A stretch of DNA of 64,000 nucleotides from an uncultured Bacteroidales bacterium. GTDB taxonomy: Bacteria; Bacteroidota; Bacteroidia; Bacteroidales; UBA10428. This document shows, piece after piece, positions 1 through 64,000 of the stretch. Where the stretch lies: assembly GCA_963790105.1 (NCBI GenBank), contig CAWBNI010000015.1, positions 1,434-65,433 of the forward strand, written 5' to 3'. Made by a program: the position numbers and the translations under genes. Every line of letters begins with the position of its first letter. The first letter of the stretch is position 1. The notes under the pieces are model-generated. The model saw nothing but the letters and a program-made list of their open reading frames with translations, had not been told where the DNA came from and did no database searches.

Positions 1-2533
<2,533 letters not shown>

Positions 2534-2741
2534 TGTTGTACTTACAACTTAATATACAAATTATTCCAGCATGTCAAAGAACTTAATCTAATTATGAATT
2601 ATGAATTATAAATGATGAATTTAAAATTCATCCATAATCAAACAAGTAGTAATGAAACAACCGAATGTTTCCGTTTCCTAAACCACATTACCTATTTTAA
2701 AGAACTAAATTTCGAATTTCTAATACACCACAATAAAATTG

Positions 2742-2815
2742 TGGAGAATAAGGGATTCGAACCCTTGACCCCCTGCGTGCAAGGCAGGTGCTCTAGCCAG
2801 CTGAGCTAATTCCCC
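2742..2815 (-). tRNA. tRNA-Ala(TGC)
   Basis: GGGGAATTAGCTCAGCTGGCTAGAGCACCTGCCTTGCACGCAGGGGGTCAAGGGTTCGAATCCCTTATTCTCCA on the minus strand, in the ITS. Confidence 0.97.
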
Positions 2816-2820
2816 GAGGA

Positions 2821-2900
2821 ATTCATCTGTTGATTTGATTGATTTGCTGATTTGTTGATTTTAAATCATCAAATCATTAAATCATCAAATCACCAAATTT
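2821..2900. repeat. 8-bp-period inverted repeat (TTGATTTG / CAAATCAT units) between the ITS tRNAs
   Basis: ttgatttgattgatttgctgatttgttgatttt followed by aaatcatcaaatcattaaatcatcaaatcaccaaa; the two halves are complementary. Confidence 0.7.
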
Positions 2901-2903
2901 ACG

Positions 2904-2977
2904 TAGTCCCGAGCAGACTTGAACTGCTGACCCCTACATTATCAGTGTAGTGCTCTAACCAACTGAGCTACGGGACT
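2904..2977 (-). tRNA. tRNA-Ile(GAT)
   Basis: AGTCCCGTAGCTCAGTTGGTTAGAGCACTACACTGATAATGTAGGGGTCAGCAGTTCAAGTCTGCTCGGGACTA on the minus strand. Confidence 0.97.
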
Positions 2978-3151
2978 GTGTTAATCCGGTATACTCAGCT
3001 CTGCCTGTCCCGGCTTCTTCAGCAAACAGGCTACTGAGCTTAAATTCATCTGCGATTCAAAGTGCCGGGAACACTTTTCAGGGAATTAATATTTTATAAA
3101 AAAAAGAAGAGACTCGAAGGAAAGGAGAGGATTAAGAGTAAATCTCTCTCT

Positions 3152-4677
<1,526 letters not shown>

Positions 4678-4789
4678 TTAAAAATTTAAATATTGCTCAA
4701 GATTCACTCAAAATTCCTTACATTGCTGTAAGGACCTTATATTACTATAAGGCTTTTCCTTTTCCTTACCTTCTTTGTCTCTTCAATCT

Positions 4790-5165
4790 TTTCAAAGAAC
4801 TTATCTATAAAATGGGACGACAAAATTAATAAACTTTCTTAATCGCGTCACCTTTTTAACAAAATCTTTTTAGAACTTTTTTTTTGGATTCTTCATTCGA
4901 AATTTGACTTCCGAATTTTGAAGCGGAGTGCAAAGATAAAACTTCTTTTTTCATTTGCAAAAATAAATCGAAATTTATTTTTTTTGATCCGACTTTCAAA
5001 TTCCAAACGTTTAAAGAACGATCTCTGTTTTTTTAAGAGGCTGCAAAGGTAAAAACATTTTTTTAATCTGCAAGAACTTTTTTTATTTTTTTGTTTTTCC
5101 CTATTGTCAGACACTCAAAGAACCAAAGCGGGCACAAAGGTAAAATAATATTTTTCATTCCAACA
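4790..5165 (-). promoter_or_regulatory. rRNA leader with four TAnnTTTG (-7) promoter elements and boxA-like motifs
   Basis: Minus-strand TACCTTTG 5142-5135, TACCTTTG 5051-5044, TATCTTTG 4938-4931 (TTTG 19 nt upstream) and TAATTTTG 4828-4821. GTTCTTT(G/A)A at 5123-5115, 5019-5011 and 4800-4792. Confidence 0.7.
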
Positions 5166-5339
5166 TCACACCCTGTTATTTTTTTGTTGATTTCTCCTCC
5201 ACAAAAGCAATAGCAGCCTGATAATGAATACTAAAAACCGATTAAAAAAAATTGATCAGGTTTTAGTGCGAGAATTTAAGTTACTGCATTAGATAGTCAG
5301 AGAAACATACTCTATATAAAGTAGAATGCTTCGAGATTC

Positions 5340-5630
5340 TAACGCGAGTTCTGCAAAGTTTTTTCGCGAGTCTAAGAGCGCTAAAGTATTCATTATACTA
5401 TATACTGGGTTTATGAGGGCCGCGAGAGCAAATCTCATTGACATTCGGCTTTGACCGGGATCAGATATTAAGATCTGCGTGTCTCGATTGATCGGCACCT
5501 ATTGCTGCTTTGCGGCTTTGCGAGAAATAAATCTGCGAAATCAGCGAGAATCTGCGAGCAACAAAGCCCCGTTAAATAGTTTGCTCGCGTGATCCGCGAG
5601 ATACCAGCAGAACATGCAGAACTGCAGAAC
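5340..5630. repeat. Degenerate short-period intergenic repeat cluster (ATCTGCGAG / CTTTGCG units, inverted arms)
   Basis: ctttgcggctttgcgagaaa, then atctgcgaaatcagcgagaatctgcgagcaa versus ttgctcgcgtgatccgcgagat. A related copy lies at 16155-16280. Confidence 0.55.
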
Positions 5631-5696
5631 TTTTCCCCCGGATGATTCTCATTTTAAAATATTATCCTACCTTCGTATTCACTAATTTAATCGTGT

Positions 5697-6421
5697 GTGA
5701 ACAAGGCCATTGTAATTATACCCACTTACAACGAGAAAGAAAACATTCAAAAGATGGTGCAAACCATCTTATTACTTCCTGTTCCCTATGACATACTTAT
5801 AATTGATGATGGCTCCCCGGATGGCACGGCCGATATTGTCCGTTCCCTGCAGCCTTCTGCTCCGGAACGCCTGTTCCTGCTCGAAAGAAAGGGCAAACAG
5901 GGATTGGGAACAGCCTATATCCTGGGCTTTAAATGGGCCATTGAAAATAAATACGACTTCATCTTTGAGATGGACGCCGACTTTTCCCATAATCCACAGG
6001 ACCTGCATGCTCCTTCACCAGGCCTGTATCGATGGGGCTGACATGGCCATCGGTTCACGCTATAAATCCGGTGTAAATGTAGTCAACTGGCCTATGGGCC
6101 GCGTACTGATGTCATATTGCGCATCCATGTACGTAAGGTTTATTACCGGCATGAATATATATGATACAACCGCAGGCTTTAAATGCTACCGCCGGCATGT
6201 GCTTGGAGGCAATTGATCTGGATAAGATTAAATTCAAGGGCTATGCTTTCCAGATCGAAATGAAATTTACTGCCTGGAAACTGGGATTTCGCATCGAGGA
6301 AGTCCCTATTGTATTCACTGATCGCCGGGAAGGCACTTCCAAAATGTCGGGCGGAATATTCAATGAGGCCCTGTGGGGTGTACTTCGCATGAAATTGAAC
6401 AGCATACTTCAGGGCATATAA
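5697..6421 (+). CDS. Polyprenol monophosphomannose synthase (GT2, Dpm1-like); two apparent indels
   Basis: IIPTYNE, IIDDGSPDGT, GLGTAY, EMDADFSH, IGSRY, DTTAGFK, GYAFQIEM and FTDRREGTSKMS across ORFs 5697/5803/6161. Confidence 0.9.
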
Positions 6422-6436
6422 ACCAAAAAACAGTGT

Positions 6437-7784
6437 ATGAGCACAACGCTGATCACTCAGGCTACGATCATCAATGAAGGAAAACAATTGCGGGCAAACC
6501 TGCTCATCCGGGATGAACGTATTGAAAAGATCCTTCCGGCCGGTTTTAAACTTCCTTTTACACCCGACAATACAATTGACGCCAACGGAAGTTACCTTCT
6601 GCCCGGTGTAATTGATGACCAGGTACATTTCAGGGAACCCGGACTGACCCATAAAGGGCGACCTGTATCACGAATCCCGCGCAGCCGTTGCAGGAGGTGT
6701 TACTTCCTACATGGAAATGCCGAATACCTTTCCGCAGACCACTACCCAGCAATTGCTTGAGGATAAATATGACCTGGCATCCAAAGTATCCCTGGCAAAT
6801 TATTCCTTTTATATGGGTGCCACAAATGATAACCTGGACGAATTGCTGAAAACCGATCCGGCCAAAGTCTGCGGCATCAAAATTTTTATGGGTTCCTCCA
6901 CGGGCAATATGCTGGTGGACAATCCCGATACCCTGAAATCCATTTTTTCACGCTCCCCTATGCTGATTGCCGTTCACTGCGAAGATGAGACAATCATCCT
7001 GAATAATATCATGCATGCCAGGGAACGCTTCGGAGAAGATGTTCCGGTTTACCTGCACCCCGTGATCCGCAGCGCCGATGCATGCTTTCGCTCATCTCAA
7101 CATGGCGGTTTCACTGGCTGAACAATATAATACCCGGCTGCATATCCTCCATTTGTCAACGGCCGCGGAAATGTCATTGTTTAAATCCGGCATTCCCCTT
7201 GCCGAAAAACGCATCACGGCCGAAGTATGTGTACATCACCTGCTTGTTTGACGACAAGGATTACTTCACCCGCGGTAACCTCATCAAGTGGAACCCGGCA
7301 ATAAAATCAGCCAGCGGATAAAAATGCACTCATGCAGGCATTGATCGAAGGAAAAATCGATGTTGTAGCCACCGATCATGCTCCGCATACCCTGGAGGAA
7401 AAACAAAATACCTATTTTAAGGCTCCTTCCGGCGGCCCGCTCGTACAGCACTCGCTTACAGCCATGCTCGAGTTTTACAAAAAGGGCAAATTGTCACTCG
7501 AAATGATCGTTGAGAAAATGTGCCATGCACCCGCAATTATTTTTAAAGTGTCGGAAAGAGGATTTATCCGGGAAGGCTACTTCGCCGACCTGGTTTTGGT
7601 GAACCCGAATAAGCCCTGGACTGTTTCAACAAACAATCTGCATTATAAATGCCAGTGGTCACCGCTTGTGGGAATGCATTTTTCAAACCAGGTAACCCAT
7701 ACCTTTGTCAATGGCCATCTCGCCTACTGTGAAGGTTCATTTTTTGAAGAAAAGAAAGGCCAACGGCTGACTTTTTCGGTATAG
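6437..7784 (+). CDS. pyrC: Dihydroorotase (amidohydrolase family); several apparent indels
   Basis: [59 protein letters not shown]. Confidence 0.88.
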
Positions 7785-7812
7785 TGACCTTCTTTTCACC
7801 AGGCAAATATAT

Positions 7813-9637
7813 ATGGCATTGTTTTGGAATTATCTTTGTCCCTGTGCTTACTTTTTACTCAACTCATTGAATATAGTAATTTATATCCTGCTCATCACGG
7901 CCGCTGCAAATTTCATGTTGGCTGTCTATTCTCTCCGTTACCGTAAATCTCCCGGAATCATTATCTATTGTCTTCTTCTCCTGGCTTTTTGCTTTTATTC
8001 GTTCGGATATGCATTTGAATTACAATCAGTTGACCCTGATTCCATATTATTCTGGCTTCGGGTACAATATATTGGTATTTCATTCATTCCTTCCCTGCTT
8101 ATTCATGCTGTCCTTGCATTATACCGGAAGAACAAAACTTCTTAAACCGGGGATGATTTCCATTCTCCTGTTATATGGCTTTGTTACCCTGTTTATGCAG
8201 TTCACCAATTTCAAAAACCTTTACTATCTGAATTTCAATCTGATTTACAGCGATAATCTTGTTTTTTCTGATTTTGGCCACGGCCCCTGGTATTGGGTGC
8301 ATCAAACCATGATGAATCTGATGCTGCTGATCAGCACGATTTTATACCTGATCCATGTTTTACGAACTACCGGAACAAACCGGATAAGGGCATCCATCAT
8401 GTTGATCTCCTGTATTATTCCATATGTAATCTATCTTGTTTACATCAGTGGTTACCGCCCGCATAACCTCGATCTGAACCCATTTTCCTTTACATTGGTC
8501 GGTTTCCTGTTTGCTATAGGAGTTTTTAGATTTCAATTACTCGAACATCTGCCTGTAACTCTGGAACATGTGTTTAACAGCATGACGGACGGGGTCGTTA
8601 TTATCGATAATCACGGAAACCTTGTGAGCTACAACCAGTCGGCAACCAGACTGTATCCCCAGTTGATTCATCGGATAAAAGGAGAACCCCTGGATATCCT
8701 GCTCAAGGGTCTTCCTCCCCTGTCAGAGCTTAAAGATGGATATGAAAATGAAATTGAAATACCGGAAAACAACTCTCCGGCATTTTTCCATATCCGGGTA
8801 GTGGCATTAAAAAATGACCGCAAGAGATCCAGGGGATGGACTGTGATTTTTACCAACGTGACTGAAAGACGGTTAAAGGAAAACCGGCTTGTGCAGAAGG
8901 AGAAGGTGCTGAAAGGATTGAATGCCAACAAGGATAAATTCCTGGCCATGATTGGTCACGATCTTCGCAATTCCTTCCACCTTATGATCAATTTATCGGA
9001 TATGCTGATCTCGAATATTGAAACAGATAATAAGGAAGGAGCACTTAAAAAGGCAAACATTATTTATGATACTTCAGTCAGTACCTATCACCTCCTTCAG
9101 AACCTGCTTGAATGGGCACTTCTGCAACAGAAGGGGATGCAGGTCAATAAAACAAGTCAAAATATAACTGCACTGGTAAATGAGGAAGTCCAGGGCCTCA
9201 AAACCCTGTATGAGCAAAAAGAACTGACCGTGTCGCATATAACTGAAAAACCAGCAATTGCCATGGCTGACAGGGAAATGATAAAAACAACCTTACGGAA
9301 TCTGATTTCAAATGCCATCAAATATTCTTATCCGGGAGGTAACATAAGAATTATCGAAACAATGAAGCCTGATACGGTAACCATTTCAATCATCGACAAC
9401 GGAACAGGGATGACACCCGAAGAACAGGGACTTCTTTTTGGTCCGGATGACGTCCTGTCAAAAAAGGGTACAGCCGCGGAGGACGGGACCGGCCTTGGCC
9501 TCAGGTTATGCCGTGAATTCGTTCAACTGCATCATGGAGAAATCACCGTAACCAGTGAACCTGAAAAAGGAAGCACCTTTTCCTTTACCATTCCCGTTGC
9601 ACATAGACGAGACTGCCATGCGTCGTCCTGCAGGTAA
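7813..9637 (+). CDS. Sensor histidine kinase with N-terminal 7TM region, PAS, HisKA and HATPase_c; one indel; true start possibly TTG 7867
   Basis: Hydrophobic N-terminus, PAS-like DGVVIIDNHG, H-box IGHDLRN, N-box NLISNAIKY, DNGTG, GTGLGL. TATCTTTG promoter-like element at 7831-7838. Confidence 0.88.
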
Positions 9638-9653
9638 ACTAATCCTCATCTCG

Positions 9654-10351
9654 TCACTCGTCTACCCTCGTCACTTTCTTTAAAAAGGCCAGCCCAGTCT
9701 ACCGCACAGCGGATTCTCAAAATCCATTCTTTCCGGATGCCATTGTACAGCTACACAAAACCGACGGTCATGATCACTCAACTCTGCCGCCTCTATTATT
9801 CCATCCGCACTGAATGCGGTAATTTGCAGGCCGGATCCCGGCTTTTCAATAGCCTGATGATGTGAACTGTTCACCATTTCATGACTGGCACCTGTAAACC
9901 TGAACAATTGCGAATCCGGGTTAATCGAAACACTGTGATATACGTCCTGCTGATCTTTATGCGTCAGTTTGTCGGACAGGGCCGGGATATGCGGGATAAG
10001 AGTTCCGCCCAGAAATACATTTAATACCTGCAGCCCTCTGCAGATGGCCAATACAGGAAGCTCATATGTAAGGGCAGCTTCAAGCAGGTTAAATTCAAGT
10101 TCATCCCTTTTAACATCAATATTCTGGCAATGATGCCCTGTATCCGGATTTCCATATAAGGATGGATGTATATCCCCTCCGCCCGTCAGCACCAGTCCGG
10201 AATACTCCTGAACCCTGCTTCTGAATTCACCAGGATCCCGGCCTTCAAAATTCACAATTTCCAATCCGGGATAAAGCTTTTGCAGCCAGGCTTCATAATT
10301 GGGTGAAAGTCTTGATACGGCAATCGAAATCTGTCTTTACCATTCCTGCAT
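9654..10351 (-). CDS. Peptidase C26 / gamma-glutamyl-gamma-aminobutyrate hydrolase family (class I glutamine amidotransferase); ends uncertain
   Basis: GLVLTGGGDI, RDELE, LAICRGLQ (catalytic Cys), VNSSHHQA, VQWHPE. Confidence 0.85.
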
Positions 10352-10432
10352 ATGATCAATGAAAGATAAAGATAATTGTATATTCACTAAATTTCTTACA
10401 CAATGTTTATCTTTAATATATATCTTAAAACC

Positions 10433-10943
10433 ATGAAAATGCGTCTCATAATTTTGATGCCAGTTTGTCTGATGATCCTTTTCACAGCCTGCCGGAAACA
10501 TTCCACAGAAACCCCGGCCCCGGAATCTGCGGACAAAATCAGGAATGCCTTCAGGTATTGAAGTAGCCGATACAATCATTTACCAGGTTATCATAAGCAA
10601 TCCCAATCCCGAGGATACATGGACCACCAGGTGCCTGAGCAGTCTCAAAAGAAATGCACTTATTGACAGCATTTTCAATATGGTTTATACCGGGAGGCTC
10701 ATTGCATATGACCGCGAGACACATGAAAAATTAACCATGAAACAATTGAAGGACATGGAAAAAGCCGATGGATTCAGCCGTGATAAAATTGGCATGATCC
10801 AGTTCACTGAGGCCTGGTATCTCGATCCGGCCACCAGGGCCATGACAAAAAAAGTACTGGCAATGGACCTGGGGTATGATTACTATTCCAGTGAAGGGGA
10901 TTTGATAGCGTATAAATCCTTGTTCCGGGTGGAAATGAAGTAG
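10433..10943 (+). CDS. Lipoprotein with a short GldN/PorN-like domain; one indel near 10540
   Basis: Lipobox LFTAC after a hydrophobic leader from ATG 10433. GRLIAYD, FTEAWYLD..TRAMTKKV and LFRV resemble GldN C-terminal motifs. Confidence 0.55.
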
Positions 10944-11117
10944 GGACGAGGGACTAGTGGACTAGGGACAGTAGGGAAAGGTGTACAGGAGACAGGATGA
11001 TGCATAGGCACACTCAGACTGCATGACTGCAATCGACTGCAGGTCCCGGACTGCACTGAAACTGCAAAACTGCAAAACTTCTTCTTCCTTGTCCCTCGTC
11101 CCTTGTCCCTTGTCACT
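10941..11117. repeat. Nested intergenic element: inverted 7-mer arms (GGGAC(G/T/A)A) enclosing 8-mer GACTGCAA repeats
   Basis: Left arm agggacgagggactagtggactagggaca; right arm tgtccctcgtcccttgtcccttgtcact; inner gactgcatgactgcaatcgactgca...aactgcaaaactgcaaaact. Confidence 0.75.
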
Positions 11118-11165
11118 TTTTCATTATTTTTGCGACGGAAATCCATTCAAACAGATTTTATTTTT

Positions 11166-12563
11166 ATGCAGAAAATTCTTACGGTAGAAAAAATTGGCGG
11201 ATCATCCATGTCAAAATTCCAGGATGTATTGAATAATATCATCCTGCGGACATGCGAGGGTTGCGACTATTATAACCGGATATTCGTAGTATCGGCATAT
11301 AACGATGTTACCAACTGGCTGCTCGAGCATAAAAAAACAAAACAACCCGGCATTTACCAGAAGTTTGTAAATGGCGATGATTACAGTCGGGCCATGCTCG
11401 AATTGCTTGACAGGCTGATTGCCATCAACCGTACTTTCGAATCCATCAGGCTCGATCAGCAAAAGGCTGATGAATTTATAACTGACCGTATCGTTCAGGC
11501 AAAAAATTACCTGAAGAGCCTGGCAGATGTTCTGGCCACAGGATATGTCAACAGGCAGAACATCCTGCTGGCAGCCCGTGAGATATTATCATCCATTGGT
11601 GAAGCGCATTCGGCGTTCAACTCGGTAAATATCCTTTTAAATAACGGCGTAAACGCAACCTTAATAGACCTCTGCGGCTTCAATGATGCAGAATACCTGT
11701 CTATTGACGAACGCATTCACAGGGCTTTCCTCAATATTGACTATACCACTACCCTGCCCATTGTGACAGGCTATACAAAGGGTACCGAAGGCATCATGCG
11801 TGAATTCGACAGGGGTTACAGTGAAGTTACATTCAGCAAGGTGGCGGTTGAGGTGAAAGCGGTGGAGGCCATTATACACAAGGAATATCATCTTTCCTCC
11901 GCTGATCCCAATATTGTGGGGGTTACAAAATCCATTCCTGTCGGATTTACCAATTTCAATGTAGCCGATCAGTTGGCTGACATCGGCATGGAAGCGATCC
12001 ATCCCAAGGCATCCAAACCGCTGGAGATGACATGGCATCAATATACGGATCAAAAATACGTTTGAGCCTGAACATCCCGGAACCCTGATATCCAAAGATT
12101 ATGTAGGAGAAAAATCGCGGGTGGAGATTATCTCGGGAACCGACAAGGTAATTGCTATCGAGATCCACGATCCGCTGATGGTAGGACAGGTTGGATATGA
12201 CAGGGCCATCATGCAGACCTTTGAACAATATAACATCAGTTACATTCTGAAAGCAACCAACGCCAATAGCATCACGCAGGTGATATGGGAAGAGGACTTG
12301 TCAATGGACATGATTGCGGAACTAAAGTCAAGGTATTACGAAGTTACGGTAAAACCGGTTGCCCTGGTATGCACGCTGGGCACCAACATTGCCCAGCCCG
12401 GCATTATTGCCAAAGCTACCATGGCCCTGGCGTCAATCATATCAATGTTGATGCAATTTCTCAATCACTGAAGCAGGTTAATATGCAGTTTGTGATTGGA
12501 AGGGAAGATTACAAAAAAGCAATTGTCGCGCTGAATGACGCACTTTGCGTAAGGAATAGCTAA
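11166..12563 (+). CDS. ask: Aspartate kinase, ectoine-cluster type (Ask_Ect); two apparent indels
   Basis: TVEKIGGSSMS, RIFVVSAY, LLEHKKT..PGIY, FDRGYSE, IHKEYHLSSADP, VADQLADIGMEAIHP, C-terminal ACT domains. TATTTTTG promoter element near 11125. Confidence 0.85.
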
Positions 12564-12617
12564 ATATGCAGGTTTTAAGCAAATTATCGTAACTTTGCTG
12601 CTTAATTCCATTATCAA

Positions 12618-15084
12618 ATGATCAAATTTATCGCACGGTCGGGACAACCAGCCCTGGTTGGTAAGAATTTAAGCATTTCTTATGATCAGACTGCTTTCCC
12701 GCATTCAACACTTTTCCTCCTTATTGAAAAAAATTCACAGTCAGCGCATTGTAATATTTTCGGAAAACAGGCCGGAGTGGATTTATGCATTGTATGCCGC
12801 ATGGAAGCAAGGCTCCACAATTGTGCCCATCGATGTACTTTCCTCGCGTGAAGATGTTGCTTACATTCTTCATGATTGTTCTCCCCATGTGGTCTTTTGT
12901 TCGCGTGAAAAATCCGAATTTATAAGACTGGCCCTGAAGGATGCGGATAAGGAACCGGAAGTTCTTGTTTTCGAAGACATACAGGAACCGGATGTAGTTG
13001 ACTGCGGCGGAGGAATTTGTCATTGAAGATGAACTAAGCACTGCCCTTATATTATATACATCCGGTACGACTGGCAATCCCGAAAGGCGTTATGCTTTCA
13101 TTTAAAAACCTTCTTGCAAATCTGAATGCGGTATGCCGGGATGTGCCCATTTATCATGAAGGTGACCGGGTAATGATCCTCCTGCCGTTCCATCATATTT
13201 TGCCGCTGGTTGGCTCCATTGTTGCACCGATGTATTCAGGCGGAACCATGGTTCTGAACACTTCGCTTGCTGCCGAAGATCTGATGGCAACACTCAAACA
13301 GTATAAGGTGACCATTATGATCGGTGTTCCCAGGTTATACCAGCTTATATATAAAGGTCTCAGGGAAAAGATCAATGGCAGCCTGGTGGCACGTTCACTG
13401 GTGAAGCTTGCTGAAAAAGTGGATTCCCTTTCCTTTTCAAGAAAGATATTCGGCTCTGTACAGAAAAAATTCGGAGGCAACCTGAAATATCTGGTTTGCG
13501 GTGGCGCACCCATTGATCCGGAAGTTGTCAGGCTATTTAAAACCCTCGGTTTTGAAATACTCGAAGGCTTTGGCATGACAGAAACCGCCCCGATGATCAC
13601 CTTTACCCGGCCCGGAACCGTATTGCCCGGTGTACCGGGTCATTTGTTGCCGGGAATCAAAATTAAATTTGTGGAAGGAGAGATTGTAGTTTCCGGGAGA
13701 CAACGTGATGCAGGGATATTACAATAAACCCGAAGATACCGCACAGGTGCTGAAGGATGGCTGGCTGTCCACCGGGGACCTGGGATATCTCGATGAGAAG
13801 GGATACCTGCACATCACAGGGCGCAAAAAGGAGATTATCGTACTGCCCAACGGTAAAAATATTAATCCCGAAGAAGTTGAACGGGTTGTATTGAAGAATA
13901 CAGGATTTGTGAAGGAGGTTGGGCGTTTTTCTGAAAGAAGGAATATTACAGGCCATTATTCTTCCCGATTTCAGAAAACTAAATGAAGCCGGTATTACTG
14001 ATCTGGATGATTATTTCAGATGGCAGGTGATCGATAAGGTAAACCGCACCGTTTCTCCTTATAAGAAAATCCTGAGATTCCATATTACTTCAGCCGAATT
14101 ACCCAAGACCCGCCTTGGAAAAATCAGGCGATATCTGTCTACCCGAACTGGCAGGCGTTAAAAAAGAAACAATACAGGATGAGCCCAAAACCAGGGAATA
14201 CCAGGCGATCAAGAAATTCCTTGAAGATGAAACCCAGCAACCTGTTCATCCTTCTGATCATATTGAGCTCGACCTGGCCCTGGATTCACTGGGACGGGTG
14301 AGTCTTACCGCTTTTATTGAAACAGCCTTCGGCGTGGAGGTTCCTGAAAACAGCCTGGCAGATTTTCAATCCATAGCAAAACTGGCAGAACATCTTCATC
14401 ATAAAAAGACAAGGCTTAATTTTGATGGGATCAGCTGGTCACAGATTCTGAAAGAAAAAGTACACATTAAACTTCCTGAATCGGGTCTTACACATAACCT
14501 TATTAAAAATATGTTCCAGGTGATCTTCCGCTTGTCCATGCGAATAAAGGCACATGGATTGGAAAATCTTCCGGATGAACCCTGCATTATTGCTCCCAAT
14601 CATCAGAGCGTATTGGATGGCTTTCTCGTGGCATCTCTTCTGAAACGCCGGTTCATGAAGAAGACCTATGTATATGCCAAGGAAAAACATTTCAGGGGAC
14701 GCATTCCTTCGCTTTATGGCAAACCGGAACAACATCATCCTTGTTGACGTAAATAAAGACCTTAAATTATCCATCCAGAAACTGGCCGAAGTATTGAAAA
14801 AAGGAAAGAACCTGATGATCTTTCCTGAGGGAACAAGAACACTTACCGGTAAACTGGGAGATTTTAAACAGACGTTTGCCATACTCAGCCAGGAATTGAA
14901 GGTGCCGGTCATCCCGGTGGCAATCAAGGGTTCATATGACATACTTCCCTCCGGATCCCGCTTTCCGAGATTGTTCCGAAGAGTTTCTATTGAATTTCTG
15001 AAACCGGTGTATCCTGAAGATCATACGTATGAGTCTTTGAAAAATCTGGTTTACCAGCGTCTCGAAAATAAATTGAAAGATTAA
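12618..15084 (+). CDS. Fused long-chain acyl-CoA/ACP synthetase + acyl carrier domain + PlsC acyltransferase; several indels
   Basis: IIYTSGTTG, EGFGMTET, TGDLG, GRKKE; ACP motif LALDSL; acyltransferase NHQSVLD and FPEGTRT. TAACTTTG at 12590-12597. Confidence 0.88.
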
Positions 15085-15124
15085 AATATTAACTTTAACC
15101 GTTAATCATTAAACCCTATTTTAA

Positions 15125-15382
15125 ATGGATACCAAAAGTGAAAGACTCAGGGATGCTTGCGAACTTGCCGTCCAGACCTTTCAAAAATTAAAGCAGCCGG
15201 AATTTGACGATATTATTTCCAAACTCGAATTTTGCATCGGAAGTTATAATTTTGATAAAAATCCGGCAGGTTTGGTCGAATTCGGTTTTAAGGCAATGGA
15301 GATAATGAAGGAAATACGCAAGAAAAAGCCCAGAAAGATATCCGTTGAAGTAGTCAATGCCCTGGAAGAAAGCCTGGCCTGA
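15125..15382 (+). CDS. Small hypothetical protein (85 aa)
   Basis: Clean ORF with A/T-rich leader, co-oriented with neighbours, helical composition. No family recognised. Confidence 0.65.
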   Translation: MDTKSERLRDACELAVQTFQKLKQPEFDDIISKLEFCIGSYNFDKNPAGLVEFGFKAMEIMKEIRKKKPRKISVEVVNALEESLA

Positions 15383-15428
15383 TCTTTTGGATTTCTTCCG
15401 GCTGCAACTTAAAATATCTACCGCATAT

Positions 15429-16141
15429 ATGCTGAAAAAGCCCCTGTTAGCGTTCTTGTCCCTGTTATGTGTTCTGAACCTCACGGCCCAAAAGACATTT
15501 ATATGCTTCAACTTATTTAGGGATCACTGCAGGTGGTGCTTTCAACCGGGTAGGCTTTACTCCCAAGGTTAACCAGAATATGCTTGCTGCCAATTCCTTT
15601 GGCATAATGTTCAGGCATGTATCTGAACCCCATATTGGCGTTCAGATTGAATTGAATTATGCCGGACGTGGCTGGACTGAAAACCGCGACTCCCTGGGAA
15701 CTTATACGAGAAACCTCACGGTTTTGGATATTCCTTTCACAGCTGTATTTATAATCGGAAGTAAAAACCTCCGATTTGCGTTCAACCTGGGACCTGATGT
15801 TACCTACCTCCTTCATGACAAAGAAAAGAACTCCATCGTAGACGCCGTTTATGTTCCGGACTATTACCGGTTTATACACAACGGTAAGGTATATCCTGAA
15901 TATGGCAATCCTTATTACCTGGGTTATTATGGCAAGCCCATGCCCCAGACATGGTCGTTTGGTTTAACAGGCGGTGCATCCATTGAGTGGTATTCCAAAA
16001 TTGGCACCTTTGCCATGCGGGCATCCTACTGCTATATGTTCACAGATTATTTTTCCCTTGAATTCGGATGTCTTTTATTATGAGCAATCCAAATCTCAAA
16101 CCCTTAATTTGGGGGTAAGCTATTTCGTTAAGCTGTTTTAA
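15429..16141 (+). CDS. Outer-membrane beta-barrel (PorT/porin family) protein; indels
   Basis: Signal peptide (LNLTAQ), QIELNY..RGW, LDIPF, NLGP; reconstructed C-terminus LGVSYFVKLF ends in Phe. Confidence 0.75.
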
Positions 16142-16154
16142 GGGGGCTTTTTTC

Positions 16155-16280
16155 TCTCGGATCTCGCAGATTTCGCAGAATGGAGGATTTGATTGCTGAA
16201 CGGTTAACCGAATGAAATGAGGTTCCTCTGCGATCCTCCCTTAGCGTACTTTGCGAAAACCTTCGGGCTTTGTCGTTAAA
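16155..16280. repeat. Short-period intergenic repeat related to 5340-5630
   Basis: ctcggatctcgcagatttcgcaga ... ctctgcga ... cttagcgtactttgcgaaaacctt, between convergent genes. Confidence 0.5.
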
Positions 16281-16309
16281 TTTTAAAGCTCATCCCGGGC
16301 TAACAAACT

Positions 16310-17377
16310 TTATAGAAAGTGAATATCCAGTTTATCCAGAAACCGTTCATCCCTCATACCAGTCCGGTTGAACATCACTACACTTCCAACCCCGGGATCG
16401 GGATAAATCCTGATTTCACAGTAAAAACCACCGCCTCCACCCGCGTGAGTATAATATTGTATACCATTCAGTTTCCCGGTGAACCAGGATAAACACATCC
16501 CTGTCGGCTTATTTCTGTTGGTGATGTTTTCAGTGAACATCCTCTTTTTATGCTCATCGGATATCAGTCATGCTTCCAGGCCGCAGAAGTTCCTGGATGT
16601 ATTTTGCAAGAGCACCGGCTGTGCCAATTAAACCTCCGTATGAAGGACCATTAACATAATTATCCCTGAATGGTTTCCACTTACCTTCCGGGGCATCCAT
16701 AAATTTTGATTTATCAATAAGCATACCCAGCACCGCATTTGAAAGGCTGAAATATTTGTGATATCCTTTGGCGATGCTGACAAAGTACAATTTCAAAATC
16801 CAGTTCATTTTTCCGGAGATTATGGGTCTTAATCACATTTTCAAGCAATGTAATTTTCATAACTCACTCCGGTAATGCCTTCAATCATTTGTCCCAGTAA
16901 TACATACCCCAGGTTGGAATAAGCAAATTTTTCATTGGGTCACGGAGCTTACCTTATTATTATCTTTTATAAATAGCTGCTGAAGTATTCGTTCCGGTCA
17001 AATGACGAAATGTTCTTCTGCCAGGTGTATCCATCGCAGGGGAATTGGATTGGGAATACCGGCAGAATGTGACATTACCTGTTCAACTGTAATTTCAGGC
17101 GGATAAGGAAATTGAGGCAGGTAGCTAATGATGGGCAGGCTTATATCTAGCGTATTGCTGACCGGCCAACTGCAGGATGGCCAGTGACCGTGAAGGTTTT
17201 TGTTACGGAAAAAGCATGATAAGCCGTTTTTTCCGAAGTTTTTATTCCACCCTTGATATCGGCAAATCCATCCCGGAATTGATGAATTATTTGATCTTTG
17301 TCGAAAAACAGGTATTGAACTGAAGGTGTCTTATTTTCCTCAATTTGCTCAGTCAAAACTGAATCAACATTTGTCAT
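16310..17377 (-). CDS. Serine hydrolase, beta-lactamase/PBP-like (class C / S12); multiple indels
   Basis: SxxK (FSVTK), YxN (FAYSNLGY), GPSYGGL, HAGGGGGF. Start overlaps the upstream stop by 4 bp. No obvious signal peptide. Confidence 0.85.
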
Positions 17378-19964
17378 AATTTTTCTGCTCTTTTTCTCAT
17401 TTCTTCTGTTTTCCTGGTCAGCATTTTAATTTGTGCCACGACTTCCGGATCATCACGGTATTTCACAAACCATGGTCCATGCTGCAATTGTGCATAATCA
17501 ATCCAGTTTGCGTCAATTGCTTTCTTTAGCCATTTGAGGGCCTCGTCACGCTGGCCTCTAATTGCATAGATTGCGGCAATATGGAACGGAGGATTTTTAT
17601 CCTGCGAACCATTTTTGATTTCATTGAGGTTGATTTCAAGCGCATGGGACAGATATACATCTGCCTCTACCTGCTTGCCTTCTTCGAGCAGGATCTGTCC
17701 CAGACCAATCGGGCTTACTGTATTAGGATCATCGATATATCCCTGGTTTTGTTCAATCGATTGTTGAAAATAGGATTGTGCACGCATTTTATCGCCGGCA
17801 AAATGGGAGATGAGACCTGCAATTTCATAGGCCCGTGAATCCGGATGGATTTTCTGCAACAGGGTATTCACCAGTTTCAGTGCATCCTGTTTCCTTCCCT
17901 GGCTAACATAACAATATGCAAGCAATTCATAGGTATCCCAGTATGAAGTGCTATTGAGCTCAAGCGATTTTTCAAGCCAGCTTACAGCATTCGGTAAATC
18001 ACCAAGCAGCTGATAGGTCCATCCGACAATCTGAAAAGGAATCGCATTCTTCGGATTTAAACCGGCCGCCTTTTTTTCCCATCTCAAAGCCTCCGGTAGA
18101 TCGCCAAGCAAGAAAATAGGAAGTTCCCAGGTTACCGATTGCCTGGGCATTGTTTGGATTGAGTTTAACTGCTTTTTTCAGCAGGATAAAGGCAGTGTCA
18201 TATCTGCCTGCATAGTTATATGCATTTGCGAGCGCCTTATAACCCTCCGATATTGTTGAATCGAGCTGGATGGCCTTTTTCGAAGCCATGATGCTGGAAT
18301 CAATCCAGGATATCTCCCTGCCAAACCGGTTATGCATCTGGCTGTATGCGTCTCCCAGTCCCGCCCATGCCAGAGCATATCCGGGGTCAAGGGCAATGGC
18401 CATTTTGAATTGCTCGATTGCCTGGTCATTGCTTTTGCTTTGGTAAAGATAATACAGCGTTCGCCCTTTGAGGTAATAATCATAGGAGGTAGGATTCTTT
18501 GTAGGCAACCGGTCAAGTTTTTCCTTTTCAAGCTGGTTGATCCGGATATTCAAAACTGCAGGCAATGCTTCGTGCAATTTCACTTTGCACAGACATAAGG
18601 TCGCGGCTGTTTCGCTGAAACGTCTCACCCCAAAGGAATTTATTGGTAGAACATTCGATCAGCCTGGCCGAGATCTTGATAATATCACCGGAACGTCGGA
18701 CACTTCCGGTGAGAATATTGGCAACATTCAGCTCGCTGGCAATCTTTTTATAGGACAGGTCGTCTCCGCGATATTCCTGGATCGACTGGCGGTTGATCAC
18801 ATGCAGGTCGCCGAGAATGGACAAATGTTCAATGATCTCATCCGTTAATCCATCTGCAAAGTATTCATCGCTCTGGTCCTCGCTGCGATTATCAAAAGGA
18901 AGAACAGCAATAGATTCTTTTGAGATTTGAACCGCCGGAAGAATTATTTCGTGAAAAATAAAAATAGACGAATTGTGAAACAACCAGAAGGCAGAGCAAA
19001 AAGATTGTCATGTTTCCGGTAAACGGTTTTTTGCGCCCCGGCCTGTATGGATTTTTAGTGGATTGGGACGAAGTGGTAAGGATGAAACCCTTCGGACTGG
19101 CTTCGAAAAACCAGGCGAGTACTAGGGCGACGGAAAACCGCATAGCAGGAACCAATCCAGGAAACCGGATATTTTATTCAGAAAGACCAACGCGGTTTGA
19201 CAGGATGATGGCCATCTGGCGCAAGGACAAGTGCAACAACGAGGTATGCAAATCCGGCCCTGAACACGTTCCGGCGCTTCAGTTCAGACCAGATCCTGCC
19301 TGATCCCTGAATCTCGAACGCAGGGCAGGTTCAGCACTGACGATCAGGGTCAGTAAGTACTTCATTTCTGTTCTGCAACGCATCCAGGATCTGATCAATC
19401 GCATTGGCGGTTTTATTGATCTGATCACGGTACACGGTTTTATTTATATTTTCAGACCGGACTGTCAGAAGGAGCGAGCGGCCGGTTTACACCCGGCGAT
19501 TTAAAAATAAACGGGATTGCCCTAGCGGCCCGCCATTTTCCTTTTCAAAAAGACGAAGATCGCCCTGGCTGAGCTCATGGATCTGTATGGGCAATATCCG
19601 GCTGGTCACATTCCGGTCGGCAAGCCGTACATCGATGCCAAAGTCATCGCCCCTGGCAAAATCACGAAATGCGAGGAATTCATGCTGCCATGCAAAACTT
19701 TTTACATCACAATAGGTCTGGGAAATGATGGGTATGAAGATGAGGCACTTCAGTTTCCCTTCCAGGCTCTTATTTACATTGTGGGTCTCAAGCAGGCCAT
19801 CCTGAGGATTGCTGATCGAAATAAACCGAAACGGTTTCCTTGATGGTACCCCTCAACTCCTTCTCAAGGTTTTTTACAAAATCGGAAACCCAGCCATCAA
19901 GATTATCATTGTGGCGGTAGCTGATGAAAATGTCGTATTCATAAGCCGGTATCAGGCTTGCCAT
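17374..19964 (-). CDS. TIR-domain / 3TM / TolB-like / TPR membrane protein; multiple indels
   Basis: Manual translation from ATG 19964 gives MASLIPAYEYDIFISYRHNDNLDGWVSDF...LIFIPIISQTYCDVKSFAWQHEF (TIR). Then ELKRRNVFRAGFAYL and ALVLAWFFE TM block, SIAVLPFDN..DEYFADGLTDEII (TolB-like) and TPRs (AIALDPGYALAWAGLG). Confidence 0.85.
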
Positions 19965-20031
19965 AGTGAAAATATCAGTTTACCCGAATAATATGGATCA
20001 TTAACATTCTGTAAATGTTTTTGTTCTCGGA

Positions 20032-21262
20032 TTACCGCGATGGAATCTGATAAACCGTTCCATTGCAATCGACTGTGCCATTGCTTGCAGGTGCTGCCTC
20101 TTCTCGCATGGATAATTCCGGCAACGAGTGCACAGGCCATGGACGTTCCCGACATAACCTGGTATTGACGGCCAGGCCAGGTGGAAATTATTGCAGAACC
20201 AGGGGCGGCCCAGTCAACTGCAGGTTTTCCGTAATTGGAATAGGATGCACATCCGGTAATACCGGTCGAACAATCAAAATCCAGGGCTGCTACAGTAAAA
20301 ACATTAGGGCCGTTGATGCATCCGGGCAGATTGAGATTGGCGTCTCCCTGGTCATTCCCGGCCGACATAACAATAAACATTCCGCTGTTTGCAAGTTCCT
20401 GGATGGCTGAAAACAAGGAAGGATTTGATCTCTCACACGAAGAAACATCATACCCACCCAGGCTCATCATGACCACATCGCCTGGCCTGCCCGTATTTTG
20501 CAATATGATCAAGTCCCTTGAGAATATTTGACCAGGAACCAACGCCATTCCTGTCAAGCACTTTAACCGGAATTACCTCCGCCCCGGAAGAAACACCGTT
20601 ACATGCCAATTTTGCCGACTCCCTTTCCGGCGGCAATTCCGGCACAATGCGTTCCATGACCTGCGTAATCATCGGTTGCGACTTTCACCGGGTATAAATG
20701 AAACGGGAATATTGCCCCTGGAGTTTACTTTTAGATCGGGATGATTTTTATCGATGCCGGAATCCATGATCCAGATCGACTTCTTTACGGTTGTCACTGT
20801 TTACGGATCCGCCAACCAGGTTGACAGCACAGCTTGATTTGGTTGTTTCGTTATAATTCCATGATTGCTGGATGGGACTTCCCTGCTGGATGGGTATTCC
20901 TTGCTGGATTGGAATTCCCTGCATTTCGAAATCCTCGTAAACACCTTCCACATTCGGATCTTGGCCAGTTCACCTACCTGATCCTCGGTGAGATCGGCCT
21001 CAAATCCAACCTTGGCGTCGGCAAATTTATAGGATCGGAGAAATTCGTTTTGATTTTGGCAAAACCATCAACCTTCTGGATAATTTCCTGTCTCGTTCTG
21101 GCTTGTTTCCATTATTTTGCTGCTCTCTGTCAGCATTATCCACCCGGTTTCGAATTACCGGAGCTTCAAACCCCTCTTTCATGATTACTACATAATGCTT
21201 CTGAGCGGACAGGCCGTAAGAGTTTAGCCAATACTAAAAAGAGAATAAATAATCTTCTTCAT
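20032..21262 (-). CDS. Secreted subtilisin-like S8 protease with I9-type propeptide; multiple indels
   Basis: Triad motifs WIMDSGID, GHGTHCAG and MSGTSMA; oxyanion SAGN; signal peptide from ATG 21262; propeptide YVVIMKEG...VEGVYEDFEM. Confidence 0.9.
20865..20918 (-). repeat. 3 x 18-bp in-frame repeat encoding GIPIQQ-GIPIQQ-GSPIQQ
   Basis: gga att cca atc cag caa / gga ata ccc atc cag cag / gga agt ccc atc cag caa. Confidence 0.95.
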
Positions 21263-21415
21263 GGAGCGCTAAGTATTGAAGGTAAAACAACCTGATAATC
21301 TGCCTTATTGTAACAGACACATTACCTTAACAATGAAGTTAATTTTTTGTTAAACCCAACTGGTAAATAGTATTGCATTACTGCTCCATAAAGGCAGTTA
21401 GCCGGTTAATGATTA

Positions 21416-23842
21416 TCAGTTTGCTATAACAACATATTTCCCGGCAGCCATTTCAAATTCGCCCCGGACAATGTTTACCTCAATTATTTTGTTTTTTGCA
21501 AGGTCCAATACAACACATTTTGCTTTTTGATACGCCTCAGGGATAATTATTTTTGCCCGGGCATTTTCAGGAATTGTAAAATTAAGGGCAAAAGATTTCC
21601 CTTTTATTCCCCATTCTGATGAAATCGTTCCTTTTATAGAGTTATAGGAACATTTAACCCACTTTATGTTGCCCACAGGTTTTGGCGCTATAATAATATG
21701 GTCATATGCAACTGAATTTTCAGCCTGGTAAATTCCTCCCAGACCGCTATAGAACCATTCCATAAGATGGCCCAGCATCATATGATCGTTCGATGAGGTA
21801 GGAAGTGCAGCCCAACTTTCGGTTAAAGCGGTAGCACCCTTTTTTAACTGGTATCCGTAACCAGGCACATCGCTTCTGTTGTTCATTTTGTAGAGTATAT
21901 CCGATCTTCCGTTTTCACTTAATACCCTTACAAGAAAGTGATAGCCAATGTCACCTGAAGTCAGTGCATAATTGTTCTTTATAATTGAGTTTACCAGGTT
22001 GTCAAAAACTTTCTTTTTATCCTTGTCCGGAATTAATCCGGTATAAAGCGACATGGCATAAGCGGTCTGGCTTCCGGTAGAACAAATCCCGGTGTTTTCA
22101 TCGTAAAATTCAGTAAGATATGCTTGCTTTACCATTTCGGATTGATCATTATAATTTTTATAATCGTTGTCAAATCCGAGTATTTTAGACATTTCTGAGA
22201 TGAGCTTTAAATCATAAAAATAAATGGCTGTGGCAGTAACTGCTTTTGGAGTCAATTGGGCTTCCCCGGGATATTTTGGACCCAGGTCATACCAGTCACC
22301 CAGTCCATAGTCAATTATATGATCAATTGATTTGCCCTGCAGATAATCCACATATCGCTTCATCATGGGGTAGGCGCGCTTTATTGCATCCATATCCCCA
22401 TACCATTTATATAAAAGCCAGGGAATTATGACCGCGGCACTTCCCCACTCGGGAGAATCGCGAAAACCACCTTCAAAATGAACATATTCAGGGGCAATGT
22501 CCGGTATTAACCCGTTATCGAGCTGAGAATCCATCATATCATCCAGAATCTTATTATATAAAGAATGGATATCAAAATTGTAATGCATGGATGACCCGAT
22601 AAGATAGGTCTGCTCAAGCCAGCCCAGCTTTTCCCGATGCGGGCAATCGGTTGCTACACTGGCCATATTGCTTTTGATACCCCAGTTGATCAGTTCAAAA
22701 ATCCGGTTGAAAAGTGTATCGGAGCAGCTGAAGGATCCCACTGTGGGAGAAGAATTTCGGGTGTGAAGCATTGTAACGTCCAGGATCTCTGTTTTTTTTG
22801 TCGCTCCCTCAGGTTCAATAATTTCAACATCGGCATATCGAAATCCGTAATAGCTGAATGCCGGCTTCCATTCCTCCTCGTCACCTCCCTTAAGGATATA
22901 ATTAAATTCGTAAGGACCACCGCCACTCACCTGGGTTATGTTTCCCTGGTCATTGATCAGTTCATCCGGCCTTATTCTGATTTGAGCACCCCTGTTTCCT
23001 TTTACTTTTAATGCAATTATTCCGGAAGTGTTCTGCCCGAAATCATAAATTATCCTTCCGGTCCGCGAATGAGAGATATTCTTTACAGGGAATTTCTGCA
23101 TCACTTTAACCGGAAAATCCTCCTCAGGTGCAAGTTTGCCGATGGAATCATGAATAATAACCGGGGCCTTCCATTTTGAATCGTCAAATCCCGGAGCTGG
23201 CCCATCCATTTTGCTCCAGCCTGGCATCATAGTCTTCACCCCCGTATATACTGCTGAATGTAATGGGCGAAGCACTTGTTTTACAATTTTCATCCGATTG
23301 AATGGTCTTTAAAGAACCATCTTTCATTTTAAGGACAATATTAAATATCAGCCTTGGATAGCCATAGGCTACCACCATCTTTCGATAACGTTCCCTGTTA
23401 ATATTAAAAAAGCCATTGCCAACAATAACACCAATCACATTATCACCTTTTTTAACAAACCGGGTTATATCGTATGTATTATAAAAGCAGCGTTTCTGAT
23501 AATAGGTCCAGCCCGGTGACAAAAAACGATCGCTGATTTTTTCGCCGTTTATATACAGTTCATATTGCCCCAGCCCGCAAATATTGATTGAAGCGCTGTC
23601 AATATCTCCCTTTGCATTGAACTCTTTGCGAAACAGGGGTACCACTGAACGCTTTACACATTTGTCACCCAGACCATCGCCTGGCACCATGAATTGCAGG
23701 CACCACCTTCAGGGTGTCTGCCAATTGTTCGAATGCAATCCATTGTGCACCGCCAAAGATTTCAACCTTACCGGATTTGTTTTTTCTGGGTACAGCCAGT
23801 AAAAGGATAGCTGCAAGAAATAAAATAAAAACTTCTGACCAT
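21416..23842 (-). CDS. Alpha-L-rhamnosidase (GH78); indels in the 5' part
   Basis: LFRKEF, GLGQYELYING, GGEDYDAR, DFGQN, YYGFRY, TDCPHREKLGW, GLGDW, GATALTESW, SNDHMMLG. Confidence 0.92.
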
Positions 23843-24112
23843 GAATTGTCTCAGTTTATTAGAATTTAGGATTATAATAAGATTGGCCAAAGGAAACAAT
23901 CTAAGGATGCTTTAAATCTAAATGTAATTTATTTTTTTGTCAAATGAGGACTGAAGAATAGCTTTATAAGCAATTCAGTATATATTTCGAATTATATGAT
24001 TAAATTTCATGCTGTGATAATACCCTTAAAGCAAACTATATAAACCGGCGACTATCCTGTATTTAATTCATCCTAACTAAAAATTTTAGTCACGATCTAT
24101 TTAAAAACTTTT

Positions 24113-26075
24113 TTGAGGCTTGGATTGATTATTTTTAGTATCCTTATTCCATCAGCAATTTTCGCCCAGCCGGAAGTGATGGCCTGGGGGAATATTACCG
24201 GCATCAGGATAGACGGGCAGCTAATGGAATTTGAATCAAGCCTGAGGGTGGTGGAAAAAGGCTGGCATGAATTATTCCGCTACAGGCAAAGAAAAACAGC
24301 AGCCGAAATACGACCGTGACGGATTGAAACAGATGGTTATCAACCGGCATGAATGGAATACGGTTCTCAGAAGTAGTGGAGGAAACCGGAAACGGGGCTT
24401 GCATCGGTGACCTTAAAAGTAACATCGGGAGCAGATACAATTGTCGAGGGCGTTTTCTTTTGCATTGAATTGCCCGGAAAATATTATTCCGATTCAAAAA
24501 TAAAGTTTATCAAGGGATCTCCTGCAGGCAGGTCAAGGGTAAATATATCGGAAATTTCTGCAGAAAATACAGTTGAAACCTTTCAAGGTGAAAGCGGATG
24601 GAATGATTATTACTTCTGTGCAAAGACAGCTTGAGACTTCATTTTGACGCTGACATGACTGTCTTTGTAAGAAAAGAGGCCGGCAATTCCGGGAGTGATC
24701 ATTTATTTAGGTTTGATGGGTCCTGAAATCAAAAAAGGACAGGAAGTACAAAGATCGATTACAATAAAGGCCACAGGGAGAAATTGACAGGTCGCCAGGC
24801 CGAAATTGTCCTGGATCCTTTGCAACCCGGGAGAAAATTTGAAGGTCTGGGCGGAAATTTCAGGCTTCAGAATCCAAAAACCGATCCGCCGGTAATCAGC
24901 TATTGCCTTGACAATTTACGCGTTGCCTGGGGAAGGGTTGAAATGCCCTGGAATTTCTGGCATCCCGTTGAAAACAACAGTCCGATTGAAGCGGCCCTTT
25001 CAGGACACCTGGATCCGCGTGTTCGTTCCGCCATGGAAATGGCCAGAAGATTGGACAGCATAGGTATGCCCATCATAGTAAGTGATTGGTCCGCTCCCAA
25101 CTGGGCAATTCTTGGCGATCCCCGGGATGCATATCGTTACCGGTCGAAAGGTATTTACGGCTATCCGCTGAATCCGGCAAAAATGGAAAGGATCTACCAG
25201 TCCATCGGTGATTATCTTGTTTTCCTAAAACAACATTATGGCGTTGAGGTGAAAGCCTTTTCTTTCAATGAATCGGACCTTGGCATCAACATAAGGCATA
25301 CCGGCAAGGAACATGCTGATTTTATCAAAGGGCTTGGTGCACATCTTGCTTCAAGGGGCCTGTCAACAAAGTTGCTGTTAGGTGATAATTCCGATGCTAC
25401 AACTTTTGACTTTATTGTACCGGCCATGAATGACCCGGAAACACATAAGTATATAGCTGCCATTTCTTTTCATTCATGGCGGGGCTGTACCGATGAAATT
25501 CTCCAAAAATGGGCAGGTGCGGCAAAGCAGATGAACCTGCCACTGATAGTAGCTGAAGGCAGCACGGATGCGGCTGCGTGGAATTACCCTGAAATATTTT
25601 CCGAAGCGATCTTTTGCCTTGTATGAAATTAACCTCTATATGAGGCTTTGTGCAATTTGTCAGCCTGTTTCCATTTTGCAATGGCAACTGACAGCTGACT
25701 ATTCATTGTTGACAGGAAATGGCATTTTTGGAACAGTTGGTCCCTTGCTGCCTACACAACGGTTTTGGAACCTGAAACAACTTGCATCTACCCCGGAGGG
25801 CTCATTCGCCATACCGGCTGCTTGTAATAAGGAGGATATAAACTGCGCGGCATTCGGAAACATATCCCGTGGAAAATACGCTGTCCATATGGTCAACAAC
25901 GGTGCGGAAAGAGAGGTTATGGTGAAAGGCATTCCTCCTGAGGTAAAATATTTTACAATCTATGTTACAGACAGGTTTCAGGGGCATGGAAAAGGCAGGT
26001 GAAGTGCAGGTAATCAATGGAAGTGCCGGATTCAAACTTGCACCTGCCGGTTTTACTTCACTCATAAGCCAATAA
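24113..26075 (+). CDS. Secreted clan GH-A glycoside hydrolase (GH30-like); indels
   Basis: Signal peptide (AIFA-QP), FEGLGGNF, FNESD (acid/base), SFHSW, IVAEG (nucleophile), C-terminal beta-sandwich. Confidence 0.6.
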
Positions 26076-26088
26076 TTATACCCGGTAT

Positions 26089-28088
26089 ATGATTACTCGT
26101 AACTTTAAATCAGCAGGCAGGCGATTTATTAATCTCCTCCGAAAGCCCCATATTGCTTTTTACGCGGCCGGAATTACCTCTGCAATATGGTTCCTTGTCC
26201 GCGTACTTCCAAAACCCTCACGCGCATCATACCCTTGCATGCGTGCGGCAGCGCCCATTATGTCCGGATTTGTGATATACCTGGTCGGACTCTGGGGTTC
26301 CGCATTTGCGTTGAAACATCTGAGGAAAAGTATTGCTTTGAACAGGTATTTTCATGGATTCAGTTTCCTCATCTTGCTCACGGTGTTTCTTGTAATCACT
26401 ACCACGGGAGATATAAAACCGTCACTGGCTTCCCCGGTATTGATCACGGATCCGCCCGATGGCCCCAACCAGCCTATGGGCGTAGCACAGGGCATTATGC
26501 CGGGCAGGGTCACCTGGGCCTATGACAGGGCTTCCACCGATTCACTTTGCACAAATGGCCCCGGCGATCGCTACTTTATGCCTGGAAATTATGATCAGCC
26601 GGTCATTGACAGTATGATCAGAAAATCAGTATTGAGTCTTACCGGGGCTTCAAACTTAAGCGGATGCCTGGGATAGTATTTTTACTTACCACAATATCAG
26701 GAAATCAAACCAAAGAATAAGTTATAGTCCCGGGAGAAACGATCTTTATCAAAATTAACCAGGGTACATGCCAGCTGGCTTTATATGAACGGAACAGCAT
26801 ATGAGGCACCCGATATACTTCCCCAGGGAGACTGGAAGAATGCCTATGCCGGTGCCTGTGAGGCATCTCCTCCGGTTGTACTGGCCATTCTCAGGCAACT
26901 GGTCAATGATTACGGTATTGAACAACAGGATATTCTCATTGGCGATCCGATATCCCATATTTACAAGCACAATTATGATGCCTGGCATGAAGAATTTCCG
27001 GATATTAAATTTATTGACCAGTCCGGGGATTTTGGAAGAACGATTATCCATCCGGGTGATACGGCATCAATCCGTTATTCCGATCTGGGTACAACCATGC
27101 CGGATGCATTATCGGATAAACTTTACAAAGAGATGGCGGAAGCAGCCTATATGATCAATATAGCCAATCTGAAGCCTCATCTTCGTGCCGGGGTTACACT
27201 TTGCGCAAAGAACCATTTTGGTTCTCACACCCGAAGCAGTGCCGCACACCTTCATCCTTCCCTGATTTGTCCCGAGGCCAACGGAGAACCCGCCAATGCA
27301 GGATATAAAAAATACAGGGTTCAGGTGGATTTAATGGGAAATAAATTCCTGGGAAGGAACACCATGCTGTTTGTCGTTGACGGATTGTGGGGCGGAGGTC
27401 CCGAAGAAACAAAGGCCCCGAGGAAATGGAATATGCCGCCATTCAACAATGACTGGACATCTTCTGTTTTTATGTCGCTCGACCAGGTGGCCCTGGAATC
27501 GGTATGCTTCGATTTCATCCGCACAGAATACGATGGTGTAAATCAGCCCGAAACAAATCCAAACTGGAGCGGGGTGGATGATTACCTTCACCAGGCTGCC
27601 GACAAGCTAGAACTGGCCGGATGGAATTACCTATGATCCTGAACAGGATGACATTGAATTGCCAAGCCTTGGCACACATGAACACTGGCAGAATGCCTCA
27701 ACCAAGGCCTATAGCAGGAATCTGCAATTCGGCAAAGGCATTGAATTGTACCGGGTTCCCGCCGTCGGTACCCAGATACCCACGGGAATTCCAGATCAAA
27801 AGTCCGCAAGCCGGGTTCCAAATCAGCAGTTTTCCCAATCCTTTTACCGGCAGCACAGAGATCAGGTATACGCTCAGGAATTCCTCGCAGGTTAAAATCT
27901 CTGTTTATGATATGAATGGCAGGTTAATCCGATGCCTTCCAATGGATATGAGACTGCCGGTGAAAAGCACATTCGGTGGAATGCTGAAAATGTTGCGCCG
28001 GGATATTATATGGGTTATTTCGAGATCTCTGATCAACAGGGACGAGTTCCTGAAAACTTTAAAAATGCAGGTAAAGAAACAATTATGA
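26089..28088 (+). CDS. DUF362-domain protein with hydrophobic N-terminus and T9SS CTD (paralogue 1); indels
   Basis: WFLVRVLPKPSRASYPC, PGRVTW, INIANLKPH..GVTLCAKNHFGS, DQVALES, DDYLHQAA; CTD FPNPF...ISVYDMNGRLI. Confidence 0.8.
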
Positions 28089-29093
28089 TACGAAACTGAA
28101 CGGCCTCACTCTGGCAATCTCGCCTTGTTATGCTATTGCTGACTTCGTGCAGAGCCGGACGATAACTCCGGCAACTCAATCGGGGGAAAAACTGTAAGAT
28201 CAATTTATATTGAACCGAATGGCACAAAGTGGTTTGCAACTGATAAAGGGATATCCTCCTTTGATGGAAAAACCTGGACCAATTATGATGAAAATGATGG
28301 CCTGCCGGGAGCAGGCTTTAACGATATGTCGAATGCAGCCTCAGCGAATGGCACAAATTTATGGCTTGCCTCCAAAGGGGGAGCAATGATGGGCCATTGG
28401 GAATCAAATATACTGACAGTTGAACCAAGCTATACTTCCGGAAATTCGGAACTTCTGAGCGATACGGTACTGGCCATTGCCCTTGACAAGGCCGGATATC
28501 TTATGGATGGGTACAAACAGGGGCCTGAACGGTCTTAAAAGATGATACGGAATGGATTCTGCCGGCAAAACAGGTATTTTCCCTACCCATCAGCCGCATT
28601 GGATCTTCTGAGGACGGATGGAATTATTTTGCAACCCTCGGAGGCGGCGTTGGCCAGAAACAAAACCGCTGTAGATGGCGTCAGCTCGGCCTCAACGTAT
28701 GAAATGCCATGGGCGGGATTACCCTCCGACATAGTGAATACCTTATATATAGATCCGTCTCACAGGGAACCAATGGTTTGGAACTCCTGACGGGGCAGCT
28801 TACCATGTGGGAACTGAAACCAAGAAAAACTGGACTGTTTATACCGTGAATGATGGACTTGTGAATAATGAAATACTGTCTATAGCCGGAGATGCTGAAG
28901 GCAACATCTGGTTTGGAACCAAAGGCGGGGTGTCAAATTCGGCAATTCATCGTGGACTACGTATACTGAAACGGACGGACTTGCAGGCAACACGGTTTAT
29001 GCCATTGCTTTTGACCTGGATGGTTCCGTCTGGTTTGGAACAGATAAGGGAGTTTCACATTACAGTTCAGGACATTGGCTTAATTACAAATAA
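28086..29093 (+). CDS. Beta-propeller (two-component regulator propeller repeat) lipoprotein; indels
   Basis: Lipobox LLTSC; repeats IYIEPNGTKWFATDKGIS, IAGDAEGNIWFGTKGGVS, DLDGSVWFGTDKGVS and WTxYxxxDGL. Confidence 0.75.
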
Positions 29094-29129
29094 CAATTCA
29101 GAGCGAGTCACGTATTAAAGTTGTATATT

Positions 29130-31137
29130 ATGAAAAACGTATTGAATCAGCTTACTGACCGGATGTTTATCCGCCATCCCCGAAACCGGAAAGATAATCT
29201 CATTCCGGAAGCCCGGAACTTTTTACGATTATACCTTTTATATTAATCGGACTGGCTTCCTTAATCTGGTTGTTGATTCGCGTGCTTCCAAAGCCAAGCC
29301 GGTTGACCTATCCGTGTATGAAGGTTGCCATGCCGCTGGCATTTTCCTTTCTTGCCTGGCTGGCATCCCTGGGTGCTACTGTTTTGCTGTTCCGAAAAGC
29401 AATAGCCAGTTTCAAGGCGCATAAATATAAATATGCCCTGATTTCCCTGGTTACTGCAATTGTTGCCGGCACAGGCACAATGATTTACCAGTCCCTTGAA
29501 TCCAATGCCGCTGATGTGAGCAGTCATGCCGGCCTGTTTGCGGATCCTCTCGGACCCAACTCCCCGATAGGTACTCCAAAAGGTTTATTTCCCGGTCGGG
29601 TTGTATGGGCCTATAATCCTGATGCAACAAATGAAAATTGTACAAACAGTAGTCATAGTGACGCCTACTGGCTGGAAAAGAACTGTGATCAGGCCGTAGT
29701 GGACAAGATGTTTTCCGATGGCATTAAAGAGTTAACCGGAAAAGAAACCAACGCCGAAGCATGGGATGCTTATATTCAGATATTTCAACAATAACCATGG
29801 CAAGGGAGCTACAGGTTACTTAGCAGATGAGACTATTTTTATCAAAATAAATGCTGTAACCGCATGGAGTGGAGCTGAGCCGGACGGTGAAATGCCTGCG
29901 AATTTAGGTATTGAAGACGACACATCCCCGCAGGCTATCCTGGCTTTGTTGAGACAACTGGTGAATGAAGCCGGGGTTCCACAAGCAGAATATTTTCATC
30001 GGCGATCCCATGGCAGATATCTGGAACACATTATACGACAAGTTTTATGCTGAATTCCCGGATATTAATTATGTATCAAAAAGAACGATTACGGGAAGAT
30101 ACAAACTAACTCCCGCCACAAAACCCGGAATTTATTATTCCGATAAAGGTACGGTAATGACCGAATTGTCAGGTGCAAGCCATACTTTCTTTAAGGAAAT
30201 GATGGATGCTGATTACATCCTCAATGTGCCGACGATGAAAGGTCACCGCTGGGGAGGGGTTACCATGTTCGCAAAAAATCATTTCGGTTCGAATACCACG
30301 GATGGCTCATGGCAGCTTCACAAGGGATTGATGAAACCCGACAGTGATCCATTACGGACCGGGTATAATCTGTACCGGGTATTTGTAGATTTAATGGCAA
30401 GCAAATATCTTGGTGGTAAAACCTTACTTTATTATATGGATGCCCTCTGGTCCACCTCCTATGAACATCAGAAACCACAGAAATTCAGGACAGCCCCTTT
30501 TAATAATGACTGGTGTTCTTCCCTGTTGTTTTCATTGGATCCCGTTGCCATTGAATCTGTAGGTCTCGATATTCTGCAAAAAGAATTTACAAAAGAAGAA
30601 ATTGACAATAACCGGGATACACCTGATCGTTATACCTATGTACAATGGGACGGTGTTGACGATTATCTCCATCAGGCTGCGAGCAGCGATTGGTGGCCTG
30701 AAGGCATAACCTATGATCCGGACAGTTCAGGTACACCCATTGGAAGCCTCGGTGTACATGAACACTGGAATAACACAACCGATATGGAATACACAAAGAA
30801 CCTGGGTACCGGCGATGGCATTGAACTGGTAAAGCTATTTCAGATTCCTACCGGCATTAAGGAAAATTTAACCGGTTTAACCCTGGAAGCATTCCCCAAT
30901 CCGGTAACTACTAAAGCCACCATACGCTTTCATCTGGATCAGAACAGCCAGGTAAGACTCGATATTTATTCGATTGATGGAAAACTAATTGAAACCCTGG
31001 TAAATCATCGGCTGAACGCCGGTGATCAAAATATTGACTGGAATCCGGGGAATATGAAAGGCTCTTGTATTGTGAAACTAATACTTTTTGAAGGCTCCTC
31101 GCAAAAGGAATATAAGACCCGGTTGCAGGTTATTTAG
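29130..31137 (+). CDS. DUF362-domain protein with hydrophobic N-terminus and T9SS CTD (paralogue 2); indels
   Basis: LIRVLPKPSRLTYPC, PGRVVW, LNVPTMKGH..GVTMFAKNHFGS, DPVAIES, DDYLHQAA; CTD FPNPV...IYSIDGKLI. Confidence 0.82.
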
Positions 31138-32471
31138 GACAATCCCAAATACTCGGCCAATGCTGAATATACTCCGGCTGTCCATCCCATCATGGGTGCT
31201 GAATTATATTCAGCATTTGAAAGCTCACCGGTTTCGGCATCAGTTTTTTCAAAAAGCCTTCCGGTTTTTTTGAACAATGCGGTATTTATGTCAATAAATT
31301 TCTGTGCAATTCTCCGGGCATCTTTTTTATAACCATACCGATCTAAACTCATTACAGTGATATAGACAAGGGGGGCCAAACTACCGGGTAAGCCCATTGG
31401 AACTCCCTGCAACCCGGGCGTTCATTGGTTGTTGCAATGCCAAAATCCCTCTCCAGCAAGGGTAAGTTTTTTACTATTTTTTCGGCTTGTTCCGCAGTTG
31501 CAATCCCAAAAAACATGGGCTGCATTCCTGATAGGGAATAGACATCCGATTGTTTGCCATTGACAAAATCATAATCAAAAAACCATCCACGCTCTTCGTT
31601 CCACAGAAATTTATTGATTAATTCTTTTCGCTTGTTTGACCTTTCTAAATACAGATCTTTGAAATTCCAATTATATTTTCCGGCAGCCTCATAAAGAAAT
31701 TCTTCATATCCAAACAGAAGGGAGTTCAGGTCAACAGCAGCGTGATCGAGACACCGGCCGCTATAACGCTGGCTAAAATCCCAGTTTTCCGCTTCAGCCA
31801 TATAATGTCCGCCCTTTACACTTTTTTCCGGATCTGGAATGTTCGGGTCAAATTTCAACCTGTCGATTAGCACCTGGTTATAGAAATCAATACATCCTTT
31901 GTCGTCATCATGATGTCCGAAATGATTAAGTCCCGACTTACTGTACCTGGCAGTCATCCAGAATTGGTATTCTTTTCTCAGTCCTTCGGCACATGCCCTG
32001 GAAAAATCATCACTTTCGTCTCCCACCTTATCAAAATAATCCCTGATCATAAGCTGCAGATAAGGTGACTGAGACCTGTTGTGAATTCCCACAAAATTGG
32101 GCATATAACCTTGTTCCTGGATAAGCCATAAGATATTCCTTATATTATTTTTCGCTTGCTCTTCCTTACCATCTCTTAAGCAATCCCAGGTTAGTAAAAT
32201 AGGTGTCCCAGTAAAAAAAGATTGTGAATTCTCCCTCTCCCTTAATACTTGGAGTAGTATAAGGATAGGGAAGGCTCACACCGCCAAAGCCCTTCCCTGG
32301 CTCATCCTTGGATATGGATTTTTCCCAGTTGGCTTTGATGTAGTCTAAAACATCACGCACATCGTAATTGATTCCGGATTTTCTTTTTGCTGCCGTATTG
32401 ATGAGGATTGGAAAACCTGAGAGTGAAGCCGCCCCAACAGTCAGGTTTGAAATAAAATTCCTTCTTTTCAT
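31134..32471 (-). CDS. Trehalase-family glycoside hydrolase (GH37) with Tat signal; indels
   Basis: MKRRNF twin-arginine leader; LPYPY, FYWDTYF, MPN, RSQSP, WDFSQR, VDLNSLL, QWAYPVVWPP, EYNSAPMMGWT. Confidence 0.85.
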
Positions 32472-32499
32472 GAATTGTCTTTTTAATCACTAAAAACAG

Positions 32500-34464
32500 T
32501 CAGTCTCCCACTGGCGAATAAGGTATTATGATATTTGCATTGTAATCCTGAAGCCTTTTGAAATAGATATATTCCATGAATCTCTCAAAACCCTCCTCCT
32601 TTTTTAATATAGCATCAAGATCAACTTCCTGTATTTTAAAGGCATAGCCAGGATACCTGTATGAAAGTTTGTATATAAATTTGTCAAATTCAGAAAAATT
32701 GAATCCTAAAACTGGTTCATTTAACTTGATTTTTCCTTCCTTATAAAGTCTTATCAATTCGGTTTCCGGAGTAAATACCAGGTTTGGGTCTATCTTTTGA
32801 ATACTATCCTCAATTGAAACTGCTTTGGTATCCAGGCATATTGAATAAACTTTACCCATAGTAGGATTAAATGCATGGGCAAGATAATAGCCTTCTGTTT
32901 TAATTGCATTTTTATCATCCCCCTTATTAAGTGTTTTAAAATGTTCTGACCCGCCAAAAAATACACATTTATTGTCAGTAACCAGCTTTCCGAGAAAACG
33001 AATATCAGTAATATTGCGAATCATAACCTGATACCGGTCGCTATGATCAGTAAATTTTTTCGGATCTAATTTTATAGGAACGGATGATTTTAGATTTTCA
33101 AAAACGCTTTCCATAAATTCTGGTGTTTGAAAAGGATATTCTCCGATCATATTAAGCGTTTTTGCCCTTTTTATATACCCTTTACACGAATCCAGATAGG
33201 TATAGATATTTTCTTTAGTTACAGTCAGATTAGCATCCGGAACAGCTTTTTTAAAATACGGATTTAGAATATAATTTATTGAAAAGGCTAAATCCTGTTC
33301 CAGATCGGAACAACCAACAGAAATGGATTTTTCTTTATGGATTTTATTCCAAGTTCGTATTGCGCTGAACGTGGGAATTCCCGCTTTAGAAATTTTAGCA
33401 AGAACAGAATCGCAGAATATTTTTGCGTGATTATCATCCTCAATTTTCAGATAGTAATTTATGTAACCGGCGTATGAATACGGCAATTCCAGGACCAGGA
33501 CCGGATAATAATCATATGAATTAATGGCAAATAAAATACGTCTGAAAAGTAAATTATTAAATTTAAGATGGTGGCTCTCTCCTACTTCGATAATTTTATT
33601 ATTTTGTGCAATAGACCGCAACCATTCCATATCGGAAATATTACTGAAAACATCATTAATATCAGTTAAGGCGACTGTATCAACAGCAATATCTTCCGCA
33701 TTTATTTTGCACGTATTCAATTGTTCCGAACAAGGATAACGGAAATGAAACCGATCAATTTCAGTAAAAGGATTTATATAAGCATGATTAACATCTCTGA
33801 ACGTAAGAAGGGAATCGTGCTTATCCGAAAAATTCCATTGATTATTTCTTAAAGTAAAATGATGAAATCCGGGAAGTTGTTTACCATTTTGCCAAACCGA
33901 GTATTGAAACAAGTTTTCCTTTTTAAAATCCCTGGCACATTCAAGGTTCTGAGGAATAAAAAGAAAAAGGGAGTGTTTAAAATTATTAGGATTGTACCAT
34001 AAGGAGGTTAAAATAAGGTTCCTGCCCCGGTATACTTTTTCAGCAACAATGCTGTCATCGGTGATTTTAATTGGAAAATCCACGGATTTTTCCATGAACC
34101 TTGTTGTCCACAAATTTCCCTTTACGGTTCCAAAGGCGTAAATGTTAATATTGGATAAATCTTCGGTTAGGGCCTGTTTATCTGTGATCACCCTGGAAGT
34201 TTGGTTTGGCACCGTGGGGAGATAATTAATAAACGAGTTCCTGTAAAACGTATTGATCACTTTTTGTAACACAGTATCGCCTTCATTTGAGGGCAAAATA
34301 CAAACGTAATCTGTTGTTGGGATAAACTGCGACATTTGGGTTTCAATCGGAAAGGATTGAATGTATTGCTCTTGAGTAATGGTTTCATGCCCTTTTGGCA
34401 AATCCTGGGAATGAAGATTGTAAACGAACAGAAAACACATTATCAGAAATAATGGAGTCTTCAT
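32500..34464 (-). CDS. Secreted protein with a C-terminal EreA/ChaN-like (erythromycin esterase superfamily) domain
   Basis: Signal peptide; WL..IAQNNKIIEVGESHH, LVLELPY, VGCSDLE, FFGGSEH. Visibly AT-rich. Confidence 0.55.
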   Translation of the reverse strand: MKTPLFLIMCFLFVYNLHSQDLPKGHETITQEQYIQSFPIETQMSQFIPTTDYVCILPSNEGDTVLQKVINTFYRNSFINYLPTVPNQTSRVITDKQALTEDLSNINIYAFGTVKGNLWTTRFMEKSVDFPIKITDDSIVAEKVYRGRNLILTSLWYNPNNFKHSLFLFIPQNLECARDFKKENLFQYSVWQNGKQLPGFHHFTLRNNQWNFSDKHDSLLTFRDVNHAYINPFTEIDRFHFRYPCSEQLNTCKINAEDIAVDTVALTDINDVFSNISDMEWLRSIAQNNKIIEVGESHHLKFNNLLFRRILFAINSYDYYPVLVLELPYSYAGYINYYLKIEDDNHAKIFCDSVLAKISKAGIPTFSAIRTWNKIHKEKSISVGCSDLEQDLAFSINYILNPYFKKAVPDANLTVTKENIYTYLDSCKGYIKRAKTLNMIGEYPFQTPEFMESVFENLKSSVPIKLDPKKFTDHSDRYQVMIRNITDIRFLGKLVTDNKCVFFGGSEHFKTLNKGDDKNAIKTEGYYLAHAFNPTMGKVYSICLDTKAVSIEDSIQKIDPNLVFTPETELIRLYKEGKIKLNEPVLGFNFSEFDKFIYKLSYRYPGYAFKIQEVDLDAILKKEEGFERFMEYIYFKRLQDYNANIIIPYSPVGD

Positions 34465-34615
34465 TTAGTTGATTTTAAATGTTAAGAATAATTGTTGCGC
34501 AAAACAGGAAGGATAATTTGTTAAGATGCACCTTGTTAAATGTAAAGATATTTCCAGAGATAGCAATGTCAACCCGAATTTGATTATCAGGTATCAACCA
34601 TTTTAAAGAAGCCTG

Positions 34616-35239
34616 TCAGGCTTTCTTAAATCTGAAGTCACATTTTGTTGCACCCAGGGCAATTGTACCGGTCCTTATGAGCTTTAGTCCGGCCAACCCT
34701 GAAGTAACCTCATCCACCTCGCACAAAATAGATGAATATTTCTGAAAATTGTGTTTCGAGAAAAGCTTGCAGATTCCACATTCCAGTATGTCAATTCCAT
34801 AACCCAGTCCATAGGTTTGTTCTTTGTCAGTAATAATGTTGGCAATAAATCCATCAGGATGGGAATTCTTGCTCACTTTTTCATTTAAAGATTTAAGGAG
34901 GACATTGGCCAGCCAGGTATTTACCAGTTTAGCAGGAAGTCTTTTTAATAACCGGTGAATTCCATTCTTAGGTTTAACATAATCTATAACTATTTCAAGG
35001 CAGATTTTGCGGATCGTTTCATAGGATTCATTCCGTGAATCCAGGGTCTTTATTAGGGCCAGGAAGTATGCACAAAAATCCAGCCTTTTATCGATAGGAT
35101 TTCCGGATGTTGCAGCAAACCGGGTATCAAGTGAAATTATTTTGTAATGATTTTCAATCTCCCCAATTATATATTCTGAATCCAAGGGATATTTTATCCT
35201 GATTACAGCCTTAAAATATTTCCGGTACCTCGCCATCAC
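34616..35239 (-). CDS. ATC hydrolase (L-2-amino-thiazoline-4-carboxylic acid hydrolase) family protein
   Basis: GIDILECGICK, LCEVD, LIRTGTIALGATKCDFRF. Confidence 0.8.
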   Translation of the reverse strand: MMARYRKYFKAVIRIKYPLDSEYIIGEIENHYKIISLDTRFAATSGNPIDKRLDFCAYFLALIKTLDSRNESYETIRKICLEIVIDYVKPKNGIHRLLKRLPAKLVNTWLANVLLKSLNEKVSKNSHPDGFIANIITDKEQTYGLGYGIDILECGICKLFSKHNFQKYSSILCEVDEVTSGLAGLKLIRTGTIALGATKCDFRFKKA

Positions 35240-35296
35240 ATCAGATTTGCGTATTTCTTCTTTCTACCTGTAGATAATCCCTAAAGGGATTTTTCC

Positions 35297-35334
35297 TGCT
35301 TGTCCCTCGTCCCTTGTCCCTTTCGTCCCTACTT
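35297..35334 (-). repeat. GGGAC(G/A)A heptamer repeat beginning at the GH35 stop codon
   Basis: 24-bp identity CTTGTCCCTCGTCCCTTGTCCCTT between 35299-35322 and 11088-11111. Confidence 0.75.
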
Positions 35335-36943
35335 ATACCTGTACAACTCCACCTTCTGTATCTCAAAGTTATTCTCAAAAATCCTCACATGCCTTCCCTG
35401 GTGATCCTCATCGCCATTCAATCTTCTGCCCTGTTTCCAAATGCCATTTTCGTACGTGCCCTCATCAACTGATAATATCCCTGCAATGGAGCCATCTTTC
35501 TGCAATGGTTCAAACGTAACAACAATGCCGCTTCCGGCAACGATATATTTTCCTTCACCGGTGCAGATAATCATACCCCCGGTCATTTGCCAGATGCTGT
35601 CCTGCGCCTTGGGAGAGTAATTCAGCGTAAAAACATGTTTGACATGCAGAATATATCCACCCAGTTCAAGGCTCTGTTTCCTTTTTGTTATGATCGAAAA
35701 TAAAGCCTGCTATTTTTCCCTGTCCCTGGTTTTCAAGAATCACGGGGGTTAATTGCGAAAGGATATCATATACCTTTATAATAGGATCATTTTTTCCATC
35801 CGTTTGTTCGATTGAAAAAGGACTGAATCCCATCCCGTCATGTGCACCTATTGCATAGAAAGCCTTCATAGCTGCTTCGGGCTCACGTTTTGCCTCAGGA
35901 ATAAACAGGGGATTGCCTGACTGGTGATACTTTTCGCACCATTCTTCAAAATAGGGGAAATAAATATCAGGTGATAAAAAATCGATCGAAGGCGCACCGG
36001 CACGCCACATATCCATGATATGCGGGAGAGGGCCGGCACTTGGATATTGTCCGGGTTGATACCCTTTACGAATCAGTGCCCCGTTTACATACGCCGGAAT
36101 GTCATATTCTGATTTGCCTGCCGCAGTTACCTGTTCCACATACCTGGCATAATGCCATGCCATAAATACCTCATCGGTCGCCAGACTTTTCCCAAAAACC
36201 TCTTCCCAGCTTCCGGATGTTTTGAAACCGTTTGTTTTCCAATAAGCATAAAATTCAGGATTGAGTTGCTCTTTATTCTTAGTCAGGTAATTCATCAGCT
36301 CTCCGGGAACCGGCTTTTTAAATTCTTCGGATGCCCTGTCGCTGTAATCACGGGCATCGGGGATCATCCCGATCTCATTTTCAACCTGCATCATGATAAC
36401 CGTATTGTCTTTCTTATCGAAAACAGCCAGATGATGCATCAGCGCCCGATAGGCCTTTATATCTGCCTGCAGGTTCCCGGCATAAAACGGGCTCATAATT
36501 TCTGCTGAAACCCCGCTTTTCAGTTTTACCCTCGGAAATCTGGACTGGTTTGTCTTTACCCATGCAGGTGCGTAACAACTCATGCTGTTTTTCCAGCTCC
36601 CAAACCATAAAAGAACCAGTTTGATATTGTTTTTCCTGGCCTGGGTAATCAGACTGTCAACCAGTGAAAAATCAAACGTACCCTCTTTTGGCTCCAGCAG
36701 TTCCCAATAAACCGGTGTAAGCAGGGTATTCAGGTTCAACTGGCTGATTTTTGGCCAGGTATCTGCCATATATTTTAAATCCGAAGCGCTTGAATTACCC
36801 AGTTCGCCTCCTAAAATCAGGAACGGCCGATCATGGACAATGAGCTGGGTTGCATTTCCTTTTTTTACCAGGTGCGGCAGCGACTGGGCATTAGCTGCAA
36901 CCGACATGGCAAGCAGGGTAAGGAGGATTCCTATGGTTCTCAT
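35329..36943 (-). CDS. GH35-family glycoside hydrolase with DUF5597 C-terminus; indel near 35670
   Basis: LGGELGNSS, WELLEPKEG, LWFGSWKNSMSCYAP, MQVENE, YPSAGP, SPDIY, PLFIPE, GRRLNGDE. Confidence 0.88.
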
Positions 36944-36962
36944 TTAGTTGTTAGTTGATTGT

Positions 36963-38234
36963 TCATTGTTCATTGCCAAGATCCTTTACCACCATCTGAA
37001 TCGTTGTCCTGGTGCGCTGTGACAGAAGCAGGTCCTTGTTTACGAGGACACGCGCAATGGTGGCATCATCAAAATAACGGATTGTTATAAGTTCCAGCCC
37101 GGTTGTAAAGCTAACCCTGAATTCTTTCTCCAACTCGGCAATTACCCCCGGTATCCTGCTTTTATCATTGTTCACGCAAACATCAAAGCTTACGGCGGAA
37201 TTTTGCATGAGGTTTACCTTAAGACCATACATTGCAAAACAGCGAAATATTTTTTCCAGGTTATCTTCAGCAACAAAGGAAAAATCCATCGGATGCACAT
37301 GGATCAAAACCTGGTCGATTTTGAAAATAAAAGAAGGGATCAGTTTTTCATAATCATTTTCGCCGATCACCGTACCCGGATCTGCCGGATGAAGGAAAGA
37401 TTTTACATACAATTTTATCCCCTTGTTCTTCAGGGGCTGAATTGTTTTAGGATGGATTACACTTGCGCCATAGTAGGCTAATTCAATGGCATCCACATAG
37501 GAAATTTTTTCCAGCCTGATTGTTTCGTCAAACCATTTTGGATCTGCATTCAGCACACCGGGCACATCCTTCCATACGGTAACAGAGTCGGCAGCTAAAA
37601 CATAGGCCACAATGGCCGCAGTATAATCCGATCCTTCTCTTCCCAGGGTGGTGGTAAGATTATTTACGGTGGATCCGATAAATCCCTGGGTAATATACAA
37701 CCGGGTATGCCGGAAATTAAACCGCGCGCTGATCTGCCGGGAGGTCATATCCCAGTCAACCCTGGCTTCGCGAAAAGTTCCGTCAGTTTTCAGGTATTGT
37801 CGTGCATCCGTCCATTCATTTTGTATTCCTGCGCTGTTCAGGTAATTGCTGACAATGATGGTGGAAATTATTTCTCCCCAGGAAACCAGCTGATCATATT
37901 CCTCATTATAGGATCCTTTAGGGGACTCCTCCATTTTTTTTTCGAGTCCGTCGAAAATATGTGCCAGCTCACCGAAAAGGGCATGTTGTTTATCCTGCAT
38001 CAGATCGCCGGCAATTTTCAGATGATACTCGCGTATGGCCCGTAGTTCATTTAAAGCTAATTCCCTGTCGGCTCCAATATAGGCATGCAATACACGCTCC
38101 AGGGCATTCGTGGTTTTGCCCATGGCAGAGATCACCACTACCAGGTTGTCGGAATATTTTTTAAGGATAGAAGCGATGTTCCTCACAGATTCAGCATCTT
38201 TCACGGAGGCACCTCCAAATTTGAAGACTTTCAT
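36963..38234 (-). CDS. lysC: Aspartate kinase (monofunctional)
   Basis: KFGGASV, SAMGKTTN, GEIIS, TQGFIG, LGREGSDY, KDVPG, VIHPKT, ACT domain. Confidence 0.93.
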   Translation of the reverse strand: MKVFKFGGASVKDAESVRNIASILKKYSDNLVVVISAMGKTTNALERVLHAYIGADRELALNELRAIREYHLKIAGDLMQDKQHALFGELAHIFDGLEKKMEESPKGSYNEEYDQLVSWGEIISTIIVSNYLNSAGIQNEWTDARQYLKTDGTFREARVDWDMTSRQISARFNFRHTRLYITQGFIGSTVNNLTTTLGREGSDYTAAIVAYVLAADSVTVWKDVPGVLNADPKWFDETIRLEKISYVDAIELAYYGASVIHPKTIQPLKNKGIKLYVKSFLHPADPGTVIGENDYEKLIPSFIFKIDQVLIHVHPMDFSFVAEDNLEKIFRCFAMYGLKVNLMQNSAVSFDVCVNNDKSRIPGVIAELEKEFRVSFTTGLELITIRYFDDATIARVLVNKDLLLSQRTRTTIQMVVKDLGNEQ

Positions 38235-38315
38235 CGATTTACATTTTAGTTCAAAAATAATCTTTTCAAAATATATTAATCCCTAATTTTGTGCCTTCAA
38301 TTATCCTACACATCT

Positions 38316-41300
38316 GTGGCTTTAGCTGAACTCATTCAACATTACAGGCAACATCCCTCATGCAGCGATCTGGCCTCGCTTTTAATTTCCAATAACAACC
38401 GGAAAATTCTTTGTTCCGGGCTGACAGGTTCATCCAAAAGCCTGCTGACAGCTGCCATTATACCCCGGCTTGCCGGAATTCACCTTATCATGATGCCGGA
38501 TAAAGAAGATTCAGCTTATTTTTATAATGATCTGGTTAATTTGCTGGACAGTGACCACGTTCTTTTCTTTCCGTCTTCATTCAAGCGTTCTGTTCATTAT
38601 AACCAGCTTGATAACGGAAATATAATTCTTCGTACAAATGTTATAAACCGGCTGGGAACATTTAACGGTGCAAAGGAGGATTATCTGGTCCTGGTCACCT
38701 ATCCGGAAGGACTTTCTGAAAAGGTGATCACCCATAAGAAGCTGAAGAAAAACACACTGCAGCTGATCAAGGGAGAAAAGATCCCGGTGTCTTTTGTGGC
38801 AGAGGTCATGGAGGAATACCGGTTCACCCAGGTCGACTTTGTTTATGAACCAGGTCAGTATTCGGTCAGGGGCAGCATTTTTGATATATTTTCATTCTCA
38901 AGTCCGGATCCTTACCGGATCGATTTTTTTGGGGATGAGGTAGAAACCATCCGTACATTTGATGTGGAAACCCAGCTGTCAAAGGGTTTTCTCGAAAAAA
39001 TAAATATCCTTCCCAACATCCAGGAACTTACACTCGAAGATGTAAGCGAACCCCTTACAGATTATCTTGATCCATCCGCGATCCTTTGGATCCAGGACAT
39101 CCGGTATTCGACCGATAAACTGAATGATATTTTTGAAGCCATTTCCCATCGGGCTGAAAAGAGTGAAGAAATCGTTCCTCTTTCGGGCAGTCAGCTGACT
39201 ACAGGCCGGTACCTGCTTGGAAAAATTCCGGATTTCAGGCTGATCGAGTTCGGGGCCAAAAGCTTTTATCCTGACAGCAAAATCCTTACGTTTAACACAA
39301 CGCCGCAACCTGCATTTAACAAAAACTTCAACCTTCTGGCAGAGGATTTGGTGGCTCTTACAGCCGGTGGATATAAAAATTATATAATCAGCGATAATGA
39401 AAAGCAGATTGAGCGGCTCACCTCCATATTTCACGATATTAACCACAATATCCGGTTTACTCCCCTCCTGAAAACCCTGCATGAAGGATTCATTGACCGG
39501 GATCTGCTGATCAGCTGTTATACCGATCACCAGATTTTCGAACGATATCATAAATATACCCTGCAGAATTATTTCTCCAACCGGGGTGCCATCACGCTCA
39601 AAGAATTAAAGGGACTGCAGCCCGGAGATTATGTAGTGCATATCGACCATGGGATCGCCAAATTTGGCGGCCTGGAGAAAATTGATATCAATGGAAAGAT
39701 GCAGGAATCGGCTCGTCTTGTATACCAGGATAATGACATTCTGTATGTAAGCATTCACGCGTTACACCGCATTTCAAAATACAAGGGGAAGGAAAACGAA
39801 CCCCCCAGGTTATACAAACTGGGAACCGGCGCCTGGCAGAAGCTGAAACAAAATACCCGGAAAAAGATAAAGGATATTGCCCGTGAACTGATCGATCTGT
39901 ATGCCAGGCGAAAAATGCAGAAAGGATTTGCCTTTGCACCGGATACCTATATGCAAACGGAGCTGGAAGCCTCTTTTATCTATGAAGATACGCCTGACCA
40001 GGTAAAAGCTACAAAGGTCATCAAGGAGGATATGGAATCTGAAAATCCGATGGACCGGCTGGTGTGCGGCGATGTGGGATTTGGTAAAACGGAGGTTGCG
40101 GTGCGCGCTGCCTTTAAGGCGGTTGCCGACAATAAGCAGGTGGCCATCCTTGTTCCAACCACCATCCTGGCCCTTCAGCATTATCATACATTTCGCGACC
40201 GGTTAAAGGATTTTCCATGTAATGTGGAATATATTAACCGGTTTAAAAAAGGAAGCCAGCAAACCGATATTATCAAAAGGCTGGCTGACGGAAAAATCGA
40301 TATCATTATTGGCACCCATCGTTTGCTGGGATCTGATTTAAAATTCAAAGATCTTGGATTGCTGGTGGTGGATGAAGAGCAAAAGTTTGGTGTGTCGGCC
40401 AAAGAAAAGCTGAAAAACTTAAAACTGAACGTTGACACACTGACGCTGACAGCTACCCCCATTCCAAGAACACTGCAATTTTCACTTATGGGCGCACGCG
40501 ACCTTTCCGTCATTAATACACCCCCGCCCAACCGGCATCCGATTGTCACCGAACTGCATACCTTCAATGATGATATTGTACGCGAGGGTATTGATTATGA
40601 AATCTCACGCGGGGGACAGGTATTCTTTATAAATAACAGGGTACAGAATATTAACGAGGTGGAAATGCTCATCCGGAAGTTATGCCCGGGTGTTAAGACC
40701 TGCGTGGCGCATGGCCAGATGGAAGGTCCTGAACTTGAAAAAGCAATGACCGACTTTATACGTGGTGATTATGATGTGCTGGTCGCCACGGCCATTATTG
40801 AATCCGGACTGGACATCCCCAATGCAAATACTATTTTCATTAACAACGCCCATCATTTCGGACTGAGCGATCTGCACCAGTTACGGGGCAGAGTTGGCCG
40901 GTCAAATAAAAAAGCATTCTGCTACCTGCTGTCACCTGCACCTACCCTGTTAACACCGGAAGCCCGGCGAAGGCTGAAAGCAGTTGAGGAATTATCTGAC
41001 CTTGGAAGCGGTTTCAATATCGCATTGCAGGACCTTGACATCAGGGGTGCCGGTAATATGCTGGGTGGAGAACAGAGCGGATTCATTGCTGACATTGGCT
41101 TTGAAACCTACAACCGCATCCTGAATGAAGCCATGCAGGAACTGAAAGATACCGAATATCCTGATTTGTTTCCTGCCAAAGAGACTGTTGACGGGGAAGG
41201 TGAGAATGTATTTGTGGAAGATTGCCAGATTGATACGGACCTTGAACTTCTTTTCCCTGAAGAATATATTTCAAATATTTCCGAAAGGATGAACCTGTAC

Positions 41301-41673
41301 AGGGAACTTGACCAGATTCAGCGTCAGGAAGACCTGCATCTGTTTGAAAAAGGATTGATCGACCGCTTCGGCCCGTTGCCGGGTCCAAGTCAGGATCTTC
41401 TTGCAGGTGGTTAATTTGCGCCAGCTGGCAAACCGGCTGGGCTTTGAAAAGATTGTATTGAAAAACGGAAAGATGATCGGGTATTTTGTTTCAAACCAGG
41501 ATTCTCCCCTGTATAAATCAAAGGTATTTACCCGGATTCTGAGTTTTGTTCAAAAACAACCGCGTCTTTTCAGGATGAAGGAACAGAACAATAAACTCAC
41601 GCTGGCCTGCGAGCCCATCCACTCTGTAACGGCCGCCTGTGAGCTGCTCAAAACATTATACACAGGAGAATAA
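38316..41673 (+). CDS. mfd: Transcription-repair coupling factor; indel near 41400
   Basis: VVHIDHG, GDVGFGKTE, DEEQKFG, TATPIPRT, HQLRGRVGR, DLDIRGAG, TRCF C-terminus. TAATTTTG at 38284-38291. Confidence 0.97.
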
Positions 41674-41699
41674 TGTTGCCAGGGTGTTATTTCTTGCTT

Positions 41700-41939
41700 T
41701 TAAATAACAGGGCGAGGATAATAGCTGTGCCGCTGACAATGAGTCCCAATGAAAATATATCCATAGCGGATATTTTTCATCCCATCGCCAATTGCATTGT
41801 TCACATCAATTACTATCGTAAAGGCAACAATCATAAAAAATAAACCCAACAAGGCAATCAGAAAATTCCTAATCCCCCTCATTTTTGTTCTGAGCTTTGA
41901 CTTGCCGTAGATTTTCTTTTCGAAATCGGAATATATCAT
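41700..41939 (-). CDS. Small membrane protein (3' end probably shifted)
   Basis: Basic N-terminus followed by a strongly hydrophobic segment. Confidence 0.4.
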   Translation of the reverse strand: MIYSDFEKKIYGKSKLRTKMRGIRNFLIALLGLFFMIVAFTIVIDVNNAIGDGMKNIRYGYIFIGTHCQRHSYYPRPVI

Positions 41940-42066
41940 GCTGCTGATTTTATTGATTGACCTGAATGAAATTCACTTCAAAGCGGGAAAATTAAACTAT
42001 TTTACAGTAATAATGTCAAAATTAAATTAACAATTTTAAATTTGTTGTGAGATGTAGTTTATTTAT

Positions 42067-43481
42067 ATGTTTGGTATCAGCGTTTCCCTCTCCTTTCTTC
42101 TGCTCTTCTGTGTCCTTTTAGCCCTGACTTTTGAATTTATAAATGGATTCCATGATACGGCCAACGCTGTTGCTACTGTTATTTATACCCATGCACTGAA
42201 ACCCGGTACAGCTGTTATATGGTCGGGGATCTGGAATTTCATAGGGGTGAATATCGGTGGTATTGCCGTGGCAATTGGAATAGTTAACCTTCTGCCGGTT
42301 GAAGCACTCACGGATACAAACATTCAGCATAACCTGGCCATGGTAATGGCCCTTTTGATCACTGCAATTATATGGAACATCGGAACCTGGTACCTCGGAA
42401 TTCCCTGTTCCAGCTCCCATGCATTGATCGGTTCTATCACCGGAGTGAGCCTGGCTTATATAATGCTTCCCGGAAATCATGATATTACATTAAGCTGGCA
42501 TAAGGTGGCAGAAGCCGGACTGTCTCTGATCATATCTCCCATTATCGGATTTGTGCAGCGATGTTCTTTATGCAGGTCTTTAACAAAACGGTAACCAATA
42601 AGGCAATCTTTAAGGAGGCGCCCGCGAAAAAAGCACCCCCACTCTGGATCCGGTCAATACTGATCCTTTCAAGTACTTTTGTCAGCTTCTCCCATGGATC
42701 AAATGATGGGCAGAAAGGGGTTGGGCTGATGATGATTATTCTTATTGCCATTGTGCCAGTGAAGTTTTCCCTTAATATGACAAAGGATCCTGCGCAGCTC
42801 AGGCATAATGTGGATAATCTGATGCGGTTAACCTCCGAAATAGAGGCTGCAAAACTGACCCCTGCTGAAAGGGATGCCTGGGACAGGATCAGAATTAATC
42901 TCGATTCTCTGAATCAAAGGATGGTGGGTGTGAGTACATTCAAACAGATTAGCACTTCAGGCTTGATGAACACCCGAAAAGACATCCTTGTTTTTTCAAA
43001 ACAATCGGCTTTACTGAAAAATCACCTGGCTGAAAGCAGCAGGAACGTGGTAACAAAAAATTGGATCAATGATTTTTCAAAACAGACTAAAGAGATCAGA
43101 ATATATACGGAATATTCCCCCTGGTGGGTGATTTTCATGATTTCGATTGCCCTGGGACTGGGAACCATGATTGGATGGAAGAGGATTGTGGTAACTATTG
43201 GTGAAAAAATAGGAAAAACACACCTGAACTACGCACAGGGCACTATCGCCAATCTGATTGCCGCAGGAACAATTTCAGCATCCAGCGGATTTGGCCTGCC
43301 GGTGAGTACTACGCATGTTCTGTCTTCAGGTATCGCTGGCAGCATGGTGTCAGGAAACGGAATGAAAAACCTTCAGACTAAAACAATTACATCAATTGCC
43401 ATTGCCTGGATCATCACCATTCCTGCCACTGTTCTGATGGCAGGCCTGTTATTCCTTCTTTTCAGGGTGATGCTGGGATGA
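42067..43481 (+). CDS. pitA: Inorganic phosphate transporter (PiT family); indel near 42560
   Basis: GFHDTANAVAT, PCSSSH, HGSNDGQK, GLPVSTTH. Confidence 0.92.
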
Positions 43482-43501
43482 TTTTCTCACACAACAATTA
43501 A

Positions 43502-44392
43502 TCAATACAGCTTAATGGCAGCCAGCTTTTGTTCATATTTTTGAACTACCAGTTCCTGTGCTGCAATTTTTGTCTTCACTTCCTCCTGCAGTTTTTGCTT
43601 TTCAGGAATTTCCTTTTCTGCATCTTCAATTGTCTTATCGGCCTTTTTGATCTTCTTCTCTGATGATTCGATATCGTTCCCCAGTTTCCTTTTCCTCTTG
43701 TCGAGATCCTTTAGGTATTTTGTCTTTTCATCTTTTAAGTTGCCATCGGTGAGAGAAGCAAGTTGCGTATTCTGATTGTCGATTTCTGAAGCCAGGGTTT
43801 CAAGTTCAGCATTGAAGGCACTTATATTGTCTTTCTCCTCTTTTATTGACTTTTCTGATGACTTGATGTCCTCCTTAAGATTTGATTCACTTTTTTCATA
43901 CTCCGAAAGCATTTTCTTCAGCTGACGAAGCGTATCTTCCTCAACCTTCAGCTGCGAACTTGGCTGTTTCAATATACTGGTTTTTGGCAAACTCTTTCAG
44001 ATAGTTTTGCAGCTCCTAACATCTCAGTAGACTGCTTTTCGACATATACGTCCTTTTTCAGTTCCACAACCGCACGCAGTTCTACCAGCGAATCCAGGTT
44101 GTTCAGCTTACTGTATATATTTACTGGTGTGGGGGACAGGTTTTTCAACATTTGCGCCAAAAATGGACCATTCCCCATTTTCTATGACCACCTTGGATTT
44201 TGTTTTTGCCTCAAGTTCCTTCTTCCAGTCCTTCTGTAGTTTCTCGTAATTGGCTTCAGGAACAGTTACAACAACCCCGGGATATTTATTCTTTCCGAAG
44301 GTTACGCTATCTTCATAAACACGGATTGGTTGCTGAGCGAAAACGCCCGGAACAAAAATTAGGGTAAGCAGCAGGGAAGGTATATTTTTCAT
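43502..44392 (-). CDS. Secreted protein with a long C-terminal coiled coil; indels
   Basis: Signal peptide (GVFA-QQ); K/E-rich heptad region in ORF 43502-43990. Confidence 0.65.
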
Positions 44393-44510
44393 GGCTTCAG
44401 GTTTTATATGGATAGACGCAGAAAAGACATTGTTGTTCATAAATTTACGAAAAATTTCCGTATATCGCCCAAAATAAGTACCTTAACCCTTTCACCTAAA
44501 TCTTATTCCT

Positions 44511-44882
44511 ATGGAAGAATCAACCATGAAAAAGCACGTTACCTTTGTGGCTGCCTTGCACATTGGATTTAGCATTATTGGCATTTTTGGTGCATTTGCG
44601 CTGTTTTTCATTCTAAGATTTGCCGGTTCATTTGTAGAAGATGTGGATGTGGCAAATACCGTACTCCATTTTGTAGGTATTTTTCTACCCTTTGTAATCT
44701 TAGTGGTTTCAATAATTGGTTTAGCTGGTGGAATCGGACTGATGGGTTACAAAAAATGGGCACGTATCCTGGTACTCATCATATCCGCCGTTGATTGCCT
44801 GAACATTCCGCTGGGTACTCTGGTGGGAGTTTATTCCATCTGGGCACTTATGCAGGATGAGTCGGTTAAATTATTTAGCTGA
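44511..44882 (+). CDS. Small integral membrane protein
   Basis: 3-4 hydrophobic segments, GIGLMGYKKWAR, NIPLGTLVGVYSIWAL. Confidence 0.75.
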   Translation: MEESTMKKHVTFVAALHIGFSIIGIFGAFALFFILRFAGSFVEDVDVANTVLHFVGIFLPFVILVVSIIGLAGGIGLMGYKKWARILVLIISAVDCLNIPLGTLVGVYSIWALMQDESVKLFS

Positions 44883-44900
44883 CCAATATTTTAGGTTGAT

Positions 44901-44927
44901 TGAACCATAACCGTATGTCTGGTGTAC
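44901..44927 (+). promoter_or_regulatory. Putative ECF promoter TGAACC-N14-GGTGTAC upstream of the DUF2723 gene
   Basis: Same boxes and spacing as 50637-50611; lies 25 nt before ATG 44953. Confidence 0.7.
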
Positions 44928-44952
44928 TGAAGTGCATATATCAAAAAAAGAT

Positions 44953-47907
44953 ATGCATTTCAAAAAAATCAACACCTTTTGCGGTTGGCTTGTATTTTTT
45001 ACTGCCTCAATAGTCTATCTTAAAACCCTTGAACCATCGGTCAGTTTCTGGGACTGTGGTGAATTTATCTCCTGTGCCTTCAAATTAGAGATTGGCCACC
45101 AGCCGGGTGCACCCTTTTTCCTGCTCCTGGGCAGGTTGTTTTCCATTTTTGCAGGTAACCACCCTGAAATGGTGGCGAAAATGATCAATAGCCTCTCGGC
45201 ATTAGCCTCTGGTTTCACGATAATGTTCCTTTACTGGACAATTACCCGCCTGACGGATAAACTGATGACGGGGGACCAGGATTCCCGGCATTATCCGTTC
45301 GGTTATAATAATTGCTTCGGGCATGACCGGGGCCCTGGTATGCACTTTTTCCGATACATTCTGGTTTTCGGCGGTGGAAGGTGAGGTATATGCCACATCA
45401 GCCCTGTTTACGTCGGTTGCATTCTGGGCCATCCTGAAATGGGAAGAAGCGGAGGAAAGCGATACAAGTGACCGGTGGATACTTTTAATCCTGTTTCTCA
45501 TGGGACTTTCCATCGGTGTACATTTGCTGAATGTGCTTACACATTCCTGCCATCGGACTTGTTTACTATTTTAAGAAATACCCGGTCAGCACCAAAGGAT
45601 TTTTGGCAGCAATTGTTTTTTCTTTTGCCCTGTTATATTCCCTTGTATTCATATTGATCCCGCTTCTCATAAGGTTTGCATGCCTGGTTTGACCTGCTGT
45701 TTGTAAATGGTTTCGGACTTCCGTATAATTCCGGCAGTCTGTTCTATATTTTGCTGCTTGCTTCTGCTTTTGTTCTCCTGCTGAGATATTCTCATAAACG
45801 AAAAAAAATAGTTCTGAATAAGATCATCCTTGGATTTATGGTCTTTTGCATTGGTTACTCATCCTATATCATGCTGGCGATCAGGGCTGATGCCAATCCT
45901 CCCATCAACCTGAGCAGGGTAAGAGATCCGTTCAGCCTGCTGGGCTATATCACGCGTGAACAATATGTATCCAGGCCCCTTGTATATGGACCTTATTATA
46001 ATGCCCCGGTTACCGGATATAAACCAGGGCATACCTATATCCCCTGGGAAGGGAAATATAAAAGAACAGAGAATAATGGCAGGTATGAATATGACAAAAG
46101 ATTTATGACCTTTTTCCCCAGGATGTCAAGCGACGATCCCCAGGATATTGCAGCCTATAAAAAGTGGGCAAATATAAAAGGCAAACCTTTGCCCGTCGTG
46201 AACCGGGAAGGCAAACGGGAAATCATAATGAAACCCTTGTTCAGCGAAAATCTTCGCTATTTTTTCAAATACCAGGTGGGGTATATGTACTGGCGATATT
46301 TCATGTGGAATTTCGCCGGACGGCAAACCGAAAACCAGGGAAATGGAAATATTCTAAACGGAAACTGGATCAGTGGTATATCCATGGATTGATGAAATGA
46401 GGCTGGGTCCGCAGGAAAACTATCCTGATACGCTTCGCGCAAACAAGGGCAGAAATGTATATTATCTGTTGCCCCTTTTGCTTGGATTATGCGGATTAAT
46501 TTATCAGTTCAACCGAAGTAAAAGAGATTTCAGCGTGGTTCTGACATTTTTCATAATGACAGGTATGGCTATTGTGGTTTACCTGAATGAAATTCCGGTA
46601 ACACCTCGTGAAAGGGATTATGCGATGGGAGGTTCTTTTTATGTTTATTGCATTTGGATTGGCATGGGGGTGGCGGCTTTGACCGGATTTTTAAAAAAGA
46701 GGATCCCTGTCCTTATCAGCCTGGGACTTATAATTTGCCTCTGTGTTATTTTAATTCCTGGCCTGATGGCAAAGGAGAATTTTGATGATCATAATCGGTC
46801 AGGCCGTTATGTAGCCAGGGATTTTGCCTATGACTACCTGAATTCCTGCGCTCCCAATGCCATCCTGTTTACCAATGCCGACAATGATACTTATCCGCTC
46901 TGGTATGCCCAGGAAGTGGAAGGAATCAGGACCGACGTAAGGGTCATCCTTGCTCCCTTTTTAAGTGCCGACTGGTACATCGCTCAAATGTCGGATTGGC
47001 ATGAACTGGCCTCACCCGTCCCTACAACCATCGGAATTAATAAATACGCTTCCGGAAAAATCAATTCTGTACCCTATTATAAAAGGACGGATCAATATGC
47101 AAACCTGAAAGATGTTTTAGAATTCATTAAAAGTGATGATCCGCGAACCATGATCAGGGCTTCTGATGACTCGGGAATCAATTATTACCCTACCAGTTTG
47201 TTTCAGAATACCGGTTAATGGGGATGCTGAAATTAAGGCGGGAAGCGCACAGTCAGTAGAATTTGAAGTAAAAAAAAGCTATCTTCTTAAAAATGAACTG
47301 GTCGTTTTGGACATCCTGGCGACCAATAACTGGGAACGACCGGTTTATTTTCTGTCAACCCAGGTACCCAGATCATTGGGATTAGAAAACTACCTGCAAC
47401 TGGATGGATTTGCCTATCGCCTGGTTCCCTGTAAGACTCAGCCAACTGATGAGTTTTCAGAAGTGGGACGTGTGGATGCTGATTCTCTTTATGATAAACT
47501 GATGAACCGGTTCAGATGGGGAAATATGAATGATCCGAACATATTCATGGATTATAATACGGTGAGAACGACCAATATTCTTGGCATCCGAAGCTGTTTT
47601 TCCCGGCTGGCAAATGAGCTTGCAAAACAAGGCAACCGCGAAAAGGCGATCCGGGTATTGGACCGATGCATGGAACTGATGCCGAATCATTCAGTACCCT
47701 ATGATATATTTATGCTGCCTGTTATCCAGGCATATTATAATGCCGGAGATACTAGTAAAGGCAAAACAGATTTCAGACGAATACAAGGCGATTCTGGAAA
47801 AGGAATTGAATTATTACAATTCTCTGAATGATCATTGGAAGAAAGGAGTGGAATATGAGAAGAGGTATACTGAATATATAATGCAGGAACTAAATCGTTT
47901 GCAGTGA
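44953..47907 (+). CDS. DUF2723 (TMEM260-like, GT-C fold) membrane glycosyltransferase; several indels
   Basis: SFWDCGEFI, HQPGAPFF, FWFSAVEGEVYA, IGVHLLN, REQY, RYFMWNFAGRQ, PRERDY, DNDTYPLWY. Confidence 0.9.
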
Positions 47908-47930
47908 TTCTCTTCGATATTGTAAGACGG

Positions 47931-47964
47931 AAAAAAAAAACCGGTGAATGCCATCACCGGTTTT
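47931..47964. terminator. Bidirectional intrinsic terminator
   Basis: A10-CCGGTGA-loop-TCACCGG-TTTT between convergent genes. Confidence 0.8.
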
Positions 47965-48001
47965 GACTGAAATATATGTTGAAAAAACTAATGCTCTCTT
48001 T

Positions 48002-48396
48002 TTAGTTTATCGAAGCGGTAAATCGAACCGACTCTTCAATTTGTGAATTCAGATTGTCAAGGTTCTGCAATGCATCGGCTACCTCGAAATTCTCATTTAT
48101 GGCTGGTGATGTATATTTAACCAGGCTTGCCATGGAACCGAAAAGATCTTCCAGTCTGGATTCAGCAGTCACAGTTTCGAAATTTTCTGACAATACAGGG
48201 GCGTTAAATTCAACGGCCTTTTCAATTTCATTATTGAAGGCATGGCAAGTTGACAGGAAGCTGTCTTAATTTCATTCATTTCAGAATTGCTGTTCTTTAC
48301 GGAAGCTGCCTGCATCGGCAATAAGGAAGCAAAAAGAATGGTTACGGAAGCAAAGGTAACTGCTGCGATCTGGTTTAAGTTTTTTGTTGTTTTCAT
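48002..48396 (-). CDS. Small secreted acidic protein with 3 x ~31-aa repeats (paralogue A); indel near 48240
   Basis: Signal peptide (LLPMQA-A); colinear with 48642-49031 after one frame correction. Confidence 0.8.
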
Positions 48397-48448
48397 GGCT
48401 GGTTATATTTTCTTTGTTTTTGTTTCGTGTTTGATGTTAATTACATTA

Positions 48449-48466
48449 ACACGAACCGTGCCAAAG
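48449..48466 (-). promoter_or_regulatory. Sigma54-like -24/-12 element (CTTTGGCACGGTTCGTGT)
   Basis: TGGCAC with a G 11 nt after GG; the -12 box is GT rather than GC. Paralleled at 49083-49100. Confidence 0.5.
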
Positions 48467-48572
48467 ATCGTATATTACTCATTTATTGTTTTTTACGTAG
48501 CTATTCGTATTTTTTTGACCTGCCTGGAATTGTAAGGATATGGGCACTGCCTGTACGGAATCGAACATATAC

Positions 48573-48637
48573 CACCCCGACGGGGTCCCCCCCTACCCAC
48601 CCCGACGGGGTGGGTAGGGGGGGATCCCGTCGGGGTG
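48573..48637. repeat. GC-rich 31-bp-stem palindrome (REP-like)
   Basis: caccccgacggggtccccccctacccacccc-GAC-ggggtgggtagggggggatcccgtcggggtg, one mismatch. Confidence 0.9.
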
Positions 48638-48641
48638 TCAT

Positions 48642-49031
48642 TTATTTGGAAGCGGTATATCTGATATTCTGTTCAATTTCAGAATTCAGGTTATCCAGGT
48701 ATTCAATTGCGGAGACTGTTTCGTAATCATCATTTACTACCGGAGAACTATAAGCAGCCTCCTTTTCAACGGAACCAAACAGATCTTTCAATTGGAATTC
48801 AGCATCCATCATTTCAAAATTCTCCGACAAAGCCGGTGCAGTAAATTCAACCGATTTTTCTACTTCATTATTGAACAGGGCAAGTTGAACGGAGGCTGTC
48901 TGAATTTCGCTTAATTCTGCACTTTCATTTTTGCCGTCTGCTGCATTCAAAGGCATCATTAAGGCAAAGAGGATAATCACGGCAATAAAGGCGATTATAT
49001 CTTTCCGGTCGATGTAAGTTGTTGTTTTCAT
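48642..49031 (-). CDS. Small secreted acidic protein with 3 x ~31-aa repeats (paralogue B)
   Basis: Signal peptide (MPLNA-A); repeat pattern E..E...A...L..L...vE....[FY]t.P. Confidence 0.85.
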   Translation of the reverse strand: MKTTTYIDRKDIIAFIAVIILFALMMPLNAADGKNESAELSEIQTASVQLALFNNEVEKSVEFTAPALSENFEMMDAEFQLKDLFGSVEKEAAYSSPVVNDDYETVSAIEYLDNLNSEIEQNIRYTASK

Positions 49032-49082
49032 GGCTGGTTATATTTTATTGTTTTTTGGTTTTCATTGTTTAATAACAAAATA

Positions 49083-49100
49083 TCATTAACCATGCCAAAG
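49083..49100 (-). promoter_or_regulatory. Sigma54-like -24/-12 element (CTTTGGCATGGTTAATGA)
   Basis: Shares CTTTGGCAYGGTT with 48449-48466 at nearly the same distance from the start codon. Confidence 0.5.
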
Positions 49101-49298
49101 CTTATATAATATTGATTTACAATTATATATATTTAACTATTAGTTATTATATTTCGTAAAATTGAAGCAGGGGTGTACAATTTGTGTTCGAAAATGGACA
49201 ATGAAAATCGCGGAAAATACATCGCTGGAGAAAGTAAAAGTAGAGATGGGTTTAAAACCCATCACTACATCATTATCTTTCAGGAAAATATTGGATTA

Positions 49299-49766
49299 TT
49301 ATTTATACTGCACTCTAAACGCAGTATCCTGTGCGGCGGGATGATGAAAGGAGGAGGAATCGCCAAGAGTGTCGGCCAGGAAAAATAAATGGATTTTTCT
49401 GTCCGGGGCCTGGCTGCTTTTGGGACCAAGGCCAATTAATACAAATAAAGCCAGGCTGACAATGCCATTTTTATTTCAATGTGCTGAGAAGAAAACAGCG
49501 GGAAGGAAAATATCCAGCATGGAATTCCTGGCGGGACCGGGAGGATGATCAATAGTTTTGACTCTTTGGTGAAGGATCTCCTGGATTTGCGGATCAGCCT
49601 CAAGTTGCAATTGATCGTCCGAAATAATCTGACGGAGGAGGGAATCAGAAATCAAACCCGTTTCCATACCGGATTCCTCTCTATAATTAACATAGCGCTT
49701 CCTGCCGACGGGATTTACAAGGCAAATCCTGTAAACAGTGTTGATCAGCTGCTTTATTTTTTTCAT
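49299..49766 (-). CDS. Putative anti-sigma factor (single TM); indels
   Basis: Starts 4 nt after the ECF stop; a reconstructed hydrophobic segment near 49470-49430 precedes a short polar tail. Role inferred from position. Confidence 0.5.
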
Positions 49767-49770
49767 ATCC

Positions 49771-50345
49771 TTATTCCTTTATCTTTAATTGAAGCCTTTC
49801 AGATATTTTTTTCCGGGTATAAAATAACTTTGATTTTACCGTTCCTTCAGGCAAATTAAGTACCTGGCCTATATCACGAACAGAAAAATCCTCCCTGTAA
49901 TATAATAGAAAAGCCGTCTTTTCAGTTTCTCCCAATTCATTGATCTCATTAAATATCTCCTCGGCAAGCTGCCGGTTCTCCTCATCCTGGCTATCCGTTG
50001 CCGTGTGATTATCCAAACCACCTTCCCAAACCATGTTTTTTCTGACAGATAAGCCGGCGGTATTCATTCTTGCACATGTTATGGGCAACTGAAAATAACC
50101 AGGTACAGAATCTTCGCGAAGAATCAAATTGATCAGGCCGTTCAATGATCTTCATGAATATATCCTGAAGAAAGTCTCCTGCCTTTTCATTAGAATTTCC
50201 CAGCATCCGGTAGAAATAATACAGCAACCGCTTCTGATAGCGGGCATAGAGCTCATCAAAAGCAGAGGATTCACCCCGGTGAATGGCAATCATCAGGTCC
50301 TCATCCTTTATATGACTGTATTTTCCTGATTTATGTAACGGCCAT
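49771..50345 (-). CDS. ECF-type RNA polymerase sigma factor; indels
   Basis: AFDELYARY, DFLQDIF, FCTWLFSVAHNMCKN (region 2); FSVRDIGQVLNLPEGTVKSKLFY (region 4). Confidence 0.92.
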
Positions 50346-50589
50346 TCCCGGTATGTTTCGATTTTCTTTTATCAGCCATAATGGCGTATATCATCATTGT
50401 GTAACCTGCAAGCAAAATCAGAGGAGACAACGTAATTCTTCTGAAGCTGTAAATATCCCTGTTAAATTCCCCTGCTCCGGAATTCCCTTTACCAGTCATC
50501 AGTAAAAAACCGGTAACGAGCAGTCCAATCGAAATTAAAATTAAAGAATAGTTTTTGCGCGTGAAAATGAAACCGCTGTTTTTGGCCAT
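50308..50589 (-). CDS. DUF3098 small membrane protein
   Basis: F.RKNY.LI.IG, GFLLM.G, FN.DIYSFRRITLSP, IYAIM. Confidence 0.85.
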   Translation of the reverse strand: MAKNSGFIFTRKNYSLILISIGLLVTGFLLMTGKGNSGAGEFNRDIYSFRRITLSPLILLAGYTMMIYAIMADKRKSKHTGNGRYINQENTVI

Positions 50590-50610
50590 TTTTTATGATT
50601 TTTTCACACT

Positions 50611-50637
50611 GTACACCTATGGGTTGCATTTGGTTCA
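50611..50637 (-). promoter_or_regulatory. Putative autoregulatory ECF promoter TGAACC-N14-GGTGTAC
   Basis: Lies 21 nt before the DUF3098 ATG and just downstream of a terminator; AAC in the -35 box is typical of ECF promoters. Confidence 0.7.
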
Positions 50638-50646
50638 ATGAATTGT

Positions 50647-50676
50647 AAAAAAAGCCCGGATAATAATTCCGGGCTT
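50647..50676 (-). terminator. Intrinsic terminator after the ompA-porin pair
   Basis: AAGCCCGGA-loop-TCCGGGC followed by a T-tract on the minus strand. Confidence 0.8.
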
Positions 50677-50726
50677 CAAGGCGCTTAGTTACGGGCATCA
50701 CACCTTATTAACTGAGAAATGCTTTA

Positions 50727-51401
50727 TTAGAACCGGTATCCGGCAGAGATACCGAAACCGGTGTTTTTTACAGATCTCTTATCTTCGGAATCACCCTCAT
50801 AACCAGGGTTGGTTTTCAGCAAACCGAGCTGGACATTTAACTGGAAGGAAATTCCAGAACCAAATTCATATCCAGCCAGTAAATTGGCGCCTGCATCAAA
50901 AGGCTTCATATAATACTCACCATCCACCAACTGAGATGCGCTCAGATTATTTTCGAATTTTATTTTCTTTTCGACATCCGTTCCTGAATCAGATAATTTC
51001 ACCTTGCCTGCTACAGCATAGGCGATATAGGGTCCAAAGCCCAATAATAACCGGCCGCTTCCCAGAACAGGTTTAAAAATGAAATTAACGGGTAATTCAA
51101 GATAGTCTGCGGTTAGTTTTCCGGTAGTCGATCCCTCGGTATTTTTGGTTCCTTTAACACTAAACAGAAGCCCGGGCTGCAATACAAAATCGGGTGCTAT
51201 TGGCAATTCAACGTTAACTCCCGTATTAAATCCAACGATCATATCGTTTTTTAATTTGTCACCCTGAGAATCCTTGCCATTAAAATTCTGAAAGTTCACA
51301 CCTGCCCTTATACCAAATGTTATCCGGTTGTTATCCTGGGCATGTAATGCGGGGATCAGGCAAATTATGGCAATTGCAATTAAGAATACTGTTTTCTTCA
51401 T
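50727..51401 (-). CDS. Porin family outer-membrane beta-barrel
   Basis: Signal peptide, FGIRAGVNF, LQPGLLFSVKG, YLELPV, GFGPY, C-terminal GYRF. Confidence 0.9.
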   Translation of the reverse strand: MKKTVFLIAIAIICLIPALHAQDNNRITFGIRAGVNFQNFNGKDSQGDKLKNDMIVGFNTGVNVELPIAPDFVLQPGLLFSVKGTKNTEGSTTGKLTADYLELPVNFIFKPVLGSGRLLLGFGPYIAYAVAGKVKLSDSGTDVEKKIKFENNLSASQLVDGEYYMKPFDAGANLLAGYEFGSGISFQLNVQLGLLKTNPGYEGDSEDKRSVKNTGFGISAGYRF

Positions 51402-51427
51402 AGTATATTTTTTGATGGTTTAACAGA

Positions 51428-52106
51428 TTATTTTCCTTCTGCGGCTTTCTTGGCCTCAGCTTTCATCTTTTCATTTGCGGTAATGAGAAATTCAACACGG
51501 CGGTTTTGAGCCCTGCCTTCTTCCGTTTCATTGGAATATTTTGGAACATCCTCACCGAATCCGCGGGTAGTGAGACGTGAACCAGCAATATCTTTTGATT
51601 TAAGATATTTGTATACTGATTTGGCTCTTTTTACAGACAAATCCTGGTTGTAACTTTCACTCCCCACATTATCCGTGTGGCCCTGGATTTCAATATTTGT
51701 ATCAGGATATTTGTGCAGCACGGTGATGATCTTATCCAGGTTGCCCTGGGCATCAACTGGTGAGAAAAGATTTATCGAAGTCGAAAAGTATCTTTTCACT
51801 GAGCTCAACTACAATGCCTTCTCCTACCCTTTCTACTTTAGCGTCTGGCAATTCATTTTCGATTTCCTTGGCCTGTTTATCCATCTGGTTGCCAATTACA
51901 GCACCGGTTACACCACCAACTGTGGCCCCGATGATCGCCCCCAGTGCAGTATTACCGGCCGCTCTGCCAATAACTGCCCCGGCAGCAGCGCCACCGCCTG
52001 TTCCGATTATTGCACCCTTTTGGGTTTTATTCATGGAGGAACAGCCTGCTAATAACCCGAGAATTAACAAACTAAAGATTGACTGGTGTACAATGGAATT
52101 TTTCAT
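51428..52106 (-). CDS. OmpA-family lipoprotein with glycine zipper; indel near 51760
   Basis: Lipobox LAGC, GAIIG zipper, IQGHTDNVG, NQDLSVKRA, NRRVE. Confidence 0.92.
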
Positions 52107-52211
52107 AACATTATTAAATATTATGATCAAAGTTCCGACTATACGAAAGGGAAAGTATTATATAACTTTAGGATTATGTTATATTATTCACACCTTTTCA
52201 TGCTTAGTGCA

Positions 52212-53063
52212 TTAAAAAGGCACGTGGGTAACGCCACCCAGGGCGTATACCTGTTCCTTCACCCATTTTGCCCACTGCAAATGTGTTCTGGATTTGTCAA
52301 ACGTTTCATAGGATATGGGTTTTCCAAAGGTTACGGTCAACGTATCATTTTTGTGTCTGTAGGTTTCATCAACCAGGTAGAACATTTCAAGATTGGCCTT
52401 GATGCCAAGGAATTTTCTAATCTTATATAACCCGTAAAAGAAATTCGAATTGCGGCCTGTAAAATGCACCGGGATAATATCCCTGTGATAATGCACCGCC
52501 TTTGTTATAAAATTCTTATGCCACACAAGATCCATGATCTGGCCTTTTATCCGTCTTGATACAAGTCCGGCGGGAAAAGTCACAATATGGGTGTTTGACG
52601 AAAATGCTTCATCAAGTTTGGTTGCAGCCTCTATGGCCTGTTTGCCATGCTTGTTAATAGGTATAAATATCGGATGAAGGTTAATGATGTTCATGAGCAG
52701 GTCGTTCGAAAGGAACTTAAAATCTGCATAATAATGGCTCAGCACATCCATCAGTAATATTCCGTCAAATCCACCCAACGGGTGGTTGGAGGCAAATATA
52801 AACCGTCCTTCCGCCGGGAGGTTTTCATCTCCCTTAATGATCACTTTTACATTGAAATCATGGATAGCCGCCCGTGCAAAATCCAGTCCCATTTTCTCGC
52901 CATGCTTTTCAAGAAATTCATTGATGTCCTTTTGATGAGCAATCCTTTCGAGGTATCGAAATACAAATCCAGGCAAAAGCCTGGCCAAAGAAGGATTTTT
53001 GCTATAGAATATATTGCGGATGTTTACCGGCTTTATCCGGTTTAGGGTCACATTTTCCTCCAT
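52212..53063 (-). CDS. Glycerolipid acyltransferase (PlsC/LPLAT family)
   Basis: SNHPLGGFDG (HxxxxD), FPAGLVSR, IIPVHF. Confidence 0.88.
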   Translation of the reverse strand: MEENVTLNRIKPVNIRNIFYSKNPSLARLLPGFVFRYLERIAHQKDINEFLEKHGEKMGLDFARAAIHDFNVKVIIKGDENLPAEGRFIFASNHPLGGFDGILLMDVLSHYYADFKFLSNDLLMNIINLHPIFIPINKHGKQAIEAATKLDEAFSSNTHIVTFPAGLVSRRIKGQIMDLVWHKNFITKAVHYHRDIIPVHFTGRNSNFFYGLYKIRKFLGIKANLEMFYLVDETYRHKNDTLTVTFGKPISYETFDKSRTHLQWAKWVKEQVYALGGVTHVPF

Positions 53064-53182
53064 GATCGGTTAAAAGCAATTCCTGTCAAAATTATAAAAT
53101 TCATTGAATAACCTCCCGAAGGCGTAAAAACATTGTCAATGGAGCCCACAATAAATACCCTGAAGAAAAAGTTATTAACAAT

Positions 53183-53217
53183 GTGGGAAAAAATGGGAAG
53201 AAGTGGAGTAAAGTGGG
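53183..53217 (+). promoter_or_regulatory. MraZ operator: four (G/A)TGG(G/A) boxes at 10-bp period
   Basis: GTGGG 53183, ATGGG 53193, GTGGA 53203, GTGGG 53213, directly upstream of mraZ. Confidence 0.85.
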
Positions 53218-53259
53218 AATAAATAGTATATTTTTACCTTCCAAATAGAAAAACCCGAA

Positions 53260-53727
53260 ATGACCGACTTTATAGGTGATTATACCTGCAAAATAGATGA
53301 TAAAGGCCGCGTGCTTCTGCCGTCGGGCTTTCTCAGGCAGATGGCAGGCGCCATGCAGGACCGGTTTGTCATTAAAAAAGACATTTTCGATTCTTGTCTT
53401 GTTTTATATCCCATGATAGAATGGGAAAGACAAAATCAGATACTTCGCAAAAATACAAATCCTTATAACAGGGAACACAACAAGTTCCTTCGTGGATTTT
53501 TCAAAGGTGTTGCTGAAGTGGTGCTTGATGCCAGCAACCGTTTGCTTATCCCGAAACGCCTGCTTGATGAAATAGGTGCGGAAAGGGAAATTGTGATGAC
53601 GGGACAGCTGGGAAAGATTGAGATCTGGACAAAAGATGCCTATGATAAGATCGATGGCAGTGACGAAAGTTTTGCTTCACTGGCTGAAAAGATCATGGGA
53701 AACCTCAATAATGACAAGGGTGAATGA
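53260..53727 (+). CDS. mraZ: Transcriptional regulator MraZ
   Basis: DDKGRVLLP and DASNRLLIP motifs; first gene of dcw. Confidence 0.96.
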   Translation: MTDFIGDYTCKIDDKGRVLLPSGFLRQMAGAMQDRFVIKKDIFDSCLVLYPMIEWERQNQILRKNTNPYNREHNKFLRGFFKGVAEVVLDASNRLLIPKRLLDEIGAEREIVMTGQLGKIEIWTKDAYDKIDGSDESFASLAEKIMGNLNNDKGE

Positions 53728-54623
53728 GTGCCTATCATATACCGGTTCTCCTGAAGGAGAGTGTTGAAGGACTCAACATAAATCCAAAAGGAATTTATGT
53801 AGATGTCACTTTTGGTGGCGGGGGACATTCGACTGAAATACTGAAATCATTGGGAAAAGGAAAACTCTATGCTTTCGATCAGGACGAGGATGCCCTCAGA
53901 AATCTGCCCGACGACAAAAGGTTCTTTTTCATCCAGGGCAACTTCAGGTTTCTGAAAAATTATCTGAAATACGAAGGAGTTTCACAGGTAGATGGTATCC
54001 TGGCCGACCTGGGAGTTTCTTCGCATCATTTTAATGTGCCTGAACGGGGATTTACCTATCGTTCCGAGGCCGGACTTGATATGCGGATGAACAGGCATGG
54101 AAGTCTGACCGCGGAAACCATTATCAACGAATATGAAACACCGAAGCTTATCCGGCTTTTCCGTGATTACGGGGAGCTTCGGGAAGCGTCCAGGCTGGCG
54201 GCTTCTATAGAAAGAACACGCGCATCTCAGCGCATAGTATCCACCTCGCAATTGATCGGATGTATTGAGAAAATCGCTCCCCATCAGGCTGAAAACCAGT
54301 TTTTTTCAAAGGTATTCCAGGCAATTCGAATTGAAGTGAATCGTGAACTTGAAAATCTGGAGGATATGCTGAAGGGCTCTTTGGAAATGCTCAGGCCGGG
54401 AGGAAGGTTGGTTGTGATCAGTTATCATTCGCTGGAGGACAGGATGGTAAAGAATTTTATGCGTTGGGGAAATACAAGTGAACAGCCTGCCACTGATATA
54501 TATGGACATGGTCCGGAACCATTTGAACTGATTACAAGGAAGCCTGTAACAGCCAGCGAGGATGAAGTGCAGAACAATCCAAGGGCCCGAAGTGCCCATT
54601 TGAGAATTGCTGAGAAAAAATAA
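53724..54623 (+). CDS. rsmH: 16S rRNA m4C1402 methyltransferase
   Basis: HIPVLL, DVTFGGGGHS, DLGVSS, LDMRM, SYHSLEDR, NPRARSA. Confidence 0.97.
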   Translation: MSAYHIPVLLKESVEGLNINPKGIYVDVTFGGGGHSTEILKSLGKGKLYAFDQDEDALRNLPDDKRFFFIQGNFRFLKNYLKYEGVSQVDGILADLGVSSHHFNVPERGFTYRSEAGLDMRMNRHGSLTAETIINEYETPKLIRLFRDYGELREASRLAASIERTRASQRIVSTSQLIGCIEKIAPHQAENQFFSKVFQAIRIEVNRELENLEDMLKGSLEMLRPGGRLVVISYHSLEDRMVKNFMRWGNTSEQPATDIYGHGPEPFELITRKPVTASEDEVQNNPRARSAHLRIAEKK

Positions 54624-54627
54624 AGAC

Positions 54628-55062
54628 ATGAGCATGCAAAACCGAAATATAGAATTTACTGATCTTCCTACAGAAGATATGGAGCAGCCTCCTCAACTGG
54701 AAACGACGCCTAAAAGTGAACATGCCGGTTCACCTCACGAAGAGGACACGCCTAAATTCAGAATCAGGGAACTGCTGGATGGAACGATCCTGGTGCGTGA
54801 AAATGTACTGAAACAACTGCCCTTTGTTCTTTTTCTCACTCTGCTGGGAATCATCTATATCGGAAACCGCTTTCATGCGGAACGCATGGTAAGGAAGATC
54901 AGCGAAATGAAAACAGAGGTGGGTAATCTGCGTTCAGAAGAAATCACAATCACCTCTGAACTGATGAATATAAGCAGGCCTTCGGAAGTGGCTGCTCTGG
55001 TGGCATCAAAAAATATGGGCCTGAAAGAGTCGATGGTACCTCCCAAAAAAATCAGACGATAG
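54628..55062 (+). CDS. ftsL: FtsL-like cell division protein
   Basis: Single TM followed by a coiled coil, between rsmH and ftsI. Confidence 0.85.
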   Translation: MSMQNRNIEFTDLPTEDMEQPPQLETTPKSEHAGSPHEEDTPKFRIRELLDGTILVRENVLKQLPFVLFLTLLGIIYIGNRFHAERMVRKISEMKTEVGNLRSEEITITSELMNISRPSEVAALVASKNMGLKESMVPPKKIRR

Positions 55063-55071
55063 AAAAAACAG

Positions 55072-57203
55072 ATGTCAGTAAAGAAAGAAATATTACGCAG
55101 GGTAACAGTAGTATATCTGGTATTTCTTCTGATCGGACTGGTCATTGTCGGCCGGATATTCTACCTGCAGGTTTTTGAAAAGCAGAAATGGATGGACCAG
55201 GCCAATTCCTTTTCACTGAAGACAATGAATATTGAGGCCGACAGGGGCAGCATTTATGCCTCCGACGGGCGGCTGCTGGCCAGTTCAGTACCCTACTATG
55301 AAATTCATTTTGACTCCCGGTGTGAGAATCTGTCTGACAGGATGTTCAGGCAAAAAGTGGATTCCCTGGCGCTGTGCCTTTCCCGGCTTTTTGGTGACAA
55401 ATCTGCCTCTGCCTACAGGCAGGGACTGGTAAACGCCCGCCGGCAGGGAAATCGATATTATATGGTCAAAAGCGGGGTAAACTATATTCAACTGAAGAAA
55501 CTTAAGACATTTCCCATTTTCCGTCTTGGCCGTTTCAAGGGCGGACTGATCTATATGCAGGAGAACCGCCGGGTAAGGCCTCACCAGGACCTGGCAGCCA
55601 GGCTGATCGGCTATACCTCAAAAGATGAAAACGGAAACCTGGTGGGCATTGAAGGAGCATATAACGATTACCTTGCCGGAACCCAGGGTGTCAGGCTTAT
55701 GCAGCGCCTGAACGGCGATGTCTGGATGCCGATGAATGAGCGCAATGAGATTGAACCGAGGGACGGTGAAGATATCATTACTACAATCGATGTCAATTTG
55801 CAGGATGTTGCGCAGAATGCCCTGATGCGCCAGCTGATCTCCCAGGATGCTGATCATGGAACAGTGGTGGTGATGGAGGTGAAAACCGGCGAAGTAAAAG
55901 CAATGGTTAACCTGGGAAAAGATGCCCACGGTTATTACCGCGAAATACAGAATTATGCAATCAGTGAAAGCAGCGAACCCGGATCAACTTTTAAACTGGC
56001 CACCCTGATGGCCGCCATGGAAGACGGTGTAGTGGAACTTGATGATACAATTGATACAGGTGACGGTACATTTAAATATTATGACCATACTATCCGTGAT
56101 GACTCGCATGATCATGGCGGGCTGGGCAGGACCTCAGTGGAGAAGATCTTTGAATTTTCCTCCAATGTGGGCATGGCCAAGATCATTACCAGTGCATACA
56201 AGGACAAACCATCGCAGTTTATCGACCGTCTGTATGCCATGCGCCTCAATGAAAAGCTTGGAATCGATCTGAAAGGAGAAGGAAAACCTGAAATAGGCTA
56301 TCCCGGTGATAAGCACTGGTCGGGTATTTCCCTTGCCATGATCGCTCATGGTTATGAGGTAAAAATCACTCCGCTTCAGACATTGACATTTTATAATGCC
56401 ATTGCCAATAATGGAAAAATGGTAAAACCCCGCTTCGTAAAGGAGATTCGCTATCATGGCAGTCTGGTTAAACGTTTTGGACCCGAAGTTCTGCAGTCAT
56501 CCATCTGTTCGCGGTCAACCCTCCGCAAGGCTAAAAAGGTACTGGAAGGTGTTGTGGAAATTGGCACTGCAAGAAACCTCAACAACCCGCAAATAAAAAT
56601 TGCCGGAAAAACGGGTACTAATCAGATATTCAACAACAAATTCGGAGGTTACAGGACAAGGGGAGTAGTCAGTTACCAGGCCTCATTTGCAGGATATTTT
56701 CCGGCAGATGATCCGCAGTATTCCTGCATTGTGGTTGTAAATTCCCCTTCACGCAATGTTTATTATCGGCAACGCAGGTGGCCGGACCGGTATTTCTCGA
56801 AATTGCCAAAAAGGTATATGCCACTGCCACCGATATGCATCCTGTGGTGGCTGAAACCGAAGATGCCCCGCCGGATCTCCCGTTTTCCAAAACAGGAAAT
56901 CGTGATGAACTAAAGCAGGTTTTACGACAGCTCGATGTACCCATCGAAAATAAACGGATTGATGCGGAATGGGTGACTACTGAAAAACAGAATGATGCAG
57001 TTGCCCTGAACGGTCGCAAAATTATTAATGGCCTTGTTCCGAATGTAGTTTCCATGGGTGCAAAGGATGCAATATACCTCCTTGAGAATGCAGGTTTGAG
57101 GGTACGGCTGATTGGCAGGGGAAGTGTACGGAGTCAGTCGATTGACCCCGGATCACCTGCCCGAAAAGGAGATCAGATAATTCTTGAAATGAGTTTTATT
57201 TAG
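55072..57203 (+). CDS. ftsI: Penicillin-binding protein FtsI with PASTA domain; indel near 56770
   Basis: RGSIY, GIEG, EPGSTFK (SxxK), SSNVG (SxN), GKTGT, PASTA VPNV. Confidence 0.95.
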
Positions 57204-57206
57204 CGG

Positions 57207-58677
57207 ATGATAAAACTGACCGACATATTAAAGGGACTAAATATTCAGGAGATCAGAGGCAACACAAATGTTTCCCTTTCGGATATTACTTTTGATTCCC
57301 GTAAAGCAGCTCCCGGTGTGCTCTTTGTTGCTGTGAAGGGGACAAAGACCGATGGCCATGATTTTATTTCCCCTGCTCTTGCTTCGGGATCTGCAGCAGT
57401 TGTATGCGAACAAATGCCCGATAATGTTCCGGAAGGATCATGCCTGGTTCGCGTTACGGATTCTGCCTATGCACTGGGCTATCTGGCCTCCGCTTTTTAT
57501 GACAATCCTTCCCGACGGTTTAAGCTGGTTGGAATTACAGGTACAAACGGAAAAACTACCACAATAACCCTGCTTCACAGGCTTTTCATGGGATTGGGAT
57601 ACCAATCGGGATGTTTCACCACCATCCGAAATTATATTGGCAATTCAACAGTTGAAGCAACACATACAACACCCGATCCTGTTCAGCTGAACAGGATCAT
57701 GAAAGAAATGGCTGATGCCGGATGCGAATATGTCTTTATGGAAGTCAGTTCCCATGCCCTGGCTCAGAAAAGGGTGGCCGGATTGACTTTTGCCGGTGGC
57801 ATCTTTTCAAATATCACCCACGATCATCTCGATTATCATAAAACTTTTGATGAATACCTGAAAGCCAAAAAGCTGTTTTTTGATAACCTGCCTGCAGGCA
57901 GCTTTGCCTGTATTAACGCGGATGACCGGAATGGAAGGGTCATGGTGCAAAATACCCGGGCCTCGGTCCACTATTATGGGATACGTTCCATGGCTGAATT
58001 TAAGGCACGTATCATGGAAAGCCATATAAACGGAACACTGCTCACCATCGACGATCACGAGCTATGGACCCGGTTTATCGGTGAATTCAATGCATACAAT
58101 CTGCTGGCGGTATATTCAACTGCCATTCTGCTTGGCCAGGATAAGGCAGAAACTTTACGGGTGCTGAGCTCTCTGGATACAGTGGAAGGACGGTTTCAAT
58201 ATTTGCGGTCGGATGAAGGTGTTACTGCCGTAATTGACTATGCACATACCCCGGATGCAATATTAAATGTACTGAAAACCATTGGCCAGATCAAAAAAGG
58301 AAATGAAAAGGTGATTTCAGTGATCGGGGCAGGCGGTAACCGTGACAAGACCAAGCGGCCTGAAATGGCTAAAGTGGCAGCCAGCCTGAGCGATAAACTT
58401 ATTCTCACATCCGATAATCCACGCGACGAGGAACCTGAAGATATCATCAATGATATGAAATCAGGCTTAAATGAGCAGATGCTCCGGAATACGATTATAC
58501 AGACCGACCGGCGGGAAGCTATACAGAACAGCTTGTATGATGGCAAACAAGGGAGATATCATTCTGATCGCCGGCAAAGGACATGAAACTTACCAGGAGA
58601 TCAGGGGTGTCAAACACCACTTCAGTGACCGGGAAGTGGTCTCGGAATTGTTCGGTTTAAAATCAACTAATCCTTAA
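57207..58677 (+). CDS. murE: UDP-MurNAc-tripeptide synthetase; indel near 58525
   Basis: [38 protein letters not shown] (DAP specificity), AGKGHE. Confidence 0.97.
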
Positions 58678-58688
58678 TCCGCCGTAGT

Positions 58689-59939
58689 ATGCTGTATTTT
58701 TTAGCCCATTATCTGGATCAATTCGATTTCCCTGGCGCCCGCCTGTTTAATTATATTTCCTTCCGGTCAGCAATGGCGATCATCACCTCATTGCTTATTT
58801 CCACGTTGTATGGAAAGGTGATTATCCGCAAACTGCAAAAGGCACAGATCGGGGAAACTATCCGTGACCTGGGCCTCGAAGGACAGATGCAGAAGAAAGG
58901 CACCCCTACCATGGGCGGATTGATCATCCATGCTTCCATCATCATCCCGGTTGTGCTTTTTGGGAACCTGAAGAACATCTATATGCTTCTGATGATCTTT
59001 ATAACCGTATGGCTGGGTTCCATCGGATTTATCGATGACTATATCAAGGTATTTAAAAAGAATAAGGAAGGATTGCGTGGCAAATTCAAGGTCTTCGCCC
59101 AGATAATTGCCGGCGTGGTTGTCGGGCTCACGCTTCATTTTAATGACAACATCGTGGCCAGGGAAAAGGTGCTTAATATGCATGGCATTCCGATTACCCG
59201 CACCATAAAAGGAGAAAAGGGAGAAAAAGCCACGATATCCTATGTAACCCGCGAAGTAAAATCAACCAAGGTGAATGTACCTTTTTTCAAAAACAATGAA
59301 TTTGACTATGCGAAGCTGGTTTGGTTCCTGGGCGATAAAGCGGCCAAATGGGCATGGGTGGCTGTGATTCTTGCAGTGATATTCCTGATCACCTTTGTGT
59401 CGAACGGAACCAATCTCACCGACGGGCTGGATGGACTGGCGGCGGGGACGTCCGCGATCATCGGGCTTACCCTGGGCATCCTGGCGTATGTATCAGGCAA
59501 TGCCATTATTTCGGATTACCTGAATATAATGTACCTCCCCAGCACGGGAGAACTGGTTGTCTATATTTCGGCATTCATTGGTGCACTTATCGGATTCCTG
59601 TGGTACAACTCCTATCCTGCCCAGGTTTTCATGGGCGATACCGGCAGTCTGGCTATTGGAGGCATCATTGCAGTATTTGCCATACTCATCCGCAAGGAAT
59701 TGCTAATCCCGCTGCTGTGCGGCATCTTCGTTGCTGAAAGCCTGAGCGTGGTTCTGCAGGTGAGCTGGTTCAAATTTACACGAATGCGATTCGGACAGGG
59801 AAGAAGGATTTTCCTGATGTCGCCTCTTCACCATCATTTTCAGAAACTCAATTATCCTGAACCCAAGATCGTTACACGATTCTGGGTTGTTGGTATCTTA
59901 CTGGCTATTATTACAATTGTTACCTTAAAAATCAGATAA
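58689..59939 (+). CDS. mraY: Phospho-MurNAc-pentapeptide transferase
   Basis: [37 protein letters not shown]. Confidence 0.98.
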
Positions 59940-59941
59940 AA

Positions 59942-61280
59942 ATGGAAAAACGAATTGTCATCCTTGGGGCTGGAGAAAGCGGAGCCGGAGCAGCCGTATT
60001 GGCAAAAAAACAAGGTTTTGAAGTTTTTGTCTCCGATTATGGAAGGATCAAGGATACTTATAAGGAATTGTTATTCAATTATGAAATTGAATGGGAAGAA
60101 GGTAAACACACCGAACGGCTGATCCTGAATGCCGACGAGGTGATCAAGAGTCCGGGAATTTCAGAGAAATCCGATATAATCATTGCGATCCGGAAAAAAG
60201 GGATCAAGATCATTTCTGAAATTGAATTTGCAGGCCGTTATACGCATGGCCAAAAAGATCTGCATCACCGGTTCAAACGGAAAAACCACCACCACTTCCC
60301 TCATCCATCATATGATGCGAAAGGCAGGACTGAATGCGGGTCTGGCCGGGAACATCGGCAAGAGCTTTGCCCTGCAGGTTGCCACGGAAAATTATGATTA
60401 TTATGTAATTGAACTCAGCAGCTTCCAGCTCGACGGCATGTTCGAATTCAAGGCCGACATTGCCATATTGCTGAATATTACACCCGATCACCTTGATCGG
60501 TATGATTACAATATTCAAAACTATGTGGATTCAAAGCTGAGGATCAGCCAGAATCTGAGCGAGGAAGATTTCTTCGTGTATTGCTCCGATGATGAGATCA
60601 CGATCCGGGAACTCGAGAAGATCGTGATGAAGGCAAAGCAACTCGGTTTTACACTGAAAGAAGCACGTCAGCCCGGGGCCTACATTGAAGGGGATATGAT
60701 GAAGATCGAGGTGGACGATGAATCGTTTGAAATGTCATTGGCCGAACTCGCTCTGAAAGGAAGACACAATGTATATAATTCAATGGCAGCAGGCATAGCA
60801 GGCAGCGTTTTGAAAATAAGAAAACCCATTATTCGTGAAAGCCTTATGGACTTCACAGGGGTTGAACACCGCCTGGAACGATTCATTAAAGTGCATGGCA
60901 TCGATTTTATAAACGATTCAAAAGCCACCAATGTGAATTCAACCTGGTATGCCCTTGAAAGTATGACAACACCGGTAATATGGATAGCCGGTGGAACCGA
61001 TAAGGGAAATGATTATAATGAACTGCTGGATCTTGTAAAAACCAAGGTGAAAGCCCTTGTATGCCTTGGTGTTGATAATTCAAAACTGCATAAGGCCTTT
61101 GATGGGGTAATCCCGGATATAGTGGATACCCGGTCAATGAAGGAAGCGGTTCAGGCTGCATACAGGCTGGGAAAGAAGGATGATACGGTATTATTGTCCC
61201 CCGCCTGTGCAAGCTTTGACCTTTTTGAGAACTATGAGGACCGGGGCCGTCAGTTTAAGAATTATGTAAGGGAACTATGA
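59942..61280 (+). CDS. murD: UDP-MurNAc-L-Ala:D-Glu ligase; indel near 60245
   Basis: GAGESG, ITGSNGKTTT, ELSSFQL, DHLDRY, NDSKATN, SPACASFD. Confidence 0.97.
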
Positions 61281-61284
61281 AAAC

Positions 61285-61420
61285 AGTAAGGAGTAGGGAG
61301 TAGGGAGTAAGGAGTAATGAAATAGATACGAACTGAAAAATTTAAGTGAAAAAAAATAAAAACATCATAATGACCCCGAAGGGGTCTGATATCAATAACC
61401 GTGGGTGCAACCCACGGAGT
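61285..61420. repeat. Intergenic insert: AGTA(A/G)GG heptamers plus a REP-like double hairpin
   Basis: agtaaggagtagggagtagggagtaaggagtaa; GACCCCGAAGGGGTC; CCGTGGGT-GCA-ACCCACGG. Confidence 0.75.
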
Positions 61421-61448
61421 GCGGGTAGCAACTGTCAACTAAACTGGA

Positions 61449-62630
61449 ATGTTTAAAAAATACTTCAAAGGTGACCCGGTGATCTGGATAGTGATCCTGC
61501 TGCTATCCATCTTTTCCCTGCTGGCGGTGTACAGTTCCACAGGGTCACTGGCTTACCGTTTCCAGGGAGGCAACACCAGCTATTATATACTCAAGCATGC
61601 TACCATTCTGGCCATGGGCATTGTGATTACCTATGTTACCCACCTGATACCTTATAAATATTTCTCCCGGATAGCCCAGGTCCTGCTGGTTCTGGCCATA
61701 CCCCTGCTGATCGTTACGCTTGTTTTCGGTGTTACGCGCAACCAGGCATCACGCTGGCTCAGTGTACCGGGATTAGGACTTACCTTTCAGACATCGGATA
61801 TCGCCAAACTGGCCATTGTTATGTATATAGCCCGTATCCTTGCAAAAAAACAGGAAAATATAAAGGATTTCAAAACCGCATTCAAACCGATTGTAATTCC
61901 GCTGATGTTAGTATGCGTGCTTGTTCTTCCGGCCAATTTGTCTACTTCGATGCTTATTTTTGCCACGGCCTTTATTCTTATGTTTATTGGCCGGATCAAC
62001 CTGAAACACCTGCTTGGTATGGTGGGTGTTATCATCCTGTTGCTTGGATCCTTTATTGCCGTGGCGCTTTCGTACGACTGGCAGGGCCGGATCGGCACCT
62101 GGAAGAATCGTATTGAAAATTATACAAGCTCAGAGGGAGGGGACAGTTACCAGGTTAGCCAGGCAAAGATTGCCATTGTAAGCGGCGGACTTGTGAAACT
62201 CAGGCCGGGAAAGAGCATTCAGCGCAATTTCCTTCCGCATCCTTACTCGGATTTTATTTACGCAATTATAATTGAGGAATATGGCCTGGCGGGAGGCGTC
62301 GTAGTGCTCGTGCTGTATCTGTGGTTATTATTCAGATCGGCGGTTCTGGTAAAAAAGAGCTCACGAACCTTTCCTGCCTTTCTTGCCATTGGCCTGGCGG
62401 TAATGATTACCTTCCAGGCCATAATAAACATGGCCGTAGTGGTTAACCTGCTTCCTGTAACAGGTCAGCCCCTGCCAATGATCAGCATGGGCGGATCATC
62501 GCTGCTATTTACCTGTGTTGCCCTGGGCATCATACAGAGTGTCAGCCGCGGTATCAAACAACAGCAGGAAGTATCAGAAGCTATCATAACCGAACAACCC
62601 CAACCCAATGGAGAAGAAGTATATAATTAG
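61449..62630 (+). CDS. ftsW: SEDS peptidoglycan polymerase FtsW
   Basis: About 10 TM, ASRWL, FQTSD, LPHPYSDFIY, PVTGQPLPMISMGGSS. Confidence 0.95.
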   Translation: MFKKYFKGDPVIWIVILLLSIFSLLAVYSSTGSLAYRFQGGNTSYYILKHATILAMGIVITYVTHLIPYKYFSRIAQVLLVLAIPLLIVTLVFGVTRNQASRWLSVPGLGLTFQTSDIAKLAIVMYIARILAKKQENIKDFKTAFKPIVIPLMLVCVLVLPANLSTSMLIFATAFILMFIGRINLKHLLGMVGVIILLLGSFIAVALSYDWQGRIGTWKNRIENYTSSEGGDSYQVSQAKIAIVSGGLVKLRPGKSIQRNFLPHPYSDFIYAIIIEEYGLAGGVVVLVLYLWLLFRSAVLVKKSSRTFPAFLAIGLAVMITFQAIINMAVVVNLLPVTGQPLPMISMGGSSLLFTCVALGIIQSVSRGIKQQQEVSEAIITEQPQPNGEEVYN

Positions 62631-63716
62631 CGGCGGCGGCACGGGTGGGCATATTTTTCCGGCCCTTTCCATTGCAAACGAGATCAGAAAAAGGGATCAC
62701 GCTGCCAAAATACTTTTTGTAGGCGCACTGGGAAGAATGGAAATGGAAAAGGTTCCGGCAGCGGGTTATCCGATCATTGGTTTGCCGGTGGAAGGAATAC
62801 AGCGAAAGCCCGGATTCAGAAATTTCGTGGTACTCTATAAATTGATGGTAAGTCTCGCGAAAGCAAGGCGCATAATAAAGATCATTCAAACCCCAGGTGG
62901 TTATTGGCGTGGGTGGATATGCCAGCGGTCCCCTGCTCAGAATGGCCGCCCTGAGAAAAATACCGACAGTGATCCAGGAGCAGAATTCCTATGCCGGGGT
63001 AACGAACAGGTTGCTTGCCCGCAAGGCGGCTAAAATCTGTGTCGCCTACGCCGGAATGGAAAAGTACTTTCCTGCTGAAAAGATTGTGCTTACCGGCAAT
63101 CCGGTGCGCGAGGAAGTCATTCATCACTGATGTGAAACTTTCGGAAGCTTCCGGTTTCTTCCAGCTATCCGGCAACAAACCGGTATTACTAATTCTTGGT
63201 GGAAGCCTGGGTGCCCGTACGATTAATAACAGCATCCTGGCCGGCATCAGGGAACTGGAAAATGCCGGCATTGAAGTATTGTGGCAAACGGGAAAGTTGT
63301 ATTACAACCGCATCCAGGAAGCTATCGCACCCATGCAACTGAAAAACATCCGGTGCCTCGATTTTATTAATCGCATGGACCTGGCCTATACACTTGCCGA
63401 CGTCATCATTTCCAGGGCTGGTGCAGGAACCATTTCAGAATTGTGCCTGGTGGGAAAACCGGTGATCCTGGTGCCATCGCCCAATGTGGCAGAAGACCAC
63501 CAGACGAAAAATGCAATGGCCCTGGTACAGCAGCAGGCTGCCCTTATGATCACGGACAAGGAAGCACCGCAGAAACTGGTGAGTGAGGCCCTGTCTTTAA
63601 TGAATAATGAAGAGCTGAAAATTTCCCTGGGGAAAAATTGCAAAAAAATGGCACTTCCCGGTTCGGCTTCTAAAATAGTGGACGAAATCATGAAACTGAC
63701 AGCACAAGGTGATTAA
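62608..63716 (+). CDS. murG: Lipid II GlcNAc transferase; two indels
   Basis: [46 protein letters not shown]. Confidence 0.97.
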
Positions 63717-64000
63717 TCTGGATAACATAAAACAAGTCTATTTCCTTGGAATAGGAGGTATCGGCATGAGTGCCCTTGCCCGCTATTTCAAAGCAAGTGG
63801 AATGCAGGTGGCTGGTTACGACCGCACCTGAGACAGAATTAACCCTTTTACTTGAAAAAGAAGGAATTGCCATTCATTATGAGGATGACATCCATCTCAT
63901 CCCTGCCCTGTTCCGGTCTCCACAAAATACACTGGTTGTTGTAACTCCTGCTGTACCGTCAGATCATTCGGAACTGGTTTGGTTCAAATCTCAGCATTTT
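63709..64000 (+). CDS. murC: UDP-MurNAc:L-Ala ligase (5' part, runs off the window)
   Basis: VYFLGIGGIGMSALARYF...VAGYD from GTG 63709. Confidence 0.93.

Follow-up and report, generated by a model that had tools for sequence, protein, structure and literature searches.

Many Bacteroidota genomes encode a subtilisin-family (S8) protease carrying identical copies of a six-residue unit next to an adjoining receptor, and judged from sequence, this pair looks like an undescribed means of producing and sensing a peptide signal. The pair was found in a 64,000-nucleotide stretch of DNA from an uncultured Bacteroidales bacterium (assembly GCA_963790105.1, contig CAWBNI010000015.1; hereafter the window). 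The core is a two-gene module of S8 protease and receptor, the pairing of which is conserved. An earlier note on this DNA knew of no description of such a module, and we likewise found no published description of a protease-repeat/receptor module of this kind.

Organization of the locus

The three-gene set of the earlier note lies on the minus strand, with all its features. The genes are co-oriented as had been read, with a 67-bp gap between the S8 stop and the receptor start, and a 4-bp overlap (17374-17377) between the receptor and hydrolase genes. None of the three is an open frame as assembled. The locus contains the following features:

20032..21262, minus strand: gene of an S8 (subtilisin-family) protease that has a signal peptide, an I9-like propeptide, the junction units and a catalytic domain; about 10 frameshifts; from PF00082 and alignment to P0001
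20865..20918, minus strand: three tandem hexapeptide units GIPIQQ GIPIQQ GSPIQQ; from sequence reading and Tandem Repeats Finder
17374..19964, minus strand: receptor gene with TIR-fold N-domain, three TM segments, TolB-like domain and TPR array; about 9 frameshifts; from alignment to P0132
19350..19964, minus strand: TIR-fold cytoplasmic domain of the receptor, approximate borders; from the AF2 model of the G019 orthologue and Foldseek
18957..19283, minus strand: membrane region of the receptor, three hydrophobic segments, approximate borders; from sequence reading
17377..18911, minus strand: predicted periplasmic sensor, TolB-like domain from SIAVLPF, then TPR array and end-of-group domain; from profile matches
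16310..17377, minus strand: beta-lactamase-family serine hydrolase with SVTK and YSN, without signal peptide; from PF00144 on two fragments; frameshifted

The borders of the TIR domain are approximate because the gene is frameshifted. The S8 gene is split into at least eight frame fragments. Its frameshift-aware alignment to P0001, the closest intact homologue, contains 10 frameshifts, with 348 of 405 residues identical; that of the receptor to P0132 contains nine, with 727 of 858 residues identical. The hydrolase gene has at least four frame changes. Compared with the orthologues from the genus-mate G019, the S8 and receptor genes have 9 and 8 frameshifts, respectively, and no in-frame stops in 404 + 776 (1,180) codons, with pN of 0.17-0.19 and saturated pS.

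The frameshifts of the window are most likely assembly indel errors in genes that are intact in the organism. It is very unlikely that the locus is instead a decaying pseudogene cluster in this particular genome, since the 1,180 aligned codons are free of in-frame stops, the corrected frames retain 85-86% amino-acid identity to an intact relative, flanking, unrelated genes in the window are likewise broken, the assembled genome is only 83% complete, and most of the frameshift events are single extra bases. However, frameshift density is uneven across the window, with about 20 frameshifts in 4 kb of the locus and other genes intact over 3 kb, and a receptor paralogue on contig C28 has an intact 721-aa frame. 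This patchiness therefore leaves a small probability of real decay in this one genome.

The third gene encodes a serine hydrolase in which the motifs SVTK, YSNLGY and HAGGG are legible. Two of its fragments match PF00144 (Beta-lactamase), one with E 1.3e-6 (28.3 bits, above the cut-off of 27) and one with E 7.3e-5 (22.5 bits, below it). By its SxxK and YxN motifs and HxG/KTG box, the predicted product is a PF00144 beta-lactamase/penicillin-binding-protein-like enzyme. Its N-terminus is not hydrophobic, in agreement with the SxxK/YxN hydrolase without evident signal peptide described before. The proposal that it belongs to the module did not hold: the other fetched loci contain no hydrolase homologue, and none lies beside the G019 pair. 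We therefore reject it as a component and, going by gene content, treat it as a local neighbour of the module.

S8 protease with tandem units at the propeptide junction

The product of the first gene is assigned to the peptidase S8 family by its catalytic triad and its match to Pfam Peptidase_S8 (PF00082; E 1.4e-16 on the largest window fragment). The catalytic motifs WIMDSGID, HGTHCAG and SGTSMA are legible in the window fragments. The intact orthologue from G019 (L011:9042-10262) matches PF00082 with E 1e-36, and its match to the I9 propeptide family PF05922 (E 9.6e-4) scores 20.2 bits, just under the cut-off of 21.2; an I9 annotation is precomputed for many homologues. Residues D165, H200, N300 and S371, invariant in 22 sequences, provide the D-H-S order and the oxyanion Asn. 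Throughout the S8 clade, little or no variation occurs in the triad, the oxyanion Asn and four Cys. The protease is probably located in the periplasm, because it has conserved cysteines and no T9SS C-terminal domain.

The units of the window directly follow the propeptide, which ends in ...EDFEMQ, and precede the start of the catalytic domain (SWNYNE). Tandem Repeats Finder reports them at 20866-20922 with a period of 18, 3.2 copies and 84% matches. The earlier claim of a secreted S8 protease with three GxPIQQ units at this junction is thus borne out by the motifs, the PF00082 match, the repeat search and the units themselves. The G019 protein has three GIPIQQ units between its propeptide and catalytic domain. 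The S8 structure model contains a β-α-β propeptide, the last strand of which spans residues 111-113, and an unstructured, low-confidence linker at the unit region (pLDDT of 55-60 versus 86 overall).

Units homologous to those of the window are present in 25 other S8 ORFs. The proteins of the loci examined contain two to five units, always at least two. The protein P0008 has a single unit after the primary site. The units of L092_8776, L097 and L099 do not abut, but are separated by spacers of 4-10 residues. Unit sequences vary among orthologues (IPIQQ, RPIQQ, RPIHQ, RPRMQ, RARMQ, NPMQQ and others), and all copies change together. Both S8 paralogues of the locus have Ala at unit position 3 (RARMQ) in three genomes, and Pro in both in two related genomes. 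Codon pairs compared between copies within one protein (n = 318 pairs) differ synonymously in 156 cases and non-synonymously in 17, which argues for selection on the peptide; the non-synonymous changes are mostly at unit position 1. A motif-first DNA search of metagenomes for two copies of GRPIQQ gave four matches, all four at S8 junctions.

Every unit ends in Gln, as does the primary processing site DFx[MV]Q. The F-x-M/V-Q of the primary site differs from the P-x-x-Q of the units at P4-P2. The identity of the copies could alternatively mirror the cleavage specificity of the protease itself, not a receptor pocket.

Receptor with a module-specific sensor and exchangeable output

Three hydrophobic segments upstream of the TolB-like part (SIAVLPF...) are legible in P0132 and in the window fragments, and Pfam TPR families match the window receptor strongly, in accord with the three TM helices and the TolB-like/TPR region predicted earlier. 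The match to FlgO is weak. The intact orthologue from G019 (L011:6704-9037) has only the last of the three segments; overall, the sensor follows one or three TM segments. The G019 protein matches TPR_END_plus (E 3.3e-21) and TolB (E 9.6e-5); its resemblance to CadC (E 8.6e-12) and to TIGR04510 (E 2.3e-10) is weak, neither score coming near the cut-off. Receptor homologues are named 'TolB-like protein' or 'adenylate cyclase' in source annotations. The N-terminal domain is predicted to be cytoplasmic and the sensor periplasmic. In the sensor tree, all 15 partnered sensors form one clade (99 SH-aLRT) apart from the unpartnered TIR paralogues (8/8), and this clade holds regardless of the output domain.

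Residues 1-215 of the G019 orthologue were modelled with AF2 to a pLDDT of 87. Foldseek found 29 PDB matches to this N-domain at E <= 0.001 (lowest E 6.7e-6), and the best are nearly all TIR domains (SNC1, BtpA, PdTIR, RUN1, AbTir, SARM1). In an Atlas feature search, TIR_2/TIR families were common to 21 of 30 matches. The N-domain as modelled has a flavodoxin-like TIR fold, so the N-terminal TIR domain proposed earlier stands at the level of the fold, with the Pfam TIR models silent: none matched L011 or L097 at E <= 0.01 or was called on window fragments. A PDB sequence search with the N-domain gave no match at E <= 10. W92 and E95, invariant in 37 sequences, lie in helix 90-105 at the start of helix C, and we take them to resemble the WxxxE region that is catalytic in TIR NADases. 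The domain carries an extension of about 90 residues. As an unannotated TIR-fold domain, it has 2,883 matches at E <= 1e-5 among Bacteroidota proteins.

The output is of the TIR type in seven of the 20 partnered loci and of the cyclase type in 13. PF00211 matches the N-terminus of the two receptors tested (L092, E 1.5e-13; L117, E 2.4e-16), and eleven further receptors were assigned to the cyclase type by the FSDIVGYT motif alone. Class III cyclase membership covers orthologous modules, the window's own receptor being of the TIR type. The neighbourhood of the gene pair showed no conserved reader for the product of a TIR or cyclase. Since the TIR domain swaps with a cyclase, signalling rather than suicide is indicated. 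The circuit had been called 'Toll-like', which fits the TIR variant of seven loci; because the output is a cyclase in 13 of the 20, the term describes a single variant of the module.

Conservation of the protease-receptor pair

The earlier note had named unconserved adjacency, and repeats occurring independently of receptor neighbours, as observations that would speak against the module. The adjacency is conserved: a receptor adjoins the repeat-bearing S8 gene, with its 2-5 xPxxQ junction units, in 20 of 22 assessable loci. These 20 comprise 18 loci from genomes, the window and the metagenome locus L145, and adjacency was defined as an S8 gene within 200 bp of a TolB-like/TPR receptor, with second paralogues up to 1.3 kb away. 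The repeats are also tied to receptor neighbours, as across 99 loci none of the 107 S8 ORFs that lack repeats has one, and junction repeats were seen only in S8 genes of the receptor-linked clade. The two assessable repeat-bearing S8 genes without an adjoining receptor have a Band7 neighbour (L115) and a different downstream gene (L143). The paired genes are co-directional in G000 and G019 (with a 4-bp gap in G019) and convergent in 18 others. All repeat-bearing S8 proteins lie on one side of a single branch of the S8 tree; a single origin is therefore possible, and the counts are not independent events. GH20 and acyltransferase-like genes are syntenic in cyclase-type loci and absent from TIR-type loci.

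Proposed mechanism of peptide release and sensing

We propose that the first gene encodes a Sec-exported S8 zymogen with two to five identical xPxxQ hexapeptide units in the flexible linker from the I9 propeptide to the catalytic domain. The second gene would encode an inner-membrane receptor with a module-specific periplasmic TolB-like and TPR sensor and a cytoplasmic TIR fold or class III cyclase. The zymogen would first cleave its own chain behind the last residue of the propeptide, the Gln of DFx[MV]Q, and cuts after the terminal Gln of each unit would then free several copies of one hexapeptide. Binding of the hexapeptide to the TPR/TolB-like sensor would dimerise or oligomerise the receptor, and thereby switch on the cyclase (cNMP) or the TIR domain (NAD+-derived product or NAD+ loss). 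Through such release, sensing and output, the module would tell the cell that the protease has matured or how dense the population is. We tentatively favour this reading, in which the protease carries within it several copies of the ligand of a periplasmic TPR sensor, with the hydrolase excluded and the window frameshifts taken as assembly errors, and give it somewhat less than an even chance. The points weighed against it are the two receptor-less loci, the possible single origin and the lack of a conserved product reader.

It is unlikely, though by no means negligible, that the zymogen's tandem units themselves act as the ligand while still uncut. As a multivalent tether, the 2-5 docking motifs of each chain would cross-link at least two sensors, dimerising the cyclase or oligomerising the TIR domain, until autoprocessing or a foreign protease ended or changed the signal. 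Class III cyclases and TIR enzymes need dimers or oligomers, the loci examined always have at least two units (P0008 having one after its primary site), and the 4-10 residue spacers would suit spaced docking sites. The adjacency, the sensor clade and the codon evidence apply equally to the tether and to the released hexapeptide. However, every unit is Gln-terminated like the primary site and so resembles a repeated cleavage site, and docking of the units on the receptor is putative.

Regulated proteolysis is an improbable but realistic alternative, in which the protease would cut or trim the receptor sensor or a shared substrate, and the units would form an autoprocessing series that delays or grades activation. 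Site-1 proteolysis is well established for membrane regulators that have a periplasmic domain, and the receptor's similarity to CadC (E 8.6e-12), weak and far under the cut-off, is in line with it. The conserved adjacency, the sensor-specific clade, the last residue of the units, which resembles the primary cleavage site, and the modelled flexibility of their linker are also compatible with proteolysis. Nevertheless, the units are mutually identical though unlike the primary site at P4-P2, a constraint beyond what cleavage by itself would require; that Pro has given way to Ala in parallel in the two paralogues of one locus also argues against it.

A reading with no functional link, in which the repeats would form a low-complexity linker free of selection and the adjacency would be synteny inherited in one lineage, is hardly credible: a common ancestor of all repeat-bearing S8 genes and the syntenic GH20 and acyltransferase-like genes of cyclase-type loci would fit, but TIR-type loci lack these two genes, the 156:17 ratio speaks for selection on the peptide, and the adjacency outlasts inversion of one gene, transfer between families f36 and f1, exchange of one output domain for the other, and changes in the number of S8 paralogues in either direction.

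To our knowledge, TPR receptors that take part in peptide signalling come almost exclusively from Firmicutes, where they are cytoplasmic. The bacterial TIR domains described so far are mainly defence enzymes that act inside the cell. If the hexapeptide is released and sensed as we propose, the conserved exported protease, the selected multi-copy peptide and the receptor would show an extracytoplasmic cue controlling a bacterial TIR domain. Because of the swap with a cyclase, the module suggests that TIR can act as a second-messenger generator in ordinary signalling. We consider it possible, if rather doubtful, that the modules constitute a ligand-gated transmembrane TIR/cyclase pathway of Bacteroidota, in which a periplasmic subtilase is the precursor of its own multi-copy hexapeptide, a dedicated TolB-like/TPR ectodomain reads it, and TIR generates a signal as the cyclase does; this would be a bacterial counterpart of the protease-ligand-Toll arrangement and a new form of peptide sensing in diderms. 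The cyclase-type orthologues allow a simple assay, with cAMP measured in a cya-minus strain of E. coli, and the idea is therefore directly testable. The Bacteroidota family with the TIR-fold N-domain (2,883 matches) would gain its first functional handle.

Comparison with known systems

The receptor shares the TIR fold with bacterial defence TIR enzymes (Thoeris ThsB, AbTir, SPARTA), and its unvarying Trp and Glu, where helix C begins, are reminiscent of the WxxxE region of TIR NADases. Unlike them, its domain has no Pfam TIR match, carries the ~90-residue extension and is interchangeable with a cyclase. PADLOC gave no system-level match, only a generic subtilase (E 1.3e-16), a weak IetS (2.9e-6) and a TPR model (3.5e-7). 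We rejected assignment to a known anti-phage defence system, as PADLOC finds no single described system that matches both proteins.

The sensor architecture is that of output-TM-TolB-like-TPR regulators, which include cyclase, wHTH/CadC-like and kinase forms and NCBIfam TIGR04510, 'putative peptide modification system cyclase', presumably tied to a peptide system, given the model name. The S8-linked sensors, however, form a separate clade, and a TIR-fold output and a protease partner are missing from the descriptions of these regulators.

The cutting enzymes of CSF/Phr are subtilisin-family proteases. As in the Rap-Phr/RRNPP systems of Firmicutes, a short peptide from an exported precursor would be read by a TPR-repeat receptor, release and binding being a proposal here. 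PMC5199041 describes tandem autoinducer copies, read by TPR receptors, in some Phr precursors, which is a precedent for the proposed module. In contrast to Rap-Phr, where the peptide has a small gene of its own, the units lie inside a protease zymogen. By prediction, the TPR sensor is anchored in the membrane and faces the periplasm, whereas the receptors of Firmicutes are cytoplasmic and receive their peptide through an oligopeptide permease; the output comes from TIR or a nucleotide cyclase, and the hosts are diderm Bacteroidota. Membership of the RRNPP type, with its cytoplasmic TPR receptor and small adjacent peptide gene, was rejected, as the sensor lies beyond one or three TM segments and the units within the S8 gene.

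The likeness to Toll/Spaetzle of insects, drawn from the arrangement of parts, is one of analogy only. In both, a serine-protease step, proposed in the case of the module, makes the extracellular ligand of a single- or few-pass receptor with a cytoplasmic TIR domain. The ectodomain of the module is TPR/TolB-like, whereas that of Toll is LRR, with no homology of ectodomain or ligand; the protease is S8 rather than S1 and would itself contain the ligand, and in 13 of the 20 loci a cyclase takes the place of TIR.

Genes of the S8 locus

The minus strand of the window carries three co-oriented genes encoding an S8 protease, a membrane receptor, and a hydrolase. The order, the 67-bp gap and the 4-bp overlap described for them in the earlier note are reproduced by the reading of translated frames, which gives the following features.

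21262 to 16310, minus strand: three co-oriented genes
20918..20865, minus strand: junction units GIPIQQ GIPIQQ GSPIQQ of the S8 protease, flanked by ...EDFEMQ and SWNYNE
4-bp overlap with the receptor gene, minus strand: third gene, beta-lactamase-family hydrolase (PF00144) with SVTK and YSN motifs and without a signal peptide

None of the three genes (0/3) has an intact open frame as assembled. The largest fragment of the S8 gene matches Pfam Peptidase_S8 (E 1.4e-16), and the Asp, His, and Ser motifs of the protease are legible but spread over different frames. The three tandem GxPIQQ units that had been claimed at the junction of the propeptide and catalytic domain were found both by reading and by Tandem Repeats Finder (period 18, 3.2 copies, 84% matches). 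The receptor gene starts with MASLIPAYEYDIFISYRHNDN, 67 bp past the S8 stop; three hydrophobic segments follow, then a part resembling TolB, and finally a long array of TPRs. The translated fragments of the hydrolase agree with the claim that it lacks an evident signal peptide.

Origin of the frameshifts

Frameshift-aware alignment of the S8 gene to its closest intact relative, P0001, requires 10 frameshifts and yields 348 of 405 identical residues; the receptor gene differs from its closest intact relative, P0132, by 9 frameshifts, with 727 of 858 residues identical. P0001 and P0132 are each encoded on a 5,443-bp contig, possibly one and the same. Relative to the orthologs of the genus-mate genome G019, the S8 gene has 9 frameshifts, no in-frame stop in 404 codons, and a pN of 0.17, and the receptor gene has 8 frameshifts, no in-frame stop in 776 codons, and a pN of 0.19, whereas pS is saturated for both. 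Single extra bases make up the majority of the events. Since insertions and deletions occur without nonsense changes and the corrected frames are under clear purifying selection, the sequence comparisons speak for errors in the consensus and against decay. Two unrelated neighboring genes, named by eye from their translations, are likewise split:

12682-15084, plus strand: AMP-dependent ligase/acyltransferase-like gene, in several frames
21416-23690, minus strand: alpha-L-rhamnosidase-like gene, in several frames

We consider it quite improbable that the locus genes are real pseudogenes. Decay is favored by the uneven error density along the window, where stop-free coverage is patchy (for example 0.17 at 48-52 kb and 0.99 at 36-40 kb), and by the intact frame of a paralogous receptor on contig C28 of the same genome; the absence of in-frame stops, the purifying selection, and the split neighbors speak against it. 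The completeness score of the genome is only 83%. Open frames are missing from the first 5 kb of the window because positions 1-4675 of the minus strand are part of an rRNA operon:

1-2533, minus strand: 23S rRNA, cut by the window edge
2742-2815 and 2904-2977, minus strand: two tRNAs
3154-4675, minus strand: 16S rRNA

Intact pair in a genus-mate

A close ortholog of the locus was found in one of the 40 relatives searched, the genus-mate G019, in which the S8 and receptor genes are both intact and separated by 4 bp. The G019 S8 protein of 406 residues is composed of a signal peptide, a propeptide resembling I9 (its PF05922 score falls narrowly short of the cut-off), a junction with the sequence VQ GIPIQQ GIPIQQ GIPIQQ SWNY, and a catalytic domain that matches Peptidase_S8 (E 1e-36). 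A domain search of the 406-residue protein detected no secretion C-terminal domain. The protease is exported through Sec, is apparently active, and has no T9SS domain. The G019 receptor of 777 residues contains the conserved N-domain and a single transmembrane segment; beyond these come a TolB-like part and an array of TPRs that ends in a TPR_END_plus domain. We infer that the N-domain is cytoplasmic and the sensor periplasmic.

The pair is followed in G019 by unrelated genes and not by a hydrolase gene, and the window hydrolase has no homolog in any fetched locus. The hydrolase, which had been proposed as the third member of the module, was rejected on these grounds.

TIR fold of the receptor N-domain

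The TIR domain that had been assigned to the receptor N-terminus is recovered at the level of the predicted fold, though the Pfam search of the N-domain did not call TIR. A PDB sequence search with the N-domain also found nothing. When an AlphaFold model built from 37 sequences (pLDDT 87) was compared with the PDB by Foldseek, nearly all of the best matches were TIR domains, with E-values down to 6.7e-6; they include plant SNC1 and RUN1, Brucella BtpA, PdTIR, AbTir, and SARM1. An Atlas feature search, which provides a lead only, returned TIR_2/TIR families in 21 of 30 matches. According to the model, the N-domain is a TIR fold bearing about 90 additional residues that form strands and a long helix. 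At the start of helix 90-105 are two invariant residues, Trp92 and Glu95, in a region that we take to be the putative counterpart of the catalytic-Glu site of TIR NADases.

The N-domain defines a large family (2,883 members at E <= 1e-5) that has no Pfam annotation and whose members usually share 55-70% identity over the domain. Paralogs number eight in G679, seven in G806, and one in G019, and occupy two loci in the genome of the window. The second of these (G000:C28:122370-124535, L132) encodes an intact protein of 721 residues with a TIR-fold N-domain and a TolB-like sensor that falls outside the S8-linked sensor clade. In Cyclobacteriaceae genomes, seven to eight TIR-fold/TolB-like receptor paralogs are clustered on a single contig (G679:C6, 398-461 kb; G806:C14, 22-118 kb), and three of them lie in a row around the sole S8 gene of locus L099 (G679:C6:392000-408000). 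Automatic Atlas labels also place the N-domain, about 200 residues long, in fusions with PD40/Tricorn-like propellers, FGE-sulfatase, and guanylate-cyclase domains of Bacteroidota. These cluster labels suggest that the N-domain may be a general output or adaptor module.

Repeat units accompany the receptor

We searched 401 genomes of the class and 401 of a family that is Cyclobacteriaceae, judging by named matches (f36). Forty loci around S8 matches were fetched, 80 mostly generic S8 loci, taken from the matches listed by a genome-contig scan with the S8 alignment, were added as background only, and their open frames were scanned by phmmer with the G019 proteins as queries. A TolB-like/TPR receptor is located within 2 kb of 22 repeat-bearing S8 open frames in 18 loci and is absent for three. 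Two of the latter, in L019 and L101, reach a contig edge on the relevant side, and L115 is a true exception. No receptor is found within 2 kb of any of the 107 repeat-less S8 frames in 99 loci, a count that includes as repeat-less seven frames in which the Asp-motif pattern failed. Among the S8 genes examined, junction repeats were confined to the clade linked to the receptor.

When metagenome contigs were searched by motif first, for two GRPIQQ copies, four matches were obtained, all at S8 junctions. A P0001-based scan of metagenome contigs gave 71 pattern matches and no confirmed one. In L145, a TIR-type receptor is positioned 2 bp from the S8 gene; in L143, the space beside it is filled by other genes; the other two contigs are too short for their neighbors to be assessed. 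The L143 protease (1250-2614) carries two GRPIQQ units and a lipoprotein-like signal (…VMLDCG), and the gene downstream encodes a 594-residue protein. Adjacency is thus conserved in 20 of the 22 assessable repeat-bearing loci, window included, although the loci are related and the counts are non-independent. A quick tree was built from 58 S8 proteins, limited to sequences of 380-500 residues with E < 1e-38; in it, a branch with 99% support has every repeat-less row on the same side, so that a single origin of the repeat/receptor association is possible.

Searching with the G019 S8 protein yielded 1,088 proteins at E <= 1e-10, the 120 best of which were examined for units. The 18 closest full-length matches (P0001-P0019 without the fragment P0005) all have xPxMQ or xPIQQ units at the same junction, P0008 only one; P0045, P0055, and P0120 also have units, and the rest of the 120 have none. 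The alignment shows hardly any variation at the Pro and final Gln of the units or at the Gln with which the propeptide ends (DFx[MIV]Q); four Cys, the oxyanion Asn, and the catalytic triad are likewise nearly invariant. The unit region of the G019 S8 model (pLDDT 86) has no regular structure and the lowest confidence (55-60). Unit copies within one protein differ by 156 synonymous and 17 non-synonymous changes among 318 codon pairs; the copies are therefore old as DNA and held identical as peptides. Orthologs carry the variants IPIQQ, RPIQQ, KPIQQ, QPIQQ, RPIHQ, NPIHQ, NPMQQ, RPRMQ, KPRMQ, and RARMQ, with all copies in one S8 changing together.

Four loci of f36 (L092, L093, L094, and L096) contain two diverged tandem S8 paralogs, both with units. 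The second, much diverged paralog has 451-484 residues and two units separated by a spacer of 8-10 residues; the receptor of G304 (L125) is adjoined by an S8 of the second type alone. Unit position 3 is Ala in both paralogs of G732 and of G769, and Pro in both paralogs of G825 and of G798. The single S8 of G304 likewise has RARMQ.

The protease follows the sensor

The S8 and receptor genes are co-directional in the window genome and G019, and convergent in 18 others, often overlapping tail to tail. Seven partner receptors are TIR-type and 13 are cyclase-type; PF00211 was confirmed for both cyclase-type receptors tested, and the others were assigned by the FSDIVGYT motif. In L117 (G497:C55), the cyclase-type receptor consists of a 245-residue cyclase frame and a 524-residue TolB-like/TPR frame overlapping by 68 bp, either through a frameshift or as a genuine split.

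In a quick tree of the periplasmic part, all 15 included partnered sensors form one clade with 99% support, together with P0132, P0122, and two proteins of unknown context, while all eight unpartnered TIR paralogs fall outside. Ten rows in which the cutting motif was not found were dropped (the partnered receptors L097, L116, and L117, five paralogs, and two database proteins). Because the clade spans both outputs, the protease goes with the sensor and not with the output. Besides the pair, nothing is conserved across TIR-type and cyclase-type loci. GH20 and an acyltransferase-like gene accompany cyclase-type loci only, and were rejected as components of the module because they reflect family-level synteny.

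Twenty-five receptor columns separate the partners of MQ-type units (two lineages) from those of IQQ/IHQ-type units, compared with 6-17 columns for control groupings that are unmatched for branch length, and co-variation of repeat and receptor sequences is therefore only a lead. Receptors of both MQ lineages have acidic residues at G019 positions 407 and 709.

Possible mechanism

Comparative sequence evidence makes a conserved S8-receptor pair and a special status of the units well supported, and this part of the proposed peptide-signaling module stands without the hydrolase. A ligand mechanism for the units is plausible. By analogy with the Gln ending the propeptide, the protease may cleave after the final Gln of each unit; the unit would then bind the TPR/TolB-like sensor and activate the receptor through dimerization or oligomerization. 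Such self-association is a requirement of class III cyclases and TIR enzymes. We tentatively regard a freed unit peptide as the ligand of the receptor, a proposal to which we give slightly less than an even chance. A co-fold of receptor residues 255-777 with S8 residues 100-142 (score 0.02, mark 0.32) counts neither way.

It is unlikely that the units instead act as an uncut multivalent tether, docking on the receptor without release. Similarly, we doubt the reading in which the protease cuts the receptor in a regulated manner and the units are nothing more than sites of processing. The absence of any functional link between S8 and receptor is very improbable, since the pair is kept despite the change in orientation and the swap of TIR and cyclase outputs, partnered sensors form their own clade, the unit peptides are under selection, both paralogs of one locus share the residue at unit position 3, and no other gene is kept across both receptor types.

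Comparison with known systems

PADLOC gave no system-level match for S8 and receptor, and a known defense system was therefore rejected as the identity of the pair. Full-text searches of the literature outside subscription journals and supplements returned no account of the module, the unit motifs, or the TIR-fold N-domain family. The SPADE paper and the eLife paper PMC8195603 are unrelated to the module.

The output-TM-TolB-like-TPR build of the receptor is common to many cyclase, CadC-like, and kinase proteins. The resemblance to Toll/Spaetzle is one of logic only: the Toll-like circuit suggested in the earlier note holds in this sense for the TIR-type minority, and not for the cyclase-type majority. 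The nearest working analogy is Rap-Phr/RRNPP, which likewise involves an exported precursor, proteolytic release, and a TPR receptor, here proposed for the unit peptide. Some Phr precursors hold tandem autoinducer copies (PMC5199041). The S8 module differs in having neither a small precursor gene nor a cytoplasmic receptor, and in its outputs. By this analogy, it would belong to an already known kind, in which a peptide signal made by a protease is read by a TPR receptor. It is unusual in that the proposed ligand units are embedded within the protease, the TPR sensor is anchored in the membrane, and TIR and cyclase outputs can take each other's place.

Follow-up and report, generated by a model that had tools for sequence, protein, structure and literature searches.

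Tandem P-x-x-Q units at the propeptide/mature junction of a branch of Bacteroidota subtilases whose genes are linked to a TIR-like/TPR membrane-protein gene

The S8 gene and its repeat array

The window (the whole 64,000-nucleotide stretch of DNA analysed here) carries on its minus strand a gene for a subtilisin-like peptidase of family S8, MEROPS clan SB, and, downstream of it, a gene for a membrane protein with TIR-like and TPR domains (Table 1). The S8 gene is broken up in the window into at least seven frame pieces between 20032 and 21262, and its DSGID, GHGTH, SAGND and SGTSMA motifs are all present but in different frames. Compared with the intact orthologue G729 from the same genus, it has about 11 indels of 1–2 nucleotides within that interval. 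Since these small indels are absent from the intact same-genus orthologues (G019 and G729) and from metagenome contigs, they are probably assembly errors; the contigs, which come from one sample (two rows, each with 0.05 of the words), are relatives of the window DNA and not its source. The C-terminal piece of the window gene is recognized by Pfam PF00082 at 61.1 bits (cut-off 21.8) and the G019 orthologue at 127.2 bits, while NCBIfam held no specific model for the S8 protein, every match being far under its cut-off.

Table 1. Coordinates of the features discussed in the text, given as window positions
Feature	Position	Strand	Basis or detail
Subtilisin-like S8 peptidase gene, coding for a signal peptide and an I9 propeptide	20032..21262	-	ATG 21262-21260, TAA 20034-20032
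I9-type propeptide region (approximate), ending D-F-E-M-Q before the repeats; putative primary autoprocessing site with P1 = Gln	20919..21200	-	
Tandem array of three 18-nucleotide units, GIPIQQ GIPIQQ GSPIQQ, with conserved core P-I-Q-Q	20865..20918	-	Sequence, Tandem Repeats Finder, simulations
Frame piece with catalytic Asp motif IWIMDSGID	20669..20800	-	
Frame piece with catalytic His motif GHGTHCAG	20599..20724	-	
Frame piece with oxyanion Asn (SAGND) and catalytic Ser (SGTSMA)	19952..20572	-	Pfam Peptidase_S8, 61.1 bits
Gene downstream of S8: TIR-like N-terminal domain, transmembrane helices, TolB_N-like domain, about 10 TPRs, TPR end domain	17377..19964	-	

Directly after the end of the I9 propeptide (…DFEMQ, of which F-E-M-Q is encoded by TTC GAA ATG CAG) the minus strand from 20918 to 20865 encodes GIPIQQ-GIPIQQ-GSPIQQ, in the codons GGA ATT CCA ATC CAG CAA / GGA ATA CCC ATC CAG CAG / GGA AGT CCC ATC CAG CAA. 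The array sits in an open stretch of 73 codons (20748-20969). Tandem Repeats Finder reports it at 20866-20922 with period 18, 3.2 copies, 84% matches and a score of 86, the highest of its nine rows in the whole window. When a period-18 array is defined by two adjacent unit-to-unit comparisons, each of at least 80% identity, there is one such array in the window and none in 200 first-order Markov simulations. As the initial annotation had pointed out, the units differ mainly at synonymous positions (att/ata, cca/ccc and caa/cag), the exception being a single I to S replacement in one unit. The sequence around the array is error-rich, as might be expected if the repeat were a functionless assembly artefact or the product of recent replication slippage; however, its units differ at synonymous sites, the same three units are found in G019, G729, P0001 and metagenome contigs, and no small indel lies inside 20865-20918 when the window is compared either with G729 or with the metagenome contigs, and we consider slippage or artefact to be almost certainly wrong. 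The GIPIQQ repeat is due neither to chance nor to recent slippage.

Position, spread and conservation of the motif

In intact orthologues Pfam I9 covers residues 22-113, the repeats residues 114-131 and S8 residues 160-381. The I9 model (PF05922, cut-off 21.2 bits) recognizes P0001 at 32.0 bits and P0016 at 21.9 bits, and G019 falls just under the cut-off at 20.2 bits. HMMER alignment places the last QQSWNY opposite the mature N-terminus of 3whi, a pro-subtilisin E with an inserted IS1 segment. An AlphaFold2 model of the zymogen (pLDDT 94.7 overall and 77-78 in the repeats) has short strands at 111-113, 117-118 and 123, and its best Foldseek matches are unautoprocessed pro-subtilisins, with 3whi at the top of the list. 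Judged from these alignments, the array is inserted just after the propeptide's C-terminal tail, which ends D-F-x-[MIV]-Q, and ahead of the canonical mature N-terminus, and this agrees with its original assignment to the pro/mature junction. All 26 proteins of the repeat-bearing side of the family share residues D165, H200, N300 and S371 without exception, with Asp, His and Ser in the expected order and the oxyanion Asn present, and their catalytic apparatus is intact.

The family consists of small secreted I9-S8 subtilases of Bacteroidota of about 400-450 amino acids. The motif [RDKN]-P-[IRM]-[MQF]-Q is present in two to six copies at the pro/mature junction all across one half of the division seen in the family tree; its consensus continues with S or G, and the array marks one branch of the Bacteroidota subtilases. 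At least two copies of the motif occur in 25 of 117 aligned family members. Among 224 proteins evaluated from a search of 1.84 billion representatives, 54 have at least two PxxQ within the 70-residue junction (a few of the 54 by chance), and the density of PxxQ is 4.15 per 100 amino acids in the junction versus 0.15 in the remainder of the same proteins. With the junction columns left out of the tree, the 91 repeat-less proteins together make up a single clade (SH-aLRT 99), and the repeat label needs two changes on this tree, a number as low as which was reached in 0 of 500 shuffles; the array would thus appear to have had one origin or one loss. The two sides are also split by catalytic-domain residues (A375 versus P, S297 versus A and G255 versus D, repeat side first), and the repeat-less clade has a non-repeated linker of 25-60 residues at the same junction.

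Unit types go by lineage (PIQQ, PRMQ, PIMQ, PIFQ, PIHQ and PILQ) and are uniform within one protein. Variation was also seen: in lineage L141 the units read E-P-I-L-H, with His and not Gln as the final residue; the spacers between motifs are irregular in several members (for example P0090 and P0128); and the second position of the unit may vary within one protein, as in GKPIQQ, GEPIQQ and GSPLQQ of G729. A contig scan with the repeat-side alignment, the patterns of which were generic for S8, gave L020 (DDPIQQ, four copies) as the only repeat-bearing member among the matches listed, the rest being mostly unrelated subtilases. Within the window's own order, 20 of the 400 genomes other than the window's own have family members at E ≤ 1e-40, or 21 of 401 once G000 itself is counted in. 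The 23 such loci in other genomes include 16 with an S8 ORF, all 16 with ordinary repeat-less junctions, and 7 in which the script located no S8 ORF.

The initial annotation held that the repeat is conserved as a peptide and suggested that selection on the peptide, not recent slippage, accounts for the pattern of substitutions, and it proposed an alignment of orthologous S8 linkers as a check. That comparison bears the proposal out. A metagenome contig and the orthologues G019 and G729 all have the three units seen in the window; changes among the orthologues are nearly all synonymous, and distant relatives carry arrays of the motif. Comparison of units within 12 arrays from 12 genes gave 192 codon pairs, of which 98 are synonymous, 82 identical and 12 non-synonymous; ten of these last 12 stem from a mis-called non-unit in L130, leaving two that are real. 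As read from these codon comparisons, the tandem units are held alike as peptides by purifying selection. We rejected gene conversion as the source of unit identity, since synonymous sites differ between units.

The regular spacing of Gln, said at the outset to include the end of the propeptide, also holds across the family: Q113 is found in 24, Q119 in 25 and Q125 in all 26 of the repeat-side proteins, and in the window array Gln closes each unit and the propeptide alike. The other reading offered in the initial annotation, a Q-rich assembly motif, was rejected, as was an aggregation motif: M, F, H, I or L can freely stand in for the first Q of QQ, and the conserved core is P-x-x-Q.

Could the junction require only length and flexibility, as with IS1 of Tk-subtilisin, with the motif a by-product of the origin of the linker? 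The array lies exactly where 3whi has its IS1 insert, and the linker of the repeat-less clade at this same place would fit such an explanation. A constraint on length would not, however, fix P, the residue following it and Q across proteins that are about 40% identical, nor is the ratio of 98 synonymous to two non-synonymous differences between units expected under a length constraint alone, and we regard a plain linker as unlikely.

The linked TIR-like/TPR gene

The gene downstream of S8 is broken in the window by about 11 small indels, whereas its G729 counterpart is uninterrupted and encodes 861 amino acids. Over 17300-23700, a stretch that takes in both genes, there are 26 small indels. 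A TIR-like/TPR homologue adjoins the S8 gene at 12 of 16 repeat-bearing loci (one family) versus 0 of 11 repeat-less loci, counts that overstate the evidence because the genomes are related and thus not independent samples. Contig edges cut off another two of the 16 repeat-bearing loci, and the repeat-bearing L141 and L142 are without a TPR homologue within the flanking sequence covered. In the window's genus the S8 and TIR-like/TPR genes are co-directional (G019, with a 4-nucleotide gap, G729 and the window), and in the other family, which is not that of the window's genus, they are convergent and do not form an operon; the pairing is kept in two orientations and in two orders. The pieces of the window TPR gene are 48-49% identical to the L122 neighbour. 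A reverse search with the C-terminal part of the TPR protein found an S8 gene at seven of the eight best-matching loci, the eighth being at a contig end, versus 0 of 20 loci of paralogues of the TPR protein. The linkage of repeat-bearing S8 genes to one for a TIR-like/TPR membrane protein is a new finding; like the frame breaks, it did not figure in the initial annotation.

The assignment of a TIR fold comes from structure prediction. An AlphaFold2 model of residues 1-230 (pLDDT 74.6) has top Foldseek matches that are all TIR domains (SNC1, AbTir, L6, PdTIR, SARM1 and MyD88), with E values down to 5e-6 and target-normalised TM-scores up to 0.66. For this region the Pfam matches up to E 0.1 included none to a TIR family and a sequence search of the PDB gave no match; the ESM Atlas returned TIR_2 clusters at 0.89, which we take as a lead only. 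PADLOC found no defined anti-phage defence system, only generic 'TPR' and 'subtilase' and weak IetS matches. A search of the TPR partners for a conserved PxxQ that might be a substrate site found none, 72 of the 76 proteins being without any match.

The linkage brings in the possibility that the array is not cut at all and serves as a short linear motif with several binding copies, through which a periplasmic TPR domain would hold and regulate the zymogen or an N-terminally extended mature enzyme. The gene linkage is specific to the repeat-bearing S8 genes and survives in two orientations and orders, and the units are kept identical by selection and not by gene conversion, which implies a single reader; pairs of a TPR adaptor with a protease, in which the adaptor holds and activates a periplasmic enzyme, also have precedents (PMC8764530, PMC11021448). 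The end of the propeptide has the same terminal Gln, however, which is more in keeping with a site for proteolysis than with one for docking, and the adaptors in question, LbcA and NlpI, pair with S41 and not S8 proteases. On balance a docking motif seems to us rather unlikely, if worth keeping in mind.

The same gene pair might instead make and sense a signal: cleavage after each Gln would free identical hexapeptides that the protease itself carries as cargo, the TPR ectodomain would sense them and the cytoplasmic TIR-like domain would relay their presence. Identical units together with saturated synonymous divergence are the pattern of a multi-copy peptide precursor, the unit sequence is lineage-specific yet uniform within a protein, and the neighbour is receptor-like in architecture, with its TIR fold confirmed by Foldseek. 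The irregular spacers of several members, on the other hand, suit an array of motifs better than a clean polyprotein, and the second unit position varies within the G729 protein, and such a precursor is in our judgement quite improbable.

Proposed role of the array and comparison with known systems

The interpretation that we tentatively favour, at a little under even chances, is that the array reiterates processing sites with Gln at P1 in an IS1-like tether that works with the TPR partner. In such a scheme the zymogen would cleave itself after the Gln at the end of the propeptide; the array would act as a tether, letting the catalytic domain's N-terminal part reach its final place before cleavage; and every unit would repeat the Gln-P1 site, so that stepwise trimming would free identical hexapeptides into the periplasm. 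The protease would act with its neighbour, a membrane protein whose TIR-like domain would lie in the cytoplasm and whose TolB_N-like and TPR domains would lie in the periplasm, in a part of about residues 258-777; the TPR domain would be the likeliest reader of the array or of its products. We infer that cleavage takes place at Gln, that the array is a tether and that the TPR protein is in contact with it. The canonical spacing between the last propeptide strand and the scissile bond (Asp+6, from the subtilisin E alignment) would put the cut two residues past Q113, before Pro, so that the tail would have to be shorter for Q113 to be P1. A Pro in the P4 position is atypical as a subtilisin preference and counts against the reading as Gln-P1 sites. 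The His-ended units of L141, the absence of a TPR homologue at L141 and L142, the convergent gene arrangement and the want of a conserved PxxQ in the TPR partners also speak against the favoured interpretation.

Subtilase maturation is a textbook example of folding assisted by a propeptide that is removed in one cut, and here a whole branch reiterates, where the cut is made, a motif under strong selection; stepwise or multivalent maturation and Gln-P1 specificity are predicted from this. The repeat-bearing enzymes are genetically tied to a receptor-like layout, with TPRs predicted outside the cell and a TIR-like domain inside, and the S8–TIR-like/TPR pair offers a two-gene system for asking how the periplasm controls a bacterial TIR protein. 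A literature search found neither the motif nor the gene pair described; its coverage of subscription journals was thin, and earlier work may exist.

Like IS1 of pro-Tk-subtilisin and of 3whi, the array is an extra segment between propeptide C-terminus and mature N-terminus in an S8A subtilase, but IS1 is single, non-repeated and archaeal and has no sequence likeness to the P-x-x-Q units. We know of no TPR gene linked to an IS1-bearing subtilase. In pro-subtilisin E the Ca1 site forms only once the N-terminus has rearranged after autoprocessing, according to a review (PMC8767453) which cites Uehara et al. 2013 on IS1. PCSK9, an S8 enzyme with an I9-like prodomain, autoprocesses after Gln at VFAQ152, with a hydrophobic P4 (PMC8551645). 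The propeptide end of the present proteins, F-x-[MIV]-Q, is similar, and PCSK9 chains are among the Foldseek matches; unlike the repeat-bearing subtilases, PCSK9 is eukaryotic, has one site without reiteration and stays inhibited by its prodomain.

In the LbcA-CtpA and NlpI-Prc pairs (PMC8764530, PMC11021448) a serine protease of the periplasm has as its partner, and is controlled by, a TPR protein of the same compartment. CtpA and Prc are C-terminal processing proteases of family S41, and LbcA and NlpI are outer-membrane lipoproteins that, unlike the TIR-like/TPR protein, have neither a TIR domain nor an inner-membrane anchor. Yeast alpha-factor (with Kex2) and the Bacillus Phr peptides (with subtilisin, Epr and Vpr) are multi-copy peptide precursors cut by subtilases. 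By analogy, the present array may resemble them in its tandem identical short peptides under peptide selection, in the S8 protease that would cut them and in its lineage-specific sequences; it differs in that the repeats are inside the protease at the pro/mature junction, the spacers are irregular in some members and release is putative.

With Toll and Spaetzle the present pair has in common an ectodomain rich in repeats, a span across the membrane, a TIR domain on the cytoplasmic side and a serine protease outside the cell as the possible maker of a ligand. The likeness of the present pair, in which TPRs take the place of LRRs and the organism is bacterial, to that system is one of analogy alone. 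A bacterial version of such logic, in which the subtilase would free or expose hexapeptides after each Gln and the TPR ectodomain would read them and switch the TIR-like domain (to NAD+ cleavage or signalling), strikes us as a long shot; if it were true, the unit types PIQQ, PRMQ, PIMQ, PIFQ and PIHQ would represent matched sets of protease, peptide and receptor.

The junction array and its gene

The repeat is carried by a gene whose product matches the S8 peptidase model PF00082 (Pfam) in three frame pieces, the largest at 61.1 bits; when tested, both S8 family membership and an I9 propeptide were found. Its units, translated, read GIPIQQ, GIPIQQ and GSPIQQ and are preceded by Y-E-D-F-E-M-Q. 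Tandem Repeats Finder places it at 20866-20922 (period 18, 3.2 copies, 84% matches) with a score of 86, the top of its nine rows for the whole window, and a period-18 array of this quality is present once in the window and in 0 of 200 Markov-1 simulations. At 2590-2898, where long ORFs are almost absent, lies a cluster of short tandem repeats rich in AT (periods 7, 8, 14 and 16).

In protein P0001 and in the intact orthologue from the same-genus genome G019, Pfam assigns I9 to residues 22-113 and S8 to residues 160-381, and the repeats are residues 114-131. HMMER sets DPNVDGVYEDFSVQ opposite the propeptide end of 3whi (pro-subtilisin E carrying IS1, the insertion in pro-Tk-subtilisin), the repeats opposite its inserted segment, and QQSWNYNES opposite the canonical mature N-terminus. 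Since the flanks align in this way, the array is, on this alignment, an insert exactly between propeptide tail and mature N-terminus, and its placement at the pro/mature junction in the initial annotation is borne out. Modelled with AF2 (117-sequence alignment), the G019 zymogen has a mean pLDDT of 94.7, with 77-78 in the repeat region and short strands at 111-113, 117-118 and 123; Foldseek matches it best to unautoprocessed forms, pro-subtilisin E with IS1 (3whi) and pro-Tk-subtilisin.

The gene is broken in the window, its signal peptide, propeptide, Asp, His and Ser pieces lying in differing frames. In G729, a second same-genus genome, the rhamnosidase, S8 and TIR-like/TPR genes are all intact and in the same order (80.4% identity across 6079 aligned bases), the rhamnosidase counterpart being a single ORF of at least 670 aa. 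That alignment has 31 gaps, 26 of them of 1-2 nt and mostly additional single bases in the window outside homopolymers; the S8 and TPR genes contain about 11 of these small indels each, and the rhamnosidase gene a single one. Metagenome contigs (two rows of one sample, relatives at 85-99% likeness) likewise do not have the bases that the window adds at 20095, 20484, 20780/20782 and 21226, and they carry the one that it misses behind 20960. ORFs of at least 150 aa cover a fraction of 0.1-0.67 near the contig start (roughly its first 30 kb) and 0.84-1.0 in most 4-kb bins farther along, three being lower (0.69, 0.32, 0.69). The frame breaks very probably mark a poorly polished contig end rather than a pseudogene, and gene calls within 1-30000 need care. 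Inside 20865-20918 there is no indel relative to either G729 or the metagenome contigs.

Features, positions and junction sequences
Feature	Position	Strand	Detail
18-nt unit, three copies	20918-20865	minus	GGA ATT CCA ATC CAG CAA / GGA ATA CCC ATC CAG CAG / GGA AGT CCC ATC CAG CAA
alpha-L-rhamnosidase-like gene	21416-23690	minus	two overlapping frames, 625 aa + 168 aa
TIR-like/TPR gene (TIR-fold family member)	19964-17377	minus	at least 5 frame pieces
TIR-fold family member, locus L149	4704-7037	minus	
TIR-fold family member, locus L184	3425-6010	plus	
TIR-like paralogue, locus L122	1-1203	minus	beside repeat-bearing S8
TIR-like paralogue, locus L122	2651-4138	minus	beside repeat-bearing S8
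G019 S8			406 aa, intact; VQ-GIPIQQ-GIPIQQ-GIPIQQ-SWNYNE
G729 S8			MQ-GKPIQQ-GEPIQQ-GSPLQQ-AWNYNE
P0001			MQ-GKPIQQ-GQPIQQ-GSPIQQ
Acyltransferase-bearing loci	L126, L130, L131, L138, L139, L143, L146, L124		

Conservation, age and selection

The array is not private to the window. Same-genus orthologues keep three units, as does a metagenome contig whose listed changes in 20865-20918 are only those at 20898 and 20907, both apparently synonymous as read against the units. With the G019 protein as query, 1088 homologues were found at E <= 1e-10; among the best 120 of these the majority lack the repeat, and a distinct subset carries a related unit (RPRMQ, RPMMQ, NPIQQ, DPIFQ, DPIMQ) two to five times. 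Searching 1.84 billion representatives with a profile gave many further 50%-identity clusters with 2-6 copies (DPIMQ x6, TPIFQ x4, KPRMQ x3, RKPMMQ x2, RTPILQ x3, TRARMQ x2). Among 224 proteins that were of a usable length and had an identifiable catalytic Asp, 54 have at least two PxxQ motifs within the 70-residue junction; a few of the 54 (P0072, P0091 and P0154) are chance, judged by eye. PxxQ density per 100 aa is 4.15 in the junction vs 0.15 elsewhere in these 54, and 0.29 vs 0.08 in the other 170. On the linker comparison proposed in the initial annotation, copy number is 2-6 and the consensus is [RDKN]-P-[IRM]-[MQF]-Q-[SG] (n=157 instances). At locus L141 (G434:C348) the repeat-side S8 protein has S-E-P-I-L-H three times, with His in place of the unit-final Gln; at L119/L020 (G423:C118) DDPIQQ x4 precedes a Cys-rich stretch, GCCCGDGGCKAARC, after which a fifth NPIQQ comes ahead of the catalytic Asp.

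When 117 proteins are placed on a maximum-likelihood tree ('quick' method, junction columns left out), the 91 repeat-less ones gather in a single clade (SH-aLRT 99), outside which are 25 repeat-bearing proteins and P0008, with one copy. The repeat label changes twice on this tree, a number equally low in 0 of 500 shuffles; several repeat-side rows have long branches, and the inner branching order there is unsure. The trait therefore dates back to the divergence of proteins that today share about 40% identity. Repeat-side proteins have a propeptide tail ending D-F-x-[MIV]-Q and invariant catalytic residues. The regular Gln periodicity, propeptide end included, that had been read from the single gene holds across this side (G019 numbering: Q113 in 24/26, Q119 in 25/26, Q125 in 26/26); the equivalent of position 113 in the repeat-less clade is E, S or Q. 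Residues of the catalytic domain also divide the sides: A375, just after the catalytic Ser motif, is Pro in 90/91 repeat-less proteins, and S297 (Ala), G255 (Asp) and F326/C328 (Cys/Asn) are replaced there; propeptide K58 is invariant on the repeat side. Together these may reflect an altered substrate cleft or disulphide pattern.

In 12 arrays with DNA at hand (32 unit pairs), 192 codon pairs comprise 82 identical, 98 synonymously different and 12 non-synonymous pairs; ten of the last come from the L130 propeptide end KSAKVQ, wrongly counted as a unit, and the other two are the window's I/S difference. Selection on the peptide, suspected from the window's three units, is upheld by these counts: the units stayed the same as peptides while their synonymous sites drifted, so recent slippage and gene conversion are excluded as the source of unit identity, and slippage or artefact keeps next to no probability as an account of the array. 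A plain linker is improbable, being contradicted by the conservation pattern. Synonymous drift under peptide identity further implies a common reader, in that each unit would be read by one and the same partner.

The linked TIR-like/TPR gene

In G019 a gene for a 777-aa protein begins 4 nt downstream of the S8 gene on the same strand. Its N-terminal domain is TIR-like; the other parts are a hydrophobic span, a segment resembling TolB_N, some ten TPRs and a domain of the 'TPR end' type (NF047558, scoring 75 bits vs a cut-off of 32). Top Foldseek matches of the modelled N-terminal domain (AF2, pLDDT 74.6) are solely TIR domains, with E down to 5e-6; Pfam TIR models do not match it. Domain order and the absent signal peptide suggest that the TIR lies inside and the TPRs outside. 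The G729 gene is intact (861 aa). By tblastn against protein P0285, four of the five window pieces have 59-75% identity and the remaining one (about residues 149-468) 44.5%; identity to the neighbour at locus L122 is 48-49% over the whole length. The TIR-fold domain missed by Pfam marks a Bacteroidota membrane-protein family with an invariant W-x-x-E-F. In paralogues the module is fused to differing outer parts (TPR, PD40, FGE-sulfatase and cyclase; ESM Atlas structure rows), and genomes hold several paralogues (4 in G423, 4 in G568).

Linkage was sampled in another family, reached via L020 (a Cyclobacteriaceae MAG), where an S8 ORF was found in 27 of 30 S8 loci, 16 repeat-bearing and 11 repeat-less. 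Of the 16, 12 have a TPR homologue adjoining S8, in every case convergent and a few bases from the S8 stop; two others stop at a contig edge, and none was found at L141 (409 nt downstream examined) or L142 (available sequence). None lies beside the S8 gene at the 11 repeat-less loci or at other S8 loci examined. In the reverse direction, the TPR protein found 28 loci: the 8 best C-terminal matches are 7 with an S8 gene alongside and 1 at a contig end, and 0 of 20 TPR paralogues have an S8 gene beside them. These counts are only descriptive because related genomes are non-independent; taken in both search directions, they argue that the pair is specific, old and retained despite its changed relative orientation.

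The G423 S8 gene (L119/L020) runs to a contig edge and that genome's best TPR orthologue (L150) begins at another, so the two are probably adjacent. At L122, TIR-like paralogues stand on either side of the S8 gene, the upstream one divergent and the downstream one convergent. Eight of the 16 loci with repeats have a gene for an HGSNAT_cat/Acyl_transf_3 membrane acyltransferase upstream of S8 and divergent from it, which may be either within-family synteny only or a third module member.

Possible roles of the array and known systems

A selected array at the junction, an intact catalytic apparatus, a unit-final residue that is also the propeptide-tail residue, and a specific linked TPR/TIR-like gene are together consistent with a reading that we hold tentatively. 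The first cut would fall after the propeptide-end Gln, with the array acting as a tether in the manner of IS1; later Gln sites would be cut next, trimming the extension and freeing hexapeptides, and the neighbour's TPR domain would read the array or its products. The S8 protein PCSK9 is described in PMC8551645 as autoprocessing after Gln (VFAQ152, hydrophobic P4), and in ordinary pro-subtilisin E, according to PMC8767453, the N-terminus has to move after cleavage for the Ca1 site to form. Against cutting at Gln with tethering and TPR recognition, the canonical tail length would put the cut two residues beyond Q113, before Pro; one lineage has His-final units, and in one family the genes are convergent. 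Pro at P4 is also unusual. Alternatively, though we consider it unlikely, the array might remain uncut as a docking motif that the TPR protein binds, on the model of the LbcA-CtpA and NlpI-Prc pairs; that it is a peptide-signal precursor is doubtful indeed. Both would differ from the reading by Gln cutting, tethering and recognition mainly in array cutting and in the TPR ligand.

NCBIfam has no model specific for the S8 protein, and PADLOC matched no defence system. The S8 family and the I9 propeptide are already known; the reiterated P-x-x-Q junction motif and the S8 + TIR-like/TPR pair are apparently undescribed, no description of either having been found in a literature search that covered subscription journals thinly, so that prior mention is possible. 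In position the array matches the IS1 insert of Tk-subtilisin, though the two are not homologous.
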